The translations under genes and the position numbers were made by a program. The notes below the pieces were generated by a model that was not told where the DNA came from, ran no database searches, and worked only from the letters and a program-made list of their open reading frames with translations. From positions 3,328,001-3,392,000 of the forward strand of contig CAVXRD010000002.1 in the NCBI GenBank assembly GCA_963764165.1: a stretch of 64,000 bases of DNA, given 5' to 3'. Shown here one piece after another: positions 1-64,000 of the stretch (position 1 is its first letter; each line of letters starts with the position of its first letter). The stretch is from an uncultured Verrucomicrobiae bacterium (GTDB lineage Bacteria; Verrucomicrobiota; Verrucomicrobiia; Limisphaerales; Palsa-1400).

Positions 1-104
1 ACCCATACAATTTCGATTTCCTCACCATCAGCAGCCACGCTCACGGGCGCGACTTCAAACAGGGCCTGCTCGGCCATGGGATTCAACGCGCTTGCGCAAT
101 TTAA
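1..104 (+). pseudogene. Truncated 3' part of a YhcG/DUF1016 (PDDEXK nuclease family)-like gene
   Basis: Frame starting at 3 reads PYNFDFLTISSHAHGRDFKQGLLGH, resembling the DUF1016 'DPYxFDFL...ERDLE.GL..H' segment. It then stops (TAA 102-104) well before the expected nuclease C-terminus. Runs off the window edge. Confidence 0.55.
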
Positions 105-125
105 GAAACTAAGGACAATACGGTC

Positions 126-335
126 ATGAAGAATTACACCGCCGTGGTGGAACGCGACCCGGAGACGGGATTTCTTGTGGGCTATGTGCCAGGGTTCCCT
201 GGCGCTCATTCTCAGGCGGAGTCGCTCGACGAACTCCAAGCCAACCTTCAGGAAGTGATTGGCATGCTGCTGGAGGACGGGGAACCGCTCTTGGAAGCCG
301 AATTTGTCGGCACGCAGAGCATCGTTGTGGCCTGA
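126..335 (+). CDS. hicB: Type II TA antitoxin, HicB family (short form)
   Basis: YTAVVERD..G.LVGYVPGFPGAHSQAESLDELQANLQEVI is a HicB N-terminal signature. AAGGA RBS upstream; adjacent to hicA. Confidence 0.9.
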   Translation: MKNYTAVVERDPETGFLVGYVPGFPGAHSQAESLDELQANLQEVIGMLLEDGEPLLEAEFVGTQSIVVA

Positions 336-337
336 CT

Positions 338-562
338 ATGGGCTCCGTGCCGGTTCTCAAGCCCATCGAGGTATGCCGCTTGCTCGAAAGGCTGGGATTC
401 GCCTCTGTGCGCCAGCGCGGTTCGCATATCCAGTATCGCCACGCCGACGGGCGTGGCACAACCGTGCCAATGCACAAAGGCCGTGATATTGCCCCATCCC
501 TGTTACGGAAGATCGCCCGCGACATTGGTTTGACGGTCGAGGAACTTTTGCTGAACCGTTGA
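338..562 (+). CDS. hicA: Type II TA toxin, HicA family mRNA interferase
   Basis: LERLGF..VRQRGSHIQY.H.DGR.TTVP.H.GRDI...LLRKI motif; 2 bp after hicB. Confidence 0.92.
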   Translation: MGSVPVLKPIEVCRLLERLGFASVRQRGSHIQYRHADGRGTTVPMHKGRDIAPSLLRKIARDIGLTVEELLLNR

Positions 563-864
563 TCGCGCCCACTCATACTTTCACCTCCACGGTAACGCGG
601 AGCCGCCACAAAACCATCCTCCAAACGACGCTAGGGTGCCTATCTCCATAGTAGCTTCGCTTCGGATGAGAAAGACTTCGCCGAACCCAAATATTGCCCT
701 GTCCCAATGCCCCGCGTGAAAGCACTCAGCCTACAGACTCAAGCTTCAATAAATTGTAGGCCGGCCCTCCCCCGACGCAGCGTCCAGGGGGATCGCAAAG
801 TCAGCGGCAGATGGAGTCACGTTTCGAACCGTTTGCGAAAAACAAAAAGTGCAAAAAGTGACAC
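458..864 (+). repeat. Repeat unit L1: hicA 3' end + spacer + REP pair + terminus motif
   Basis: Directly repeated, with divergence, at 871-1190 and 2056-2389. Ends ...gcgaaaaacaaaaagtgcaaaaagtgacac. Confidence 0.9.
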
Positions 865-870
865 AGGAAT

Positions 871-1190
871 ACAACCGTGCCAATGCACAAAGGCCGTGAT
901 ATTGCCCCATCGCTGTTGCGGAAGATCGCCCGCGACATTGGTATGACGGTCGAGGAACTTCTGTTGAACCGTTGATCGCGCCCACTCATACTTTTTGCCT
1001 CGACGGCAATGTGGAGCCGTCACAAAACCACCCCCAACACCCGACGGGTGATGGCACGCAGCCTACACGTTCCAGCTTCAACAAATTGTAGGCCGGGTCC
1101 CCCGCCCCGGCGTCCAGCGGAATCGCAGAGTCAGCGACTGACGGATCCACGTGTCGAACATTTGCGAAAAAGAAAAAGTGCAAAAAAGTG
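871..1190 (+). repeat. Repeat unit L2, including a hicA 3' fragment (871-975)
   Basis: acaaccgtgccaatgcacaaaggccgtgatattgcc...aaccgttga is near-identical to 458-562. Ends ...gcgaaaaagaaaaagtgcaaaaaagtg. Confidence 0.9.
1088..1112 (+). repeat. GTAG-type REP-like hairpin (also 756-782 degenerate, and 2295-2319)
   Basis: gtagGCCGGGtcccccg(a/c)CCCGGC, with an inverted partner ending ...agcctac just upstream in each L unit. Confidence 0.65.
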
Positions 1191-1268
1191 GGAACGCGAA
1201 TGGCGCTTACGCAAAGTTGGCCAGAAAGACTTGAAACTTGCATGGGTGGATGCGATTGTTTGCATTGT

Positions 1269-1691
1269 ATGTCAGCGATGACTAAAGATGAGAGCGTCAC
1301 TCTCCGTTTGACAAAACCTGAGAAGGCGGATTTGGAAGCGGCCGCGACTTTGACGGGCCAACCGCCGGGTACTTTGGCGGCTATTTACGTCAAAGAGGGT
1401 GTAAAACGTTCGCGTTTCCCCGTTGTCGAGTTTCGCGACGGCGCTCCGGGCCGGGTGGCTTACGTAACCGGCACGAGGTGGCCGGTCTGGATGGTCGTGG
1501 ATTTGGTCAAAGATCTGGGCGGGAACACGACGAAGGCGGCTCAGCGAATGGACAAACCCGAACCGGTCGTCAAGATGGCACTGGCCTACGCGGAGGCCTA
1601 CTCGGAGGAGATCGCCGCGAGCCTGACACTGCACAAGCACCGGGACTTCGAGGGGCTTAAAGCTGTTTCGCCCAACCTTGAGAAGGTGTGA
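1269..1691 (+). CDS. Putative antitoxin, DUF433-domain with N-terminal DNA-binding segment (start 1269 or 1278)
   Basis: V.FRDG..GR.AYV.GTR..VW.VV...ALAYAEAY.EEI is a DUF433-type motif; 4-bp overlap with the downstream PIN gene. Confidence 0.75.
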   Translation: MSAMTKDESVTLRLTKPEKADLEAAATLTGQPPGTLAAIYVKEGVKRSRFPVVEFRDGAPGRVAYVTGTRWPVWMVVDLVKDLGGNTTKAAQRMDKPEPVVKMALAYAEAYSEEIAASLTLHKHRDFEGLKAVSPNLEKV

Positions 1692-2041
1692 GGCTGCTGC
1701 TGGACGAGCACATCCCTCGCGAAGCAGCCGAGGCGCTCCAAAGAAAGTTTCCGGCATTGGAGGCGGTTTCCATTTACGATACGTCCTGGCGGGGGCTGCC
1801 AGACCCGCCGCTGCTCGAAACGCTTGATCGCGAAGGCTGGATCCTTGTCAGCCGCGATGTGAATACGATCCCGGAATTCGTCAAGGCTCGTTTGGCGGCA
1901 GGTTTCACTCATGGCGGAGTGATTTACGCCGACAGCAAGCGACTCCGCCAATCGGATGTGCGCGGCCTGATTCGGAAGCTCATCGCCTTCGTCGAAAAAC
2001 ACGCAGATGAAGATTGGACCTGTCGCGAGGGCTGGCTTTAG
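1688..2041 (+). CDS. DUF5615 (PIN-like, VapC45-type) toxin
   Basis: MRLLLDEHI...GL.DP.LL...REG.ILVSRD...H.GVI motif; GTGA overlap with the DUF433 gene. Confidence 0.82.
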   Translation: MRLLLDEHIPREAAEALQRKFPALEAVSIYDTSWRGLPDPPLLETLDREGWILVSRDVNTIPEFVKARLAAGFTHGGVIYADSKRLRQSDVRGLIRKLIAFVEKHADEDWTCREGWL

Positions 2042-2055
2042 GTAGGTTCAGGCAG

Positions 2056-2389
2056 GATATTGCCCATCGCTGTTACGGAAGATCGCCCGCGACATTGGTT
2101 TGAAGGTCGAGGAACTTTCGCTGAATCGTTGATCGAGCCCGCTCATTCTTTCACCTCGCCGACAACGCGGAGCCATCACAAAACCACCCGCCAAAAATAA
2201 CGGTAGGGTGAGGCTCAGCCGAACCCAAATATGCCATGCCCCAACGCCTGCCGCGCGAGGGCACTCAGCCTACGGGCTCCAGCCTCAACAAATTGTAGGC
2301 CGGGTCCCCCGACCCGGCGTTCAGGGGAATCACAGAGTCAGCGGCGGATGGAGTCATGTATCGAACCATTTGCAAAAAGCGAGTGACAC
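2056..2389 (+). repeat. Repeat unit L3, including a short degenerate hicA 3' fragment
   Basis: gatattgcccatcgctgttacggaagatcgcccgcgacattgg... plus the same spacer and REP. Ends ...tcgaaccatttgcaaaaagcgagtgacac. Confidence 0.85.
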
Positions 2390-2620
2390 CTGCCCCCCAA
2401 AACAGAGCGCGAGCGAAATAACCACTTGGGGGGCGAATGTTAATGCAGCATTCCATTTGGCACATAAGCCGCTTGAACATCGACACCTCGGGCATCGCAA
2501 TAGTCGCTATCATTCGTCTCATTTTATTACCGAATTAAATCCAGTTTCATTTCACCAACAGCAACCTCCGTCGAGCCGCAGAGCGTAAAGTTTTCCTGAC
2601 ACCAAGTCTGGTTATTTGAT

Positions 2621-3077
2621 TCATCGATCACGCCCTGCGACAAATGCAAAATATCCGATATAATTCGTTCGTTTATCAAAGAAGATTGATAACGATCCGT
2701 TGCCTTCGGACGCCTCAGAAACACCAACAACCTCACATTGATCCGCCGCCGATAATCTTTCCAAAATGTCCGTTGGGCGGGCTCGTACGTTACCGCTTAC
2801 GGTTGCGAAAATCGGTTGCAAGGGTCTGTAACGAATCAATTTCGGCCTGCCTTAGAAAATGTCTTTCGTTCAGTTTCCACTGCTGCAACTGCCAGTGGCC
2901 CATTTTCCCATACATTGCAACAAGTTTTTGAGCCACGTCCTCCTGAGAGGAATTTAGGGGAACGTCATTTAACACGTTTACGACATTTCTCACGCTAGGC
3001 ATGCATCCACCTGCTGTTCCAGACAGCAAGACTACAATCAGAAGTTTTCTTAACGCGGTTCGTATCGTAGCGTACAT
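2621..3077 (-). pseudogene. Low-GC hypothetical exported/lipoprotein-like gene, probably frameshifted (3077-2790, then overlapping frame to 2621); candidate immunity protein
   Basis: ATG 3077 lies 4 bp after the upstream ORF. MYATIRTALRKLLIVVLLSGTAGGC has a signal and weak lipobox. The overlapping frame 2839-2621 reads like a plausible continuation (...GSLSIFFDKRTNYIGYFAF). Confidence 0.4.
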
Positions 3078-3081
3078 AAAT

Positions 3082-3581
3082 CTAGTGCTGCAAAAAGGCT
3101 CCAGCGGCCCCATCCCAAGTACTACCAAATCCCGGTTGCGGATGTCGGGCCCCATTCCAAGTAGACGTGACATCCAAATTCGGGTTTGAAAATAGCAACC
3201 ACTGTGTCGCCCTGGAAATCGTGCTCGTAAACTCACCAAAGAACCAATAACTTGGGCTCAAATTAAGACTCATATTGGCAACATTATTATAGTATCCCAC
3301 TGCCGGCCCCCGTGCCGAGAAATTCTGATACACGCCGATACCGTAATACCCTAAATACCTGGAGCCCTCCAAACCCCTAAGGACGCCCCCACTATGATCC
3401 AGTTGATCGATGGTACTGTCTCCATAAACTATATCAGCGACTTGGGAAGCATATTCTAACCCCGGCGCCGTGTCTCCCAAAAACGCCTCTGCAAATACCT
3501 CCATAATACTGGCACCTACATACGGCGCCGAAACCTGATCGGACAATCCCAGCGCATTTCCGGCGCGGTTATCAAGCGCGA
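3082..3581 (-). pseudogene. 5'-truncated low-GC ORF; candidate orphan polymorphic-toxin C-terminal fragment
   Basis: The frame is open from the terminus junction at 3581/3582 (LALDNRAGNALGLSDQVSAPY...) to the stop at 3082. It has no convincing start/RBS at its 5' end and atypical codon usage. Confidence 0.4.
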
Positions 3582-3925
3582 GTGTCAGTCCTCACCTTTT
3601 GCACTTTTTGCTTTTCTGCTCTTATCCGTTGTCCGGTGGCCCGGGAACCCTAGTCCAAACGCCCGCCGGTGGATGGCTAACCGCTACCGCGAAATCTGCT
3701 GGACCTCGCCCACCGACGGCACCATCTGCAGGACAATGACATCTCGAGGGCATTCGGTGCGGAGGGTCGTGGGCTGCAAGTTTGTGAAGGTGGTCAAATC
3801 GAGCACGACACGGTGTTCCTTTTGGCTCGGCTGGAACAATGCCGGATCCCTGCCGACGGCGGTGACCACAACTTCCTCAGGACTGAGACTGAACGAATGG
3901 GTCTCCCCTTCGGCGAATTTTGTCG
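3582..3925 (-). repeat. Repeat unit R3: cdaR 3' fragment (3925-3684) + spacer + terminus motif
   Basis: Diverged copy of 4730-5386 without the MITE. On the minus strand it ends gcaaaaagtgcaaaaggtgaggactgacac. Confidence 0.92.
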
Positions 3926-3930
3926 ATTCG

Positions 3931-4000
3931 GTGTTAGACCTTCACTTTTTGCACTTTTGTTTTTCGCAAAGATTCGACACATGGCTCCAATTGCCCATTT
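3931..4000 (-). repeat. Terminus motif copy R2
   Basis: Minus strand atgggcaattggagccatgtgtcgaatctttgcgaaaaacaaaagtgcaaaaagtgaaggtctaacac matches the ends of L1-L3. Confidence 0.85.
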
Positions 4001-4050
4001 CCTCGATGGCGCGTTGAATCCAGAAAGCTTTATATGACAGCGCATCCAAT

Positions 4051-4467
4051 TCAATGCAGCAGTTCCACCAGACCCGTTTCATCCGCAAAGCTTTTTGCCA
4101 GCGGTTCATCGAGAGTTGCCAGACTGAATCGATGTTGCCGGGCGAGCGCAACAAGATAGCGGTCGGTGATCTGATTTGCGCCAGCCATCAGTTCCGTTCG
4201 CACGGCGCGGTCGGTGCAGCTCAAGTCGTCGGAAATGAATTCATGGCGCGGGTCACTGATGAATTGGCGGAGAACGCCAAACGCCAGTTCGGGCGTCAAG
4301 CCGTAACCGAGCAGGGGATGCGAGGAGACGCGCGCAAAACCAAGCTGGACAACCGGGCAGGTCGCAAAGGCGGAAACGCCCCTGAACCACGAACGGGCCC
4401 GGGAGTGATGCTCGTGATTTTCCCAAAGCAACGCCATGAGCAAATTGACATCAAGCAATCGGGTCAC
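4051..4467 (-). CDS. vapC: VapC-family PIN ribonuclease toxin
   Basis: LLDVNLLMALL...HEHH..AR.WF...ATCP..QLGF.R...QITD.YLVALA.....LATLD is a mycobacterial-type PIN signature. Confidence 0.9.
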   Translation of the reverse strand: MTRLLDVNLLMALLWENHEHHSRARSWFRGVSAFATCPVVQLGFARVSSHPLLGYGLTPELAFGVLRQFISDPRHEFISDDLSCTDRAVRTELMAGANQITDRYLVALARQHRFSLATLDEPLAKSFADETGLVELLH

Positions 4468-4673
4468 GGGGTCCGGCTTTCAATCTCGTGAACAAGTTGC
4501 GAAGTGATGGTTCGGCCGTCGGCGCGGATGACGGGCAAACCGTCCCCTTCGGTGCCAACGGAAAAATGGTGGCGCGTCATTGAACTGCCGTTTTCTGCGA
4601 TAAACTGCGCGACTCGCGCCTGTTCGTTCGCGGACAATTCTTTGATTCGCTCAATGATTTCAACGGCACTCAT
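4464..4673 (-). CDS. Putative antitoxin of the adjacent VapC
   Basis: 69 aa with a 4-bp overlap with vapC. The C-terminal 'GLPVI....ITS.LV.EI' resembles antitoxin tails found next to this VapC class. Confidence 0.65.
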   Translation of the reverse strand: MSAVEIIERIKELSANEQARVAQFIAENGSSMTRHHFSVGTEGDGLPVIRADGRTITSQLVHEIESRTP

Positions 4674-4729
4674 GGGTTAATTGTCCGGAAAAATTCATTT
4701 TTGGCAAGCGCATTGCCCTTCGCACGCAA

Positions 4730-4800
4730 GTGTCGGCCATTACTTTTTGCACTTTTGCTTTCCTGCTCTTATCCGTCGTCCGGTGACCCGGGAACCCTAG
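4730..4800 (-). repeat. Terminus motif copy R1 with spacer
   Basis: Minus strand ...ggataagagcaggaaagcaaaagtgcaaaaagtaatggccgacac; same as 3582-3653. Confidence 0.85.
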
Positions 4801-5108
4801 TGTAGTGTCTCTTAAATAACTGGAGATTCGTTGCGCCGCCTTTGGCCTGTGGCTAGCAGCCCGCCTGGGGCGGGCAGCGCATCTCTGTTCTGACTCGACG
4901 AAGGAGCATCCCCTCATGGGGCTGTGACTGAGGAGCAACGACGCCACAGGCCAAAGGCAGCGCAACCCGCAGGGCGGCAGGTCTTTTTGACGCAGGCCAC
5001 GTTGCTCGCTCCTCACAGATCCTTTGGGATATGCTCGTCGTTCGCGCCTTGCCTGCGTCAAAAATCCCTTGCCGCGAATCTCCAGCTATTTAAGAGACAC
5101 TACACTAG
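4797..5108. mobile_element. MITE-1 (non-autonomous, about 310 bp) inserted at a CTAG site
   Basis: 34-bp terminal inverted repeat including the flanking CTAG (ctagtgtagtgtctcttaaata(a/g)ctggagattcg, 1 mismatch). The homologous empty site with a single CTAG is at 3650-3653. Confidence 0.92.
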
Positions 5109-5138
5109 CGCAAACGCCCGCCGGTGGATGGCCATCCG

Positions 5139-5525
5139 CTACCGCGAAATCTGCTGGACCTCAACCACCGACGGCACCATTTGCAAGACAATGACATCTC
5201 GAGGGCATTCGGCGCGGAGGCGAAGGGTCGTGGGCTGCAAGTTCGTGAAGGTTGTCAAATCGAGCACGACACGGACTTCTTTTTGGCTCGGCTGGAACAA
5301 CGCCGGATCCCTGCCGACAACAGTGACGACAACTTCCTCGGGACTGAAACTAAACGAGCGAGTCTCGCCTTCGGCGAATTTTGTCGTGATGGGCACGCGA
5401 ATGTAGGCGGGCGTGAGCGAGTTAGACTCGTCGTGGATGCTGTAATGAATCAACATCCAGATCACTGTCGCCAGCGTGATCGAGAACAGCTTCAGCCAAA
5501 AATTGCGGAGAATCAGGTCGCGCAT
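5139..5525 (-). CDS. cdaR: CdaR/YbbR-like membrane-anchored regulator (short, single domain)
   Basis: N-terminal 'NFWLKLFSITLATVIW' TM segment and P..V.VTV.G motif; directly downstream of cdaA. Confidence 0.75.
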   Translation of the reverse strand: MRDLILRNFWLKLFSITLATVIWMLIHYSIHDESNSLTPAYIRVPITTKFAEGETRSFSFSPEEVVVTVVGRDPALFQPSQKEVRVVLDLTTFTNLQPTTLRLRAECPRDVIVLQMVPSVVEVQQISR

Positions 5526-5532
5526 AGCAGCG

Positions 5533-5806
5533 AGTACTGTGACAAAGAAATTTCGACACGCGCGTTGCGCCGATTTTGGCTTGGGGCAAGGCGCGAGGAG
5601 CGAGCATACCCTTCATGGGTCTGTGAGCGACGAGCAACGCGGCCCCAAGCCAAAATCGGCGCAACCCTCCGGGCGGCAGGTCTTTTTGGGCCAGACTTCG
5701 TTGCTCGCTCCGTGCAGATCCATGAAGGATATGCCCGTCGCTCGCGCCTCGTCTGGCCCAAAAATCCCTTGCCGCGCATGTATCGAAATTTCTTTGTCAC
5801 AGTACT
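5533..5806. mobile_element. MITE-2 (about 274 bp) between cdaA and cdaR
   Basis: 24-bp perfect terminal inverted repeat agtactgtgacaaagaaatttcga. Internal architecture is homologous to MITE-1. The right end overlaps the cdaA TAG stop. Confidence 0.85.
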
Positions 5807-6668
5807 AAATTTTCTGCCCGGGAGAGGCGAGGGCGTGATTCTCCTTCGGCGCGGCTTTGTCCCTTGGGCGGAACAGGCGCAAAATTCCGTGCGACTTGCT
5901 TGGTTTCACGAGCACGGAAGTCAGGAAGGCGCGCAATTGCTCCGCCGAGATGCCGCGCTGCAACTGTCCTTTGTATGCGTAGGAAATCGATCCCGTTTCC
6001 TCCGAAACGACCACCACCACGGCGTCTGTTTCTTCGGACAATCCAATCGCGGCCCGGTGCCGCGTGCCAAGCGAGGCGTTCAAATCCTGCCGCTGCGTCA
6101 GGGGGAAAATGCAGGCGGCGAAGGCAATTCGATCCCCTTTCAGAATCACGCCGCCATCGTGGATCGCGTTGTTCGGAAAGAAAATGGCTTCCAGCATTTC
6201 GGGCGTTGCTTCGCAATCGACGGGCAGGCCGGATTCGGTGGCTTCCTGCAAATTGATCGTTTGCTCGATGGCCATAAGGGCGCCGATGCGGACTTCCGCC
6301 AGGCGCTCGGATGTTTGGATGATGACTTCAATGTTCTCGCGCGCTTCATGGCTGGTGGCGAAGAGCGGATGTGTTCCTAGCTCCGCGAGAATGCGGCGCA
6401 GCTCAGGTTGGAAAATAATGAGAATCGCCACCGCCGCAAACGCGACGAAGGAGCGGATGAGCCAGCTCAAAACCTCCAGCTTCAAAAAATAGGCGACGAC
6501 AGTGAGGCTCAGCACGAGCAGGACGAACCCGTAAACCACCGGCGCGCCGCGCGTTCCGCGAATGAACTTCAAGCTGAAGTAAATGCCGACCGAAAGAATG
6601 ATGACCTCAAGCGCCGGCCGCCAGCCGCGCTGAAGTGTCTCAGTCAGGAATGTGATTACTTCCGGCAT
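5805..6668 (-). CDS. cdaA: Diadenylate cyclase CdaA (DacA)
   Basis: Three N-terminal TM helices, IFQPELRR, HDGG and GTRHRAA DAC motifs, VSEETG.IS. Confidence 0.95.
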   Translation of the reverse strand: MPEVITFLTETLQRGWRPALEVIILSVGIYFSLKFIRGTRGAPVVYGFVLLVLSLTVVAYFLKLEVLSWLIRSFVAFAAVAILIIFQPELRRILAELGTHPLFATSHEARENIEVIIQTSERLAEVRIGALMAIEQTINLQEATESGLPVDCEATPEMLEAIFFPNNAIHDGGVILKGDRIAFAACIFPLTQRQDLNASLGTRHRAAIGLSEETDAVVVVVSEETGSISYAYKGQLQRGISAEQLRAFLTSVLVKPSKSHGILRLFRPRDKAAPKENHALASPGQKI

Positions 6669-7506
6669 TTTGTTGTTGTTTCATTAGGGCTTCCGTCATT
6701 CGAACGGCGTGGCGTGTCGCGGCCACATCATGGCAGCGAATGATCGCGGCTCCATGCTGCGCGCCCCAGCAGGCGCAAGCCAGCGAGGGTGAAAGGCGCT
6801 CCTGTACCGTCGCGCCCGACGCGGCACCGACAAACGATTTGCGGGAAGCCCCTACCAGCAACGGACGCCCCATCATTGTAAACCGCGCCAGCCCGGCAAG
6901 CAATTGCAAATTGTCTTCCAGCCGCTTTCCAAATCCCAGGCCCGCGTCCAAAATAGTCTGCTCTGCATTGACACCGCACTCGCGCAAACGTTCTAAACGA
7001 TCTTCAAAAAAATCCTGCACCTCGGCAAGAACATCTTTGTAAACAGGATTTTTTTGCATGTCGGCGGGGGTGCCCTGCATGTGAACAATCACGTAACCCG
7101 CGCCGCCCTCGGCGGCCACACGCCACATTTCGGAATCGTCGCGATTGGCCGCGATGTCATTGACAATCGAGGCGCCCATTTGCAACGCTTTCCGCGCCAC
7201 CGCCGGTTTGACGGTGTCAATCGAGATGGGAATTTTCACCGTGCCAGCCAGGGCTTCGATTACAGGGATCACCCGCCGCAATTCCTCCTCTTCGCTGACC
7301 GGCGACGCGCCCGGCCGCGACGATTCGCCGCCGATGTCAATCATATCAGCGCCCTCTTCGACCAGGCGCAGGGCTTGCGCCACGGGGTCCCGCCCGCTTT
7401 CGCTGCGAGCACCGGCGTAAAAGGAATCCGGGGTCGCGTTAACCACGCCCATCACGAGGGACGGGCGTGGAAACGTGAAAACAAATTGGCGCGCGCGCAA
7501 AAGCAT
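6640..7506 (-). CDS. folP: Dihydropteroate synthase
   Basis: MGVVNATPDSF, DIGGESSRPG, SIDT.K, GFGK, SRKS, IRCHDV motifs. Confidence 0.96.
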   Translation of the reverse strand: MLLRARQFVFTFPRPSLVMGVVNATPDSFYAGARSESGRDPVAQALRLVEEGADMIDIGGESSRPGASPVSEEEELRRVIPVIEALAGTVKIPISIDTVKPAVARKALQMGASIVNDIAANRDDSEMWRVAAEGGAGYVIVHMQGTPADMQKNPVYKDVLAEVQDFFEDRLERLRECGVNAEQTILDAGLGFGKRLEDNLQLLAGLARFTMMGRPLLVGASRKSFVGAASGATVQERLSPSLACACWGAQHGAAIIRCHDVAATRHAVRMTEALMKQQQNAGSNHIPD

Positions 7507-7533
7507 TGGTTCTCCCACCCTTAGCGAATTTCG

Positions 7534-7637
7534 GTAGGGCGAGGCTCCCGCCGAGCCATTCCCATTATTCTCATCAATCCCATCATCATGCGAAAAATAG
7601 GAATAATGGGACGGCTCGGCAGGAGCCTCGCCCTGCC
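7534..7637. repeat. Inverted REP pair (gtagggcgaggctcc.gccgagcc family)
   Basis: 7534-7557 and its inverted copy 7613-7637, with inner stem cccattattc/gaataatggg. Same family at 8487-8544 and 47349-47416. Confidence 0.85.
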
Positions 7638-7678
7638 GGCCCTCACCTGCACGGACGCGCCAGTTCGAGCAGGCGCGG

Positions 7679-8305
7679 TTACTTGGCCGCGGAGAAATTC
7701 TTGGCCACTTCGGACCAATTGACCGCGCCCCATATCGCTTTCAGATAATCCGCGCGGCGGTTCTGATATTTCAAGTAATAAGCGTGCTCCCAGACGTCGA
7801 TGCCGAATATCGGCGTGCCTTCGCAGCCAGCGATGGCTTTGCCCATGATTGGACTGTCCTGGTTGGCGGTGGAGCAGACTTCGAGCTTCCCGCCGTTGAC
7901 GACGAGCCAGGCCCAGCCGCTGCCGAAACGGCTGACGCCGGCGGCTTCGATTTTTTCTTTGAAGCCGTCGAAGCTGCCGAATGCCGCATTAATTGCGTCG
8001 GCGAGCGGGCCGGTCGGAGCGCCCCCGGCTTTCGGGCCGAGGAGCTTCCAGAAGAACGAGTGATTGGCGTGGCCGCCGCCGTTATTGCGCACCGCACCGC
8101 GAATATCAGCGGGAACCGCATCGAGATTGCTGATGAGTTGTTCCACCGTTTTGGATTCGAGCTCGGGCTTGCCCGCGATGGCCTTGTTGACGTTGGTCAC
8201 ATAAGCGGCGTGATGCTTGTCGTGATGAATCTCCATCGTCTTCGCGTCGATGTTCGGTTCCAGGGCGTCGTTCGGATAGGGGAGCGGTGGTAATTCGTAA
8301 GCCAT
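7679..8305 (-). CDS. sodA: Superoxide dismutase (Mn/Fe family, Mn-like)
   Basis: [31 protein letters not shown]. Confidence 0.96.
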
Positions 8306-8486
8306 AGTATGTCTCTCTTTCCAATTTCCAATTTATATTGTGCAACTGTTTGTGTTCTAAACCCGTTTGTAAAAAATGACAACCAATTGAGTAAACTACA
8401 ACCGTACACTAACAAAGGCCGCCCAAAAGACAAGGGACGGAATTTTGGGGGGCGCAAATCAATAGTGTGAACCGTTCGGTTTGCGC

Positions 8487-8544
8487 GGCTCGGCAGGAGC
8501 CTCGCCCTACCGAGCGCTTGGTAGGGCGAGGCTCCTGCCGAGCC
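8487..8544. repeat. Head-to-head REP pair, same family as 7534
   Basis: ggctcggcaggagcctcgccctacc-gagcgctt-ggtagggcgaggctcctgccgagcc. Confidence 0.88.
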
Positions 8545-8552
8545 GGGGCTCC

Positions 8553-8587
8553 AAAAAGCAAAAGGAGCCGGGATTGCTCCCGGCTCC
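8553..8587 (-). terminator. Rho-independent terminator of the Ig/LamG gene
   Basis: Minus strand GGAGCCGGGA-gcaa-TCCCGGCTCC followed by TTTTGCTTTTT, 26 bp after the stop at 8614. Confidence 0.85.
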
Positions 8588-8613
8588 ATTGCGATTGCGG
8601 CCTTGGCTCCTGC

Positions 8614-11600
8614 CTACGGCAGGACCAGGCGATAAAATGCCGTCGACGTCCCCGGGGTCAGGATGACCTCGTTGTTGGAGTTAACAATCTGGGACGGTGT
8701 GATCACGTTTTGCCACGGGCCGGTCAGATTGGTGGTTTCTTGAAGTCCGAACAGCGTCGAGACTGAAATCGGCCATGTAATGACCGTGCTCCCTGCCGCT
8801 CCGGCCTTCAAAGTCAGAACGGGAGGTGTGGTGTAGGAAAACACGAAGTTCGAGACGGTCTGATTGGCACTCGCACCGCCAGTGCCGCCGGTGAACCCAA
8901 TGTAGGCGCTGCTGCCACCGACGAGCGCAGGCAGATTGGTCAGAGCCAGGGAAGTGGTGAAGTTGCTGCCAGTGGCTGTATCCACCAAGGCGACGTTCAT
9001 TGTGTTTTGCATGTAATAGAGCTGAACGTAGATGGGATCGCCGGAAACGATGCTGACCGGCGCTGTGTTAATGGACGGAGCCGTCAACGTTCCGCCGTCC
9101 GGAGCGGTTCCATCGACGCCCATTTGAATCCCAACATTGCCCGCGCCATACGGATAGATGTTCATCTCAAAGGCAGCGCTGGGAGCGATGCCGGTGTAGC
9201 CCAAATCTCCTCCGCCAGCACCGACCGCCGTCGGGCCCACCGGGGAATTCTGCATGCAGAACGTGATGCCATCAGCCAGGGTGCCGCCGCCATAATTGGT
9301 GGCGGTGTAGGTGTAGGAGGCGAAAAACCCGCCGATGTATTGGACTGTGTTGAAGAACGCGCTGGACGCCTCGCTGTTGTTGCCGTCGGTCAGCGTGAGC
9401 ACGTTGTCACTGATGTAAGGCTGGATGTTGGCGCCGTCGTTGAGGGACCAGTTATCGCCGTTCGTATAGAAGGAGATGACGGGCGGCGGATTGGTCAGGC
9501 CGACCACGGTCGCGAGGGAGCTGTTGGTCGTGCCGTATGAATTGTGAATGGCGACCGAATAAGTGTTCGTTCCAGCGAGCGCGTCAAACGTGTAACTGGA
9601 GTTTGTCGCATTCGCAATGGCGCCGCTTGCGCCGCTGGACCATTGGTAGGTGAACGGCGGTGTCCCGGCAGCAGTGACTGACAGCGTGACCGGCACTCCG
9701 GCAGGAACCTCGGTCAGCGGGATGACATCCGTCTCCGTCAGCGGCAAAAGGTTCAATCCAGCGTAAAGCCCCGACACCTGGCTGGGAGTCAGCGCGTTGG
9801 TGAGGATGGCCACTTCAGCGATATTGCCCGCAAAATTGCGCTGATTCGCGTAATCAGGAGCGCCGGCGATCCAGACATCGTCGCCGCTGCCGCCGGGATT
9901 GCCGGGTTCAATCTGGCCGGTTTGCTGTCCGTCGGCGTAGACATACTGGTTCGTGCCGTCATAGACACCAACGATTTGATGCCAACTGCCGTCACCGACA
10001 TTAACGGTGCCGACAGCGTCAGGCCCGGCATCCGCAAATCGCGGGGGATTGCCCACAACCGAAAGACGGTAGCTCTGGTCGGAATGACCGACGACCGTTC
10101 CGAAATGACCGCCCGCCTCCCCCACCGAAGGCGTCTCGGATCCAGGCGATAACGGTGATGGGTCCAGTGATATTCAGATTGCCCACCGGAATGTCCACAT
10201 ATCCACTGGAGCCATCGAAGCCTGCGGAGTAATTCGTCGCGCCGATGCTGGCGGCGGTGGCGGGAATGCCAGGCTGGCCCAGCGTGTAACCGCCTTGATA
10301 GGTGCCGTCGTGTCCGCCCGCATAGTCGAAGGCTGTGTTGCCACTGGTTTCGTTCAGCGGCCAATACGCCACTGGCTTGTAGGCCAGGAGCGCCGATTGA
10401 TACGATGAAGGCGTGATGAGGTTCAGGGTCACCGGGCTGCTGGTGGCCGTGCCGACGAAGTTGGAGACAATCACAGAAATAGTGACGTTCGATGTGTTCA
10501 AATTGGCATAGGTCGCGTTGGTCGCTCCGGGAATAGCCGTGGCCGGGCTTTGCGGCAAACCGCTGTACCATTGATAGCTGAAGGGCGGCGCGCTCGAACC
10601 GTCAATGACGACGGAGAACAGAGTGGTCTCGTTGGCAAACGCGTTGACCGGTGAAACGGGGGGCGTCTGGGAATCGATGATCGGCGCGCTGGGTGTGCCG
10701 GAGTTGATCGTCAGAGTCGCCGGTGTGCTGATCGCGCCGCCAAAGGCGTTGGTGGCTTCAAATTCGTATTCAGTGCCGTCATTGATGCTCAAATTGCTGA
10801 TCGTCAGAGTTGTCGTGCTGGAGCCGGAAATAACGGATCCGTTGCCATCGACGCCGTCGGTTAGCGGATAAAACGCGCCGTTGCTCTGCACGAGCCAGAT
10901 ATTGGTCAGTGGCGCCGTGCCGCTCACTTCGGCGGAGAACGTCGCCGTTTGGCCAGGATACCAAGTCTGGTTCGCGGGCAGCGGATTTTGCGTAATGACC
11001 GGTGGAACTCCGCCCGCCGTGGCGCTGACGGCCATGATGAAAGTGGTCGAGTTGCCCGCGGGGAGGGACACGTTTTTGATGATGATATTGGTCACTGGGC
11101 TGGTCGTGTCGCTCAGCGTAAAGTATGTCTCAAACAGGTAAGGCAGCCCTTGGTTGCCGATCGTATTGAAGGACCGGTCGCTCATATTGACGCGGCCATT
11201 GGCTTCCCAAGCGATGGCACCGGGAACGGATTGCTCAAACCAATCGTAGCCGTAAAAAAGGTTGGTTTCATTTTTTCCATCCGCGTGTTGCAGGATGCAA
11301 ATGTTGGTCATTTTGTTGCCCGCGCCGATGTCGCCGCCAGCCGTCAGGAACGCAAAAGCGGAATACGGAGTCGGCGAAGCCGGAGTGATGTTGGCTGTCA
11401 AATGATTGGTGTCGATCAGAATGGCGTTGTTGTTGGAGTAATTGCCCATCTGATATTGGTGGGTCGGCTGGCTGTAGCTGCTGAAGATGGAACCGGAGGG
11501 AGGCAATCCATAACCGCTGTTGTATGGATAATAGCCTTGCTCAAACCAGGTGTTGCCGACGCCCGAGGAGCTGAGATTGGTGCCATTGTCCATGGTGGCG

Positions 11601-12400
11601 GTGACCGGCCAAGGGAGAGCCGCAGGCACCGTGGCAATCACATTGAACCCGCCCACCGGAATGGGAGACCATTTTGCCCCCGATGCATTGCCGCTGACGG
11701 CAAAAAGGTTGGCGTGGGCGCCTGAACTAAACGTAAACGAAATGCTCGTAATCGGGGTCAGGCCGGAAACGGTGATATTGTCGCTGTACAGATACGGCGG
11801 CTGATTGTTCTGGCTGCTGGCGTTGAAATTTTCCTCGCCCCCGCCCGCTGTCACACGGCCATTGGCTCCCCAGGCGACAGTTGAGCCGCCGTTAAACCAA
11901 TCGGGCATGCTAATCGAGCCGCTTTCGGTGGAATTATCGCTGTGCGTCACCACGTAATTGAGAGTGGTCGACCCGCCGCCGCCCGTGCAAAGAATCGCCA
12001 GGTTCGTGGCTGTCGTGGCGGACTCAAATGTAAAGGCGCCACTGGTAAAAGTGGAATCAATCATCAGGACGTCATTGGTCAAGTAGGTCGAAGGCATCAA
12101 ATAGGTGATGTTCGCATTGTTGCTGGCCACAAAAGTCGTGTTGTGGACTGGAACGCCGGAATTGCCGCCGGTCAGGCCCGGATGGGCGTAAAACCCCTGC
12201 TCATAGACGCTGGTGTCGCCGAGGCCGGCACCGTTGCCGGTGGTTGCGGTAATGCAATACGGCAAAGCGGGCACGGTATTGGCGGGGACCACAATGCCAT
12301 ATGTATAGCTGTTCGACGTCAGTGGAACAGGGTTGAAGTCCGCGCGCGCCAGACCTGCGGCGAGACAAAGGAACGCAATGGAAGTTAGTTTCAATTTCAT
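8614..12400 (-). CDS. Large secreted surface protein (two tandem N-terminal repeats, Ig-like, LamG, Ig-like, legume-lectin-like domains, FYRL tail), split by a +1 frameshift at about 10138
   Basis: Signal peptide MKLKLTSIAFLCLAAGLARA. Ig motifs (V.GTAP, SYQWY); LamG motifs (PVAYWPLNE, FDGSSGYV | DGSWHQIVGVYDG) span both ORFs; lectin motifs ADGITF and AYIGFTGGTG; C-terminal FYRL. Confidence 0.8.
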
Positions 12401-12746
12401 AGTAATCATCATCCTTTAAGCACGGAGGCAACTCTCCCATGAATAAAATTCTGAGGGACATCACCGCCTTCTTGTTCAAAAGTGCTTGGGCTCCAGATTA
12501 ACCCTTCATTGAGTCCGCCGAAAGGGAATTTCGGTTGTCTTGAAACAAAACAACTCGGCGAACGGGAATTCGTTATGGAACCGCCGCATTATTTTTTAAT
12601 TGCACCCTCAAGCCACGCCGTCGCGATACGCTAACAAATCCACGACCGGGAAATCGCCTGCGTCAACAACCATTAGCGATTGCCATTTTCCAAACGCTTC
12701 CACTATATTCCCCCGCCTTAACGCCGCCGAAGAAACCAAAGAACAC

Positions 12747-14636
12747 ATGATGGATGATGCCGCAGAGCGTGAACCAGCCGCCGCGGAAAAACCATCGGCA
12801 AAACCGAACTGGCTGCCGCGCATCGGTTCACCCGGCTACCACATCATGCTTTCGGCGGTGGCGATTCTCATCCTTGGGCCGCTGGGCGGAATTTCCGCCG
12901 CGTTTATGGATTTCTCCATTGGATTTTTTGTGGGCGGGCAGGTGCTGGCGGGAATTCTCGGAAGCGTCGTCACCCTGCCCTATGGGCCGGAAGGAAAACA
13001 CGGCGCCAATTACATGCAAACCATGGCGGCGTCGGTCGCCGGCATGTGCGCCATGTCCGCGCTGGTTCAGGCAATGGTGTGGATGGGCTTGCCGCGTCCG
13101 CCCGCGTGGCAGCTCGTGCTGTATTTCATGTGCATCGGGATGTTCGGCGTCGGGCTGGGGATGTTGTACACGCCAATTCTGGTGGACCGCCTGCAATTGA
13201 CATACCCCTCGGGTCTCGCGGTGGCGAACATCCTGCGCGCCATGACAGACCCGGTGCTGCTGCGGAAATCCATTTTCAAATTATTCGGCAGCATGGCGGG
13301 TTCGTTTGGTGTTGCGCTGGCCGCAACGCTCAAAATGGAATATTTCCTGTCGTTTCTCAACAAGCTCACTTTCGTTCCTTCGGGAATCATGTCGGGCGCT
13401 TCGAGTTTCATATCGGACTTGTCCATGTCCACTCTCGGAGGCGGAATGATCGTCGGCGCGCGCATCGCGCTGCCCGCCCTTTGGGTGGGGTTAATTGGCG
13501 CCCGGATGACTCCATACTTGACAAGAATTGGCTGGCTGGACGAAGGCGACCATTATCGAAAAATCGGCTTCATCATCTCGCTCGGAGCCATCATGGGCGC
13601 GGCAATTTTGGATGTTGGCATTATCTTGTTTCAGGCTGTTGGGCGCATGCGCAAAATGAAAGCCGCAGTGGCGCCGCAAGATTCGGATTGGCAAAAAGTG
13701 GGGATGATGCGCCTCGTCGCGTGGGTGCTTTTTTGGGCGGCGGCCACCGTTGTCATGGGGCATCAGGTGCTGCGCCAACCCGTATTCTATCTTGTCGTTG
13801 CGATTCTGCTTTGTTTCGTGTTTGTGCTTGTGAACGGGATTGCCCTTGGCATTTCCGACTTCAACCCGATTTCCAGCGCGTTTGTGATGTCCGTTTTCAT
13901 CATGGCGGGGCTGGGTCTGCGCGATCCAGTGGCGGGATTGTTTTGCGCCGCCATCCTTGCCATTGCGACGTCGGAAGGCGGCGACATGCAGCAGGATCGC
14001 TCCACCGGCTGGCGCTTGAAGACGAATCGCGCCGTGCAGTTCCGCTATCAAGTGATCGGAATCGCGATGGGCGCATTACTGGCGGTCGTGCTGGCCAGCA
14101 TCTTCATGCGCGCTTACCCGGTATTGAACATCGATCAGTTGACTCACAAAAACCTGCCGGAAACGAAGCACTGGCAATCCGCTTTTACTTACAAAATGGT
14201 CGGAGCCTTGCGCGGCATCGTGGTCTTCAAGCCTCGCACGATGCAGGCGCTTGGCCTCGGGGTGAGCATTGGGCTGGTGATCGAAATCTTGCGGAAATTG
14301 ATTCGGAATCGCGCGAGCTACCAGGCGTTCGCACAGCGAAGCTGGCTGGGAAAATCGGTTTCGTTTCTTCTTGACGCTGTGTTTCTGCCGAGTCCCTATG
14401 CGTCGGCCTTTGGGGGATTCGTCGAGTTGCCGACAATTCTTTGGTGGGCTTTTGGTGGAGTGATTTCGTCGCTATTCGAAACCGCCTCGAAACGCTTTGC
14501 CGACACCGAAGTTCAACCCGAGGGCGAATTGCCGTCGGACATGAGCACGATGTCGCTGGTGGGCGGCGGTTTCATTGCAGGCGATGCGCTGGCGGCGCTG
14601 GCGGTCGGAATGTGGGGAATTCTCCACGCGGGCTGA
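12747..14636 (+). CDS. OPT/YSL family oligopeptide transporter
   Basis: Polytopic; N.MQT.AAS, L.YPSG.AVA.IL, GDMQQD..TGW, GG.IAG.AL motifs. Confidence 0.85.
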   Translation: MMDDAAEREPAAAEKPSAKPNWLPRIGSPGYHIMLSAVAILILGPLGGISAAFMDFSIGFFVGGQVLAGILGSVVTLPYGPEGKHGANYMQTMAASVAGMCAMSALVQAMVWMGLPRPPAWQLVLYFMCIGMFGVGLGMLYTPILVDRLQLTYPSGLAVANILRAMTDPVLLRKSIFKLFGSMAGSFGVALAATLKMEYFLSFLNKLTFVPSGIMSGASSFISDLSMSTLGGGMIVGARIALPALWVGLIGARMTPYLTRIGWLDEGDHYRKIGFIISLGAIMGAAILDVGIILFQAVGRMRKMKAAVAPQDSDWQKVGMMRLVAWVLFWAAATVVMGHQVLRQPVFYLVVAILLCFVFVLVNGIALGISDFNPISSAFVMSVFIMAGLGLRDPVAGLFCAAILAIATSEGGDMQQDRSTGWRLKTNRAVQFRYQVIGIAMGALLAVVLASIFMRAYPVLNIDQLTHKNLPETKHWQSAFTYKMVGALRGIVVFKPRTMQALGLGVSIGLVIEILRKLIRNRASYQAFAQRSWLGKSVSFLLDAVFLPSPYASAFGGFVELPTILWWAFGGVISSLFETASKRFADTEVQPEGELPSDMSTMSLVGGGFIAGDALAALAVGMWGILHAG

Positions 14637-14649
14637 ATCGCGAAGCGAG

Positions 14650-14812
14650 GTAGGGACACCTCGCCGAGGCGTCCGATGCCGTGGAGGTTTTCGACCGCGA
14701 TCTTCTTGTTGGAAGCTTTGCAAAAAAATCCTTCGACCTGCCAGATCTCCGCGCGATTTTAAGCGCCCGCAAACCTCCGCATCCCCGGACGACTCGGCGA
14801 GGCGTCCCTAGC
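14650..14812. repeat. Inverted REP pair (gtagggac.cctcgccgaggcgtccg family) between convergent genes
   Basis: 14650-14675 and inverted 14786-14812, with inner ggaggttt/aaacctcc. A related copy is at 45429-45472. Confidence 0.75.
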
Positions 14813-16876
14813 TTATAACTGCTCAATAAACGCCTTCATCACCGAATCATACCAGCTCGTCGCCCCCGGCTCGGTGATTTCGTGGGAGCGCGCAATGTCC
14901 GTCTCGAATAAATCGTGATTGAGCTGGGCGACAGCCTTCGGGTCGGAAAACGCCAGGTCCAATTCCTGGTTCACGCGCAAACTCATCTTGTTGAAATTGG
15001 CCGAGCCAAGGCAGGCCCAGCCGTCGTATACCGCGGCTTTCAAATGCGTCATTCCCGGATACGCGTAAACGCGAATGCCCGCCCGAATCATCCGCCCGGC
15101 GATGAGCGAATTGCCAACCTGCATGATGCCACTGTCGTTCTGCGCCGGCAAAATGACGCGGACATCGACGCCGCGATACCGCGCGCGAATCAACGCGCGC
15201 AGGCACGTCTCGTCGTCGAAGTAAGGATTCTCAATGTAGATATATTTTTGCGCGTTCTCGATGGCGTCGTACTGCGCCCGGTAAATCTCCAATTTCCAAG
15301 TCGCTGTGCGCAGCACGCGAATGTCGTAGGGATCATGCACAATATTTTTGCGCGGCGACGTGTGGTCAAAAAGCCAGTACCAGGCGTAGGCGAAATCGCC
15401 TCCCGGCCCGGCATGCGCCCACGCCAGGCGAAATTCCCGCTCCAGATGCCCCACCACCGGGCCGGTCACGCGCACCATCAAATCGTGCCAGTCGTAGCGG
15501 TAGCTGCGCCCGATATTCATCCCGCCAACGTAGGCTTCACGGCTGTCCACCACGATGCATTTGCGATGATCCGCAGTCAGCCAGGGATTGGCGGAAGCGC
15601 GCACGCTGACCCACGAATCGCGCAGGTAGGATTTGATGTTGGAGGGTCGTTGAAAATCCGGCGACATCGGAGACTCCGGCGCAACCTGGGCGGCGAAAAG
15701 CGAACCCATGTCGTCCAACAGCACCTTCACTTTCAAATCAATCGAGCGATCCATCAGCAAATTGGCGATGCGGACGGCGTAATCGTCGGTGTCAAAAATA
15801 AACACATGCACATTGACGCTGCGGACGGCGCGCGCCACTGAGTCGATCAGCGCCGGATAGAACTTCTCTCCGTCAATAAGAAGATCAATCCGTCCTTTGT
15901 GGCGGCGTTCGGAAACGGCGTGATCGAGATGCTTCTCCCACTCTGCCATGTCCATTGCCGGCCCGTTCGTGAGCGGGGGTGGCGGTCCCTCCGGCACGCT
16001 GCCGGCGCGTTCCAGGGCGGTGGCGCCGGAAGTCCCGATATGCCAGATGCCCCGGCACACCAGCGTCACCGGATTTTTGATTGCGGTGATGATGAGGCTC
16101 TTGATCAAAAGGGAATTGAGCGCCTTGACCGCGAACCATACCGGCACCGGCTGCGATTCCGGGTCGGACGAGTAATCCAAAAACACCATCAAGCGCTGCT
16201 GCGAATCGACAAACACAAACGCGGGATCCGTCCCCGACACAAATAGAAACTGCGTCTGGCGGTGATCCAGCATCGGCAGCGCTTCGCGAAGGAAATCTGC
16301 GTCATCGCAGGTGCGGTCGACGGCGACGCCCGCGGGCTTTTCCTCCAGCTTGACGATCCGCAATTTTCCGGTGGCGTCGTGAAACAAGGCCATTTCCTGA
16401 TTCTGCACGAGCATCACCACCGCGTGATTGGCCTGGCTCGGCGCGAGGCTGGCGAAGACTTTCTGCACGATTTGCTGCCACTGTTTGTAATCATGCACGG
16501 CCACACGGTTGGTCTTGGTGGTTGTCGCCCTGCGAACGCCGCGTTTTTCCTCGCCGAATTTGAGCAGGGAAAACCGGTGTTGGTAATTCGTCGAGCCGGG
16601 ATCCACCGGCGCCCATGAAGCATGGGCAAAGGCATCCTTGCCACGCAGAGGAATGCGTATATCGAGGTTCGTCCCAAAATGGTAAGCCAGCAGATTCGTC
16701 TGCGAAGACGCCTCAATTTGTTCGAGATAGCGCGTGCGCGGACTTTGCCCCGCACACCCTGAAAGCCAGAGAATCGCGGCCCATCCAAAAATGAAATGGA
16801 TGAGCCAACCGGAAGCGAAGACTCGCCGCCCGCCCGCTTTGCAACCGACGCCAAGCCTGGAAATCAAGTAACTCAC
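14813..16876 (-). CDS. Phospholipase D / cardiolipin synthase-like protein with long N-terminal extension
   Basis: Two HKD motifs (HRKCIVVD..AYVGGMN; HLKAAVYD..CLGSAN), WHD, IENPYF; LSGC lipobox near the N-terminus. Start uncertain. Confidence 0.85.
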   Translation of the reverse strand: MSYLISRLGVGCKAGGRRVFASGWLIHFIFGWAAILWLSGCAGQSPRTRYLEQIEASSQTNLLAYHFGTNLDIRIPLRGKDAFAHASWAPVDPGSTNYQHRFSLLKFGEEKRGVRRATTTKTNRVAVHDYKQWQQIVQKVFASLAPSQANHAVVMLVQNQEMALFHDATGKLRIVKLEEKPAGVAVDRTCDDADFLREALPMLDHRQTQFLFVSGTDPAFVFVDSQQRLMVFLDYSSDPESQPVPVWFAVKALNSLLIKSLIITAIKNPVTLVCRGIWHIGTSGATALERAGSVPEGPPPPLTNGPAMDMAEWEKHLDHAVSERRHKGRIDLLIDGEKFYPALIDSVARAVRSVNVHVFIFDTDDYAVRIANLLMDRSIDLKVKVLLDDMGSLFAAQVAPESPMSPDFQRPSNIKSYLRDSWVSVRASANPWLTADHRKCIVVDSREAYVGGMNIGRSYRYDWHDLMVRVTGPVVGHLEREFRLAWAHAGPGGDFAYAWYWLFDHTSPRKNIVHDPYDIRVLRTATWKLEIYRAQYDAIENAQKYIYIENPYFDDETCLRALIRARYRGVDVRVILPAQNDSGIMQVGNSLIAGRMIRAGIRVYAYPGMTHLKAAVYDGWACLGSANFNKMSLRVNQELDLAFSDPKAVAQLNHDLFETDIARSHEITEPGATSWYDSVMKAFIEQL

Positions 16877-16960
16877 GACTGAAGCCCGAGGGCTTTGTCA
16901 CTGTTTGGCTCCGATTTGATAACGTGAGCCACCATTTTGTTCAACTTTCGCTTTTGCTTG

Positions 16961-17107
16961 GCCACAGATTAACACAGATCAACACAGATAAATACAGGGA
17001 AGGAATGAAACAGGCCGGAGGCCGAGCACCCATCACGCCATCGGCGCGAAATATGTCAACCAAAGGTCTCCTCAGAAAATCTGTGTTGATCTGTGTTAAT
17101 CTGCGGC
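16961..17107. repeat. Palindromic element with 9-bp ACACAGAT tandem arms
   Basis: gccacagattaacacagatcaacacagat ... atctgtgttgatctgtgttaatctgcggc. Half-copies near 18871-18896 and 62332-62362. Confidence 0.8.
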
Positions 17108-18693
17108 TATGAATCTGGCAGGCTGAAATAAAAGGTGGCGCCCTTTTCCGGCTCGGCTTCGACCCAGATTCGGCCGCCGTGGCGCTTGATGATCCGCTGG
17201 ACAATCGACAATCCCACGCCGGTTCCTTCGAATTGCTCCTCGGAATGCACACGCTGAAAAACGCCAAATAATTTGCTGGCGGCTTTCATGTCGAATCCCG
17301 CCCCGTTGTCGCGGACGAAATAAATTTTTTCTTTGTCGGCGCAGCGGCAGCCGATTTCGATCACCGCCGGGTCGCGGTCCCGCGTGAATTTGAAGGCGTT
17401 GGACAACAGGTTGACCAGCACCTGGCGGAGCAGCGACGGGTCAGCCTGGCTGTTGGGCAATTCACCAAGGCGGACGACAATGGCGCGCCCGTCATGCTGC
17501 TGGCGAAGATCCGCCACGATTTCTTCGACCATGCCGGCAATCCAAACTTCCTGTTTTTCCAGCGAGGCGCGCCCCATCTTCGACAGGCGCAGGAGATCGT
17601 CAATGAGCCGTCCCATCTTTCGCGTGCTGCCAACAATGATATTGACCAAACGCTGGCCGTCGCTCGAGATCTGGCCGGAATACTCGTTGAGCAGAATATT
17701 CGAAAAACCATCCACCGCCCGCAGAGGCGCCCGCAAATCGTGCGAAACGGAATAGGAGAAGGCTTCCAATTCCTGGTTGGCGGATTCCAATTGGTCGGAG
17801 TGAAGTTTCAATTTGGCGTTCAGCAGGCGGATTTCCTCTTCAGCCAGCCGCCGCGCTTCCTCGGCTCGTTCCATGGCAATGGCATTGAAAGAAATCAGGG
17901 CCGCGAAACAAACCATCGTCGCCACCACCATGAGTGAAATCCCAAACGCCCCATCGAAGAACCTCGCGCGCTCTCCCTCCATTCGCATTAATTCCAACAC
18001 GACCGGCACGACCAGCGCCGCCGGCAAAAGACGCCGCATCGTCACCCCGCCTGCGCCCGGACTGCGCAAGAGCCGGATAAAACCACGCTCGGGACGCGCC
18101 ATGACAATCCCCATCGACAGCACCAAAAATCCAAAGGCCGCGTGAAGCGCCATCGGGATGTAGGCGGTGACCCGATAAAAGCTGGTGGCGTTCAGCAAGT
18201 AGCCGGTCATGGCCAACAGGGCCACCATGCCCATCACCAAACTCAAGAGTTCGGAAGGATGCCATCGGCTCCGCGCATTCCAATCCAGGACGCACAGAGA
18301 AATCCCGCCAAGCAGGAAACAAAACGCCGTATTTGGAGCCATTTTGCTGACGATCCCAGGCTGGGCGTCATTGAGTTTGCTGGCGAAAAGAAGCTGGTCA
18401 ACGACGGCGTTGTAACCAAACAAATAAGTCAGGCACGTCCACAAGCCAACCGCCGCGGCCAGCGCCCCGCAGGCGGCACGAGCGCGATTTTTCCACTTCG
18501 GAGGCGATTCGCCGCAGGCAGAGAAAAATAGCGACGTTCCGCAGGAGAGGAACAACACAGCCGTGACAGGATTCATGGTCACAAGACCAGGAATCACACG
18601 TTTCAGCACTTCCACATCAGTGGCCCAGCCGAGCAAAACAACCGCGCCGATTCCGGCGAGCATTGCTCCGCAAACACGCGTTGCAGATTTCAT
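17107..18693 (-). CDS. Membrane sensor histidine kinase
   Basis: Multi-TM N-terminus; LEAFSYSVSHDLRAPLR H-box; NLLSNAFKF, DNGAGF, GTGVGL boxes. Confidence 0.92.
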   Translation of the reverse strand: MKSATRVCGAMLAGIGAVVLLGWATDVEVLKRVIPGLVTMNPVTAVLFLSCGTSLFFSACGESPPKWKNRARAACGALAAAVGLWTCLTYLFGYNAVVDQLLFASKLNDAQPGIVSKMAPNTAFCFLLGGISLCVLDWNARSRWHPSELLSLVMGMVALLAMTGYLLNATSFYRVTAYIPMALHAAFGFLVLSMGIVMARPERGFIRLLRSPGAGGVTMRRLLPAALVVPVVLELMRMEGERARFFDGAFGISLMVVATMVCFAALISFNAIAMERAEEARRLAEEEIRLLNAKLKLHSDQLESANQELEAFSYSVSHDLRAPLRAVDGFSNILLNEYSGQISSDGQRLVNIIVGSTRKMGRLIDDLLRLSKMGRASLEKQEVWIAGMVEEIVADLRQQHDGRAIVVRLGELPNSQADPSLLRQVLVNLLSNAFKFTRDRDPAVIEIGCRCADKEKIYFVRDNGAGFDMKAASKLFGVFQRVHSEEQFEGTGVGLSIVQRIIKRHGGRIWVEAEPEKGATFYFSLPDS

Positions 18694-18995
18694 CTATATT
18701 TTGGTCAGGGGATCGCCGGGCTGCTCGGACCCGACACACGCAATGAACCACAAAACACGCCACGAGTCAAAAAAAACGTTCTGTTGACTCTCTCATGCTG
18801 TGGGAAATCTGGGAAACATGAACGACAGCGAAAGTCGTTTTGCCCATCAATTTTTGAAATCATTTTATCGGTGCTGATCTGTGTCCATCTGTGGCCATGA
18901 ATTCTGCTGGCGATCAATGTGGCGCATGGCACTTGTCGCCGGTTCGGTTGACATTGAAAACTCGCGCGCCCATAATCGCTTTGCCCGATGGCTTT

Positions 18996-20756
18996 ATGAC
19001 CACTCCAAACACTCCGAATCCCTCCGTCGTCCAATGGGTGGAGGAAATGACGCGCTTATGCCAGCCAGAACGCGTCTTCTGGTGCGACGGCTCGGAGGCT
19101 GAGAAGGAAGTTCTGCTCAACGAAGCTCTGGCCAAAGGCATTTTGATCCAGCTCAACCCGGAGAAATTGCCAGGGTGTTATTATCATCGATCCACCATCG
19201 ATGACGTGGCCCGCAGCGAAGATCGCACTCTAATCTGCACGCCAACGGCTGAGGAGGCTGGCCCCACCAATAATTGGGCCGAGCCCGAGGCAACTTACGA
19301 AAAGCTACGGAAACTTTCCGCAGGCGGCATGCGCGGACGCACCATGTATGTCGTTCCGTATTTGATGGGGCCGCTCGGTTCCCCGCTGACAAAGGTCGGG
19401 CTGGAGTTGACGGATTCCATTTACGTCGTGCTCAGCATGCGGATCATGACACGGATGGGCCAGGTGGCTTACGCGCATCTGGGCGCGAGCGAGGATTTCA
19501 ATCGCGGGCTGCACTGCATGCTGAAGATGGATGCGCGCGACCGTTACATCGCCCATTTCCCGCAGGATAACGCCGTCATTTCCACCAGTTCCAACTACGG
19601 CGGCAATGTGCTGCTCGGGAAAAAATGCCTTTCGCTCCGCATCGGCTCGTGGCTGGCCAACAAAGAAGGCTGGCTGGCGGAGCACATGCTCATCCTGAGC
19701 ACCGAATCTCCCAGCGGCGAAAAAACCTACGTCACGGCGGCCTTTCCCAGCGCGTGCGGGAAAACGAATTTCGCCATGCTCGTGCCGCCGCCGCACTTTG
19801 CCGGCTGGAAAATTCGCACGGTCGGCGACGACATCGCCTGGATGAAACCAGGGGAAGACGGCCGCCTCTACGCGATCAACCCGGAGAACGGCTACTTCGG
19901 CGTCGCGCCTGGAACCAACGAGAAGACAAATCCCAACGCGATGGCATCCATTTCGCGCGACACGATTTACACCAACGTCGCCCTAACGTCCGATCTGGAC
20001 GTGTGGTGGGAAGGCAAAACCGACTCGCCGCCGCCGGACTTGACGGATTGGAAGGGACGCAAATGGACGCCGGAATCAAAAGAGCCGGCCGCCCATCCCA
20101 ACAGCCGTTTCTGCGCGCCGATGAAAAACAATCCCGCCTGCGCGCCGGAAGTGGACGACCCGAACGGCGTGCCGATCAGCGCGATTATTTTCGGCGGACG
20201 CCGCGCCAATACCATCCCGCTCGTTTATCAGGCCTTCAACTGGATTCACGGCATCTACATCGGCGCGACGATGAGCTCCGAAACAACTGCCGCCGCCACC
20301 GGCGAAGTCGGAAAAATCCGGCGCGACCCCATGGGAATGCTGCCCTTCTGCGGTTACAATATGGGGCATTATTTCCATCATTGGCTTCGCATGCGAAAGA
20401 AACTCGCGAACCCGCCGCGCTTTTTTTACGTGAATTGGTTTCGCCGCGATGAAGCGGGAAAATTCCTGTGGCCCGGCTTCGGCGAAAACATGCGCGTGCT
20501 GAAATGGATCGTCGACCGCACGCGCGGACGGGCCGACGCGTGGGAGGCGCCGCTGGGCTGGGTGCCCGGCCCGCGCGATTTTGATCTCGATGGCATGAAG
20601 GATTTCGATTCCGCCCGCCTGGCCAAAGCCCAGGAAATCGACATGGAAGAATGGCGCCGCGAAGCCCTGCTGCACGACGAGCTTTTCCTCCGCCTTTACG
20701 CCGATTTGCCCAAGGAACTTATTTTTCAGCGGGAGTTGCTGGTGGCGAGGCTATAA
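18996..20756 (+). CDS. pckG: Phosphoenolpyruvate carboxykinase (GTP)
   Basis: YGGN.LLGKKC, WLAEHM, FPSACGKTN, VGDDIAW, AHPNSRF, RDPM.MLPFCGY. Confidence 0.97.
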   Translation: MTTPNTPNPSVVQWVEEMTRLCQPERVFWCDGSEAEKEVLLNEALAKGILIQLNPEKLPGCYYHRSTIDDVARSEDRTLICTPTAEEAGPTNNWAEPEATYEKLRKLSAGGMRGRTMYVVPYLMGPLGSPLTKVGLELTDSIYVVLSMRIMTRMGQVAYAHLGASEDFNRGLHCMLKMDARDRYIAHFPQDNAVISTSSNYGGNVLLGKKCLSLRIGSWLANKEGWLAEHMLILSTESPSGEKTYVTAAFPSACGKTNFAMLVPPPHFAGWKIRTVGDDIAWMKPGEDGRLYAINPENGYFGVAPGTNEKTNPNAMASISRDTIYTNVALTSDLDVWWEGKTDSPPPDLTDWKGRKWTPESKEPAAHPNSRFCAPMKNNPACAPEVDDPNGVPISAIIFGGRRANTIPLVYQAFNWIHGIYIGATMSSETTAAATGEVGKIRRDPMGMLPFCGYNMGHYFHHWLRMRKKLANPPRFFYVNWFRRDEAGKFLWPGFGENMRVLKWIVDRTRGRADAWEAPLGWVPGPRDFDLDGMKDFDSARLAKAQEIDMEEWRREALLHDELFLRLYADLPKELIFQRELLVARL

Positions 20757-20923
20757 GCTGTAATATTGACTCGATGAGCCGTGAGCCTGGGCACCGCCGT
20801 CAAAAATCCCGAAGGGAGAATGGCGCTTGGATAAGGAGTTGACATTTGATGTCCTTCCTGAGTGTCGCGGCAAGCAACGGCTGCTCGCTCTTTGAGTGCA
20901 GGGCGGATTTATCCCGTGTTTTC

Positions 20924-21090
20924 CTCTGCGCGCTCATCTTCTCTGCGCGAGAGTTCTTTTCCCTCTGGCAGGCCGTTGAGGATGCGCATGAAACCGTCCC
21001 TTGATTTGTGCAATCCAGGGTTAATAAAAACGATTGGGCTTCATCGTGGAATTAAAACCATATCGCGCAGAGAAGGCGGAGAGCGCAGAG
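20924..21090. repeat. Palindromic intergenic element (ctctgcg/cgcagag arms)
   Basis: ctctgcgcgctcatcttctctgcgcga ... tcgcgcagagaaggcggagagcgcagag. Confidence 0.65.
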
Positions 21091-21385
21091 TTTTCTCGCT
21101 GGAATGAATCAAATGGGCCGCTGCTGCTCCGCCTAAATCGTCAAGGAACCCACCGGACCACGAGTTAGAAATCGGAATGCACCCCCATGCTCAACTCCGG
21201 GTGATTTTTCCCTTTGGCGAACATCGTTAGCTCGCGCATGTGGATACCACACAAAGCGGGTGTGAGACAGAATTCTTCTGGCGGGAATTTTGTCCCGCGC
21301 TCACCACCCGCGACCGGCCGGAATTTAGTTGGACGGAGTCCCCGCGTTGTTTCAGACTGGCCCGCGATTTGAAAAGCGCCTGTTT

Positions 21386-23077
21386 ATGAAACATGCCGTC
21401 GCCTTTGCCGCCTTAATGGCCGGTTTACTGCCTATGTCGTCTCTCGCCCAAAATCCAGATGATGCCTTGAAGTCGCGTGCCGAATTGTCGAATTACGAGG
21501 AGACGAGCCGTTACGCGGACGTGATCAACTTCTTCGACGAGCTGCAGCGGCGCAGCCCGTTTGTGCGGATCGAAACGTTCGGTCATTCGAAGGAAGGCCG
21601 CGCGCTGCCGTTGGTCATCTTGGCCGATCCTCCCGTCTCCCAGCCCTGCGAGGCGGCGGCCTCCGGCAAGCCGGTGGTGTTCGTCATGGCGAACATTCAC
21701 GCCGGCGAGGTCGAGGGCAAAGAGGCGATGCAAGCGCTGTCCCGGCGCATCGCGACCGGCGGCCTGCGATCGCTCCTAAAAGATTTGGTGATCCTGATTG
21801 CGCCCATCTACAACGCGGATGGCAATGAGCGGATTGATGTGAAACATCGCACCGACCAATATGGGCCGATTGGCGGCGTGGGCGTGCGGGAAAATGCGTC
21901 GGGGCTGGATTTGAACCGCGATTACATGAAGATGGAAGCGCCGGAAACCCAGGCCTTGGTGGCGTTGTTCAATCGCTGGGATCCGCTCCTGACCGTCGAT
22001 TTGCATACCACAGACGGTTCTTATCACGCCTATCATTTAACATATTCGCCACCGCTGAATCCAATGGCTGATCCGAAGCTGATCGAGTATGAACGCGCCA
22101 AAATGCTCCCTTCGATCACAAATGCGATGCAGGTGAAGCATCATTACCGGACCTATTACTACGGAAATTTTTCAACGAAAGAAAAGCTGGATCAAGAGCT
22201 GGATCGCTTCGCCGAGCCAAAGGCTGGCGAACCGGAACCGACCCGGATTTGGCGGACGTTTGATCACCGCCCTCGATTTGGCAATAACTACGCCGGGCTG
22301 CGCAACCGCCTCGCGATCTTGTCCGAGGCTTACAGCCATCTGGACTTCCGCGGGCGCGTGGAGTCGACGGAGGCATTTGTGGAGGAAATATTCAACTACA
22401 CAGCGGCGCACGGAACCGAGATGATCGCCCTCACCCGGGAGTTGGATGCCGCGACGGTGGAGCGGGGATTAGACGGGACGGGGCGGCCGTTTAGCGCGGA
22501 GTTCGAGATGCGCCCGCTTCCGGAACCGGTGAATTTGCTGGTCGGCGACGTCACGAAAATCAAAAATCCGAAATCGGGCATCGATATGATTGCAATGGTG
22601 GAGGACAAGGTCACGCCGATGCGCATGCCGGACTTCGGAATTTTTGCCGCAACACGCCAGACGATTGCGGCTTCAGCGTATTTGATTCCGGCGGAAGCCG
22701 GGCTGCGCGTGGCGGTGGAAAAAGCGAGGATGCATGGAATCGCGGTCGAGGAATTGACGGCGCCAGTGGAAATGGAAGTGGAGACGTTCGCGATTGATTC
22801 ACTCCAGCACGCGGCCCGCCCCTTCGCGGGACACGCCGCGACGAAGCTAACCGGACATTACCAGCGCACGACAATGAAATTCCCGCAAGGAACATTCCTG
22901 GTGCGCGCGGCGCAGCCGCTATGGCCCCTGGCACAGTATCTTCTCGATCCCGAAAGCGACGATGGCCTCGTGGCGTGGAATTTTCTGGATGCTGATCTCG
23001 CCGCTGGCAAATTGTATCCCATTCACGCGGCGGCCAAACCCGTCAGCGCATCCGCCCGCATGGTGGAGAAACCATAA
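21386..23077 (+). CDS. Secreted M14 family zinc carboxypeptidase
   Basis: Signal peptide; IHAGE..G, YNADG, DLNRD, DLHT motifs. Confidence 0.9.
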   Translation: MKHAVAFAALMAGLLPMSSLAQNPDDALKSRAELSNYEETSRYADVINFFDELQRRSPFVRIETFGHSKEGRALPLVILADPPVSQPCEAAASGKPVVFVMANIHAGEVEGKEAMQALSRRIATGGLRSLLKDLVILIAPIYNADGNERIDVKHRTDQYGPIGGVGVRENASGLDLNRDYMKMEAPETQALVALFNRWDPLLTVDLHTTDGSYHAYHLTYSPPLNPMADPKLIEYERAKMLPSITNAMQVKHHYRTYYYGNFSTKEKLDQELDRFAEPKAGEPEPTRIWRTFDHRPRFGNNYAGLRNRLAILSEAYSHLDFRGRVESTEAFVEEIFNYTAAHGTEMIALTRELDAATVERGLDGTGRPFSAEFEMRPLPEPVNLLVGDVTKIKNPKSGIDMIAMVEDKVTPMRMPDFGIFAATRQTIAASAYLIPAEAGLRVAVEKARMHGIAVEELTAPVEMEVETFAIDSLQHAARPFAGHAATKLTGHYQRTTMKFPQGTFLVRAAQPLWPLAQYLLDPESDDGLVAWNFLDADLAAGKLYPIHAAAKPVSASARMVEKP

Positions 23078-23125
23078 CGGTTGCGCCTGCTGCGCGGCCA
23101 TTTCCACTCTCCACTCCACCTCGCC

Positions 23126-23954
23126 CTAGGGCCTGTTAACACTAATTGACATTTTATAGGCGACAAGGCAAAATGGCTGGGTGGAGCTTACAGAGAGTCA
23201 ATATCAGCGGGTTGCTGATTGTCTGCCGCGGCAGCGCGGCAACGTGAGCATGACCAATCTGCAACTTCTCAACGCCCTGCTCTATGTGGTGGAGCATGGG
23301 TGCAAATGGCGCGGCCTGCCAAAACATTTTGGCAACTGGCATACGATCTACACCCGCATGAACCGCTGGAGCAAAGCGGGCGTGCTGGATCGAGTCTTCG
23401 CCCGGCTCCAGCAGGAGCAAATCCTGGCGATCCGGATCGAGCAAGTCTGCTTGGACAGCACGACGATCAAGGTTCACCCCGACGGCACCGGGGCGCTAAA
23501 AAAAACGGCCCACAGGCCATCGGGCGCTCCCGAGGCGGTTGCACCACCAAAATTCATCTGGTTGCCGCGAATGCCCAGTGCGCCTTAATGCTCAAGCTTT
23601 CCCCCGGCCAGGCGGGGGACGCGCCGCAAGGACGCGAGCTTTTGCAGGCGGGCGGGCCGGTTCCGGCAGGGCTTCCACTCATCATGGACAGCGCCTATGA
23701 AGGGGACGAGACTCTGCAACAGGCGCGGGAATTGGGCTACGCTCCAGTGGTTCCTCCTAACCCCCGACGCTTAAATCCGTGGGAGTATGACCAAACCCTT
23801 TACCGACGCCGCAATGAGATTGAACGGCTTTTTCGCCGACTCAAAAGCTACCGCCGAGTCTTCAGTCGCTTCGACAAATTGGATGCGTTGTACTCCGGAT
23901 TCGTCGTCCTCGCGCTCATCGTGGAGGCGTTACGTTAGTGTTAACAGGCCCTAG
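23126..23954 (+). mobile_element. IS5-family (IS427-like) insertion sequence, apparently intact
   Basis: Perfect 20-bp inverted ends including flanking CTAG (ctagggcctgttaacactaa / ttagtgttaacaggccctag); two overlapping transposase ORFs. Confidence 0.93.
23181..23938 (+). CDS. IS5-family DDE transposase, OrfA/OrfB joined by a -1 frameshift at A8 (23498-23505)
   Basis: OrfA has G.KWR.LP..FG.W.T.Y.R..RW...G and DST. OrfB has IGRSRGG.TTKIH, D.AY, Y..RN.IER.F.RLK..RR...R.DK. Confidence 0.92.
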
Positions 23955-25243
23955 CGCAGCCGGCCAAGTTGAAAGTCCAAGGCGGAGCGTTGAATTTGGT
24001 ATTCGTAGCGGGCCCCGGCGGCGTTGATTTGCGCGGAGGTCAGGTTTAATTCTGATTGACTCAATTCGATGATGGAGCTGATGCCGTTTTTGAAACGCGC
24101 TTGAGAGAGTTCCGCCGATTCCCTGGCATTTCGCAACAGTTCGTCGGTCAAGGCCAGCCGCTGCCATGCATAATCCAAATTGAGGCTGGCAACCTGGACG
24201 TCGCGGGCAATGTTGTCTTCCTGGCCGCGCAGCGCCTCGTCAGCCGCTCGAGCGCGCAACTGGGCTTCCCTCCTGTGGCCGGCGTTGAGCCCGCCTTCGT
24301 AAAGAGGCACGCTCAAGTTGATGCCCGCTGCCGCGTAATCAGGGCCGAGATGCGAATTGCCGGTGGGAACTTCTCCTGCCACGCCGATGGCGCTGATCGT
24401 CGGATAATTCAACTTCTCCTGCGCGCGCGCGAATTCCCGCGCGGCGTCCCGCTGATAGCGCGCCTGCGCCAGGTCGGGCCGCTGCGCGAGCGCTTCGAAT
24501 ATCAGGGCGGAATAATTATTGGTGACATAGGCGGGCATGGCTTCATCGACAAGTTGATAAGTCTTGGCGCGGCGTTCGCCCAATACGTCCGATAAAATCG
24601 CGAAGCCCGATTGCACATCGTTTTTTGCCTTGGCTAGAAGTATTTTGGCTTGTGCGTAGTCCACGCTGGCAAAACTGACATCCAGTTCGGAACGCATTTT
24701 GTTGGTGGCCAGGGCTCGCGTCTGTTCCAAGACCAAGAATCTATTGCTCACGGTTTCCTGCGCAACGTTTAATACCGACTGCGCGGCCAAGGCGGAAAGA
24801 AAAGCATTGTCCACCTCCAGTAGGATTTGGGCGCGAGTGGCTTGCACGTTCATCTTCTCGGAGCGCTCGCGCATTTTGGCGCTTTTGGTTAAATCCCAGG
24901 AGCGGCCAAAGTCGGTGATGAGCTGGCTGATGGAAACCCCCTGGGCTTCGCGCTCGTAGATGAGCGGATTGTTCAATCCCCCGGCGGCGATGCGGGTGTT
25001 GTTCGGATCGGCATTGCCGACGGCGGCGGCGTAGCCGAACACGTTCGGCAGGAGGGCGGACCGGACTTCCTTGGTGACTTCACGCGCGGCCAGCGCGGTC
25101 AGGTCCGCCACGGAAATCCTGGGATGCTGCTTGAGCGCCAGCTCGCGCGCCTGGGCCAAGGTCAATGTGTTGGTGGACGCATCCTCAGCACGGAGATGTG
25201 ATGCGACGCAGAGCAAAACGGCCAGGCAAAAAGCGGGTTTCAT
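23951..25243 (-). CDS. TolC-family outer membrane efflux protein
   Basis: Signal peptide; LTL.QA..LAL..HP, ISQLITDFG, AL..RPDL, R...G.....EL motifs; ATGA coupling to the RND gene. Confidence 0.9.
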   Translation of the reverse strand: MKPAFCLAVLLCVASHLRAEDASTNTLTLAQARELALKQHPRISVADLTALAAREVTKEVRSALLPNVFGYAAAVGNADPNNTRIAAGGLNNPLIYEREAQGVSISQLITDFGRSWDLTKSAKMRERSEKMNVQATRAQILLEVDNAFLSALAAQSVLNVAQETVSNRFLVLEQTRALATNKMRSELDVSFASVDYAQAKILLAKAKNDVQSGFAILSDVLGERRAKTYQLVDEAMPAYVTNNYSALIFEALAQRPDLAQARYQRDAAREFARAQEKLNYPTISAIGVAGEVPTGNSHLGPDYAAAGINLSVPLYEGGLNAGHRREAQLRARAADEALRGQEDNIARDVQVASLNLDYAWQRLALTDELLRNARESAELSQARFKNGISSIIELSQSELNLTSAQINAAGARYEYQIQRSALDFQLGRLR

Positions 25244-28200
25244 GTGGCAGAATTTGCCGCGAGCTTGTTTGACCGGCGGGCGTGAAGGATTCCGTGAATC
25301 AACAAGTAAGCGCATGGAACAAGGAAAATGGTTTGGACGGCGGAGACGGCCAGACCGCCGATCACCGCTCGCGCCAGCGGCGCATAAGCTTCGCCACCTT
25401 CACCCAGTTTCATCGCCATGGGAATGAGCCCGATCAAAGTCGCCAGAGTCGTCATCAAGACCGGGCGCAATCTCACTCGAGGTCCGAGCGTCACCGCTTC
25501 ACGCAAAGTCTTCCCCTCCTCACGCAGCCGGTTGATAAAATCCACGATGAGGATGCTGTCGGAGACGGAAATCCCAACCACCAGAATCATCCCCATTAAC
25601 GCCATCACGCTGATCGGCGTATTCGTCAAATACAGAATGAGCATGACGCCGGTCAACCCAGGCGGCACCGCCAGCAATATCAGAAACGGATCCACGAAGG
25701 ATTTGAATTGCGCCACCAAAATCAGATAAACGAGGACTACCGACAAAGCGATTCCGATGGAGAAACTGTGGAATGACTCGCGCATCGACTGCACCGAACC
25801 GCGCACCGCTATTTTCATGTTTTCCGGCAAATGAGTCCGGCCAATGATTTTTTGCACCCCGTCGTAGATCCTGCTTAAATCTTCGCCTTTGGGGGCAACA
25901 TAAACGTCCACCGTTTTCTGAATTTGATAATGATCCACCTCGGTGGGAGCAAGAATGTGCGAGAAATGCACCACGGAATCCAGCCGGGTCGGCGCAGTGT
26001 CATGCGGGTCTTGAATGCTTCTGGAATCAAAGTCGGAGTGGCGATGCATTGGCGACGCCGGGCCGGGCGGGTTGAGGGATCGCAAGGGCATGGAGCCGAG
26101 ATCCTCGATGCTCCGAACCAGATTTTCCGGGTATTGCACGGACAGGAAATACGGGTTGCCGCTTTTTGGATCAATCCAATAGCTGGGTGCAATCATCACG
26201 TCGGAACTCAGCGAGGTGATCAAGCTATCCACCACTTCCTTCGCGCTCAGACCCAGTTCGCTGGCGCGCTCCCGATCCACGTCCATTTTCAACGATGGAT
26301 AATCCACGTCTTGAGGCACCAGCACATCCCCAACTCCGTCAAGCTTTCTTGCCTCGCGGGCGATTTGGGTGGCGATGGCATGGGCCGCATTCATATCCTG
26401 GCTGCTAATCTGAACATCCACCGGCGCGGGCATGCCTTGATTGACAATCGCGTCCACCAAACCGCCCGTCTGAAAATAGCCGCTGACCTGGGGCAATTCG
26501 CGCGCCATCCTGGCCCGAACGCGGTCCATGTATTCGAAACTGCTCAGGGCATGCCCTGCATTTAATCCCACCTGCACGAATGCGGTGTGCGGGGCCGAGT
26601 TCGGTGTCAGGATGGCGGAAAAACCCGGTTGGATTCCGATGTTCGACACGATGATTTTAATCTCGTTCGTGGGAACCACTTCACGGATGATTTGTTCCAC
26701 TTTTCCCACGAGTTCGTCAGTCAATTCGATGCGGGTGCCAGAGGCCGCTTTAACGTTGATGACAAATTGACTTGGGTCAGTCCGTGGAAAGTAGGATTTT
26801 CCAATAAGAGGATAAAGCAACAAGCTTATTAGGAATAGTCCGGTAATGAGAAGAATGGTAACAATAGGCCTCAACAACGCAAAACTGAGCGCGCGATCAT
26901 AGGTTGCTAACAAGCGGGCGAATTTTTTGTTGAACCACGCATTGAATCGAGCGCCCCATCCTTTGGGTTTGGGGGCATCTTCGCGCGGAGGAGTTCCCAG
27001 TTCTTCATCGGCTTGATGGGCCTTCATGAGATTGGCGCAAAACAGCGGCACGACTGTCATGGCTACAAAGTAGGACGCGAAGAGTGACAGCACCAAAGAG
27101 AGGCCCAGCGCGCTAAACAAGTATTTGCTCACACCATAGAGCATGATGACCGGAAACAACACCACCACCAAGGTCAGTGTGGCTGCCAGCACGGGCAAGG
27201 CAACCTCCTCCCCGCCGCGTTCGGCAGCGGCTTCAGGCGGCGCGCCCATCTCCAGGTGCCGGAAAATGTTTTCCAGCACGACTACTGAATTGTCGATAAG
27301 CCGTGAAAATGCCAATGCCAGGCCGCCCAGGATCATAGCATTGACAGAGCTGCCTCCCAGCGCCAGCGCGATGAAGGTGGCCAGCGCGGAAAGTGGAATG
27401 GAGAGGAACACGGCCAGCGTGGCGCGCGGGCTGCCCAGAAACACCAGGATCATAATTCCGGTCAGCACCAAACCAATGGCGCCTTCGTGAATCAAATTCT
27501 CGATGGCTGCCTTCACGAACACAGATTGGTCAAAGACCACCTGCGCAACCAATTGCTTGGGAACGTTGACAAGATTCTTAATGCCCTCCGAGATGCCGTC
27601 GACCACCTTGATCGTGTTGGCATCACCGCCGAGTTTCAAAACAGGCAAATACACCGACGCCTGGCCGTTGATCCTCACTTTGTTCACTTGAATCTGTGAG
27701 GAATCCACCGCCTTCCCGACGTCGGCCACCAGCACCGATGCCTCACCCTCCGTTTTAAGCGGCACCATGTTGATGTCCTTCATGGCGTTGATCTGGCCGT
27801 TGGCGTAGACGTTGTAATCATACGGGCCGATTTTGATGTCGCCGGATGGAAGAATGAGATTGGCTTCGTTTACTTTATGAACCACGTCCATGACGCTCAA
27901 TCCGTGCGCCTCCAATTTGGCCGGGTCCACATACACCATGATCTGGCGATACTTTCCGCCAAAAGCTGGTGGCAATGAAGCGCCGGGGACGCCAGCCAAT
28001 TGGTTGCGAAGATTAAACTGTCCCTGTTCGCGCAACTGCGATTCGCTTAATCCTTCGCCTTTGAGCGTCACCAGGCAGACAGGCAAACTCGAAGCATCAA
28101 ACGGCATGACAATCGGCGGCAATGTTCCCGGCGGCAGATAACGCAACGTAGCCAATGACAAATTCGCCACCGCAGCCGCGTCCGATTGCGGATCGGTGCC

Positions 28201-28485
28201 GGGCTGAAAATAAACTTTGATCAGGCTCACGCCAGTCAGTGATCGCGACTCCATGTGGTCGATGCCAGAAGCCAATGTGAACATGCGCTCGAACTGTCCG
28301 GTGATGTCGTTTTCAATCTGCTCCGGCGGCATGCCCGAATAAAAGGTGGCGACAACGATGACGGGAATTTTAATCGGTGGGAACAAATCCACTGGCATTC
28401 TCATCAAACTCACCACGCCCACCACGCAAGTAATGAGGCAGATGACAATAATAAAATACGGGTAACGAATGGCGAACCGTGACAT
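25240..28485 (-). CDS. RND efflux permease (AcrB/CzcA superfamily)
   Basis: 1081 aa; PVDLFP.I, IDNSVVVLENI.RH, RLRPVLMTTLA motifs. Confidence 0.95.
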   Translation of the reverse strand: MSRFAIRYPYFIIVICLITCVVGVVSLMRMPVDLFPPIKIPVIVVATFYSGMPPEQIENDITGQFERMFTLASGIDHMESRSLTGVSLIKVYFQPGTDPQSDAAAVANLSLATLRYLPPGTLPPIVMPFDASSLPVCLVTLKGEGLSESQLREQGQFNLRNQLAGVPGASLPPAFGGKYRQIMVYVDPAKLEAHGLSVMDVVHKVNEANLILPSGDIKIGPYDYNVYANGQINAMKDINMVPLKTEGEASVLVADVGKAVDSSQIQVNKVRINGQASVYLPVLKLGGDANTIKVVDGISEGIKNLVNVPKQLVAQVVFDQSVFVKAAIENLIHEGAIGLVLTGIMILVFLGSPRATLAVFLSIPLSALATFIALALGGSSVNAMILGGLALAFSRLIDNSVVVLENIFRHLEMGAPPEAAAERGGEEVALPVLAATLTLVVVLFPVIMLYGVSKYLFSALGLSLVLSLFASYFVAMTVVPLFCANLMKAHQADEELGTPPREDAPKPKGWGARFNAWFNKKFARLLATYDRALSFALLRPIVTILLITGLFLISLLLYPLIGKSYFPRTDPSQFVINVKAASGTRIELTDELVGKVEQIIREVVPTNEIKIIVSNIGIQPGFSAILTPNSAPHTAFVQVGLNAGHALSSFEYMDRVRARMARELPQVSGYFQTGGLVDAIVNQGMPAPVDVQISSQDMNAAHAIATQIAREARKLDGVGDVLVPQDVDYPSLKMDVDRERASELGLSAKEVVDSLITSLSSDVMIAPSYWIDPKSGNPYFLSVQYPENLVRSIEDLGSMPLRSLNPPGPASPMHRHSDFDSRSIQDPHDTAPTRLDSVVHFSHILAPTEVDHYQIQKTVDVYVAPKGEDLSRIYDGVQKIIGRTHLPENMKIAVRGSVQSMRESFHSFSIGIALSVVLVYLILVAQFKSFVDPFLILLAVPPGLTGVMLILYLTNTPISVMALMGMILVVGISVSDSILIVDFINRLREEGKTLREAVTLGPRVRLRPVLMTTLATLIGLIPMAMKLGEGGEAYAPLARAVIGGLAVSAVQTIFLVPCAYLLIHGILHARRSNKLAANSAT

Positions 28486-28491
28486 AAAGAG

Positions 28492-29691
28492 TTATTGCTC
28501 CCCTTTCGGAATGGCCCAGTTCGTCTGCGCGCCCGGCCAAGGTTTGGTTGCCACTTTGTCGCCCGCGTGAAGTTGGGATTGATTGCCGATCACGACTTTT
28601 TCTCCCTCCTTCAACCCTCCCGTCACTTCGTAGCGGTTGGGCGTTTCCAACCCCAGAGTGACGACGCGCTCCTCGATTTGATTGTCCGAGTTAACCACAT
28701 CCACCGTGCTTCTCCTTGCGCTGGCCACCGCCTCGGTGGGAATAGCCAGCACGTTGGAATGATGTTCCACCTCCAAGACCACCGAAGCATACATGCCCGG
28801 CTTGATTTTTAGATCCGGGTTCTTCACCTCGATTTCGGTCGTCATCGTCCGTGTGGCATCATCGACCTGTTGCGTGAAGCGGGTCACTTTGGCTTCGAAT
28901 GTTTCGTTTCCCAGGGATTCCACCCGCACCGTCACCGTCGCGCCAAGCTCCACGTCCTTCACGTATTTGACTGACACTGGAAAATCCAGCCGCAGCAGGT
29001 AATTGTCGGCCACGCGAACCAATGCCCGCGCTTGGCCGGAGGAAGTGCCCGCCTGGATGAGCGCGCCGGGGTCGGCCGACCTCCACGTGACCACGCCGTC
29101 AAAAGGCGCGGTAATTTGCGTGTAACCGAAGAGTGTTTGATATTTCTCCACATCTGCTTTGGCGGAAGCCACTGCCGCCTGATTCATGCTGTCCTTGGCT
29201 CGCGCGGTGTCGATGTCCTGCTCGGCGACAAGATTGGGATGCTCCTTGTTGACATCAACAAGGCGGGTATAGATGAGATGGGCGTTGGTGTAATCGGCTT
29301 CCGCGCGATGTTCGGCGGCAATGGAGGCATCCAACTCGGCCTTCAATTCGGGAACTTCGAGCACGGCCAGCAATTGATTGGATTTGACCACATCACCAAA
29401 ATCGACGGTGATCGTTTTCAGGTAGCCCGACACTTTGGCATTCAACTCGGCTTCGACATAGGGGCGGAACTCGGCGGGTATGGTGACTTCGTTGTACAAG
29501 TCCTGGCGCTCAACGGTGGCTACCGCCACGGTGCGCTCAGGCGTTTCCGTTGGGCGGGCAACGGCATCGCGTCTTCTCAACATCCACACGCAAAACACCA
29601 CCAGCGCGAGAATGACGATGGCAATGGTCCACGAAGTTTTGCGACTTCGCCGCGGATGAGTTGTGTCTGGCTGAGGTTCGTGCTCGCTCAT
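28492..29691 (-). CDS. RND periplasmic adaptor (MFP)
   Basis: N-terminal TM; AKVSGYL..I.VD.GD.V, I.APFDGVV, D.ATRT, PGMY motifs. Confidence 0.93.
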   Translation of the reverse strand: MSEHEPQPDTTHPRRSRKTSWTIAIVILALVVFCVWMLRRRDAVARPTETPERTVAVATVERQDLYNEVTIPAEFRPYVEAELNAKVSGYLKTITVDFGDVVKSNQLLAVLEVPELKAELDASIAAEHRAEADYTNAHLIYTRLVDVNKEHPNLVAEQDIDTARAKDSMNQAAVASAKADVEKYQTLFGYTQITAPFDGVVTWRSADPGALIQAGTSSGQARALVRVADNYLLRLDFPVSVKYVKDVELGATVTVRVESLGNETFEAKVTRFTQQVDDATRTMTTEIEVKNPDLKIKPGMYASVVLEVEHHSNVLAIPTEAVASARRSTVDVVNSDNQIEERVVTLGLETPNRYEVTGGLKEGEKVVIGNQSQLHAGDKVATKPWPGAQTNWAIPKGEQ

Positions 29692-31112
29692 AGGTATTTT
29701 TTTGAAGTGACTTGAGCCAGCGGCAACTCGATTCGGAAGACGCTGCCACTCCCTTCGTTGCTTGTCACATCCACCCGGCCGCCGTGGGCCACGCAAATCG
29801 ACTTGACAATGGCCAGCCCCAAACCGGCTCCGCCCGCATCGCGCGAACGCGCTTTATCCACGCGATAAAAACGCTCGAAAATATGCGGCAGCGCGCTGGC
29901 TGGAATGCCAATGCCCGTATCCTCCACTTCGATGACGGCTTTGCCATCGCGGGCATGCACGCGAAGATGGATCGACCCGCCCGCCGGCGTGTATTTGATG
30001 GCGTTGTCCAACAGATTGACCACGACCTGTTTGATTCGGGCGCGGTCGCCTTCCACGCTAACGTCACCCTCCGCCTGGCAGGCCACGGCCACTTCCTTGT
30101 CTTCCGCCAATAACGACATTTGCTCAGTCGTGCCGGCCGCCAGCGAAGCCAAATCGAATCGCTCCCATGTTTGCTGCGCCTCCCCGCCGTCGAGCCGCGA
30201 AATGGCAAACAGGGCGTCCACGATTTTTGCCAGGCGGTCCACTTCCTCCAAAGCGCTGCCTGCCCGGTCTCTCAATTCCGGCAAGGCGCTGGCTTGCTCC
30301 ACGACGCTTTCCATTTCGCCGCGCAAGGCGGCCAGCGGTGTGCGAAGCTCGTGCGATGCATCCGCCAGGAAACGGCGGTTCTGCTCCAGCGCCTCGCTCA
30401 AACGGACGATCATGCGGTTGAGCGCCAGCGACAATCGCTCCAATTCATCGCCGGTGTTGGTGAGCGCCAGCCGCCCGTTCAAATTATGCAGAGTGATTTG
30501 TTCGGCGCTGCGGGCAATTTGCTCCACGGGCGCCAGCGCGCGGCCGACTAATACAAAACCGCCTCCCACCGCCACCAAACCCAGCAGAGGCACGCCGAGC
30601 AGCAGCGACATTCGCATGTGGGACAAAGTTGTTTCGATGGGCGCCATAGGTCCGGCACTCTCAATAAGCAAACGCCTCCCACTGCTCGCCGGCACGACCC
30701 TGAGTGTCACCATCAATTTGCTTTCATCTGCAAGCGGCTCTTTCACGACTGCGCCGTCGCGAACCACAGTGGCCGCCAGCGGCCGCAAACTCGATGGATC
30801 AAAACTCGCTGTCCGCCCGGAAGCGTAGAGCACGCTTCCATCCGGGCGGGTGATGCGAATGAATCGATCCGATTTCTCCGGCGCATAGCGAGTCGCAATC
30901 TGCTCAGCGACATAACGCTCGCCTGTCTTGTCGATCTCGCTCAGCAGCGAAAGAGCGATCTGATCTGAGCGCCGGAAAAGCAACTGCGCCAAATTGCTCT
31001 CCAGATGATCCCGAAGAACCTGGTAGAGCGCGACGCTGAATAACAGGAACGCGCCTGTCAACAACCCGGCGTACCAGATAATCAAGCGAAAGCGAATGGA
31101 ACGGGGATTCAT
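29688..31112 (-). CDS. HAMP sensor histidine kinase (CusS-like)
   Basis: Two TMs, HAMP (DEL.RL...LN.M), ADASHELRTPL, NLLDNAIKY, FERFYRVD, G.GLGL. Confidence 0.93.
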   Translation of the reverse strand: MNPRSIRFRLIIWYAGLLTGAFLLFSVALYQVLRDHLESNLAQLLFRRSDQIALSLLSEIDKTGERYVAEQIATRYAPEKSDRFIRITRPDGSVLYASGRTASFDPSSLRPLAATVVRDGAVVKEPLADESKLMVTLRVVPASSGRRLLIESAGPMAPIETTLSHMRMSLLLGVPLLGLVAVGGGFVLVGRALAPVEQIARSAEQITLHNLNGRLALTNTGDELERLSLALNRMIVRLSEALEQNRRFLADASHELRTPLAALRGEMESVVEQASALPELRDRAGSALEEVDRLAKIVDALFAISRLDGGEAQQTWERFDLASLAAGTTEQMSLLAEDKEVAVACQAEGDVSVEGDRARIKQVVVNLLDNAIKYTPAGGSIHLRVHARDGKAVIEVEDTGIGIPASALPHIFERFYRVDKARSRDAGGAGLGLAIVKSICVAHGGRVDVTSNEGSGSVFRIELPLAQVTSKKYL

Positions 31113-31789
31113 GCCGCGCCTTCATCGCTGATGGAATATCCGACGCCGCGCACCGTTTGGATCAGTTTTTTCGCATGCGGATCATCCAGCTTGCTCCGCA
31201 AGTGGCGGACATAGACATCCACAATATTGGTGAGGCCCTGGAAGCTTTCATCCCAAACGTGCTCAATGATCATCGTTCGCGAAACGACCCTGCCCGCGTT
31301 CGCGGAAAGGTATTCGAGCAGGCTATATTCCTTGGGCGTGAGTTCGATCCGTTTACCGGCCCGCCTTGCCTGCTGTTTTTGGCGGTCGATTTCCAAATCG
31401 CCTATCCGAAGAAGGCTGGCCCGGTCCGGGGACCCGCGCCGCAATAGCGCCTTGACGCGCACCAAAAATTCGTCAAAAGCAAAGGGCTTGGTCAAATAAT
31501 CATCGGCTCCCGCCTCGAAATTTTCCACCTTTTCGGCGGTGCCGGCGCGCGCGGTCAGCACCAAAACCGGCACTTGCGAACCTCGCCGCCGGATTCGCTT
31601 AAGAACTTCGAGTCCGCTCAAGCCAGGCAGCATCAAATCAAGAACCACCAGATCGTAGCTGCACGTGCTGGCCATGTCCCAGCCGGATTGGCCGTCATTG
31701 ACCACATCCACGGCGAACCGCTGGTCGCGCAACCCCCGCGCGACAAATTCAGCCACCTTCCGCTCGTCTTCGATCACCAATATTCTCAT
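31109..31789 (-). CDS. OmpR-family response regulator (CusR-like)
   Basis: ILVIEDE, LDLMLP, GADDYL.KPF, LTPKEY, N.VDVY...LR.K, TVRGVGY. Confidence 0.95.
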   Translation of the reverse strand: MRILVIEDERKVAEFVARGLRDQRFAVDVVNDGQSGWDMASTCSYDLVVLDLMLPGLSGLEVLKRIRRRGSQVPVLVLTARAGTAEKVENFEAGADDYLTKPFAFDEFLVRVKALLRRGSPDRASLLRIGDLEIDRQKQQARRAGKRIELTPKEYSLLEYLSANAGRVVSRTMIIEHVWDESFQGLTNIVDVYVRHLRSKLDDPHAKKLIQTVRGVGYSISDEGAA

Positions 31790-32092
31790 GCCTTTGCACT
31801 ATCTGACAGGATGGACATTAAAACCTGCTGAATAATACATTAAATTCCATTCAGAATTCGATTGTGGAGTGAAGCGGCGCCAAGCCAGGGCATGGCCTGT
31901 CCGAAGTTGCCCTTTGAAATCGCTGTTGAGCAAGAATCCGATGCTCAACGGTTGGTGAAAGCCCCTGCCGCCCCTAAAGGAACGGATTTGTGGGCGATGA
32001 AGCGACGGCAGAGACGCCTCGGCGGGGCGCCCCCGCCTCGAAACTCTCGGCTTTTGGTTGACGCGGATGCGTGGACGCACTTTTCTTAAGGC

Positions 32093-33022
32093 ATGACAAC
32101 GGCGTTGGATTCCACGCGGCGGCAATTCCTAAAAACGACAGCCATGGCGGCAGCCGCGCTGCCTCCTCTCCTCGATGCCTCCGGCGAACCAGCGCCCCCG
32201 CCCGCCCGCAAGCGCAAGATCAAGAAGGGCATCATGCTGGGTGCGGTGCCGGGAGCCATGTCGGTGTTGGGTAAATTCAAGCTTGTCAAGGCCGCGGGCT
32301 TTGAGGGCGTGGAAGTCAATTCGGGTGATTATCGCGACGAAATTCTCCGCGCGCGCGACGCGACAGGTTTGGAAATTGCGACGGTGGTGGACTCCGTTCA
32401 CTGGAATAAAAGCCTTGCTGACAACTCGCTGGAAGTTCGGGCCGCCGGTTTGGATGGGCTCCGCACCGCCTTGCAGGATGCCAAAGCCTATGGCGCGTCC
32501 TCAGTGCTGCTCGTCCCGGCGGTGGTCAATGAGCAGGTGTCATATGACGCCGCTTATTCGCGCTCGGTGGAAGAGATTTCCAAAGTCAAACAAACGGCCG
32601 AGGATTTGGGAGTAAAAATCGGCATCGAAAATGTCTGGAATCAATTCCTGCTGAGCCCAATGGAAGCCGTCCGTTACGTGGATCAATTTCACAGCTCCGC
32701 CATGCGATGGCATTTTGACGTGGGCAACGTGATCAATTACGGCTGGCCGGAGCAGTGGATTCGCATCCTCGGCGTTCGCATCCACAAGTTGCACATCAAG
32801 GAATTCAGCCGGAAAAAGAGGAACGACGAAGGTTTGTGGAAAGGCTTCCATGTGGAGTACATGGAAGGCGACAACAATTGGCCGGAAGTCATGAAGGCCC
32901 TTGATGAAATCGGCTACGAAGGCTGGGGCACGGCCGAACCCGCCTACTGGCCTGACGGAGTGGAACTGCCGGCGCGGCTGGACCAAATCTCCCGCAAATT
33001 GGACCAAATATTCAATCTTTAG
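32093..33022 (+). CDS. Tat-exported sugar phosphate isomerase/epimerase (xylose-isomerase-like TIM barrel)
   Basis: TRRQFLK Tat signal; GFEGVE, IENVWN.FL.SP, FDVGN, H.KEF motifs. Confidence 0.88.
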   Translation: MTTALDSTRRQFLKTTAMAAAALPPLLDASGEPAPPPARKRKIKKGIMLGAVPGAMSVLGKFKLVKAAGFEGVEVNSGDYRDEILRARDATGLEIATVVDSVHWNKSLADNSLEVRAAGLDGLRTALQDAKAYGASSVLLVPAVVNEQVSYDAAYSRSVEEISKVKQTAEDLGVKIGIENVWNQFLLSPMEAVRYVDQFHSSAMRWHFDVGNVINYGWPEQWIRILGVRIHKLHIKEFSRKKRNDEGLWKGFHVEYMEGDNNWPEVMKALDEIGYEGWGTAEPAYWPDGVELPARLDQISRKLDQIFNL

Positions 33023-33269
33023 GGAATGAGCGCATCTTATTGCGCCAGAGAAATTCACACAAAGATGAGCATTTCGTATTGAATGCCGCGGGGCTTTTGG
33101 CTAGAACAAACCCGATGACCTCCGTTGGCATCGTGCGAATGGGCCAAAAAAACAGGGGTTGGCGTAGCGGAATAAAGATAGGGATCCACAAAGCCTGGGT
33201 TACTCTTGATTTCCGGCACGAAGGTTGTCACCACACAAAAACTTCTGGTCGGCGGATGCAAAACCGCTC

Positions 33270-34523
33270 ATGAAAAATGGAATCCCCGAACGACGCGTCG
33301 TCATAACCGGCATGGGTGTGGTTTCGCCCTGCGGCACCAGCCTCGGCACATTTTGGGCTAATATTCGCGGCGGCATCAGCTCGGCCGCTCCGGTCACCCG
33401 CTTTGACGTTTCAAAAATGCCCGTCAAAATCGCGGCTGAAGTCAAAGGCTTCAATGCCGCGGATTTTATCGCCACCAAAAAGCCGGGACGCCTTGACCGC
33501 TCGATTCAATATGGCGTCGCGGCCGCTGGAATGGCGGTAAAAGATTCCCATCTTGACCTTCGCAGCCTTGACCCCGATCGCGTCGGCGTGGTGGAAGGCA
33601 CGACCATCAGCGGGGCGGAAAGCATTATCAAGGCGCGTGACAGCTTTGCCTCCCTTGGCGGCAACTACCGCGCGCTTCATCCCTACAACGTGGTGGCGGG
33701 TTATTGCGGCGAAGGCAGCAGCACGATCAGCCTCCACCTGGGAATTCGCGGGCACGCGGTGACCTATTGCTCCGGTTGCGCCTCCGGAAACGACGCCATC
33801 GGCTACGCCTGCCGCATGATTCAATGCGACGATGTTGACGTCGCCGTTGCGGGCGGCGCGGAAGAGTCCATGGAGATGCTGCACGCTGGATTCTGCCGCG
33901 TTCGCGCCATGACGGAACATGACGGCAAACCCGGTGAGGCCATGAGGCCATTTGACCGTTCGCGTGATGGATTTGTTCTCGGAGAAGGATCGGCGTTTTT
34001 CATTCTTGAGGAATTGTCCCATGCCCTTGGCCGGCGCGCCCACATTTACGCGGAGGTGATTGGGCATGGCCGGAGTTGCGAAGCCTATCATGCCACAGAT
34101 CCGCACCCGGATGGACTCGGCTATGTCAAGGCGCTCGAGAAGGCGATTCGCAGCGCCCGGATTCATCCGAGCGAGGTCGACTACATTAATGCCCACGGCT
34201 CCGCCACGCCGCTCAATGATTCCATTGAAACCAAGGCGATCAAAACAGTGTTCCGCGAACACGCCAAACGCCTCGCCATCAGCGCGACCAAGCCGGTGAC
34301 GGGCCATTTGATGGGAGCTTCGGGAGCCATTGAAACGATGGTTTGCGCGCTGGCGCTGCTTCATCAGGAAATCCCGCCCACGATCAATTTGAACGATCCC
34401 GATCCCGCCTGCGATCTGGATTACGTCAGCGGGGATGCCCGGGCTTTTCCCCTGCGCATTGGTGTTAATTTGAACGCGGGCTTCGGCGGGCGCTACGCCT
34501 GCCTGGTGCTCAGAAAATTCTGA
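33270..34523 (+). CDS. Beta-ketoacyl-ACP synthase II-like ketosynthase (divergent FabF paralogue)
   Basis: RRVVITGMG, SGCASG (Cys), RPFD..RDGFV.GEG, NAHGSAT and TGHLMGASG (His-His), GFGG. Confidence 0.88.
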   Translation: MKNGIPERRVVITGMGVVSPCGTSLGTFWANIRGGISSAAPVTRFDVSKMPVKIAAEVKGFNAADFIATKKPGRLDRSIQYGVAAAGMAVKDSHLDLRSLDPDRVGVVEGTTISGAESIIKARDSFASLGGNYRALHPYNVVAGYCGEGSSTISLHLGIRGHAVTYCSGCASGNDAIGYACRMIQCDDVDVAVAGGAEESMEMLHAGFCRVRAMTEHDGKPGEAMRPFDRSRDGFVLGEGSAFFILEELSHALGRRAHIYAEVIGHGRSCEAYHATDPHPDGLGYVKALEKAIRSARIHPSEVDYINAHGSATPLNDSIETKAIKTVFREHAKRLAISATKPVTGHLMGASGAIETMVCALALLHQEIPPTINLNDPDPACDLDYVSGDARAFPLRIGVNLNAGFGGRYACLVLRKF

Positions 34524-34528
34524 CGGCG

Positions 34529-36727
34529 ATGACCACGCTTGAAATCATTCAGATGACAGCGCTGGCGGCGACGGCCTTCAACGTTCTGCTGACAGTGCTT
34601 GTCCTTTCGCGCGATATGCGGTCAAACCTGCACCGGGCTTACCTCGGCTGGGGCGTATCGGTGACGCTTTGGAATTTGGGCGTCTACTATTTAAGCCGCC
34701 ACATTTTGGAACAAGAGGCGATGCGATGGGCCAAGGTGCTGCAATTGGGCGTGATCTTCATGCCGGTGACACTGTTTCATCTTTGTTTGATCATCGCGCA
34801 AGCGCAGCGGCAATCGGTGAAATGGGGAATGAGGCTTTTGTATTTGGTTCATTCGGGCTTCGCTGCCGCCCTCTTCTCGAATCATTTCATCGCCGGGGTC
34901 CGCTGGCTCGAAGTGGGTTGGTGGTCCAAAAGCGGAACAGGCTTTAATATCTTCAGTTATATCTACGTTTTCGAGACGGCGGGGTTGGTGACGCTGCTCT
35001 ATCGCAAACAAAAATCGGTGCCGCCCATCCAGCGCACGCGGCTTCGCGCGCTGCTCGTCGCCATCGTTGGCCTGTGGATTTTTGGGACAAATGACTTGAT
35101 GCCGATTCTCGGCCATGAAACCTATCCGTTCACCCATATTAAATTCTACCCGCTGGGGAGTTTGGCGGCGGTTTTTTATGTGGTCATCATCGGTTACAGC
35201 GTGCTGCAGCATCGCCTGCTGGACATCCACCTGACGCTGAGCCGGTTCGCGGCCCAGATGGTCCGCATGCTCTTCATGATGCTGGTGGGATTCCTCCTGC
35301 TGCTGCTGGTCTTGTGCTTCGCGCCGGATCAATTCACCAAATTCTCCTTCGGCGCGGACATGGCGGTGCTGATGGCCAGCGCGCTGGTGGCTTCGGTGTT
35401 CTTCCCGCAATTTTTCGGCAAGGGCAGCGACAAATTGGAGCGGCAGATTTTGGGTGACCGCTTTGAATACCATACGCAGGTGCAGAACCTCATCCAGATG
35501 ATGCGCACCTTCCCCGAGCCGCAATACTTGATGCAGGAATTGCAGGACCTGCTGGCCGGCACGATGAAAATGCGGAGCTACCAGATCATTCTACTTGATG
35601 AAACCACGCGCGGATTCAAGCTCTTCCATTGCCATCCGGCGGGCATGGCTTCCAGCCTCCCGGAATTGCAGGTGGATTCGCCCGTCATCCGATATTTCCA
35701 GCGCACGCGGGCCAAATGGCTCTCGTGCAACCTCGTCTACGAAACGGACCAGGAATCCCTTTTGCAGCGGGAGGCGCGGCTGCAGGTAAAAGAGTTCGAG
35801 CCGGAGTTCTGCTTTCCGTTCATGATGGCCGACGACCTCATCGGATTCATGATGCTCGGCCGCAAGGCGAGCGGCGAGCTTTTCACCCTCTACGATTTGC
35901 AATTATTGACAGAGCTGTCCTCGGGGCTTGGGCTGGTGCTGAACCAGATCCGCCTCCGCCAGCAATTGCAAGTGGTGCATGAGCAGGATTTGCTGGGGCG
36001 CATGTCGCGCGGCCTGGCGCACGATTTGAACAACTTGCTGACGCCCGTCCAGACGCTCCTGCAGCTTTGCCGCGACTCGCACATCAACCAGGAGACAATC
36101 GACGAGCTGCTGCCCATGTGCCTGCGAAACCTGGAGACGGTTCGTTCCTACGTCAACGAAGCGCTGTTCTTTTCGCGCTCCGCCAAATTGCAGGGTCATC
36201 CCGGGCTGCTCGACCAGATGGCGCGCGAATCCATCACGCTGGTTGAGCCGCAGGCGCAATCCAAGGGCGTCTCCGTCAGCTATGAAGGGCCGTCGGACAT
36301 CGAAATCGAAATGGATTCGGTGCTCATCAAGCGGCTCATTTGCAATTTGCTTTCAAACTCCATCGACGCCTCTCCGACGGGCGCGCAAGTGGAATTGCGG
36401 CTGACGCTGCTGCCCAAGACGGAGGTGCTGCGCGCATGGTATCGCCTGCGGGTGATCGATCACGGCGAAGGGATCAGCGCCGAGAATTTGCAGCGCGTTT
36501 TCACTCCCTATTTCACGACGAAGAACACCGGGGATGGAAAACGGGGATTTGGACTTGGACTGGCCATAGCGCATAAAATTGTCCATCTCCATGGAGGCAA
36601 TTTGAGCATCACCAGCAAGGAGAAAGAAGGCACGACCGTCCAGATCGATTTGCCCAGCCGGTTAAACCATGGCGCCGGCGCGGCAGTTGGCAGTGGAGCG
36701 CAGCGTTACCACGCGGTTTCGGCATGA
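34529..36727 (+). CDS. Sensor histidine kinase: multi-TM (HisKA_7TM-like) + GAF-like + HisKA/HATPase
   Basis: About 9 hydrophobic segments; GAF-like 'LIGFMMLGRKASGELFT..D.QLL'; LAHDLNNLL, NLLSNSIDA, D.GEGI, FTTK, GFGLGL. Confidence 0.88.
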   Translation: MTTLEIIQMTALAATAFNVLLTVLVLSRDMRSNLHRAYLGWGVSVTLWNLGVYYLSRHILEQEAMRWAKVLQLGVIFMPVTLFHLCLIIAQAQRQSVKWGMRLLYLVHSGFAAALFSNHFIAGVRWLEVGWWSKSGTGFNIFSYIYVFETAGLVTLLYRKQKSVPPIQRTRLRALLVAIVGLWIFGTNDLMPILGHETYPFTHIKFYPLGSLAAVFYVVIIGYSVLQHRLLDIHLTLSRFAAQMVRMLFMMLVGFLLLLLVLCFAPDQFTKFSFGADMAVLMASALVASVFFPQFFGKGSDKLERQILGDRFEYHTQVQNLIQMMRTFPEPQYLMQELQDLLAGTMKMRSYQIILLDETTRGFKLFHCHPAGMASSLPELQVDSPVIRYFQRTRAKWLSCNLVYETDQESLLQREARLQVKEFEPEFCFPFMMADDLIGFMMLGRKASGELFTLYDLQLLTELSSGLGLVLNQIRLRQQLQVVHEQDLLGRMSRGLAHDLNNLLTPVQTLLQLCRDSHINQETIDELLPMCLRNLETVRSYVNEALFFSRSAKLQGHPGLLDQMARESITLVEPQAQSKGVSVSYEGPSDIEIEMDSVLIKRLICNLLSNSIDASPTGAQVELRLTLLPKTEVLRAWYRLRVIDHGEGISAENLQRVFTPYFTTKNTGDGKRGFGLGLAIAHKIVHLHGGNLSITSKEKEGTTVQIDLPSRLNHGAGAAVGSGAQRYHAVSA

Positions 36728-38788
36728 GAACACTGCTCGTCATCGGTCCAGACACGGGACTCGGGGCGGCGGTGCGCGTTGCGCTTGATTCGACTCGTTA
36801 CCGGGTCATCGAGCAGGAGGATATTTCCGAGGAAACACTCCAGCTGACGGGCGGCTCTTCTTTCGATGTTTGTATATTTGACGCGGATTTGACCAACGTC
36901 GGGCCCATCCGCAAGGTGGAGCAACTGCGCCAATGGCTTCCCCATTGCCCCGTCATTCTTTACGCGGCGCAATCGCATTGGGCGTGGGAGGAAGACGCCT
37001 ATCTTCTCGGTGTCCGCCACATTTTGTCCAAGCCGGTGCGCGGCCGTTTGCTCCATGCGCTGCTGGATCGCATGTGGGATGCGCCCATCGTCGAGGAAGC
37101 GGCGCTGCTGCCCATGCCGGCCCCCCGTCCGCGCCAGGAGGAACAACAGCGCGCAGCCGATAGTTCGGCGGCCCCGGCGCGCATGCTGGAGCTGTTGCGC
37201 GACGCCTCCACCATTCTTTGCCACAGCCTCAGCGCGGAACCGCTGTTGAAGGAATTTCTCCTCGTGCTGCGCGAAATTCTCAGCCTCAACCGCGCCGCGA
37301 TTTTCCTGCGCGCGCCGCTGCACGCGGGCGAGACCGATCTCGTCCTGGGCAACTCCCAGCGGCTCACCTCGGCCTGCGCGCTGGGGCTCGCGCAGGGAAT
37401 CCTTGAGCATTTTGAATTGTCGCTCGGCGCGGGCATTGGCGCTTTTGCGTTCCGCTCCGGCCGCGTCCTGCGCCGCGACAGTGCGGAGGCGGAGCGCGAT
37501 CCGCGCATCGCCCGCGAATTCGACGCCCTCGGCGTTCGCGTGGCCATTCCGATGCTCGCCCGCGGCACGCTCATTGGAATCGCGATGCTTGACGAACGCA
37601 TCACCGGCGAGCCGATGAGCAACGACGAGCTGGCCCTCATTTTCCATCTCCTCGAGCAATTGGGCCTCGCCGTCAAAAACATCTGGTGGCACGAGCAGGT
37701 CACAGCCCGGCACGAAATGATGTTTGACATTCTTCACCACATCCGCGCGGGCTGCATTGTGGTGGGGCCGGAGTTGAACATTCTCCACGCCAACGAGACG
37801 GCCAAAAACTTTTTCCTCCGCCCGCATCGAACCGCCAAGACGTTCGATTTCAATGACCTTCCGCAAATCATCGGCGGCAAGGTTTTCACGGTTTTGAAAA
37901 CGGGCCAGCCGGTCATGGATTATAAATACCATTCGGCGACCTCGCTCGGACAGCGTTTTCAAATTTCCATCACGCCGTTCCTCAAAAAAAATTCGCCCGC
38001 GCCCACCGCCGCGCTCGTGGTGGTGGAGGACTGCACATCAGGCGACCGGTTGCGGCAGTTGGAAATTGAGACGGCCAATCTTCGCCTTGTCCAGCAGATG
38101 GCCGACCGGCTCGCGCACGAAATCGGCAATGCCGTTGTGCCCATTTCCACGCATCAGCAGCTTCTGCGGGATCGCATCAGCGACCCGGAATTTCAAATTT
38201 CATTGGGGTTCGCGATGGAGGAAGGCGTCAAGCGTGTCAGCCGCTTGGTGGATCAAATGCGCTTTCTTGCCCGCGACCGGATGGGTAAGATGGAGACTGT
38301 GCCCGTCAAACAAATCATCGAAGAGGCCTTTCGCGAGGCTCGCGCGTATCACCCCTCGAACACCGTGATTCTGCAGGTACGAGGCCACGGGCGAGGGCTT
38401 GAACGTGACCGGCGACCGTCAGAGCTTGCAGCACGCGTTCGCTGAGGTCGTTCTCAACGCGCTGCAGGCCAGCGATGGGTCGTGCCAGGTTCACGTCCGC
38501 ACGCGCGCGGAAACCGATTCCGCCGGGGCGCGCTGGGCCGAGGTTGAGGTGCAGGACAGCGGCGCGGGCTTTACGCCGGAAGCAGCCGCGAAGGCGATCG
38601 AGCCATTTTTCACGACACGAAAAGTCGGGCTTGGATTGGGGTTGGCGGTGACAAATAAAATTATCCAAATCCACGCCGGCAAAATGGAAATTCCGCCGCC
38701 GAAAGCCAATTCGCCCGGAATCGTTCGGATTTCTCTGCCGCTGGATCAGGCAGATCCTGCGCTTCCGGCCAAGTCCACCGGACGCTAA
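36724..38788 (+). CDS. Cytoplasmic hybrid kinase (atypical REC-GAF-PAS-HisKA-HATPase), split by a +1 frameshift at about 38377
   Basis: First ORF has a REC-like N-terminus, GAF, PAS-like region and LAHEIGN. The second frame supplies LNALQA, DSGAGF, PFFTTR, GLGLGL. Deleting one G in ctgcaGGtac joins them. Confidence 0.82.
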
Positions 38789-38802
38789 AACGCAGAATTT
38801 GC

Positions 38803-38896
38803 ACAGGATGAACAGGATTTACAGGATAAAGAATGATATCGCCTTCGAAGCGAAAGCATTGCCGGGGATTGTTTTCACTCCGGCTGTTCATCCTGT
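38803..38896. repeat. Palindromic element with ACAGGAT tandem arms
   Basis: acaggatgaacaggatttacaggat ... tgttcatcctgt. Confidence 0.6.
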
Positions 38897-38949
38897 CTCA
38901 ATTCCTCTCTGTTCGGCTCTTTCATCTGCATGGTTGCGGTAAAGCTGGC

Positions 38950-41900
38950 ATGACAAAACCCACGCACCATCCGAAATTGGATTTCATCACGTCGAAGCCA
39001 AACCCAACGGCGGGCTGGGCGCGGCGCGATTTCCTAAAAGCCACCGGCGTTGCCCTCAGCGCGCTTGCCTTCCAGCCTTGGCGCGTGATGGCCGGGCCGT
39101 TTGAACGGAAGGATTTTGACCAGCTCGTTCCCGCTGATAAAAAACTTTCCCCAGAATGGGTGAAATCGCTTTTCGCGCGCGGCGAGCCGGAGGTGATTCG
39201 GCACAATTTGAAATTAGTCGGGATGCCGGTCGGCGGGATTGGCGCGGGGCAGCTCTATCTCGGCGGCGACGGGCGGCTGTGGCATTGGGACATTTTCAAC
39301 CAGATCCTCGGGGCGGGCGCGGAACATTACGCCAAACCGATGACGGCATCGTCGCCGCTGACCCAAAAATTCTCTTTGAGCATTGGCGATAAAACTTGCT
39401 CGCTCGACAGCACCGGATTTTCTGATGTTCGTTTTCGCGGCGAATATCCAATTGGCATCGTTGAATACGCGGACCCGGCCATTCCGCTCGCGGTGAAATT
39501 GGAGGCGTTTTCACCGTTCATTCCGTTGAACACGGATGACTCAAGCCTGCCCGCCACAGTGATGCAATTCACAGTTCGAAATGCGTCGAGCAACAAGGTG
39601 AAGGCGGTTTTGACCGGTGAGTTGGAGAACGGTGTTTGCCTGCAAAATCGCTGGCTGGACGGACTGCTGCACACCCGGGTCGCGCATGAGTCCGGATTGA
39701 CGATGATGCTGTATTCCGCCGAGCCGGCGCCCGCGAATCCTTCGAGAAAACCGGACCTTGTTTTTGAGGATTGGAACAAGGACACCTACGAGGGTTGGAC
39801 GGTGGAGGGCACGGCGTTTGGCCACGGCCCTGTCAAAAAGAAGGATATTCCGAGCTACCAAGGGGACGTCGGCGGCGACACAGAACGCGTCGCCAACTCA
39901 CACGCTTCCGCCCCCGCTGACACCGTCGAAACACGTGACAATGCGCTGGGCAAATTGACGAGCCGGGAATTTGTCATCGACCGGAGGTTCGTCCATTTCT
40001 GGATCGGCGGCGGACGCGCGCGGCCAAATTCGCAATTGGGATTGGCGCTAGTCATCGATGGCAAAACCGTCCTTAAAGCGTCCGGGCATGACAGCAACGA
40101 AATGTCGCAGCAGCATTTTGACCTCCGTCCTCTCGCGGGGAAAACCGCCCATTTTGAAATTATAGATGACGCCACGGGCGGCTGGGGGCACACGGGTGTC
40201 GGCAAAATTACTTTCAGCGACAACCCTCCGCAATCTGGCCCGATGCCCGAACTGCCGGACTTCGGCACAATGGCGCTCTCGTTGCTCGGCGCGCCAGCCG
40301 ACGACAGCAGCGCAGACGCAACAGAACCCTTCGAGAAGGGATTGTCCGGTTCACTTGGCCGCAAGCTCACCCTCGTGCCCGGAGCCTCGGCGGTCGTGAC
40401 ATTTCTCATCACCTGGCATTTTCCAAATTTGTCCCTGCCCGGGCCGCTCAAGAAGGCGGGCCAGTATTACGGCACGAAGTTTCCCTCGGCGGATGCGGTC
40501 GCCAAATATGTCTCCTCAAATTTCACCCGGCTCGCGGGCCAGACGAAATTGTGGCGCGACACCTGGTACGATTCCACGCTGCCCTACTGGTTTCTCGATC
40601 GCACGTTTCAGAACACTTCCATTCTCGCGACTTCCACGACGCATCGATTGGCCAATGGCCGCTACTACGGATGGGAGGGCGTGGGCTGCTGCGATGGAAC
40701 GTGCGGGCACGTTTATCACTACGCCCACGCGACGGCGCGATTGTTTCCCGACCTGGAGCGCGGCACGCGCGAGCACATTGATTTCGGCGCCTCGATTCAG
40801 CCCGACGGCGCTATTTTCTTTCGCGGCGAGTTCAACGATTTCCCGGCCGTCGACGGCCAGTCTGGCACGATCCTTCGCGCGCTGCGCGAGCATCAAATGT
40901 CGGCTGACTCGCATTTCATCGAGCGCACGTGGCCGAAAATAAAATTGGCGACGCAATGGCTGATCGCCAAGGACGCCAACAACGACGGCATCATCGAGGG
41001 CAATCAGCACAATACGCTTGACACGGATTGGTTTGGGCCGGTGGCGTGGCTGAGTGGATTGTATCTGGCCGCGCTGGAGGGCGCTGCGGCGATGGCGGAT
41101 GAAATCGGCGACTCCGCCTTTGCCGCGCAATGCCGGAGCATCCTGTCCGCCGGACGAAAAAATATCGTCAGCCGTCTGTATAACGGAGAATATTTCATCA
41201 ACCGCGTCGATCCAAAGCATTTGGATGCCATCAATTCCGGCACCGGCTGCGAAATCGACCAGGTCTTCGGGCAGAGCTGGGCCTTTCAAGTGGGCTTGCC
41301 GCGGGTGTTTCCGAAAAAGGAAACGGTTTCCGCGCTCAAGTCGATTTGGCGCTGCAATTTTACGCCGGACGCCGGGCACTATCGCGACACTTACAAATCA
41401 GGCCGCTGGTACGCGATGGCTGGCGAGGCCGGGCTGCTGATGTGCACGTTTCCCCAGAGCGATTGGGATTATGCGCAGGCCAGGGGAAAAGGGGGAGTCG
41501 AATGGGCTGCGGGCTATTTCAACGAATGCATGAACGGCTTCGAGTACCAAGCCGCCGGCCACATGATTTGGGAGGGGTTGACGCTTGAAGGTCTCGCCGT
41601 GACACGCGCTGTCCATGACCGTTACAACGCCTCGCGAAGAAATCCGTGGAATGAAATCGAGTGCGGCGATCATTACGCGCGCAGCATGGCCAGCTACGGA
41701 GTGTATCTCGCCGCGTGCGGCTTTGAATATCACGGGCCGAAGCAGCACATCGGTTTCGCTCCGCGCCTCACGCCGGAAAATTTCAAGTGCGCTTTCACCA
41801 GTGCGGAAGGTTGGGGAGCTTTTTCTCAAACCATCGAGAAAGCGGATTGCAGAGCGGAAATCCTCGTGCAGTGGGGAACGGTGAAACTCAAGACAATTGC

Positions 41901-42486
41901 GCTTTCGCTGCCGCCTCACGTGAACAATCATCTTGACGTCACTTTGCTTGAGCCATTGCCTCATGCCAGGATGCGGCGCGACGGCGAACGAGTCGTCATC
42001 ACCCTCGAAAAAGCGGTCGAAATCCACGCTGGGCAATCGTTAAAAATTCAATTCGGTCACAAAAAGAAAAACGATATGAAATCCAATGACACAGCCATCA
42101 TTGAAGCGTTCGTTGCGGCCATCAACAAGCATGACCCGGCGGCGATCGCGAGCCTGATGACAGACGATCACACATTTATCGATTCGGCCGGGACGCCCCA
42201 TGTTGGGCGCGACACCATGACCCAGGGATGGAAGGGCTACTTTGCGATGTTCCCCGATTACGAGATACACGTCGAACGCGTGCTGGCCGACAAATCGGTC
42301 GTGGCCGTTTTCGGCTCGGCCGCCGGGACCTACAACGGCAAACGCGGATTGGTCTCTGACAACCGAATTGCCATGCCCGCCGCCTGGCGCGCGTTGATTG
42401 AAAATGGAAAAGTAAAACTGTGGCAAGTTTACGCGGACTGGACGGACGGCTGGAAAATCATCGAGAAAGACAAGGCATCAAGCTGA
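38950..42486 (+). CDS. Tat-exported GH116-family glycoside hydrolase, in frame with a C-terminal SnoaL/NTF2-like domain (ATG 42076)
   Basis: ARRDFLK Tat signal; GMPVGGIGAG, F.GEYP, AFSPFIP....SSLP, WEG, HNTLD, DQ.FGQ, RNPWNEIECG.HYARSMAS. Tail: F..AIN.HD......L.TDD..F.D. Confidence 0.85.
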   Translation: MTKPTHHPKLDFITSKPNPTAGWARRDFLKATGVALSALAFQPWRVMAGPFERKDFDQLVPADKKLSPEWVKSLFARGEPEVIRHNLKLVGMPVGGIGAGQLYLGGDGRLWHWDIFNQILGAGAEHYAKPMTASSPLTQKFSLSIGDKTCSLDSTGFSDVRFRGEYPIGIVEYADPAIPLAVKLEAFSPFIPLNTDDSSLPATVMQFTVRNASSNKVKAVLTGELENGVCLQNRWLDGLLHTRVAHESGLTMMLYSAEPAPANPSRKPDLVFEDWNKDTYEGWTVEGTAFGHGPVKKKDIPSYQGDVGGDTERVANSHASAPADTVETRDNALGKLTSREFVIDRRFVHFWIGGGRARPNSQLGLALVIDGKTVLKASGHDSNEMSQQHFDLRPLAGKTAHFEIIDDATGGWGHTGVGKITFSDNPPQSGPMPELPDFGTMALSLLGAPADDSSADATEPFEKGLSGSLGRKLTLVPGASAVVTFLITWHFPNLSLPGPLKKAGQYYGTKFPSADAVAKYVSSNFTRLAGQTKLWRDTWYDSTLPYWFLDRTFQNTSILATSTTHRLANGRYYGWEGVGCCDGTCGHVYHYAHATARLFPDLERGTREHIDFGASIQPDGAIFFRGEFNDFPAVDGQSGTILRALREHQMSADSHFIERTWPKIKLATQWLIAKDANNDGIIEGNQHNTLDTDWFGPVAWLSGLYLAALEGAAAMADEIGDSAFAAQCRSILSAGRKNIVSRLYNGEYFINRVDPKHLDAINSGTGCEIDQVFGQSWAFQVGLPRVFPKKETVSALKSIWRCNFTPDAGHYRDTYKSGRWYAMAGEAGLLMCTFPQSDWDYAQARGKGGVEWAAGYFNECMNGFEYQAAGHMIWEGLTLEGLAVTRAVHDRYNASRRNPWNEIECGDHYARSMASYGVYLAACGFEYHGPKQHIGFAPRLTPENFKCAFTSAEGWGAFSQTIEKADCRAEILVQWGTVKLKTIALSLPPHVNNHLDVTLLEPLPHARMRRDGERVVITLEKAVEIHAGQSLKIQFGHKKKNDMKSNDTAIIEAFVAAINKHDPAAIASLMTDDHTFIDSAGTPHVGRDTMTQGWKGYFAMFPDYEIHVERVLADKSVVAVFGSAAGTYNGKRGLVSDNRIAMPAAWRALIENGKVKLWQVYADWTDGWKIIEKDKASS

Positions 42487-42665
42487 GCCGCTTGGGTGGC
42501 GAATATCGTTTGGACGCCGGGGCGGCATCTTCCGAGTGCGCGCAACGCGGATGCGGCTTGCGAGGCTTTGATTTCCGAGAGCGGCGTCCACAAAACACCG
42601 CGGCTCTGGCGCTGCCGGGATGAGGCGCAGCGCGCGCCCCGCCGAGCTTTCCCGCGCCGGCCAGA

Positions 42666-43727
42666 CTACTTGACTGGCGCCGCCATGGCGCCCGCGGCCG
42701 GCAGGTTGTAGGCGGGGTCGAGAATTTTCACGTCGGCGTCGGATTTAATTTTTCTCAAGTAGTCAGGGAGCACCTTTTCAGCGGCTTGCTCGATAAGATA
42801 ACCGCGGATGTCAGGCTCGGCTTTGGCATAATCGACCGTGCTGGCGGGGGTTTTCTCGAGGAGCTTGATGATATGGTAGCCAAACTTCGTTTCAACCAGA
42901 TCGCTGATTTGGTTGGTTTTCATGGAAAATGCGGCTGCCTCAAACTCCGGCACCATCTGGCCGCGGGTGAAATCATATTCGCCCCCCTTGCTCTTGGAGC
43001 CAGGGTCATCCGAATATTTCATGACCAGCGCCGCGAAATCCTCGCCCTTTTGCGCCCGGGCTTCGATCTCCTTGGCCAATTTCAATTTGTCCTTTTTCAC
43101 ATCCGGCGGAAGGGGCTGCTGGGTCGCCGGATCCAAGGTGCCGATCAGGATGTGGGCGGCTTTGACATGCTCCGCAATTTTAAATTTCTCCGGGTAATCC
43201 GCGTAGAATTTCTTGACGTCCTCGTCCGGTATCACGATGCCATTGGTGGTGTCATGCACGAGCACGCGGCGGCATACCTGCTCCTCAAACATTTTGTTGA
43301 CCACCTGGTCGTAAGTCATGCCGGTGGCTTTGATCTCCAGGTCAAACGCCTCCTGGCTGCCGGCCCGCTGGCGCGCGTCGGCGATGTCGTCGTCCACCTT
43401 TTTCTTGATGGCGGCCTTGTCGCTCTCGCCGGCCTTCTTGATCAGAATATTGTTGACGATGATATGGTCCAGCAGCTTCGCGCGGACGGTCGGCTTGTCC
43501 GCCTCGGGAATGGAGCGGCCCGCCGAGGCGACATTGGCGTTATAATTGACAAACGCCTCGTCCACCTGGCTGCGCTTGACCTCGAAACCTTTGCCGGTGG
43601 CAAGGACAGGATCGGTGAACAGGGCTGCATCGTTCGTCGGCGCGGCTTGAACCGAGGCGGGAAATTGCAGCAGCGCGGAAAGAAGAAGCGCCGGAACAGC
43701 CGGCGATTTGAATAAACGGATCATCAT
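42666..43727 (-). CDS. Parvulin-type peptidyl-prolyl isomerase (PrsA/SurA-like)
   Basis: Signal peptide; V.A.HILI, GEDFA.L...YSDD.GS...GG, GQMVPEFE.AAF, VET.FGYHII. Confidence 0.92.
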   Translation of the reverse strand: MMIRLFKSPAVPALLLSALLQFPASVQAAPTNDAALFTDPVLATGKGFEVKRSQVDEAFVNYNANVASAGRSIPEADKPTVRAKLLDHIIVNNILIKKAGESDKAAIKKKVDDDIADARQRAGSQEAFDLEIKATGMTYDQVVNKMFEEQVCRRVLVHDTTNGIVIPDEDVKKFYADYPEKFKIAEHVKAAHILIGTLDPATQQPLPPDVKKDKLKLAKEIEARAQKGEDFAALVMKYSDDPGSKSKGGEYDFTRGQMVPEFEAAAFSMKTNQISDLVETKFGYHIIKLLEKTPASTVDYAKAEPDIRGYLIEQAAEKVLPDYLRKIKSDADVKILDPAYNLPAAGAMAAPVK

Positions 43728-43760
43728 ATTCTATAGGTTCTTTGCAAAGTTAAGCTTGAA

Positions 43761-45356
43761 TTAAAGTTTTACCACCCGGACATTGCCGATGTCAGGATCC
43801 TTCTGGACTTCCTCCACCAGGGCAGCGGGCGGAACGCTGTCCAGGTTCAGCACAGTCAGGGCGCGGCCGCCGGCTTTGTCGCGGCCGAGGCTCATGCTGG
43901 CGATGTTTACATTATGCTTGCCCATCACAGTTCCAATGTATCCCACGATGCCCGGACGGTCGCGGTTCGTCATTAAAAATAAAACCCCTTCCGGAACAAT
44001 CTCCACCGGCTGCCCGTTGAGCCGGACAATGCGCGGCTGGTTCTTCGCGCCGAACACACTGCCTCCGGCGGAAGTGCGCTCGGCCCCGGAATACACCGCC
44101 ACATGCAGCCATTCGTTGAAATCCGTCTCTTCGCTCGACTTGATTTCCTTCACGTCAATTCCCAGCGCGGCGGCCATGGCCAAGACGTTGACTTGGTTGA
44201 CCTCCTTGCCGCCGGCCAGTTCGAGAAAACCCTTCAAGACGGCGCGGGTGATCGGATCGGCCGGCCATTGCTGGGCCTTGCCGCCGTAGGTAATCTCGAT
44301 GCGGTCGTTGCGGCGCGGCGCAAGCTGTGCGGTGATGCGGCCTAATTTTTCCCCGAGCGTCACAAATGGCTTGATGGCCGCGAACGTCTGGGCATCGAGA
44401 TTCGGCAAGTTGACGGCGTTGCGAACAGCGCCGCTGATGAGAAAATCCGTAATGGCCTCGGCCACTTCAATGCCGACGTTTTCCTGCGCCTCCTCCGTGC
44501 TGGCGCCGAGGTGCGGCGTCATGACGACTTGCGGGAGAGCGCGAAGATCGAAATCAGCGGCGGGCGGCTCGGTCTCGTAGACGTCCAGCGCGGCCCCGCC
44601 AATTTTGCCTTCCTGAATTGCGGTGAACAAATCCGCTTCGTTGATGATGCCGCCGCGGGCGCAATTCAAAATGCGCGCTCCCTTCTTCATTTTCGCAAAG
44701 GCGGCGGCGTTGACCATCCCTTTGGTTTCCTCCGTCATAGGCATGTGAACCGTGATGAAATCGGCGACCGCGTAAACTTCCTCGACATGCTCCTTGAGAT
44801 CGACTTGCAGTGCTTTGGCGCGGGCGAGAGAAAGATAAGGATCGTAAGCAACCACTTTCATGCCGAAGGCGAGCGCGCGCTTGGCGACTTCGCCGCCGAT
44901 GCGGCCCATGCCGAGAATGCCGAGCGTTTTGTTGAGGAGTTCGGTGCCTTGAAATTCCTTGCGGCTCCATTTGCCTTCCTTCATGGACATGTGGGCCTGC
45001 GGAATCTTCCGCGCCACCGCCATCAGCATGGAAAAGGTCAGCTCGGCAGTGGAAATCGTGTTTCCGCCCGGCGTGTTCATGACCACGATGCCGCGCTGGG
45101 TGGCGGCTTCGACATCCACATTGTCCACCCCGACGCCCGCGCGGCCGACGACGCGCAAGTGGGGAGCGGCCTCGATGACGGCTTTGGAAATCTTGGTTTC
45201 GGAGCGCACGACCATGGCGTGGACATCCTTGACCATCGCCAAAAGCTCCGACTCGGGAGTCTTTTGCTTCAGCACCGTCACGTTAAATTCAGACCGCTGC
45301 TGCAACATCGCAATGCCCTTAGGCGAAATCGGATCACAAACCAATACGTTCATCAT
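43761..45356 (-). CDS. serA: D-3-phosphoglycerate dehydrogenase (long form with ACT domain)
   Basis: VRS.TK, GRAGVGVDN, G.GRIG, NCARGG, TPHLGAST.EAQ, D.PG..G.IG...NIA.M. Confidence 0.96.
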   Translation of the reverse strand: MMNVLVCDPISPKGIAMLQQRSEFNVTVLKQKTPESELLAMVKDVHAMVVRSETKISKAVIEAAPHLRVVGRAGVGVDNVDVEAATQRGIVVMNTPGGNTISTAELTFSMLMAVARKIPQAHMSMKEGKWSRKEFQGTELLNKTLGILGMGRIGGEVAKRALAFGMKVVAYDPYLSLARAKALQVDLKEHVEEVYAVADFITVHMPMTEETKGMVNAAAFAKMKKGARILNCARGGIINEADLFTAIQEGKIGGAALDVYETEPPAADFDLRALPQVVMTPHLGASTEEAQENVGIEVAEAITDFLISGAVRNAVNLPNLDAQTFAAIKPFVTLGEKLGRITAQLAPRRNDRIEITYGGKAQQWPADPITRAVLKGFLELAGGKEVNQVNVLAMAAALGIDVKEIKSSEETDFNEWLHVAVYSGAERTSAGGSVFGAKNQPRIVRLNGQPVEIVPEGVLFLMTNRDRPGIVGYIGTVMGKHNVNIASMSLGRDKAGGRALTVLNLDSVPPAALVEEVQKDPDIGNVRVVKL

Positions 45357-45609
45357 AAATTGGTTTGCCAATCTATGCCGCGGGTTCAGCGGGGTCAATA
45401 AAATCGCCGCAGCGAAAAGGCGCGAAAGGCAGGGACGCCTCTGGGAAGCGGAACTTCCGCCCGAGGCGTCCGGTGACGCGGGATCAATGCCAAAGCGTTC
45501 GAGTGAACACCTCAATCCAGACGCCTCGTTTATCGCGCCGAAGCTTTAGCGAAGGCTGGACCGAGGCGTTACCCCAAAAGCGACAACGACAATTTGCCGG
45601 AACGGTCTT

Positions 45610-45679
45610 AACAGAAGGAAAAGAAGCGAACGAAGCCGCCATGAGCCGCCCTCCTTCGTTTGCTTTGTTTCCTTCTGTT
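45610..45679. repeat. Palindromic intergenic element (aacagaagg/ccttctgtt arms)
   Basis: aacagaaggaaaagaagcgaacgaag ... cttcgtttgctttgtttccttctgtt. Confidence 0.6.
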
Positions 45680-45767
45680 GGTTCTTCATTGGATGTGCAT
45701 GTAATCTCCAAAAACCCGTTAGGCTTCTTGGTGTTCATTTGCTTGGCGCAATCCATTTCAGTGGCCG

Positions 45768-46829
45768 CTAATTATCCAACTTCAATTTCGGACGGTGCCA
45801 GAGGTATTTGCCCTCGACAGATTTTTGCGGGGTCACACCCATCATGCGCCGCGCTTCGCCGATGACGTAATCCCACTGCAATGCCGGGCCTGGGTCGACT
45901 TTGTTCGTTTGCACGTGATAGTGGCCAAGGATGCCGTGGTAATTGGCGTAAGCCTCCGGCGAAAGGGTGTGGGTCATCAGTGCGCCGTCGGCCTCGCGCG
46001 GATAATCGCAGGTGAGGTTTGGGAATACGGTGCAGAGCGTGGCGGTCAATTTCACCAGCGCGTGATATTGCTGGGGGGTGAAATCGTATTGGCTCATCTC
46101 GCGCCCCTGCACCGTGCCCACGACCATGTCGCGGCGGGCCGGGCGGCCGACAAAATTCGCGGTGCGTTCCGGATTGGGTCCGGCGGCTTCCGGAATAGTG
46201 ATGACGGTGCGGCCGTCGTCCTCTTTTTTATACCACTTGGATAGCGGGCTTCTTTCGGTGGAACTGTAGGAACCCATGTTGGCGATTTCAATGCCGACCG
46301 AACGCGAATTGGCGATGGTGGCCTGGCGGGCGCGTTCTTTCAGGTCAAGCGTCTGATAAAGCGTGCCGTCGAGGTCGAGCATGAAGTGGACGCTTAGATC
46401 GCGATTGTCCTGCAAAACCTTGAAGCAGGTGCGGGAGATGCCGGCCACGTCAAAATGAATGACGAATTGGTCGACGTTGGATTGCAGCGTCGGCAAATCC
46501 CAGCCGCCGCCGCGGATGCGCTCGATTGTCGCGGCATCGAAATTCCGGTTGCGCATGTCGTAACGATTGGGGGAACGCGGGGAGTCCAAGTTGGTTTGCG
46601 AGTCTTTGAAGCTGGCGTTGGTGAAGGGGCCAAAGCGGCGTTCAACGCGATAAGCATCGTAGCCACCTGGATCCATCCAAAGCACGACAGGTGTGCCGGT
46701 GTGGAAAAATTGCCCTGCCACGACAATCTCGTCGCCCGAGCGTTTCTCCAGGGTTCCCGGAGTGTGGCACAAACAGCCGGTCATCAAAACCGGCGCCAGC
46801 AGGAAAAGACAAAAGCGTTTCAGCAGCAT
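45768..46829 (-). CDS. N-acetylmuramoyl-L-alanine amidase (Amidase_2) lipoprotein
   Basis: MTGC lipobox; FVIH, SVHF..D.DG..YQ, N.RSVGIE, GH......K.DPG. Confidence 0.85.
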   Translation of the reverse strand: MLLKRFCLFLLAPVLMTGCLCHTPGTLEKRSGDEIVVAGQFFHTGTPVVLWMDPGGYDAYRVERRFGPFTNASFKDSQTNLDSPRSPNRYDMRNRNFDAATIERIRGGGWDLPTLQSNVDQFVIHFDVAGISRTCFKVLQDNRDLSVHFMLDLDGTLYQTLDLKERARQATIANSRSVGIEIANMGSYSSTERSPLSKWYKKEDDGRTVITIPEAAGPNPERTANFVGRPARRDMVVGTVQGREMSQYDFTPQQYHALVKLTATLCTVFPNLTCDYPREADGALMTHTLSPEAYANYHGILGHYHVQTNKVDPGPALQWDYVIGEARRMMGVTPQKSVEGKYLWHRPKLKLDN

Positions 46830-47077
46830 CCAGTTATTTGCAAGGATGGCGCACGCGGGTCAAGCGCGGAATGGGAGTGAGGCAAAATTCGGGCGCCGGA
46901 CAAAATCAGCCCGCCAGAGGCGGGACGCCTTTGCCACCGCCGATGACCCCAGCGGCATGAAGAAATTCGTCACACTCCCGGGTGGAAGCGGGATTTTTTG
47001 CGTCTTGATATGATTCTCCAAATGCGGGAGATTTATGCCCCGTTCAATGTCTGCGTTTTGATGATCACATTTTTATT

Positions 47078-47317
47078 ATGAGCGATCCTGTTGTTTGCCA
47101 GAAGTTTCCCATGGTGCAAAACGTGGAACCCGGCGATTATTGGTGGTGTTCCTGCGGGAAGTCCGCCACCCAGCCGTTTTGCGATGGGTCGCACAAAGGA
47201 TCCTCGTTTGCGCCGGTCAAAGTGACGATTGATGCGGCCAGGACCGCCGCCTGGTGCGCCTGCAAGCATTCGCAGAACAAGCCCTTTTGCGACGGCAGCC
47301 ACAGCCGTTTGCCGTAG
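47078..47317 (+). CDS. CDGSH iron-sulfur protein with two CDGSH motifs
   Basis: WC.CG.S..QPFCDGSH and WC.CK.S.NKPFCDGSH. Confidence 0.95.
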   Translation: MSDPVVCQKFPMVQNVEPGDYWWCSCGKSATQPFCDGSHKGSSFAPVKVTIDAARTAAWCACKHSQNKPFCDGSHSRLP

Positions 47318-47320
47318 CTC

Positions 47321-48151
47321 ATGACGCACGATATGCGACCGGCATTCGGCAGAGCGAGGCTCCTGCCGAGCCATCTTGACACACGAGGCATGGCTCGGCG
47401 GAAGCCTTGCCCTGCCGCGCCTCCGGCGTGCGGTTACCCATCCGCGTTCACGCTGATTGAGCTGCTCGTTGTCATCGCGATCATCGCCATTCTTGCCGCG
47501 CTTTTGCTGCCCGCCCTGGCGCGGTCCAAAGAGGAAGCCAAGCGCGCCCAATGCTCGAGCAACCAGCACCAAATCTCGCTCGGCTGGATCATGTATGCCG
47601 ACGATAGCGGCGACTGGTATCCGTGGATGCGCGGCTGGGCCGCCGCCGGAGGGCAGAAAGGCACCTACAATCTTGATAGCTACGTGGAAGAGTCCTTTGG
47701 GGTGACGACCCTTCCGGCGAATCGCCCGCTCAATCGATATGTCCCCAGCATTTCGGCCTGGCAATGCCCCTCCGACAAGGGAGACGCCAATTACGGCGCA
47801 GTTAATTGCTTCCTGGGATACGGCAACAGCTATTGCCCGGAGCACGTTTTCGATGTTTGGCGGGTGGCGCACATCACGGCGGACCTGGACGATAGCTGGG
47901 ATAACGGCGCGGTGCCGATCAAGGGCCGGGAGATCGCCAAAAGCCCTGTCAATAAAATTATTCAAGGTGACTGGGAGTGGGAAAACCAGAGCTACAATAT
48001 CACCACCAATGCGGGCTGGCATAACTTCAAGGGGCAGCGGCGGTATAACATGCTCTTTGGCGATGGGCACGTGGCATTTTATTTATTTCCAACCAATACG
48101 CCATCTTTCCAGGACGGCCCGGCGCCAACATCCACGTTTATTTATTGGTGA
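47321..48151 (+). CDS. Prepilin-type N-terminal cleavage/methylation protein with C-terminal H-X9-DG-like motif (start uncertain)
   Basis: [34 protein letters not shown]......NMLFGDGHV. Confidence 0.9.
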
Positions 48152-48167
48152 TGCTTGCGGGGCGGTT

Positions 48168-49298
48168 TCACTCCCGTTTCTTAATCAGGAAGAGAAACTC
48201 CTTGTTCGGCGCCTCCGCCTCTTGAACCCATTCGTTGGTCCAGCGCATGCCCGCCATGACGTTTCGCCGATAATCGATTTCCACCGTTTCCCGAACCGTC
48301 CCGACTTTCCGGAAAACGTCATTCAATTCTTCAGCCGTGGCGCGTCCGCCGGAGCTGTAGGAAAGCACGATGTGCCGGGCGCGGGCATTCCGCAGCAGGC
48401 GCTCTACCGCTTCCACGGCGACGAACCGCCCCGCCTCGTTTTTTCGGAAATCCTCGAAGGGCGAGCCGGCGGCCAAATCAGAACTGTCGGCGCGCCGGTT
48501 TGCTTTTCCGAACACCGCTGGCTTGTCATTCAAGCAAACCGTTTTCCACAGGTGATAATACGCCGCGTAGCGCACCCGGCTGGCCGGCATCTTTTTGTTG
48601 TTCGAACCGTAGGGAGGATCGAAATAGGCGAGATCGGCCTCAACTTCCGGGAGCAGCGAAAAAATATCTGATTGATAAACCGCGCTCCCTTCCGCGGGCG
48701 GAATGAAATTCGGAAGCCCCAATTGGATCTCACGGAAAGACCGCGGAGACCAGCGGCTCAAATACGAGGCGTGATGCCCCACCGTGCTGTCGACCGCGTC
48801 CAGCGCCAGGATCAGACTTGTCAAGAGAACGCACTTCTCGACCTCCGAGAGCGGCATCCGCTCCATTTCTTCGCGCATGGAGTCGAGGCGGCGCGTGTTG
48901 TGGATTTGCCATGGTCGTTTCGCGTCGGCGGGCCGCGGCGATTCATTTTGCGAAGATGCGCCGCCGTAATGTTCCGTAAACCAGCCATCGCGCCCCGGCA
49001 GCGCGTTGAGATGTCTGATCATGGGAGCGTAATGTTCGGCCGGACGCGCGTTGAGCAGATAGCAAGTCCCGAAAACCTTCGACCACACGGCAACATCATT
49101 CGCCACCACGGAATAACCCGCCCGCGCCAGCGCCTGGGCGACGCGGGTTGTCCCAGAAAAGCCGTCCAGGACAGTTTTAGGTTTGACCTTTGCGACCAGT
49201 TGAAGAATCGCCGGGAGCAATCGCAGCTTTGAGCCGGCATACTTGATGCCTTCGGTGACGGGCGCGGCGCCATTAAAATTGCCAGCAAATGTTTGCAT
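48168..49298 (-). CDS. DNA adenine methyltransferase (D12 class-like), no adjacent restriction gene
   Basis: KYAGSK..L, LDGFSGT..V, ND (SAM binding) and YFDPPY catalytic motif. Confidence 0.88.
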   Translation of the reverse strand: MQTFAGNFNGAAPVTEGIKYAGSKLRLLPAILQLVAKVKPKTVLDGFSGTTRVAQALARAGYSVVANDVAVWSKVFGTCYLLNARPAEHYAPMIRHLNALPGRDGWFTEHYGGASSQNESPRPADAKRPWQIHNTRRLDSMREEMERMPLSEVEKCVLLTSLILALDAVDSTVGHHASYLSRWSPRSFREIQLGLPNFIPPAEGSAVYQSDIFSLLPEVEADLAYFDPPYGSNNKKMPASRVRYAAYYHLWKTVCLNDKPAVFGKANRRADSSDLAAGSPFEDFRKNEAGRFVAVEAVERLLRNARARHIVLSYSSGGRATAEELNDVFRKVGTVRETVEIDYRRNVMAGMRWTNEWVQEAEAPNKEFLFLIKKRE

Positions 49299-49324
49299 CC
49301 TGGCCCCCGCCGCGCTGCTCCAAA

Positions 49325-50221
49325 CTAACTTACCATCCAATTCATGATCGCCTTCTGGCAATGCAAGCGGTTGCCAGCCTGATCGAAAATGGTTTCGGCG
49401 TTGGCCTCGAAGGTGGCCTCGTCGATTTCCTTGCCGCGGTAGGCAGGAAGGCAGTGCATCACCAGCGCGCCGGGATTGGCGAGCTTGACGAGAGTCTCGT
49501 TCAATTGATAGCCAGCCAGGTCGCGAATTCTTTCGGCCGACTCCGTTTCCTTGCCCATTGAAACCCAGACATCCGTATACAAGAGATCCGCCCCTCGCGC
49601 GGCGCCGCGCACATCTTCGGTGCAAATGATTTTCCCGCCGGACCGTTTTACAAGCTCGGGCGATGGCTGGAATTTTTTCGGGGCGGCGATGCGCAATTCA
49701 AAATCCAGCGCCGCTGCCGCAAAAATCCAGGAGGCCGCCACATTGCACGCGCCATCGCCAATGAACACAACGCGCTTGCCCGTGATGGGGCCGCGTTTTT
49801 CCTGGTAGGTGAAAATATCTGTTAAAATCTGGCACGGATGCTCCTGGTCGGTCAGCGCGTTGATCGTCGGGAGACGGGAGAATTGGGCGAACTCCTCGAC
49901 ATCAAATTGCGCGTAGGTGCGGATGACCGCGCCGTGAATCATCTTGCCGAGGACGCGTGCGGTGTCCTTGATCGGCTCGCCGCGGCCGAGCTGCACCTCG
50001 ATATTGCTCAGGAACATGACCTCGCCGCCCAGCTCGCGAATGCCGACTTCAAACGAGACGCGCGTGCGGGTGGACGACTTCGAGAAGAGCAGAGCCCAAA
50101 TTTTTCCCTTCAGCGGGAATGACGTGTGGCGGCCGCGCTCCTTTTTCATGGGAGCCGAGGCGGCAAGGATTTCCTCCATGTCCCGCCGCGTCATTTTTTC
50201 GAGGCTTAATACGTTTTTCAT
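49325..50221 (-). CDS. argF: Ornithine carbamoyltransferase
   Basis: SSTRTRVSFE, HPCQ, YTDVWVSMG, MHCLP. Confidence 0.96.
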   Translation of the reverse strand: MKNVLSLEKMTRRDMEEILAASAPMKKERGRHTSFPLKGKIWALLFSKSSTRTRVSFEVGIRELGGEVMFLSNIEVQLGRGEPIKDTARVLGKMIHGAVIRTYAQFDVEEFAQFSRLPTINALTDQEHPCQILTDIFTYQEKRGPITGKRVVFIGDGACNVAASWIFAAAALDFELRIAAPKKFQPSPELVKRSGGKIICTEDVRGAARGADLLYTDVWVSMGKETESAERIRDLAGYQLNETLVKLANPGALVMHCLPAYRGKEIDEATFEANAETIFDQAGNRLHCQKAIMNWMVS

Positions 50222-51516
50222 GGCGACAATTTTGTTGCGACCGATTCAATCAGCCGGACAGCTTCCACTGCTTCGGCATGAGACAAATTCAATGGCGGCA
50301 GGAAACGGATGACGCGCGTTCCCGCCGGAACAGCCAGCACGCCCGCTTCATGCAGCAAGTTGACGAACTGGATCGCCGCCGCTTTTTCGCTTCCGGCAAA
50401 GGCGGGGATCTTTTCCGCCAGCTCAATGCCAATCATTAGACCAAGCCCGCGCACCTGGCTCACGATATTTGGGAGCTTGGCGGCGATGCGATGGAATTCC
50501 GCGACAATAAAATCACCCATCCCGCGTGCGTTCGCAGCCAGGCCATCGCGCTCGATGACTTCAAACACCTTCAATGCCACCGCGCAAGCCAGCGGGCCGC
50601 CGCCATAGGTGCTGCCGTGGGAGCCGGGCCCCAGCAAATCCGCAAACGGCGCCCTTGCCCAAAACGCGCCAATCGGAAAACCGCCGCCCAGCGCTTTCGC
50701 CATGGAAATGCCGTCCGGCAGAAAGCTTTCGGCCTCCGGCGAAGGCGCGCCTTCGAGAATGCGCTGGTAGCTTTGAAACCGGCCGGTCCGAAAATGGCCG
50801 CATTGCACCGAATCCATCAACAGCAGCAATTTCCTTTCGTTGCACAGCTTGCGCAGGCCCAAAAGATATTCGGGCGTGGCGGGCGTGACGCCGCCTTCGC
50901 CCTGCACGCCTTCAATCAAAATCGCCGCCGTGGAAGGGGAGATCGCGTTGCGCGCCGCTTCCAAATCATTGTAGGGAATGTGGCGGAATCCCGGCACCAT
51001 CGGTTCAAAACCCTTCTTGACCTTCGCCTGGCCGGTCGCCGAAATTCCCGCCAGCGTGCGGCCGTGAAAGGAGTTTTCCGCGGTGAGAATTTCGAAGCGG
51101 CCTTCGTCGTGGCCAAATTTCCGGGCCAATTTGAAAAGCCCTTCCGCCGCTTCGCCGCCGCTGTTGCAGAAAAAAACTTTTCCAGGGCCGATGCTGGCGA
51201 CCAGCTTTTCGGCGAGCAAACCTTGCGGGCGCTGGTAATAGAGATTGGAAATGTGCGATAGCTTTCCCGATTGCTCGATCAACGCGGCGGTAATATCCGG
51301 CGAAGCATGGCCGAGGGCGCACACCGCAATGCCGCCGCCGAGATCAAGGTAGCTCTTGCCGTTGACATCCCACACACGCGAGCCTTCGCCGCGCTCGAGC
51401 GCGATATCGAACCGCCCATAGGACGGAATGACGTTCTTGCGAAACCGATCCTGGATGGATTGGAATTCGTTTCTGACGACGGCGGCGGAGGGAGGGGGTG
51501 ATAGGATTTCTCTCAT
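50218..51516 (-). CDS. argD: Acetylornithine aminotransferase
   Basis: Class III PLP enzyme: FHGRT, E.VQGEGG, D.VQ.G..RTG, AK.LGGG.P, HGST.GG; between argB and argF. Confidence 0.92.
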   Translation of the reverse strand: MREILSPPPSAAVVRNEFQSIQDRFRKNVIPSYGRFDIALERGEGSRVWDVNGKSYLDLGGGIAVCALGHASPDITAALIEQSGKLSHISNLYYQRPQGLLAEKLVASIGPGKVFFCNSGGEAAEGLFKLARKFGHDEGRFEILTAENSFHGRTLAGISATGQAKVKKGFEPMVPGFRHIPYNDLEAARNAISPSTAAILIEGVQGEGGVTPATPEYLLGLRKLCNERKLLLLMDSVQCGHFRTGRFQSYQRILEGAPSPEAESFLPDGISMAKALGGGFPIGAFWARAPFADLLGPGSHGSTYGGGPLACAVALKVFEVIERDGLAANARGMGDFIVAEFHRIAAKLPNIVSQVRGLGLMIGIELAEKIPAFAGSEKAAAIQFVNLLHEAGVLAVPAGTRVIRFLPPLNLSHAEAVEAVRLIESVATKLSP

Positions 51517-51683
51517 TTTTCAGATCGCGCGAAAGGGGCCCGTGGCTGCGGAACCGGGCTGCGGCAAAGCCACCAGCGCCGTGTCCGCGCCAGTTGCTTT
51601 GAGCAAATTGAATGCTTCACCGATTAACATAAAAAGCAATGATGCTATATTGTCGATTGCCATTCAATCCCAGCCGCCAAAAA

Positions 51684-52559
51684 TTACGCGACCAATTCCG
51701 TGCCGATTCCTTCGTCGGTAAGAATCTCCAGCAGCACCGCGTGAGGCACGCGTCCATCGACGAGCGACACTTTTTCCACACCCGCCTCCAAGGCGGCCAG
51801 GGCGGCGTCGATTTTGGGGATCATCCCCTTGTCAATAACACCGGATTTTTTCAGCGCCCGTGCCTCGGTTGCCGGAAGGCGCGAGATGAGTGTCGCGGGA
51901 TCTTTGGGATCGCGCATCACGCCGGGGACGTCGCTCATGAAAATCAGCCGGGGCGCGTTCAAATCGATGGCAAGGCGGGCGGCCGCGGTGTCGGCATTGC
52001 AATTGTAAAGCTCGCCGTTTTCGCCGCGCGCGGTCGGGCTGGTCACCGGCATGGTGGCGTTGCGAAGGCATTCAAGAATGGGCGCGATGTTGGCGGAAAC
52101 GGCTTCGCCGAGAAATCCCGCATCGAGCTTCTTTCCCTCGGGTGTGTCAATTAGAAGTTTGCGGGCCGCGAAAATGTCCGAGCCGGAAAAGCCTTTTGCC
52201 TTCCCGCCCAGCGCCGCGATGGCGGCCACGACTTCCGGATTGATCTCGCGCGAGAGGACGCGTTCGACCACTTGCATGGTGGGTTCGTCCGTCACGCGCA
52301 GGCCCTGGATGAAACTGGCTTTGAGGCCGGATTCCTCCATGGCCCGCGTGATAGCTTTGCCGCCACCGTGAACGACGACCGGGCGAATGCCCACCGCTTC
52401 AAGAAAAACCAAATCACGCGCCACCCCGGTGCGCACGTCGGGATCCGGCGAATCCATGAAGCTGCCGCCGTACTTGATGACAAAAATCTTGCCGCGAAAG
52501 CGCTGCAGATAAGGCAGCGCTTCCAGGAGCACGCTCGCTTTGGAAATTAAATCCCGCAC
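51684..52559 (-). CDS. argB: Acetylglutamate kinase
   Basis: EALPY, IKYGG, VHGGG, GLRVTD, N.NAD, GMIPK, LLEI.T..G.GT. Confidence 0.96.
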   Translation of the reverse strand: MRDLISKASVLLEALPYLQRFRGKIFVIKYGGSFMDSPDPDVRTGVARDLVFLEAVGIRPVVVHGGGKAITRAMEESGLKASFIQGLRVTDEPTMQVVERVLSREINPEVVAAIAALGGKAKGFSGSDIFAARKLLIDTPEGKKLDAGFLGEAVSANIAPILECLRNATMPVTSPTARGENGELYNCNADTAAARLAIDLNAPRLIFMSDVPGVMRDPKDPATLISRLPATEARALKKSGVIDKGMIPKIDAALAALEAGVEKVSLVDGRVPHAVLLEILTDEGIGTELVA

Positions 52560-52686
52560 GTAATAGTTTCAGATACGTCAACCCACGAGGTTTGCAACTT
52601 AAATTCTGGCGAAACCTTCCGTTGCCTCATGATCGGAATGCTGGCATCGTTTGCTGCGGCCTGTTGCTGACGCCACGACTCTAATT

Positions 52687-54015
52687 ATGAATGCGAACGA
52701 AAATTCCAACATGCCGCGCCGCGCGTTTGTCCGCGGCCTGGCCGCCATCGGATTGCTGCCGCTTCTCGAGACCCAAGCCAAAGCGGGCGATCTCGCTGGC
52801 GTGCCCGTCACGGAGATCCCGAAAAAATGGCCAGATGCGGACAGCTCGCATTACTGGCCGTGGATCCGCGGTCAATTTACGATTCCCTCCGACCAAGCTT
52901 ACTTCAACACCGGCACGCTCGGCGCCAGCCCGCGCCCGGTCACGGAAGCGATGGTTGACAGCGTGCGCAACACGGAAAAAACCATCGCCGATTACGATTA
53001 TCGCGCTGAGCATGCGGAATACATCGCCGGTTACCGCTCGCAACTCGATTTGCGCGGAAAAGCGGGCGGCATTATGAACGCTTCCGCCGCCGAGATCGGC
53101 CTGGTGCAGAACGCCACGGTGGCCTTGAATCTCGTTGCGCACGGCCTCGATTTGAAAGCGGGCGACGAAGTGCTGCTCACCGACCAGGAACATCCGGGCG
53201 CGTCGGGCGTTTGGGATTTGCGGGCGAAACACGATGGAATCGTGGTGAAGAAATTGCCGATCACGATTCCCGCCACGGACCCGCAAGCCATCGTCAAAAC
53301 ATTCGCTGATGCCATTGGCCCGAAGACGAAAGTCATCGCCGTGCCGCACGTCACCAGCCGTTATGGAATCGTGCTGCCGGTGAAGGAGCTTTGCGATTTG
53401 GCCAGGGCGCATTCGATTTTCACTTTGATTGACGGCGCGCAAGCCCTTGGCATGTGGCGGGTGAATGTCAAACAAATAGGCTGCGACGCCTACGCCGCCA
53501 GCCCGCACAAATGGCTGCTTGCGCCTCCTGGAAACGGCCTGCTCTTTGTCCGCGAGGATCGCGTCAAGGATGTGTGGGCGACGTTGGCCAGCGGGCATTG
53601 GAACGATTACGATGCGGCAACCGGCACATTCCGCCTGACGCAGTACGGCACCGCCAGCCCCTCGCTTCTCGTGGGACTGGACGCCGCGATGGATTTTTAT
53701 TTGCGCATTGGTCCTGAACGCGTCGAAAAGCGCAGCCTCGAACTGGCCAACCGGCTGCGCGCGGGATTGCAGCAAATCCAAGGAGTGGAAATCGCCTCGC
53801 CCGTTCACCCAGCGCTGGCGGGGGCGATTGTGACTTACGGAATTGACGGCGTTACGGGCCTGGATTTGCAGGACAAACTTTGGGCGCGCAAGCACAAGCG
53901 CATTCGCGTCCGCGGGCAGGGCGGCAAGCTCGTGCGCCAATCGGTGCATTACTACAACAGCCCGGAGGAAATCGACGACACCCTCGAAATGGTGCGGGCA
54001 TTGGCGGTTAAGTAA
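52687..54015 (+). CDS. Tat-exported class V PLP-dependent enzyme (isopenicillin-N epimerase / cysteine desulfurase-like)
   Basis: PRRAFVR Tat-like signal; YFNTG.LG, NAT, EHP, DGAQ, SPHKWL.AP.G.G. Confidence 0.85.
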   Translation: MNANENSNMPRRAFVRGLAAIGLLPLLETQAKAGDLAGVPVTEIPKKWPDADSSHYWPWIRGQFTIPSDQAYFNTGTLGASPRPVTEAMVDSVRNTEKTIADYDYRAEHAEYIAGYRSQLDLRGKAGGIMNASAAEIGLVQNATVALNLVAHGLDLKAGDEVLLTDQEHPGASGVWDLRAKHDGIVVKKLPITIPATDPQAIVKTFADAIGPKTKVIAVPHVTSRYGIVLPVKELCDLARAHSIFTLIDGAQALGMWRVNVKQIGCDAYAASPHKWLLAPPGNGLLFVREDRVKDVWATLASGHWNDYDAATGTFRLTQYGTASPSLLVGLDAAMDFYLRIGPERVEKRSLELANRLRAGLQQIQGVEIASPVHPALAGAIVTYGIDGVTGLDLQDKLWARKHKRIRVRGQGGKLVRQSVHYYNSPEEIDDTLEMVRALAVK

Positions 54016-54146
54016 AGTAAACGGCGCTTGCCGTTTTCGCTGAAAAATGCAGCCTGATTGCAAGTATTGACGAGACAGCCCGTATAGGGTGAGCGGGAAA
54101 GCGCGTTGCGCTTGACTAAGTCTCATGAACTCATGCTTGAAACAAT

Positions 54147-54500
54147 ATGAAAACGATTGCGAAATATTCCGCTCTCACCGCCGCCGGTGGCATCCTGCTC
54201 CTGGCGGGCTGCATCGATCACTCCGAGACTGTCACATATAAGGAGCCGGAGCGAATGAAGATCGAATTCCAAAACGAGAAAGCCGGCCGCGTCTTCTACG
54301 AGGCGCTGAGTAAAATGCCTTATTCCGGCGGCACTGAATCACGCACCGAGGTGTCAATCCCGGTGGTCTTCGAACATAAATACGTCGTCAAGACAGGCGA
54401 CAACGCCAAGTTTAACGAAGCCGTCAAACGCTGCGATACCAACAAGGACGGCGTCATCACCGAGGGTGAAGCCGACATTTTTGCAAGCCAGTTTCATTGA
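54147..54500 (+). CDS. Hypothetical lipoprotein with a C-terminal EF-hand-like loop
   Basis: LAGC lipobox; DTNKDGVITEGE. Confidence 0.7.
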   Translation: MKTIAKYSALTAAGGILLLAGCIDHSETVTYKEPERMKIEFQNEKAGRVFYEALSKMPYSGGTESRTEVSIPVVFEHKYVVKTGDNAKFNEAVKRCDTNKDGVITEGEADIFASQFH

Positions 54501-54516
54501 CAGCGTGAGCGCGAAG

Positions 54517-55917
54517 CTATTTGGCGAGGTCAATGCAAACCAATCTGCCTTCGCCGCGCAAGTAGAGTTTTTTGTGCGCTAGAATTGGGGCGGCCCAGCT
54601 TGGGTAGTGCAATTGCGGCAATTGGCAATGGCAGATTTCCTCGGGCTTGGCCGGGCTTGGCTTGAACAATCCGAGAATGCCGCCCTCGCCGAGCGTGATT
54701 AATTTTCCGTCGGCGAGGATGCTCGAGCCGCGCCCGTAAACAGTCGGTGTCAGAGTGCTGTGCGCGGGCCAGCTTTCGTCGACATCCCACATAAGTTTGC
54801 CTGTCTTGAATTCGACGCACCGCATGCGGGCGTCAGGTTCATTGCGACCGCTGCACGCATACAAATAGCCATCCAGGCAAATCGGCGTCGTCCAATGCAA
54901 TTCCATCGCGGTGCCTCGCCAAATCTCCTCGACGGCTTTGCCATCGGGTTTCACTCTCAGAAGCACCGAGCCAATTTTGTAGTAGGCGCCCGAGATAAAA
55001 ATCATGTCATCCACCACGATTGGGGACATCGCATTGACGGATTCGTTGACGGTGGAGCGAAACCAGAAACTGAAATTCACCGCCCCGGTTTTCGGATCCA
55101 CCGAAACAAGTCCCTGGCGCGTCAAACATAAAATCTGCCGCTGCCCGTGAATGGTGGCGGCCACCGGCGTCGAATAACTCGCCTGCTTGTCCCATGCCTT
55201 CCACTGCACTCTCGGTTCGCCTCGCACTCCGGTCATCACCACGCCATCCCAATTGCTCTGGCCCACGCTTTGCCACAGCGTTTTGCCGCTGGCGGGATCA
55301 AACGCCGCCAATCCGGAATTGGGCTGGCCGCCGACCATTACAATAAGCCGGCCATCTTCGAGAACCGGTGAAGTTCCGACACCGAAAAACGCCTCCGGCA
55401 CGTGAAACTCAGGACCGGTGTCGCGTTCCCAGACCTTGTGGCCGCCCGCCAAATCGAGGCAGAGCAATTTTCCCTCCGCGCCAAATGTGAAACAGAAATT
55501 GGAAGTGAGAAGCGGCGAGGATCGTGGCCCGTTGTTGTAGCCGTAGGGATCCGTAAAATGACTCGAATAGCGATAATTCCAAATCATTTTGCCGGAATCG
55601 GCGTCGAGGCACTCGACAATCTCCTCCTCTTCCAGGCGGTGATGCACAACCAGCCGCGAGCCAAGAACCGACGGCGCGCCGTAGCCCGTGCCGAGTGGCT
55701 TGTCCCAAACAACCTTCGGCCCACTCTCGGGCCAGCGATCCACTAAGCCTGTTTCGTCGGAAATTCCATTTGCGTGCGGCCCGAGAAATTGGGCCCAATC
55801 GTCGGAAGCAGAGGCAACACAATTAATGAATAAGAGAAAAGAAAGGGCGGCAAGCCGCGCCATTCGCTCCGGGTGAACTTCTGATTGGGCGCGCCTATGG
55901 AACATCGAGGCAGCCAT
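54517..55917 (-). CDS. PQQ-like beta-propeller repeat protein (BamB-like; start uncertain)
   Basis: DW.QFLGP...G, GPRSSP, repeated A.D..SGK..W, SYSTP, W..P.......LY.R. Confidence 0.85.
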   Translation of the reverse strand: MAASMFHRRAQSEVHPERMARLAALSFLLFINCVASASDDWAQFLGPHANGISDETGLVDRWPESGPKVVWDKPLGTGYGAPSVLGSRLVVHHRLEEEEIVECLDADSGKMIWNYRYSSHFTDPYGYNNGPRSSPLLTSNFCFTFGAEGKLLCLDLAGGHKVWERDTGPEFHVPEAFFGVGTSPVLEDGRLIVMVGGQPNSGLAAFDPASGKTLWQSVGQSNWDGVVMTGVRGEPRVQWKAWDKQASYSTPVAATIHGQRQILCLTRQGLVSVDPKTGAVNFSFWFRSTVNESVNAMSPIVVDDMIFISGAYYKIGSVLLRVKPDGKAVEEIWRGTAMELHWTTPICLDGYLYACSGRNEPDARMRCVEFKTGKLMWDVDESWPAHSTLTPTVYGRGSSILADGKLITLGEGGILGLFKPSPAKPEEICHCQLPQLHYPSWAAPILAHKKLYLRGEGRLVCIDLAK

Positions 55918-56227
55918 GAGACGCCCAAAATTTCCTCCAGGCGAGCCAAAACCGACGCGGAATCCGGCCGGAGCTACGGCTGTGTCGAAGACCAGCCGCG
56001 CTTGAATGCGCGCGCACCGGGCTTTTCATCATCACTCTCCCAAATGAGATGTTCATCGAATCACCCTGCGGACAAAATTACATCCAATCGTGTTCGAACT
56101 TGTGTTTTATCCCGCAAATCCTGCTCGACCTATCCGAATGACTTTTGGTTTCTCCCTCCGCGCTTGGGCGCGAGGCGAGTTTAATTTCAACTTGGAACGC
56201 GCCGCGCGGGCAGGTTATGTTCGCACC

Positions 56228-57037
56228 GTGGTCATTGACTTTGTGAAGATGGACGGCGCGGGCAACGATTTCATCATGATCGACAATCGTTCGCGCCAAA
56301 TTCAGTTGCAGCCCGAGCAGGTCGTGCGCTTGTGCGACCGGCACAAGGGAATCGGCGCCGATGGCATTATCATTTTAATTCCCTGCGATTCCGGCAAGGC
56401 GGATTGGGCCTGGGATTTTTACAACAGCGACGGCAGCTCGGCGGAAATGTGCGGCAATGGCTCCCGCTGTTTCGCGCGCTTCATCCAGCGCCTCACCGGC
56501 GTCAGCGGAAAAATCACCTTTGAAACGCGGGCCGGCATCATCACCGCCAACATCCATGGGGAGACCGTCACGGTTTACTTGACTCCGCCGCGCGATTTGA
56601 ATTTGCGCCAGAAAGTCCCGCTGAGCGTGGGTCCCAGCGAAATCCATTCGCTAAACACCGGCGTTCCGCACGCGGTCATGTATGTCCCCGACGCCGACAA
56701 GGCGATGGTGCAGCCGCTCGGCTCGGAAATCCGGCATCACCTGCATTTCGCGCCGCGCGGGACGAATGTGAATTTTGTCCAGCTGCTGGGCCCCGGCCAG
56801 ATCCGCGTGCGCACTTACGAGCGCGGCGTGGAAGGGGAAACGCTCGCCTGCGGCACTGGCGTAACCGCCTCGGCCCTGATCACCGCGGAACTGCGCGGGT
56901 TCGCCTCGCCGGTCAAGGTGCGGGTGCAAAGCGGAGACTCGCTGGAAATTAGTTTTGACAAAAAGGATGGGCAATTCAGCAATGTAGGCTTGTGCGGTCC
57001 GGCGGAATTTGCGTTCGAGGGAAGGGTTGAAGCCTGA
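56228..57037 (+). CDS. dapF: Diaminopimelate epimerase
   Basis: KM.GAGNDF, GIGADG, NSDGS.AEMCGNG.RC, GVPH, NVNF, TYERGV..ETLACGTG. Confidence 0.96.
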   Translation: MVIDFVKMDGAGNDFIMIDNRSRQIQLQPEQVVRLCDRHKGIGADGIIILIPCDSGKADWAWDFYNSDGSSAEMCGNGSRCFARFIQRLTGVSGKITFETRAGIITANIHGETVTVYLTPPRDLNLRQKVPLSVGPSEIHSLNTGVPHAVMYVPDADKAMVQPLGSEIRHHLHFAPRGTNVNFVQLLGPGQIRVRTYERGVEGETLACGTGVTASALITAELRGFASPVKVRVQSGDSLEISFDKKDGQFSNVGLCGPAEFAFEGRVEA

Positions 57038-58296
57038 TGGATCGCCAGTCGAGCCCGTACGCGGTGCTGCGTAACTGGGATTTTCTGTTCTATCTGACGG
57101 GGCGTTTCGTCGCGTCATTTGGGCAGCAAATGCTGACGGTGGCGGTCGGCTGGGAGCTTTACGAGCGAACGCACTCCACCCTCAAGCTCGGCCTGGTCGG
57201 ATTGACCGCCTTCATCCCGATGGTGCTGATGACGATCCCGGCGGGACACGTCGCCGACACGCGGGAGCGAAAAAAAGTCATCGTGTGGATGCAAGCCGTG
57301 ATGGCTTGCACATCTCTTGGCCTGGCGTGGGTTTCGTGGCAGCAGGCTCCCATTATCTGGATTTACGTATTCCTTTCCATTGCTGGCGTTGCGCGAACTT
57401 TTTTGTGGTCGTCCAGCGCTTCCTTTCTGCCGCAACTGGTCGGGCGCGCCGAATTTCCATTGGCGGTAACCTGGTCATCAAGCACGTTTCAGTTTTCGTC
57501 CGTGACGGGCCCCGCGGCTGGCGGAGCCATCATCGCGCTGACGCACAAGGCGCTGGACGTTTATATCTTCACATCCATCGCCGCGGTGATTTGCCTCATC
57601 ATGATCGGGTTGGTGAAAACCCACAGCAAACCGCCTCCGAGAGAGCCAATTTCCCTCGATATGCTGCTGGGCGGATTTCATTTTGTCTTCAGCCACCGAA
57701 TCATTCTGGCCGCAATCACGCTGGATTTGTTCGCGGTGCTGTTCGGCGGCGCGACCGCTCTGTTGCCGGTGTATGCGAAGGAGAAAGATTTGCTCGGCGT
57801 CGGGCCGCAGGGATTGGGATTGCTGCAGGCGGCGCTGCCGGTTGGCTCGATGATATGCGCGATGATCATGGCGCACCGCGCGCCGATGCAGAAGGCGGGC
57901 CGGTCGCTTATGTGGGCGGTCATCGTGTTTGGTTTGGCCACCATTGGATTTGGTTTCTCCCGCTCGTTCCCCCTTTCGCTGGTCATGCTCTTCATTTGCG
58001 GATTTGCCGACAACATCAGCGTCATCGTCCGCCACACGCTCGTGCAACTCCTCACGCCGGATGCGATGCGCGGGCGAGTATCCTCGGTTAACAACCTGTT
58101 TATCGGGACATCGAATGAATTGGGAGGATTCGAGTCCGGCGCGGTGGCGAGCCGATTCGGGCCGGTGTTCTCGGTGGTGTCCGGCGGAATCGCGACCATC
58201 GTCGTAGTTTTGGCGGTAATGGGATTTTGGCCCGAACTGGCGCGATTCGGCCAACTCGTCCAACCGCAGGACGAGAAAGCTGGATTGGGCAAATAG
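57037..58296 (+). CDS. MFS transporter (EntS/MefA-like)
   Basis: About 12 TMs; G.VAD...RK, LDLFAVLFGGA.ALLP, TPD.MRGRV, SNELG.FESG. Confidence 0.9.
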   Translation: MDRQSSPYAVLRNWDFLFYLTGRFVASFGQQMLTVAVGWELYERTHSTLKLGLVGLTAFIPMVLMTIPAGHVADTRERKKVIVWMQAVMACTSLGLAWVSWQQAPIIWIYVFLSIAGVARTFLWSSSASFLPQLVGRAEFPLAVTWSSSTFQFSSVTGPAAGGAIIALTHKALDVYIFTSIAAVICLIMIGLVKTHSKPPPREPISLDMLLGGFHFVFSHRIILAAITLDLFAVLFGGATALLPVYAKEKDLLGVGPQGLGLLQAALPVGSMICAMIMAHRAPMQKAGRSLMWAVIVFGLATIGFGFSRSFPLSLVMLFICGFADNISVIVRHTLVQLLTPDAMRGRVSSVNNLFIGTSNELGGFESGAVASRFGPVFSVVSGGIATIVVVLAVMGFWPELARFGQLVQPQDEKAGLGK

Positions 58297-58394
58297 TCAC
58301 GCCGGGCAGTGCAGACGCGGGAAAATATTGCAAACCGCCGAAGCGCCGCCAGATTCTCCCATCCGCCGGAACTCTCCGGCTCGATAGCAGCGCT

Positions 58395-58946
58395 CTACTT
58401 CCACTTGATATTGCAACCCATGCTCGGGGTTTGCTTTTCGGAAATTGGTTTGCCTGCCAGAAGCGCGTCGGTGGCCGCGCGAAGATCCTTGCCGGTGACG
58501 GGTGCGCCGTTGCCGGGGCGGGCGTCGTCGAATTGGCCGCGGTAAACGAGCTTTTGGCTGGCGTCGAACAGATAGATATCCGGGGTGCAGGCAGCTTGAT
58601 AAGCCTTGGCCACTTCCTGCGTTTCGTCGTAAAGATACGGGAAGATGTAACCGGCGGCCTTCGATTCCAGCGCCATTTTCGCCGGGCTGTCGTCGGGATA
58701 ATTCACCGCGTCGTTGGCGCTGATGGCGACCACCGCGACGCCGCGCGATTGGTAATCCCTGACATATTGCGACAGACCCGCCCGAATGTGTTTCACGTAC
58801 GGGCAATGGTTGCAAATGAAGAAAACCGCCAGCGCCTTGGCGGATTTGAAATCAGAGAGCGAATAAACCTTGCCGGCCGGATCCGGCAGCCGGAATTCCG
58901 GAGCCGTCGTCCCGAGCGGCAACATGGTGGATGGTGTCAATGCCAT
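58395..58946 (-). CDS. Thioredoxin-fold / AhpC-TSA family protein
   Basis: APEF.LP, CNHCPYV, PYLYDE.Q.VA..Y.A.CTPD, Y.G..DD, S.GC.IKW. Confidence 0.92.
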   Translation of the reverse strand: MALTPSTMLPLGTTAPEFRLPDPAGKVYSLSDFKSAKALAVFFICNHCPYVKHIRAGLSQYVRDYQSRGVAVVAISANDAVNYPDDSPAKMALESKAAGYIFPYLYDETQEVAKAYQAACTPDIYLFDASQKLVYRGQFDDARPGNGAPVTGKDLRAATDALLAGKPISEKQTPSMGCNIKWK

Positions 58947-59176
58947 GCCGGAAATGTAATGCGAGATGACCGGCTTTCAAACCAAAAGGGCCAAGGGCTG
59001 GCCACAGATTGACTCAACCGGAACCTTTGATCTTGAACAGGAGGGAGACCGAGAGCGCAGGGAAAGAATGCATTTCTTCTTCCCGACGCTGCTTTTTCAT
59101 CTCCGCGTCCTCGGCCTTCCTCCAGATGCGTCCGCCGTGGCTCGACTCCTTTCCGACCTTGCGCTATGTTTACACG

Positions 59177-59743
59177 GTGCGAGTGGCATTCAAAGAATGG
59201 GCGGTGGTGGTGGACGCGCTGCTGCGCGGCGAGCAGATCGTCATTTTGCGCAAGGGCGGCATCCGCGAAGGGCGCGGCGGGTTTCAAGTGGAACACCCGG
59301 AGTTCCTGCTTTTCCCCACCCTGTTCCATCAGCAGCGCGCTTCCGTCATTGAAAGCGCGCAGAAACGCTACGATGCCATCGCCCCCCATTTTCCACCGCC
59401 GGATTTATTGCGCATCGAGGGGTTTGCCCGTGTCGTTGGAGCGCGTCTGGTGGAATCATTGGCGGCGGCGCAGGAATTGCGCGGCCAGCACATCTGGCGC
59501 GGCGAGGTGATTGCGGACCGGTTTGATTGGGGCGGGGAAAAGCAAATCCACGCCATGGCGGTGCGCGTTTTTCGATTTGACACGCCCTGGACGCTTCCGA
59601 TGCGCCCCGCTTACGGCGGGTGCAAGTCGTGGATTGAGCTGGATGTGGAAATTCCCACGGGGCACTCCACGCCAGTTCTTTCGGACGAAGCGTTTGAACA
59701 AAAATTGGCTCCGTTTCAAAAAGCATTGGAACCAGCCGCATGA
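59177..59743 (+). CDS. DUF1802 family protein
   Basis: AFKEWA....AL..G.Q...LRKGGI.E, F.LFPT..HQ, YGGCKSW. Confidence 0.88.
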   Translation: MRVAFKEWAVVVDALLRGEQIVILRKGGIREGRGGFQVEHPEFLLFPTLFHQQRASVIESAQKRYDAIAPHFPPPDLLRIEGFARVVGARLVESLAAAQELRGQHIWRGEVIADRFDWGGEKQIHAMAVRVFRFDTPWTLPMRPAYGGCKSWIELDVEIPTGHSTPVLSDEAFEQKLAPFQKALEPAA

Positions 59744-60330
59744 ATGCCAACACACTCATTCTCGCTTCCGCTTCGCCCCGCCGAAAAGAATTGCTCGAAG
59801 GCTTGGGATTGGAATTTCAAGTCATTCCCACCGGCGTCGAAGAATCGCAGGGCGAACATCTGACCGCCACGGAAACCGCCCAGCTCAACGCCTACCGCAA
59901 AGCCCGCGCCATCGCGAAAAAATATCCCGACGCCGTCGTGCTGGGAGTGGATACCGTAGTGGCGCTCGGCAGCCGGATGTTTGGCAAACCTGCGACTTTG
60001 AAGGACGCCGAGGAAATGATCTTCACATTGCAAGGGACGACGCATCGCGTCGTCAGCGGCGTTTGCCTGGTCCATCTGCGGATGCATCGGCAGAAAATGT
60101 TTTTTGACGAAACCGTCGTCACCTTCCGCGCGCTGACGCGCGAGCAAATTCGCTCCTACATTTCCGAAGTCAATCCGCTGGACAAAGCGGGCGGCTACGG
60201 CATCCAGGAAAAGGGGGATGAGCTGGTGCAAATCATTTCCGGCTCGTTTACCAATGTCGTCGGCATGCCGATGGAACGCCTTGTGCCGGAGCTGGCGGAA
60301 TTCGACATTCACGCGCCCCTGCGTACCTGA
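59740..60330 (+). CDS. maf: Maf-family nucleoside triphosphate pyrophosphatase
   Basis: ILASASPRR.ELL, KA, DTVV, GKP, DKAGGYGIQ, NVVG.P. Confidence 0.94.
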   Translation: MNANTLILASASPRRKELLEGLGLEFQVIPTGVEESQGEHLTATETAQLNAYRKARAIAKKYPDAVVLGVDTVVALGSRMFGKPATLKDAEEMIFTLQGTTHRVVSGVCLVHLRMHRQKMFFDETVVTFRALTREQIRSYISEVNPLDKAGGYGIQEKGDELVQIISGSFTNVVGMPMERLVPELAEFDIHAPLRT

Positions 60331-60504
60331 GAACAGCATGACTCCCGCGAGGAAAACCATCCATTCCGGCAGGGCGAGACCCGGTCGAGCCCTGATTTTT
60401 TCTCCGCATCCGCGTGAAGCAAATTCGGCATCGAAGAACGCATGATCATCCAAAAAACAGCCACGGCTCGACGGAGTCTCGACCTGCCCCAAAAGGGTTG
60501 AACC

Positions 60505-61305
60505 ATGCGGAAATACTGGCACGTCGTCAAAATCGGCTTTGAAAGCACCCTGGTCTACCGGGTGAATTTTCTTTTTCGCGCCGGCTTCAGCTTGATTCCG
60601 CTGCTGGCCACGATTTACCTCTGGCAAACCATCTACGCCGGGCAAAGCACCCAGGTCGGCAATTACAGCCTGGCGGGAATGATTTCGTATTATCTGCTGG
60701 TGACAATTGTTGACACATTGACGGCGGTGAGCGAGGACGATTGGCAGATCGCGGCCGACATCAAGGATGGCAACATCAGCCAGTTTCTGCTCAAGCCCAT
60801 TGATTACTTGACATACCGCATTTGCCTTTTTTTCTCCGGCAAAATTATTTTCACCGCGGTCTCGATGATTCCCGTCGGGATTTTTATTTATTGCCTGCGC
60901 AAATATCTGGTGGCTCCCGCGGGGATGGTGTCGATGATTTGTTTCATCGCGACGACGATTCTGGCCGCGCTGCTGCAGTTCTTCATGTCCTATACCATGG
61001 CGCTGCTCGCCTTCTGGCTCCTTGAGGTTTCCACCGTGATATTCATCGCATTTGCGTTCGAGTATCTCGCGGGCGGGCATGTGTTCCCGTTGAATATTCT
61101 GCCGCCTCTCATGGAGCAAATTTTGAATTGCACGCCATTTCCGTATCTTTTGTTTTTTCCGGTGAGCATTTACCTGGGGCAGGTTCATGGCGCGGATTTG
61201 TGGCGCGGAATGCTGATTCAAGCGGCATGGGTTCTTTTTTTCTACGGTCTGGCGCGCTGTGTCTGGTCGCGCGGCATCCGCAAGTATTCCGCAGCCGGAG
61301 GGTAA
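60505..61305 (+). CDS. ABC-2 family (DUF990-type) transporter permease
   Basis: YR.NF, I..DIKDG.I...LLKP, G..FPL...P, PF......P motifs; about 6 TMs. Confidence 0.85.
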   Translation: MRKYWHVVKIGFESTLVYRVNFLFRAGFSLIPLLATIYLWQTIYAGQSTQVGNYSLAGMISYYLLVTIVDTLTAVSEDDWQIAADIKDGNISQFLLKPIDYLTYRICLFFSGKIIFTAVSMIPVGIFIYCLRKYLVAPAGMVSMICFIATTILAALLQFFMSYTMALLAFWLLEVSTVIFIAFAFEYLAGGHVFPLNILPPLMEQILNCTPFPYLLFFPVSIYLGQVHGADLWRGMLIQAAWVLFFYGLARCVWSRGIRKYSAAGG

Positions 61306-61308
61306 AGC

Positions 61309-62133
61309 ATGACCAACGCAACTGCCAAACAGACTTCGTGGTGGCGGCGTTACGCTGCGATTTACGCGGCGTTATGGCGCAATTCGGTGGCGCGTGAAAT
61401 GGGGTTCAAAAGCAATTTCCTGATGTGGATCATCGTCGAATTGCTCTGGTTTGGCCTTCAGCTTTCATTCATCGGCGTAATTTACCTGCACACCGATCAC
61501 ATCGCGACCTGGTCCAAATGGCAGGTCGTGCTGCTGGTTGGAGCGAGTCATTTCATCCAGCAAATTTTCCAGGCCGTTTTTCTCTCAAACTGTGTGCAGT
61601 TCTCGGATCTGGTTCGCACCGGGCGGCTGGATTTCATGCTTCTGCTGCCGATGAACCCGCGCTTTCTCGTTTCGCTGCGGGTGGTGGATTTGGGAGGATT
61701 CGTCAACGCGGCCTCCGCGCTGGGCGTCATGATTTATGCGGCAGCGCAGCTTCATTTGATTCCGAGCGCGGCGCGCGTTCTCGGATTTTTCCTGCTGTGC
61801 CTCGCCGGCATTCTCATTCACTACTCGCTGATGTTCATGCTCACGAGCATCGCTTTTTGGACGGTTCGGGCGCAGGGAATCGTCTGGGGATACTACAGTT
61901 TTTTCAACATCGCGCGGCTGCCGGACGCGGCGTTCAAAGGAGCATTCAAAGCATTCTTCACCTTCGCCATTCCCATGCTGCTGGTGGCAAATGTTCCCGC
62001 GAAATTGCTGCTGAACGAAATTGCCTCCCCCAAGCCGATGCTGCTGCTGGCGGGGATGGGAGCGGGCTGCTTTGCGCTTTCGGAACTTTTCTGGCGCTGC
62101 TCGCTTCGCAAGTACACCAGCGCGAGCGCGTGA
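61309..62133 (+). CDS. ABC-2 family (DUF990-type) transporter permease, second subunit
   Basis: VRTG.LD..LL.P, P....ANVPA, C-terminal W...LRKYTSA. Confidence 0.85.
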   Translation: MTNATAKQTSWWRRYAAIYAALWRNSVAREMGFKSNFLMWIIVELLWFGLQLSFIGVIYLHTDHIATWSKWQVVLLVGASHFIQQIFQAVFLSNCVQFSDLVRTGRLDFMLLLPMNPRFLVSLRVVDLGGFVNAASALGVMIYAAAQLHLIPSAARVLGFFLLCLAGILIHYSLMFMLTSIAFWTVRAQGIVWGYYSFFNIARLPDAAFKGAFKAFFTFAIPMLLVANVPAKLLLNEIASPKPMLLLAGMGAGCFALSELFWRCSLRKYTSASA

Positions 62134-62426
62134 GGCGCCCACGTTTGGTTCTTCGCTGTTTTGGAGGAGCGCGGATTTGCGCTGTGTTCCTCTGCGCATT
62201 GGTCTTCTCCGCGCGAAAGCTCCTTTCCATCTGAGGCATCAACGATCTGCGCGGTGATCCCATTTAACAAGGCAGCTTTTGCAAACCACGTTCCAAGGCG
62301 GGTTCACCACTCGCCTTTTTCAGCTTTGATTTGATCCGTGTTAGTCTGCGTCCATCTGCGGCTTGGTCCGTCTGCGAGTCCGTTTTGAATTGATCTTCAC
62401 GGCGGGCGGCCTACGCTGATAGGCGC

Positions 62427-63131
62427 ATGTTTGAGCCGAGTGAATTGTTTGATCTCTCCAAGACCGAGCACGCCGCGCTTTTCGCAGATTGCAAGTTTGC
62501 CTGGGACGCCTTGGCGAAAATCGGCCCGTATCTTCAAGAATTTGCGGCGCATAAACTTTTAAACCGCTGCGTGGGCCGCGCCTTTATCGGCGAGAAAGTC
62601 TCCATCGGCGAAGGCACGGTGCTCGAGGATGGCGTTATGATTATCGGCCCGGCAGTCATTGGTCGAAATTGCCAGATTCGGCACAATGCCTACATCCGGC
62701 AAAATGTCATCGTTGGCGATGATTGCGTCGTGGGCAACGCAACGGAATTGAAGAACGCCGTCCTATTCAACAAAGCCCAGGCGCCGCATTTCAATTATAT
62801 CGGCGACTCAATTCTGGGATTCAAAGCGCACCTCGGCGCGGGCGTGAAGATCTCCAATTTCAAACTATTCCCGGGCAACATCACGGTGGAGATCGACGGC
62901 CAGCCGTTCGACACCGGATTGCGAAAATTCGGCGCGATGGTTGGCGACAATTGCGAAGTGGGCTGCAACGCCGTGCTGAGCCCCGGCAGTGTTCTGGGGC
63001 GCGGCTCAGTGGTTTATCCGAACGTGACGTGGCGCGGAGTTTTGGAGGAGCGCATGATTGTCAAGAACAAGGCCGAACAGGAGATCGCGCCCCTGCGCGC
63101 GCGCGGGCCGGTGGCCGGAGAGAAGTCATGA
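62427..63131 (+). CDS. Hexapeptide-repeat (GlmU C-terminal-like) acyltransferase
   Basis: GP..IG.NC.IRH.AYIR, GN..ELKN, PHFNY.GDS.LG...HLGAG, RK.GA..GD..E.GCN.VL.PG; no nucleotidyltransferase domain. Confidence 0.85.
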   Translation: MFEPSELFDLSKTEHAALFADCKFAWDALAKIGPYLQEFAAHKLLNRCVGRAFIGEKVSIGEGTVLEDGVMIIGPAVIGRNCQIRHNAYIRQNVIVGDDCVVGNATELKNAVLFNKAQAPHFNYIGDSILGFKAHLGAGVKISNFKLFPGNITVEIDGQPFDTGLRKFGAMVGDNCEVGCNAVLSPGSVLGRGSVVYPNVTWRGVLEERMIVKNKAEQEIAPLRARGPVAGEKS

Positions 63132-64000
63132 TCAGCCTGGTGGAGCCGGAGCCGGCGGGCGCTTCGCCCGGATTGGCAACCCAGGTGGAGGAAATTTTTT
63201 CGCCCACCGGGATTCTCTCCAAATCGCGCAATTTCGAATACCGCCCGCAGCAGCAGGAAATGGCCGTGGCGGTGGCCCGCGCGCTGGAGGCGGGGGACAA
63301 TCTCATCGTGGAAGCCGGAACGGGCGTCGGCAAGAGCCTGGCCTATTTGATTCCATCGATTCTCTTCGCGGTGGCGAAACGCAAGAAAGCCATCATCTCC
63401 ACCCACACCATCAATTTGCAGGAGCAGCTCATCCAAAAAGATTTGCCGATGCTCGCGCAAATTCTGCCGGTGAAATTTCAGTTTACGATGCTCAAGGGCC
63501 GGCATAATTACCTTTGCACACGCCGCCTGGCAAAAGTGCGGCATCAAGCCGATAACCTTTTCACCTCGCCGGACATGGCGGAATTGCAGCGCATCGAGGA
63601 GTGGGCCCAAAAAACGGAGGACGGCAGCCTTTCCGATTTTGATGTCGAGCCGCCGCCCAACGTCTGGCAGCAGGTTTGTTCCGAGCGCGGATTGTGCAGC
63701 CCGCGCCAATGCGGCCACACCTCCGATTTTGTGAAGATCGGAGGGCAGGTCTGTTTTTACCAGCGCGCCCGCAGCGACATGCTGGCGGCGGATGTTCTGG
63801 TGCTCAATCACACGCTGTTCTTTACATTGCTCGGCAGCCAGGAAGAGGAGCCCAGGGGCGGCATCCTGCTCAAAAATGATTTCGCGGTTTTCGACGAAGC
63901 GCACACCGTCGAGCGGGTCGCCTCCGGGCACATCGGCCTCAGCGTGACCCACGCGCAACTCCGCTACAGCCTCCAGCGGCTGTGGCATCCGAAGACCAAG
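63128..64000 (+). CDS. DinG/YoaA family ATP-dependent helicase (partial, runs off the window)
   Basis: FEYRPQQ.EMA, EAGTGVGKSLAYL.P, ST.TINLQEQL..KD.P, KGR.NYLC, Cys cluster, NH.L, DEAH. Absent from the ORF track because there is no stop in the window. Confidence 0.92.
   Translation, partial: MISLVEPEPAGASPGLATQVEEIFSPTGILSKSRNFEYRPQQQEMAVAVARALEAGDNLIVEAGTGVGKSLAYLIPSILFAVAKRKKAIISTHTINLQEQLIQKDLPMLAQILPVKFQFTMLKGRHNYLCTRRLAKVRHQADNLFTSPDMAELQRIEEWAQKTEDGSLSDFDVEPPPNVWQQVCSERGLCSPRQCGHTSDFVKIGGQVCFYQRARSDMLAADVLVLNHTLFFTLLGSQEEEPRGGILLKNDFAVFDEAHTVERVASGHIGLSVTHAQLRYSLQRLWHPKTK

Follow-up and report, generated by a model that had tools for sequence, protein, structure and literature searches.

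Orphan terminal inverted repeats of a TIRtron-type element, and a junction rule for the converging array that they form

Six related sites in the 64,000-nt stretch of DNA analysed here (the window) are orphan terminal inverted repeats (TIRs) of a TIRtron/TIRYT element. The new point is the rule by which these ends are joined to other DNA: the break mostly lies at a fixed position 5 nt past GACAC, and the joined partner then mostly starts with YG. Judging from the sequence of the joints, we consider it fairly likely that the array of orphan TIRYT ends was built by one-ended HUH strand transfer, with a site that regenerates itself. The first-pass annotation had treated the motif as undescribed, but TIRYT elements, whose TIR it is, were already named as a class in PMC3733652 and PMC6006769.

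The parent element and its repeat

The parent element is about 1 kb long and encodes a 316-aa HUH (Y1) tyrosine transposase. Three copies exist in the genome, all damaged and all on contig C4, where the Y1 gene is flanked on both sides by the window repeat in inverted orientation. The earlier statement that a cognate transposase is missing therefore holds for the window, but not for the genome. In relatives, the gene carries the repeat on both sides in 18 of 28 loci (judged by eye). The transposase matches Pfam Y1_Tnp with 37–53 bits (cut-off 23), its NCBIfam REP_Tyr_transpos score is 39 bits (under the cut-off of 80), and the top Foldseek match of its structure model is E. coli TnpA_REP (4ER8). 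In the predicted model, residues 238–313 form a confidently modelled C-terminal domain of five helices, left unnamed by the listed Foldseek matches, and no C-terminal HTH (Bac_DnaA_C, HTH_23, HTH_28) was matched in Pfam at E<=1 in four proteins. The enzyme probably belongs to TnpA_Y1 subclass 2.1 (PMC6006769).

In the sole full-length transposase ORF of the genome, Tyr replaces the first HUH His, and the remaining two copies are frameshifted or deleted; the HUH motif is intact in those relatives where it was read. The window array is old and probably a fossil here, which the genome's own enzyme has ceased to extend.

The repeat reads GGTGTCAG or a variant (one mismatch) in the present lineage, and homologues at 43–60% identity from sister lineages have GGGGTCAG. 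Its ends fold at -1.9/-1.1 kcal/mol, with no stable hairpin and no GTAG foot. Confinement of the motif to this locus had been named as a possible refutation, but dispersed solo ends are found genome-wide (41 ends at 17 loci), and four congeners contain 3–41 repeat matches per genome, with 0 for the reversed control.

As in the TIRtrons of PMC3733652, the HUH/Y1 gene is RAYT-like and has a long extension at its C-terminus, it is flanked by inverted repeats instead of REP hairpins, and solo repeats are dispersed, some single and some clustered. However, the motif given there is GGGGWSAS. TIRYTs are introduced as a large transposase group in PMC3733652 and PMC6006769, where the passages that describe them give neither substrate nor reaction and mention no cut site or mechanism, no 5-nt tip or YG rule and no capture of cargo. 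A search of freely accessible literature, apart from the supplements of these two papers (which may list this lineage), found no account of TIRYT mechanism or cargo capture.

Organisation of the converging array

As annotated before, the six sites form two converging arrays that face the centre; their ends lie at 864, about 1197 and 2389 on the + strand and at 4730, 3931 and 3582 on the - strand. A 16-mer of the motif (<=2 mismatches) is matched four times in the window against 0.07 expected, and four matches were reached in 0 of 100 shuffles. Of the six related sites, only these four carry the 16-mer: at 1190 one base is inserted and ACAC is absent, and at 2389 little of the motif is left. 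Transposase C-terminal codons persist at four window sites.

On the left side, an intact TA pair (126–562, + strand), composed of hicB-like (126–335) and hicA (338–562), gave rise to the hicA 3' fragments that are duplicated further on. End 1 (739–869, +) consists of a GTAG-led hairpin tail, transposase C-terminal codons (WSHVSNRLRKTKSAKSD) and a TIR with an internal deletion; GACAC ends at 864 and the 5-nt tip occupies 865–869. At this tip lies a re-copy unit (870–1197, +), in which a hicA 3' fragment (871–975; 95% identity to the resident hicA) is followed by the tail and the degenerate end 2. The end-2 tip is replaced by a second recurrent motif (1198–1209, +), which also occurs after TIRYT ends in relatives. 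The cargo behind it (1278–2041, +) contains an antitoxin-like ORF (1278–1691) and a DUF5615/PIN-like toxin gene (1688–2041). Then come the third hicA 3' fragment (95% identity to the resident gene and 91% to copy 2), the tail, a transposase remnant and the deleted end 3 (2056–2394, +), with GACAC ending at 2389 and the tip at 2390–2394.

Between the converging tips lies the central cargo (2395–3576, - strand; 48% GC). It contains the C-terminal domain, truncated on its 5' side, of a polymorphic toxin of the Rhs/filamentous-haemagglutinin type with a DHSGG motif (3082–3576, -). This toxin tail starts where the tip of the 3582 end stops, and behind it lies a small lipoprotein-like ORF (2790–3077, -). 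Of the toxin/immunity-like pair annotated earlier, the Rhs-type toxin tail is borne out, but the second ORF has no family match, and only its position suggests an immunity role. No homologue of the central ORF was found when longer proteins were searched by words, and its Atlas matches all score below 0.9, but a full HMMER search did recover relatives.

The right side begins with a re-copy unit (3577–3925, -) of a cdaR-like 3' fragment, a spacer and an intact TIR, in which GACAC ends at 3582 and the tip is 3581–3577. The fragment starts at 3925, which corresponds to resident position 5386, and is 90% identical. A transposase C-terminal remnant (MGNWSHVSNL) and TIR follow (3926–4000, -; AACAC ends at 3931), with a tip (3930–3926) that directly abuts a CG within the cdaR-like gene. 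Next to them are a VapB-like ORF (4464–4673) and a PIN toxin gene (4051–4467; pair at 4051–4673, -), and a short solo end (4725–4796, -; GACAC ends at 4730, tip 4729–4725) grafted behind the cdaR-like gene. The resident cdaR-like gene itself (5139–5525, -) is located downstream of a diadenylate cyclase gene (5805–6668). An unrelated multi-copy MITE with 34-bp inverted repeats (4797–5108) is a later insertion, missing from both paralogous copies. Neither the 69-aa VapB-like ORF nor the cdaR-like one of 128 aa has a match in Pfam or NCBIfam, and their names, taken from gene position, are putative. Among the TA modules proposed before, the HicB-like/HicA, DUF5615 and PIN genes are present, whereas DUF433 was matched by the antitoxin-like ORF at E=0.11 only and VapB is without a family match.

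The annotated hicA and cdaR 3' fragments are real copies that have diverged (83–95% identity), and therefore they are not an assembly duplication. Tandem Repeats Finder gave three trivial rows only, and an Rfam scan of 1–9000 gave nothing above the gathering score.

A second copy of the module of cdaR fragment, vapBC and end lies at C2:1043275-1044473, and its 5' start is another one. The interval 3926–5386, which had been suggested as a possible circle, is exactly one unit from variable start to fixed tip, with its related copy at this second locus. The vapBC pairs (second copy at C2:1043393-1044015) show 9 differences in 623 nt and are 98.6% identical, while the flanks are 83–87% identical, so that selection or later conversion is needed. 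Moreover, a fresh array in the relative G030 has the same layout as the window: five same-direction ends, then 50%-GC cargo, then a converging end. Four of the five ends are joined to 5'-variable element pieces, 97–99.6% alike, and Rhs fragments lie between converging ends in both arrays.

Position and sequence of the joints

Homology had been said to stop at ACAC, but conservation runs 5–6 nt further, with G at +3 in 50 of 53 loci and a pyrimidine at +6 in 47 of 53. YG is found at +6/+7 in 28 of 53 loci, compared with 1–9 of 53 for nine other offsets. Both traceable joints of the window are at +5/+6, and its intact ends are followed by YG in only 2 of 5 cases and by a pyrimidine in 5 of 5.

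For non-self joints with a traceable partner, the break falls on the same base, exactly at +5, in 12 of 18, but the other 6 have no direct +5 fit. The first base of the partner is a pyrimidine at all 12 clean joints and the start is YG at 9 of 12 (16% background), a bias with p about 1e-5 if the joints were independent, which they are not, because 9 of the 12 come from one relative. Microhomology at these joints is low (0–3 of 5 tip bases match the partner). Perfect re-copies, for which +5/+6 is the best-fitting position, were detected at 26 of 110 ends but at only 2 of 321 control positions. Re-copies in general range from 3 bp to 1.5 kb, share a common fixed 3' end with a variable 5' start, and include the hicA and cdaR-like fragments of the window. 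The earlier proposal of polar sites at which DNA is repeatedly appended by an enzyme acting in trans is supported, and the sites lie at fixed-position joints.

A TIR is missing from two joints, one located 5' of the third hicA fragment and the other 5' of the second-locus module. The tip pentamer varies between adjacent copies that are 97–99% identical, which one-ended joining leaves unexplained. Hairpin or guide pairing of the tip with the TIR was rejected as a further idea, since the tips stay unchanged in lineages whose inner TIR differs.

Proposed mechanism and alternative explanations

We infer that the array was assembled by one-ended strand transfer. The HUH transposase would bind the TIR, cut one strand 5 nt outside GACAC, make a second cut elsewhere with relaxed specificity at YG dinucleotides, and join both cuts. 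With the second cut upstream on the same molecule, a tandem re-copy or circle would be generated whose 3' end is fixed and whose 5' start varies, and such products may include the 3–60-nt stutters, the hicA and cdaR-like fragments and the 1.46-kb module; with the second cut in foreign DNA, a fragment such as the Rhs tail would be captured. Each new joint would read tip-YG again, so that the site would be regenerated and units would accumulate. Either strand could be the one that is cut: the tip 3'-OH may be joined to 5'-YG, or a CR 3'-OH to the tip 5' end, the latter resembling rolling-circle transfer of the IS91 type. Homologous recombination may have integrated some circles.

For E. coli TnpA_REP, PMC3333891 reports relaxed C|T cutting, strand transfer and a modelled rolling-circle-like unit amplification. 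Our case shares its fold with REPtrons and group 3 RAYTs (PMC3333891, PMC8266576), and it would also share with them relaxed dinucleotide cutting some way off the bound site, the transfer of strands, the tandem amplification modelled for them and the sequestering of genes nearby. However, the window end (-1.9 kcal/mol) is without their stable hairpin and GTAG foot, the site here is apparently N|YG (or CR|) and not the C|T or C|A described, and the units here reach kilobases. IS91/ISCR elements, which lack terminal inverted repeats, and Helitrons have one fixed and one variable end and capture adjacent host gene fragments. The same features are seen here, but the transposase is of another family (Y1_Tnp), and two symmetric inverted ends both act, with units added at existing ends. 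One-ended rolling-circle capture by IS91/ISCR and Helitrons is named in a passage of PMC3333891.

A passive scar is an unlikely origin of the array. Two-ended TIRtrons would have repeatedly inserted in a tolerant intergenic hotspot and decayed, while host recombination or slippage produced the duplications and TA genes gathered there since they resist loss. This would agree with the internally deleted two-ended derivatives in the genome (C2:2346385-2346557; C3 near 182 kb), the unrelated MITEs in the window interval, the 83–95% identity of the diverged window copies, the missing TA enrichment in relatives, and a polX 3' duplicate in G007 without a TIR of window type nearby. However, neither the fixed +5 break, the YG start and the low-microhomology joints nor the nested near-identical array of G030 is predicted by it. 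An assembly artefact, also raised earlier, is hardly credible, given repeats that are 83–95% identical with indels and the same layouts in other genomes.

Integron cassette arrays grow by polar accretion at a regenerated site, as is proposed here, and the present genome shares their TA-rich content: a TA gene lies within 2.5 kb of 7 of 17 end loci (window and second vapBC copy included) where chance would give 0.87 (0 of 10,000 shuffles reached the count), and the comparison with integrase genes gave 0 of 21. Together with the Rhs fragments between converging ends, this would fit a purpose-built integron-like system with selective loading of TA/toxin cassettes, which we nevertheless regard as quite improbable. 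In relatives, a TA gene was found in 1 of 81 outward flanks, against 2 matches in 188 kb of control DNA, with profiles built from the present genome's own TA genes; and 1 PIN was found among 137 flanking ORFs, a set of only the two longest ORFs per end and biased against TA genes. The enrichment claimed earlier is therefore limited to the present genome and is rejected as a general property. Moreover, the cargo is broken mid-gene, includes housekeeping fragments and transposase pieces, and has no site of its own. As annotated, the array has no tyrosine recombinase beside it: no Phage_integrase match exists within 50 kb of window 1–6000, and no attC was found in 1–6000 by a crude core-plus-fold scan (not a covariance-model search).

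Returning to one-ended transfer, a broader reading is possible but tentative: TIRtrons could be a widespread, unrecognised gene-capture platform, in which each end is a self-regenerating HUH acceptor for DNA cut before YG and one small transposase builds cassette-like arrays without integrase or cargo site. Arrays would then hold TA modules and polymorphic-toxin tails as well as immunity genes and fragments from the host. The joints yield an exact prediction, a cut 5 nt outside GACAC and a partner beginning with YG, and if it is true, bacteria would have an extra route for acquiring toxin and immunity fragments.

The cdaA loci examined in 20 of 29 relatives contain no TA genes and no end of window type; these relatives are distant (cdaR-like 32–57% aa) and none is syntenic with the left flank of the window, so the comparison gives no empty-site proof. 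In the present genome, GC is lower in the outside flank than in the inside flank at 33 of 41 ends, and the contrast is weak in relatives (46 of 75 ends).

Ends of a known element

All six sites that the first-pass annotation placed in the window exist with the polarity it gave them, three forward ends (864, ~1190/1197 and 2389) pointing at three reverse ends (4730, 3931 and 3582). The motif itself held at four of them, which match the 16-mer at ≤2 mismatches (0.07 expected); in the one near 1190 an A has been inserted and ACAC is absent, and that at 2389 is mostly eroded. Four window sites retain the last transposase codons, and the remaining two are short solo ends. The motif is not confined to this locus: with ≤2 mismatches allowed, the 16-mer matches 31 sites across the genome, of which most also share the bases beyond it, and a profile scan of the terminus gave 31 matches in the genome versus 2 in a shuffled genome. 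When the 16-mer, element-locus and profile-scan results were pooled manually, they amounted to 41 ends at 17 loci.

On contig C4 of the same genome the repeat flanks a 316-aa Y1_Tnp gene on both sides in inverted orientation, and this gene is present in three tandem copies with foreign cargo between them. The motif, which had been proposed as undescribed, is thus the end of a TIRtron/TIRYT element as defined in the available text of PMC3733652; TIRYT is equated with subclass 2.1 in that of PMC6006769, and the accessible part of PMC5581495 holds nothing further on the ends. Of 30 other genomes in the family, 25 encode relatives of the Y1_Tnp protein, and the best match of its predicted structure is E. 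coli TnpA_REP. The genome's three transposase copies are all damaged: the first HUH His is replaced by Tyr in one, a second carries a frameshift and the third an internal deletion.

A pattern scan of genome contigs returned 79 loci, mostly from Verrucomicrobiota records; 52 were analysed after exclusion of 5 overlaps and 22 loci from other phyla as likely chance matches, and 10 loci from a protein-relative search were added. Both ends are visible by eye at 18 of 28 loci fetched from relatives. At locus L021, two copies of a truncated gene that we take to be integron-integrase-like enclose a full element, whose right tip is joined to the second copy. A GTAG-led REP-like hairpin is found in the tails of all three forward window ends (754-790, 1086-1112, 2293-2320) and further at C2:3327802, C1:315066 and C2:941096.

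Joint position and the YG rule

Homology was thought to stop at ACAC. Conservation in fact extends past GACAC, with G at +3 in 50 and a pyrimidine at +6 in 47 of 53 loci (one end per locus, ends with a second, 12-nt motif omitted). Pyrimidine-G (YG) stands at +6/+7 in 28 of these loci, while nine other offsets gave 1–9. Moreover, at 26 of 110 ends a stretch of 3–40 nt from upstream of the end is perfectly re-copied after it; these re-copies start at variable points and stop at a position best fitted as +5 or +6, and only 2 of 321 control positions scored as high.

A joint partner could be traced for 24 of 233 ends examined, and 18 were left when six self or same-site matches were dropped. Twelve of the 18 joints fall at +5: nine come from the related genome G030, two from the window and one from G024. 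In these, the five tip bases agree with the flank native to the partner at 0–3 positions. The native partner starts with a pyrimidine in all 12 and with YG in 9, against a YG background of 0.164. The two window joints lead from end 1 to hicA and from the end at 3931 to CG in a cdaR-like gene. We found no earlier description of this +5/YG rule in the literature searched.

Five adjacent ends at L243:2778-4204 are 91–99.6% alike, yet hypervariable at the tip, where they have four different pentamers. The 12-nt motif at window 1198-1209, which recurs at C1:810803, C3:182783, C4:539332, L018, L020, L022, L029, L069, L115, L118 and L124, takes the place of the usual tip at several ends of TIRYT elements from different lineages; it is also found alone and is possibly the end of another element.

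Array layout and proposed joining

Each arm of the window array is built of units with a variable start, cargo or a host fragment, a truncated tail and an end, each unit being attached at the previous tip. The same type of unit is found elsewhere in the genome (C1 315-316 kb, C2 2344 kb, C5) and in relatives (L070, L041 at 99.7%, L104, L017). For example, an array in G030, which is a young case, has five same-direction ends, four of them joined to element pieces cut at different points, followed by a stretch of low-GC cargo that carries a DUF6572 gene, and then by a converging end. A second G030 locus contains an Rhs fragment between converging ends.

With the identity of the ends, the fixed joint position, the YG bias and the repeated layout established, we infer that TIRYT makes the +5 joints by HUH cut-and-rejoin. 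A single specificity, cutting before YG, would account for tip and partner alike, and the joined product would again be a substrate for the same cutting. In the accessible text of PMC3333891, the E. coli relative transfers strands and cuts, at a distance, C|T sites of relaxed specificity, and addition of tandem units was modelled; other RAYTs are described as cleaving at CT or CA (PMC8266576, available portion), whereas the TIRYT here would cut before YG. Another event is required for two joints at which no TIR is present. The element class is already known, while its joining behaviour is testable and undescribed in the literature searched.

A MITE-like element with internal palindromes at window 4797-5108 recurs as 98% copies at C2:2138476 and C2:2836286, and its site is empty in the two paralogous fragments; another at 5533-5806 has a 94% copy at C2:2844793. 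GTAG-type palindromic repeats (window 7532-7638, 8475-8555) beside a superoxide-dismutase-like gene give spurious microRNA matches below the gathering score. Ends at two loci, C2:2573046 and C5:51298, have an attC-like imperfect palindrome of 86 nt nearby.

Host fragments and cargo

Copies of the hicA fragment are 91–95% alike (their tails 83–84%) and the three cdaR-like fragments 83–90%, so these duplicates are old, real copies. The module of cdaR fragment, end, vapBC and end recurs at C2:1043275-1044473, between genes that we take to be polX and recA, with a longer cdaR fragment and without the later MITE. The polX-recA interval is ~4.1 kb in this genome versus ~0.65 kb in the congener G027; in another congener, G029, an end of its own lies 7 bp past the polX stop, with different cargo. 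The literature searched gave no earlier description of a host fragment being transduced to another locus in this way. In G007, polX is followed ~1.1 kb downstream by a duplicate of its 3' fragment (L195:161-406); a DAHP-synthase-like gene separates the two, and no TIRYT-type end of this kind is present there.

The central 1.18 kb of the window array has 48% GC versus 57% and begins at a tip with a protein tail related to the C-termini of Rhs and haemagglutinin-repeat proteins (22 matches; such domains in 7 of 12 scanned). The suggested enrichment of cargo for toxin-antitoxin (TA) genes stands in this genome, where a TA hit is found no more than 2.5 kb away from 7 of the 17 end loci (0.87 on average at random, and 0 of 21 for integrase genes as control), counting 55 hits from five Pfam families with the window and the second vapBC copy both included. 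It fails in relatives, where TA hits were found in 1 of 81 outward and 2 of 43 inward flanks, and twice in 188 kb of control sequence. Probably the enzyme does not select TA genes, which instead persist in such arrays. A further TA cluster, overlooked by the Pfam-based count, surrounds an internally deleted two-ended element at C3:181000-182800 and contains homologues of the window antitoxin/DUF5615 pair, a hicB-like gene and a broken hicA-like gene.
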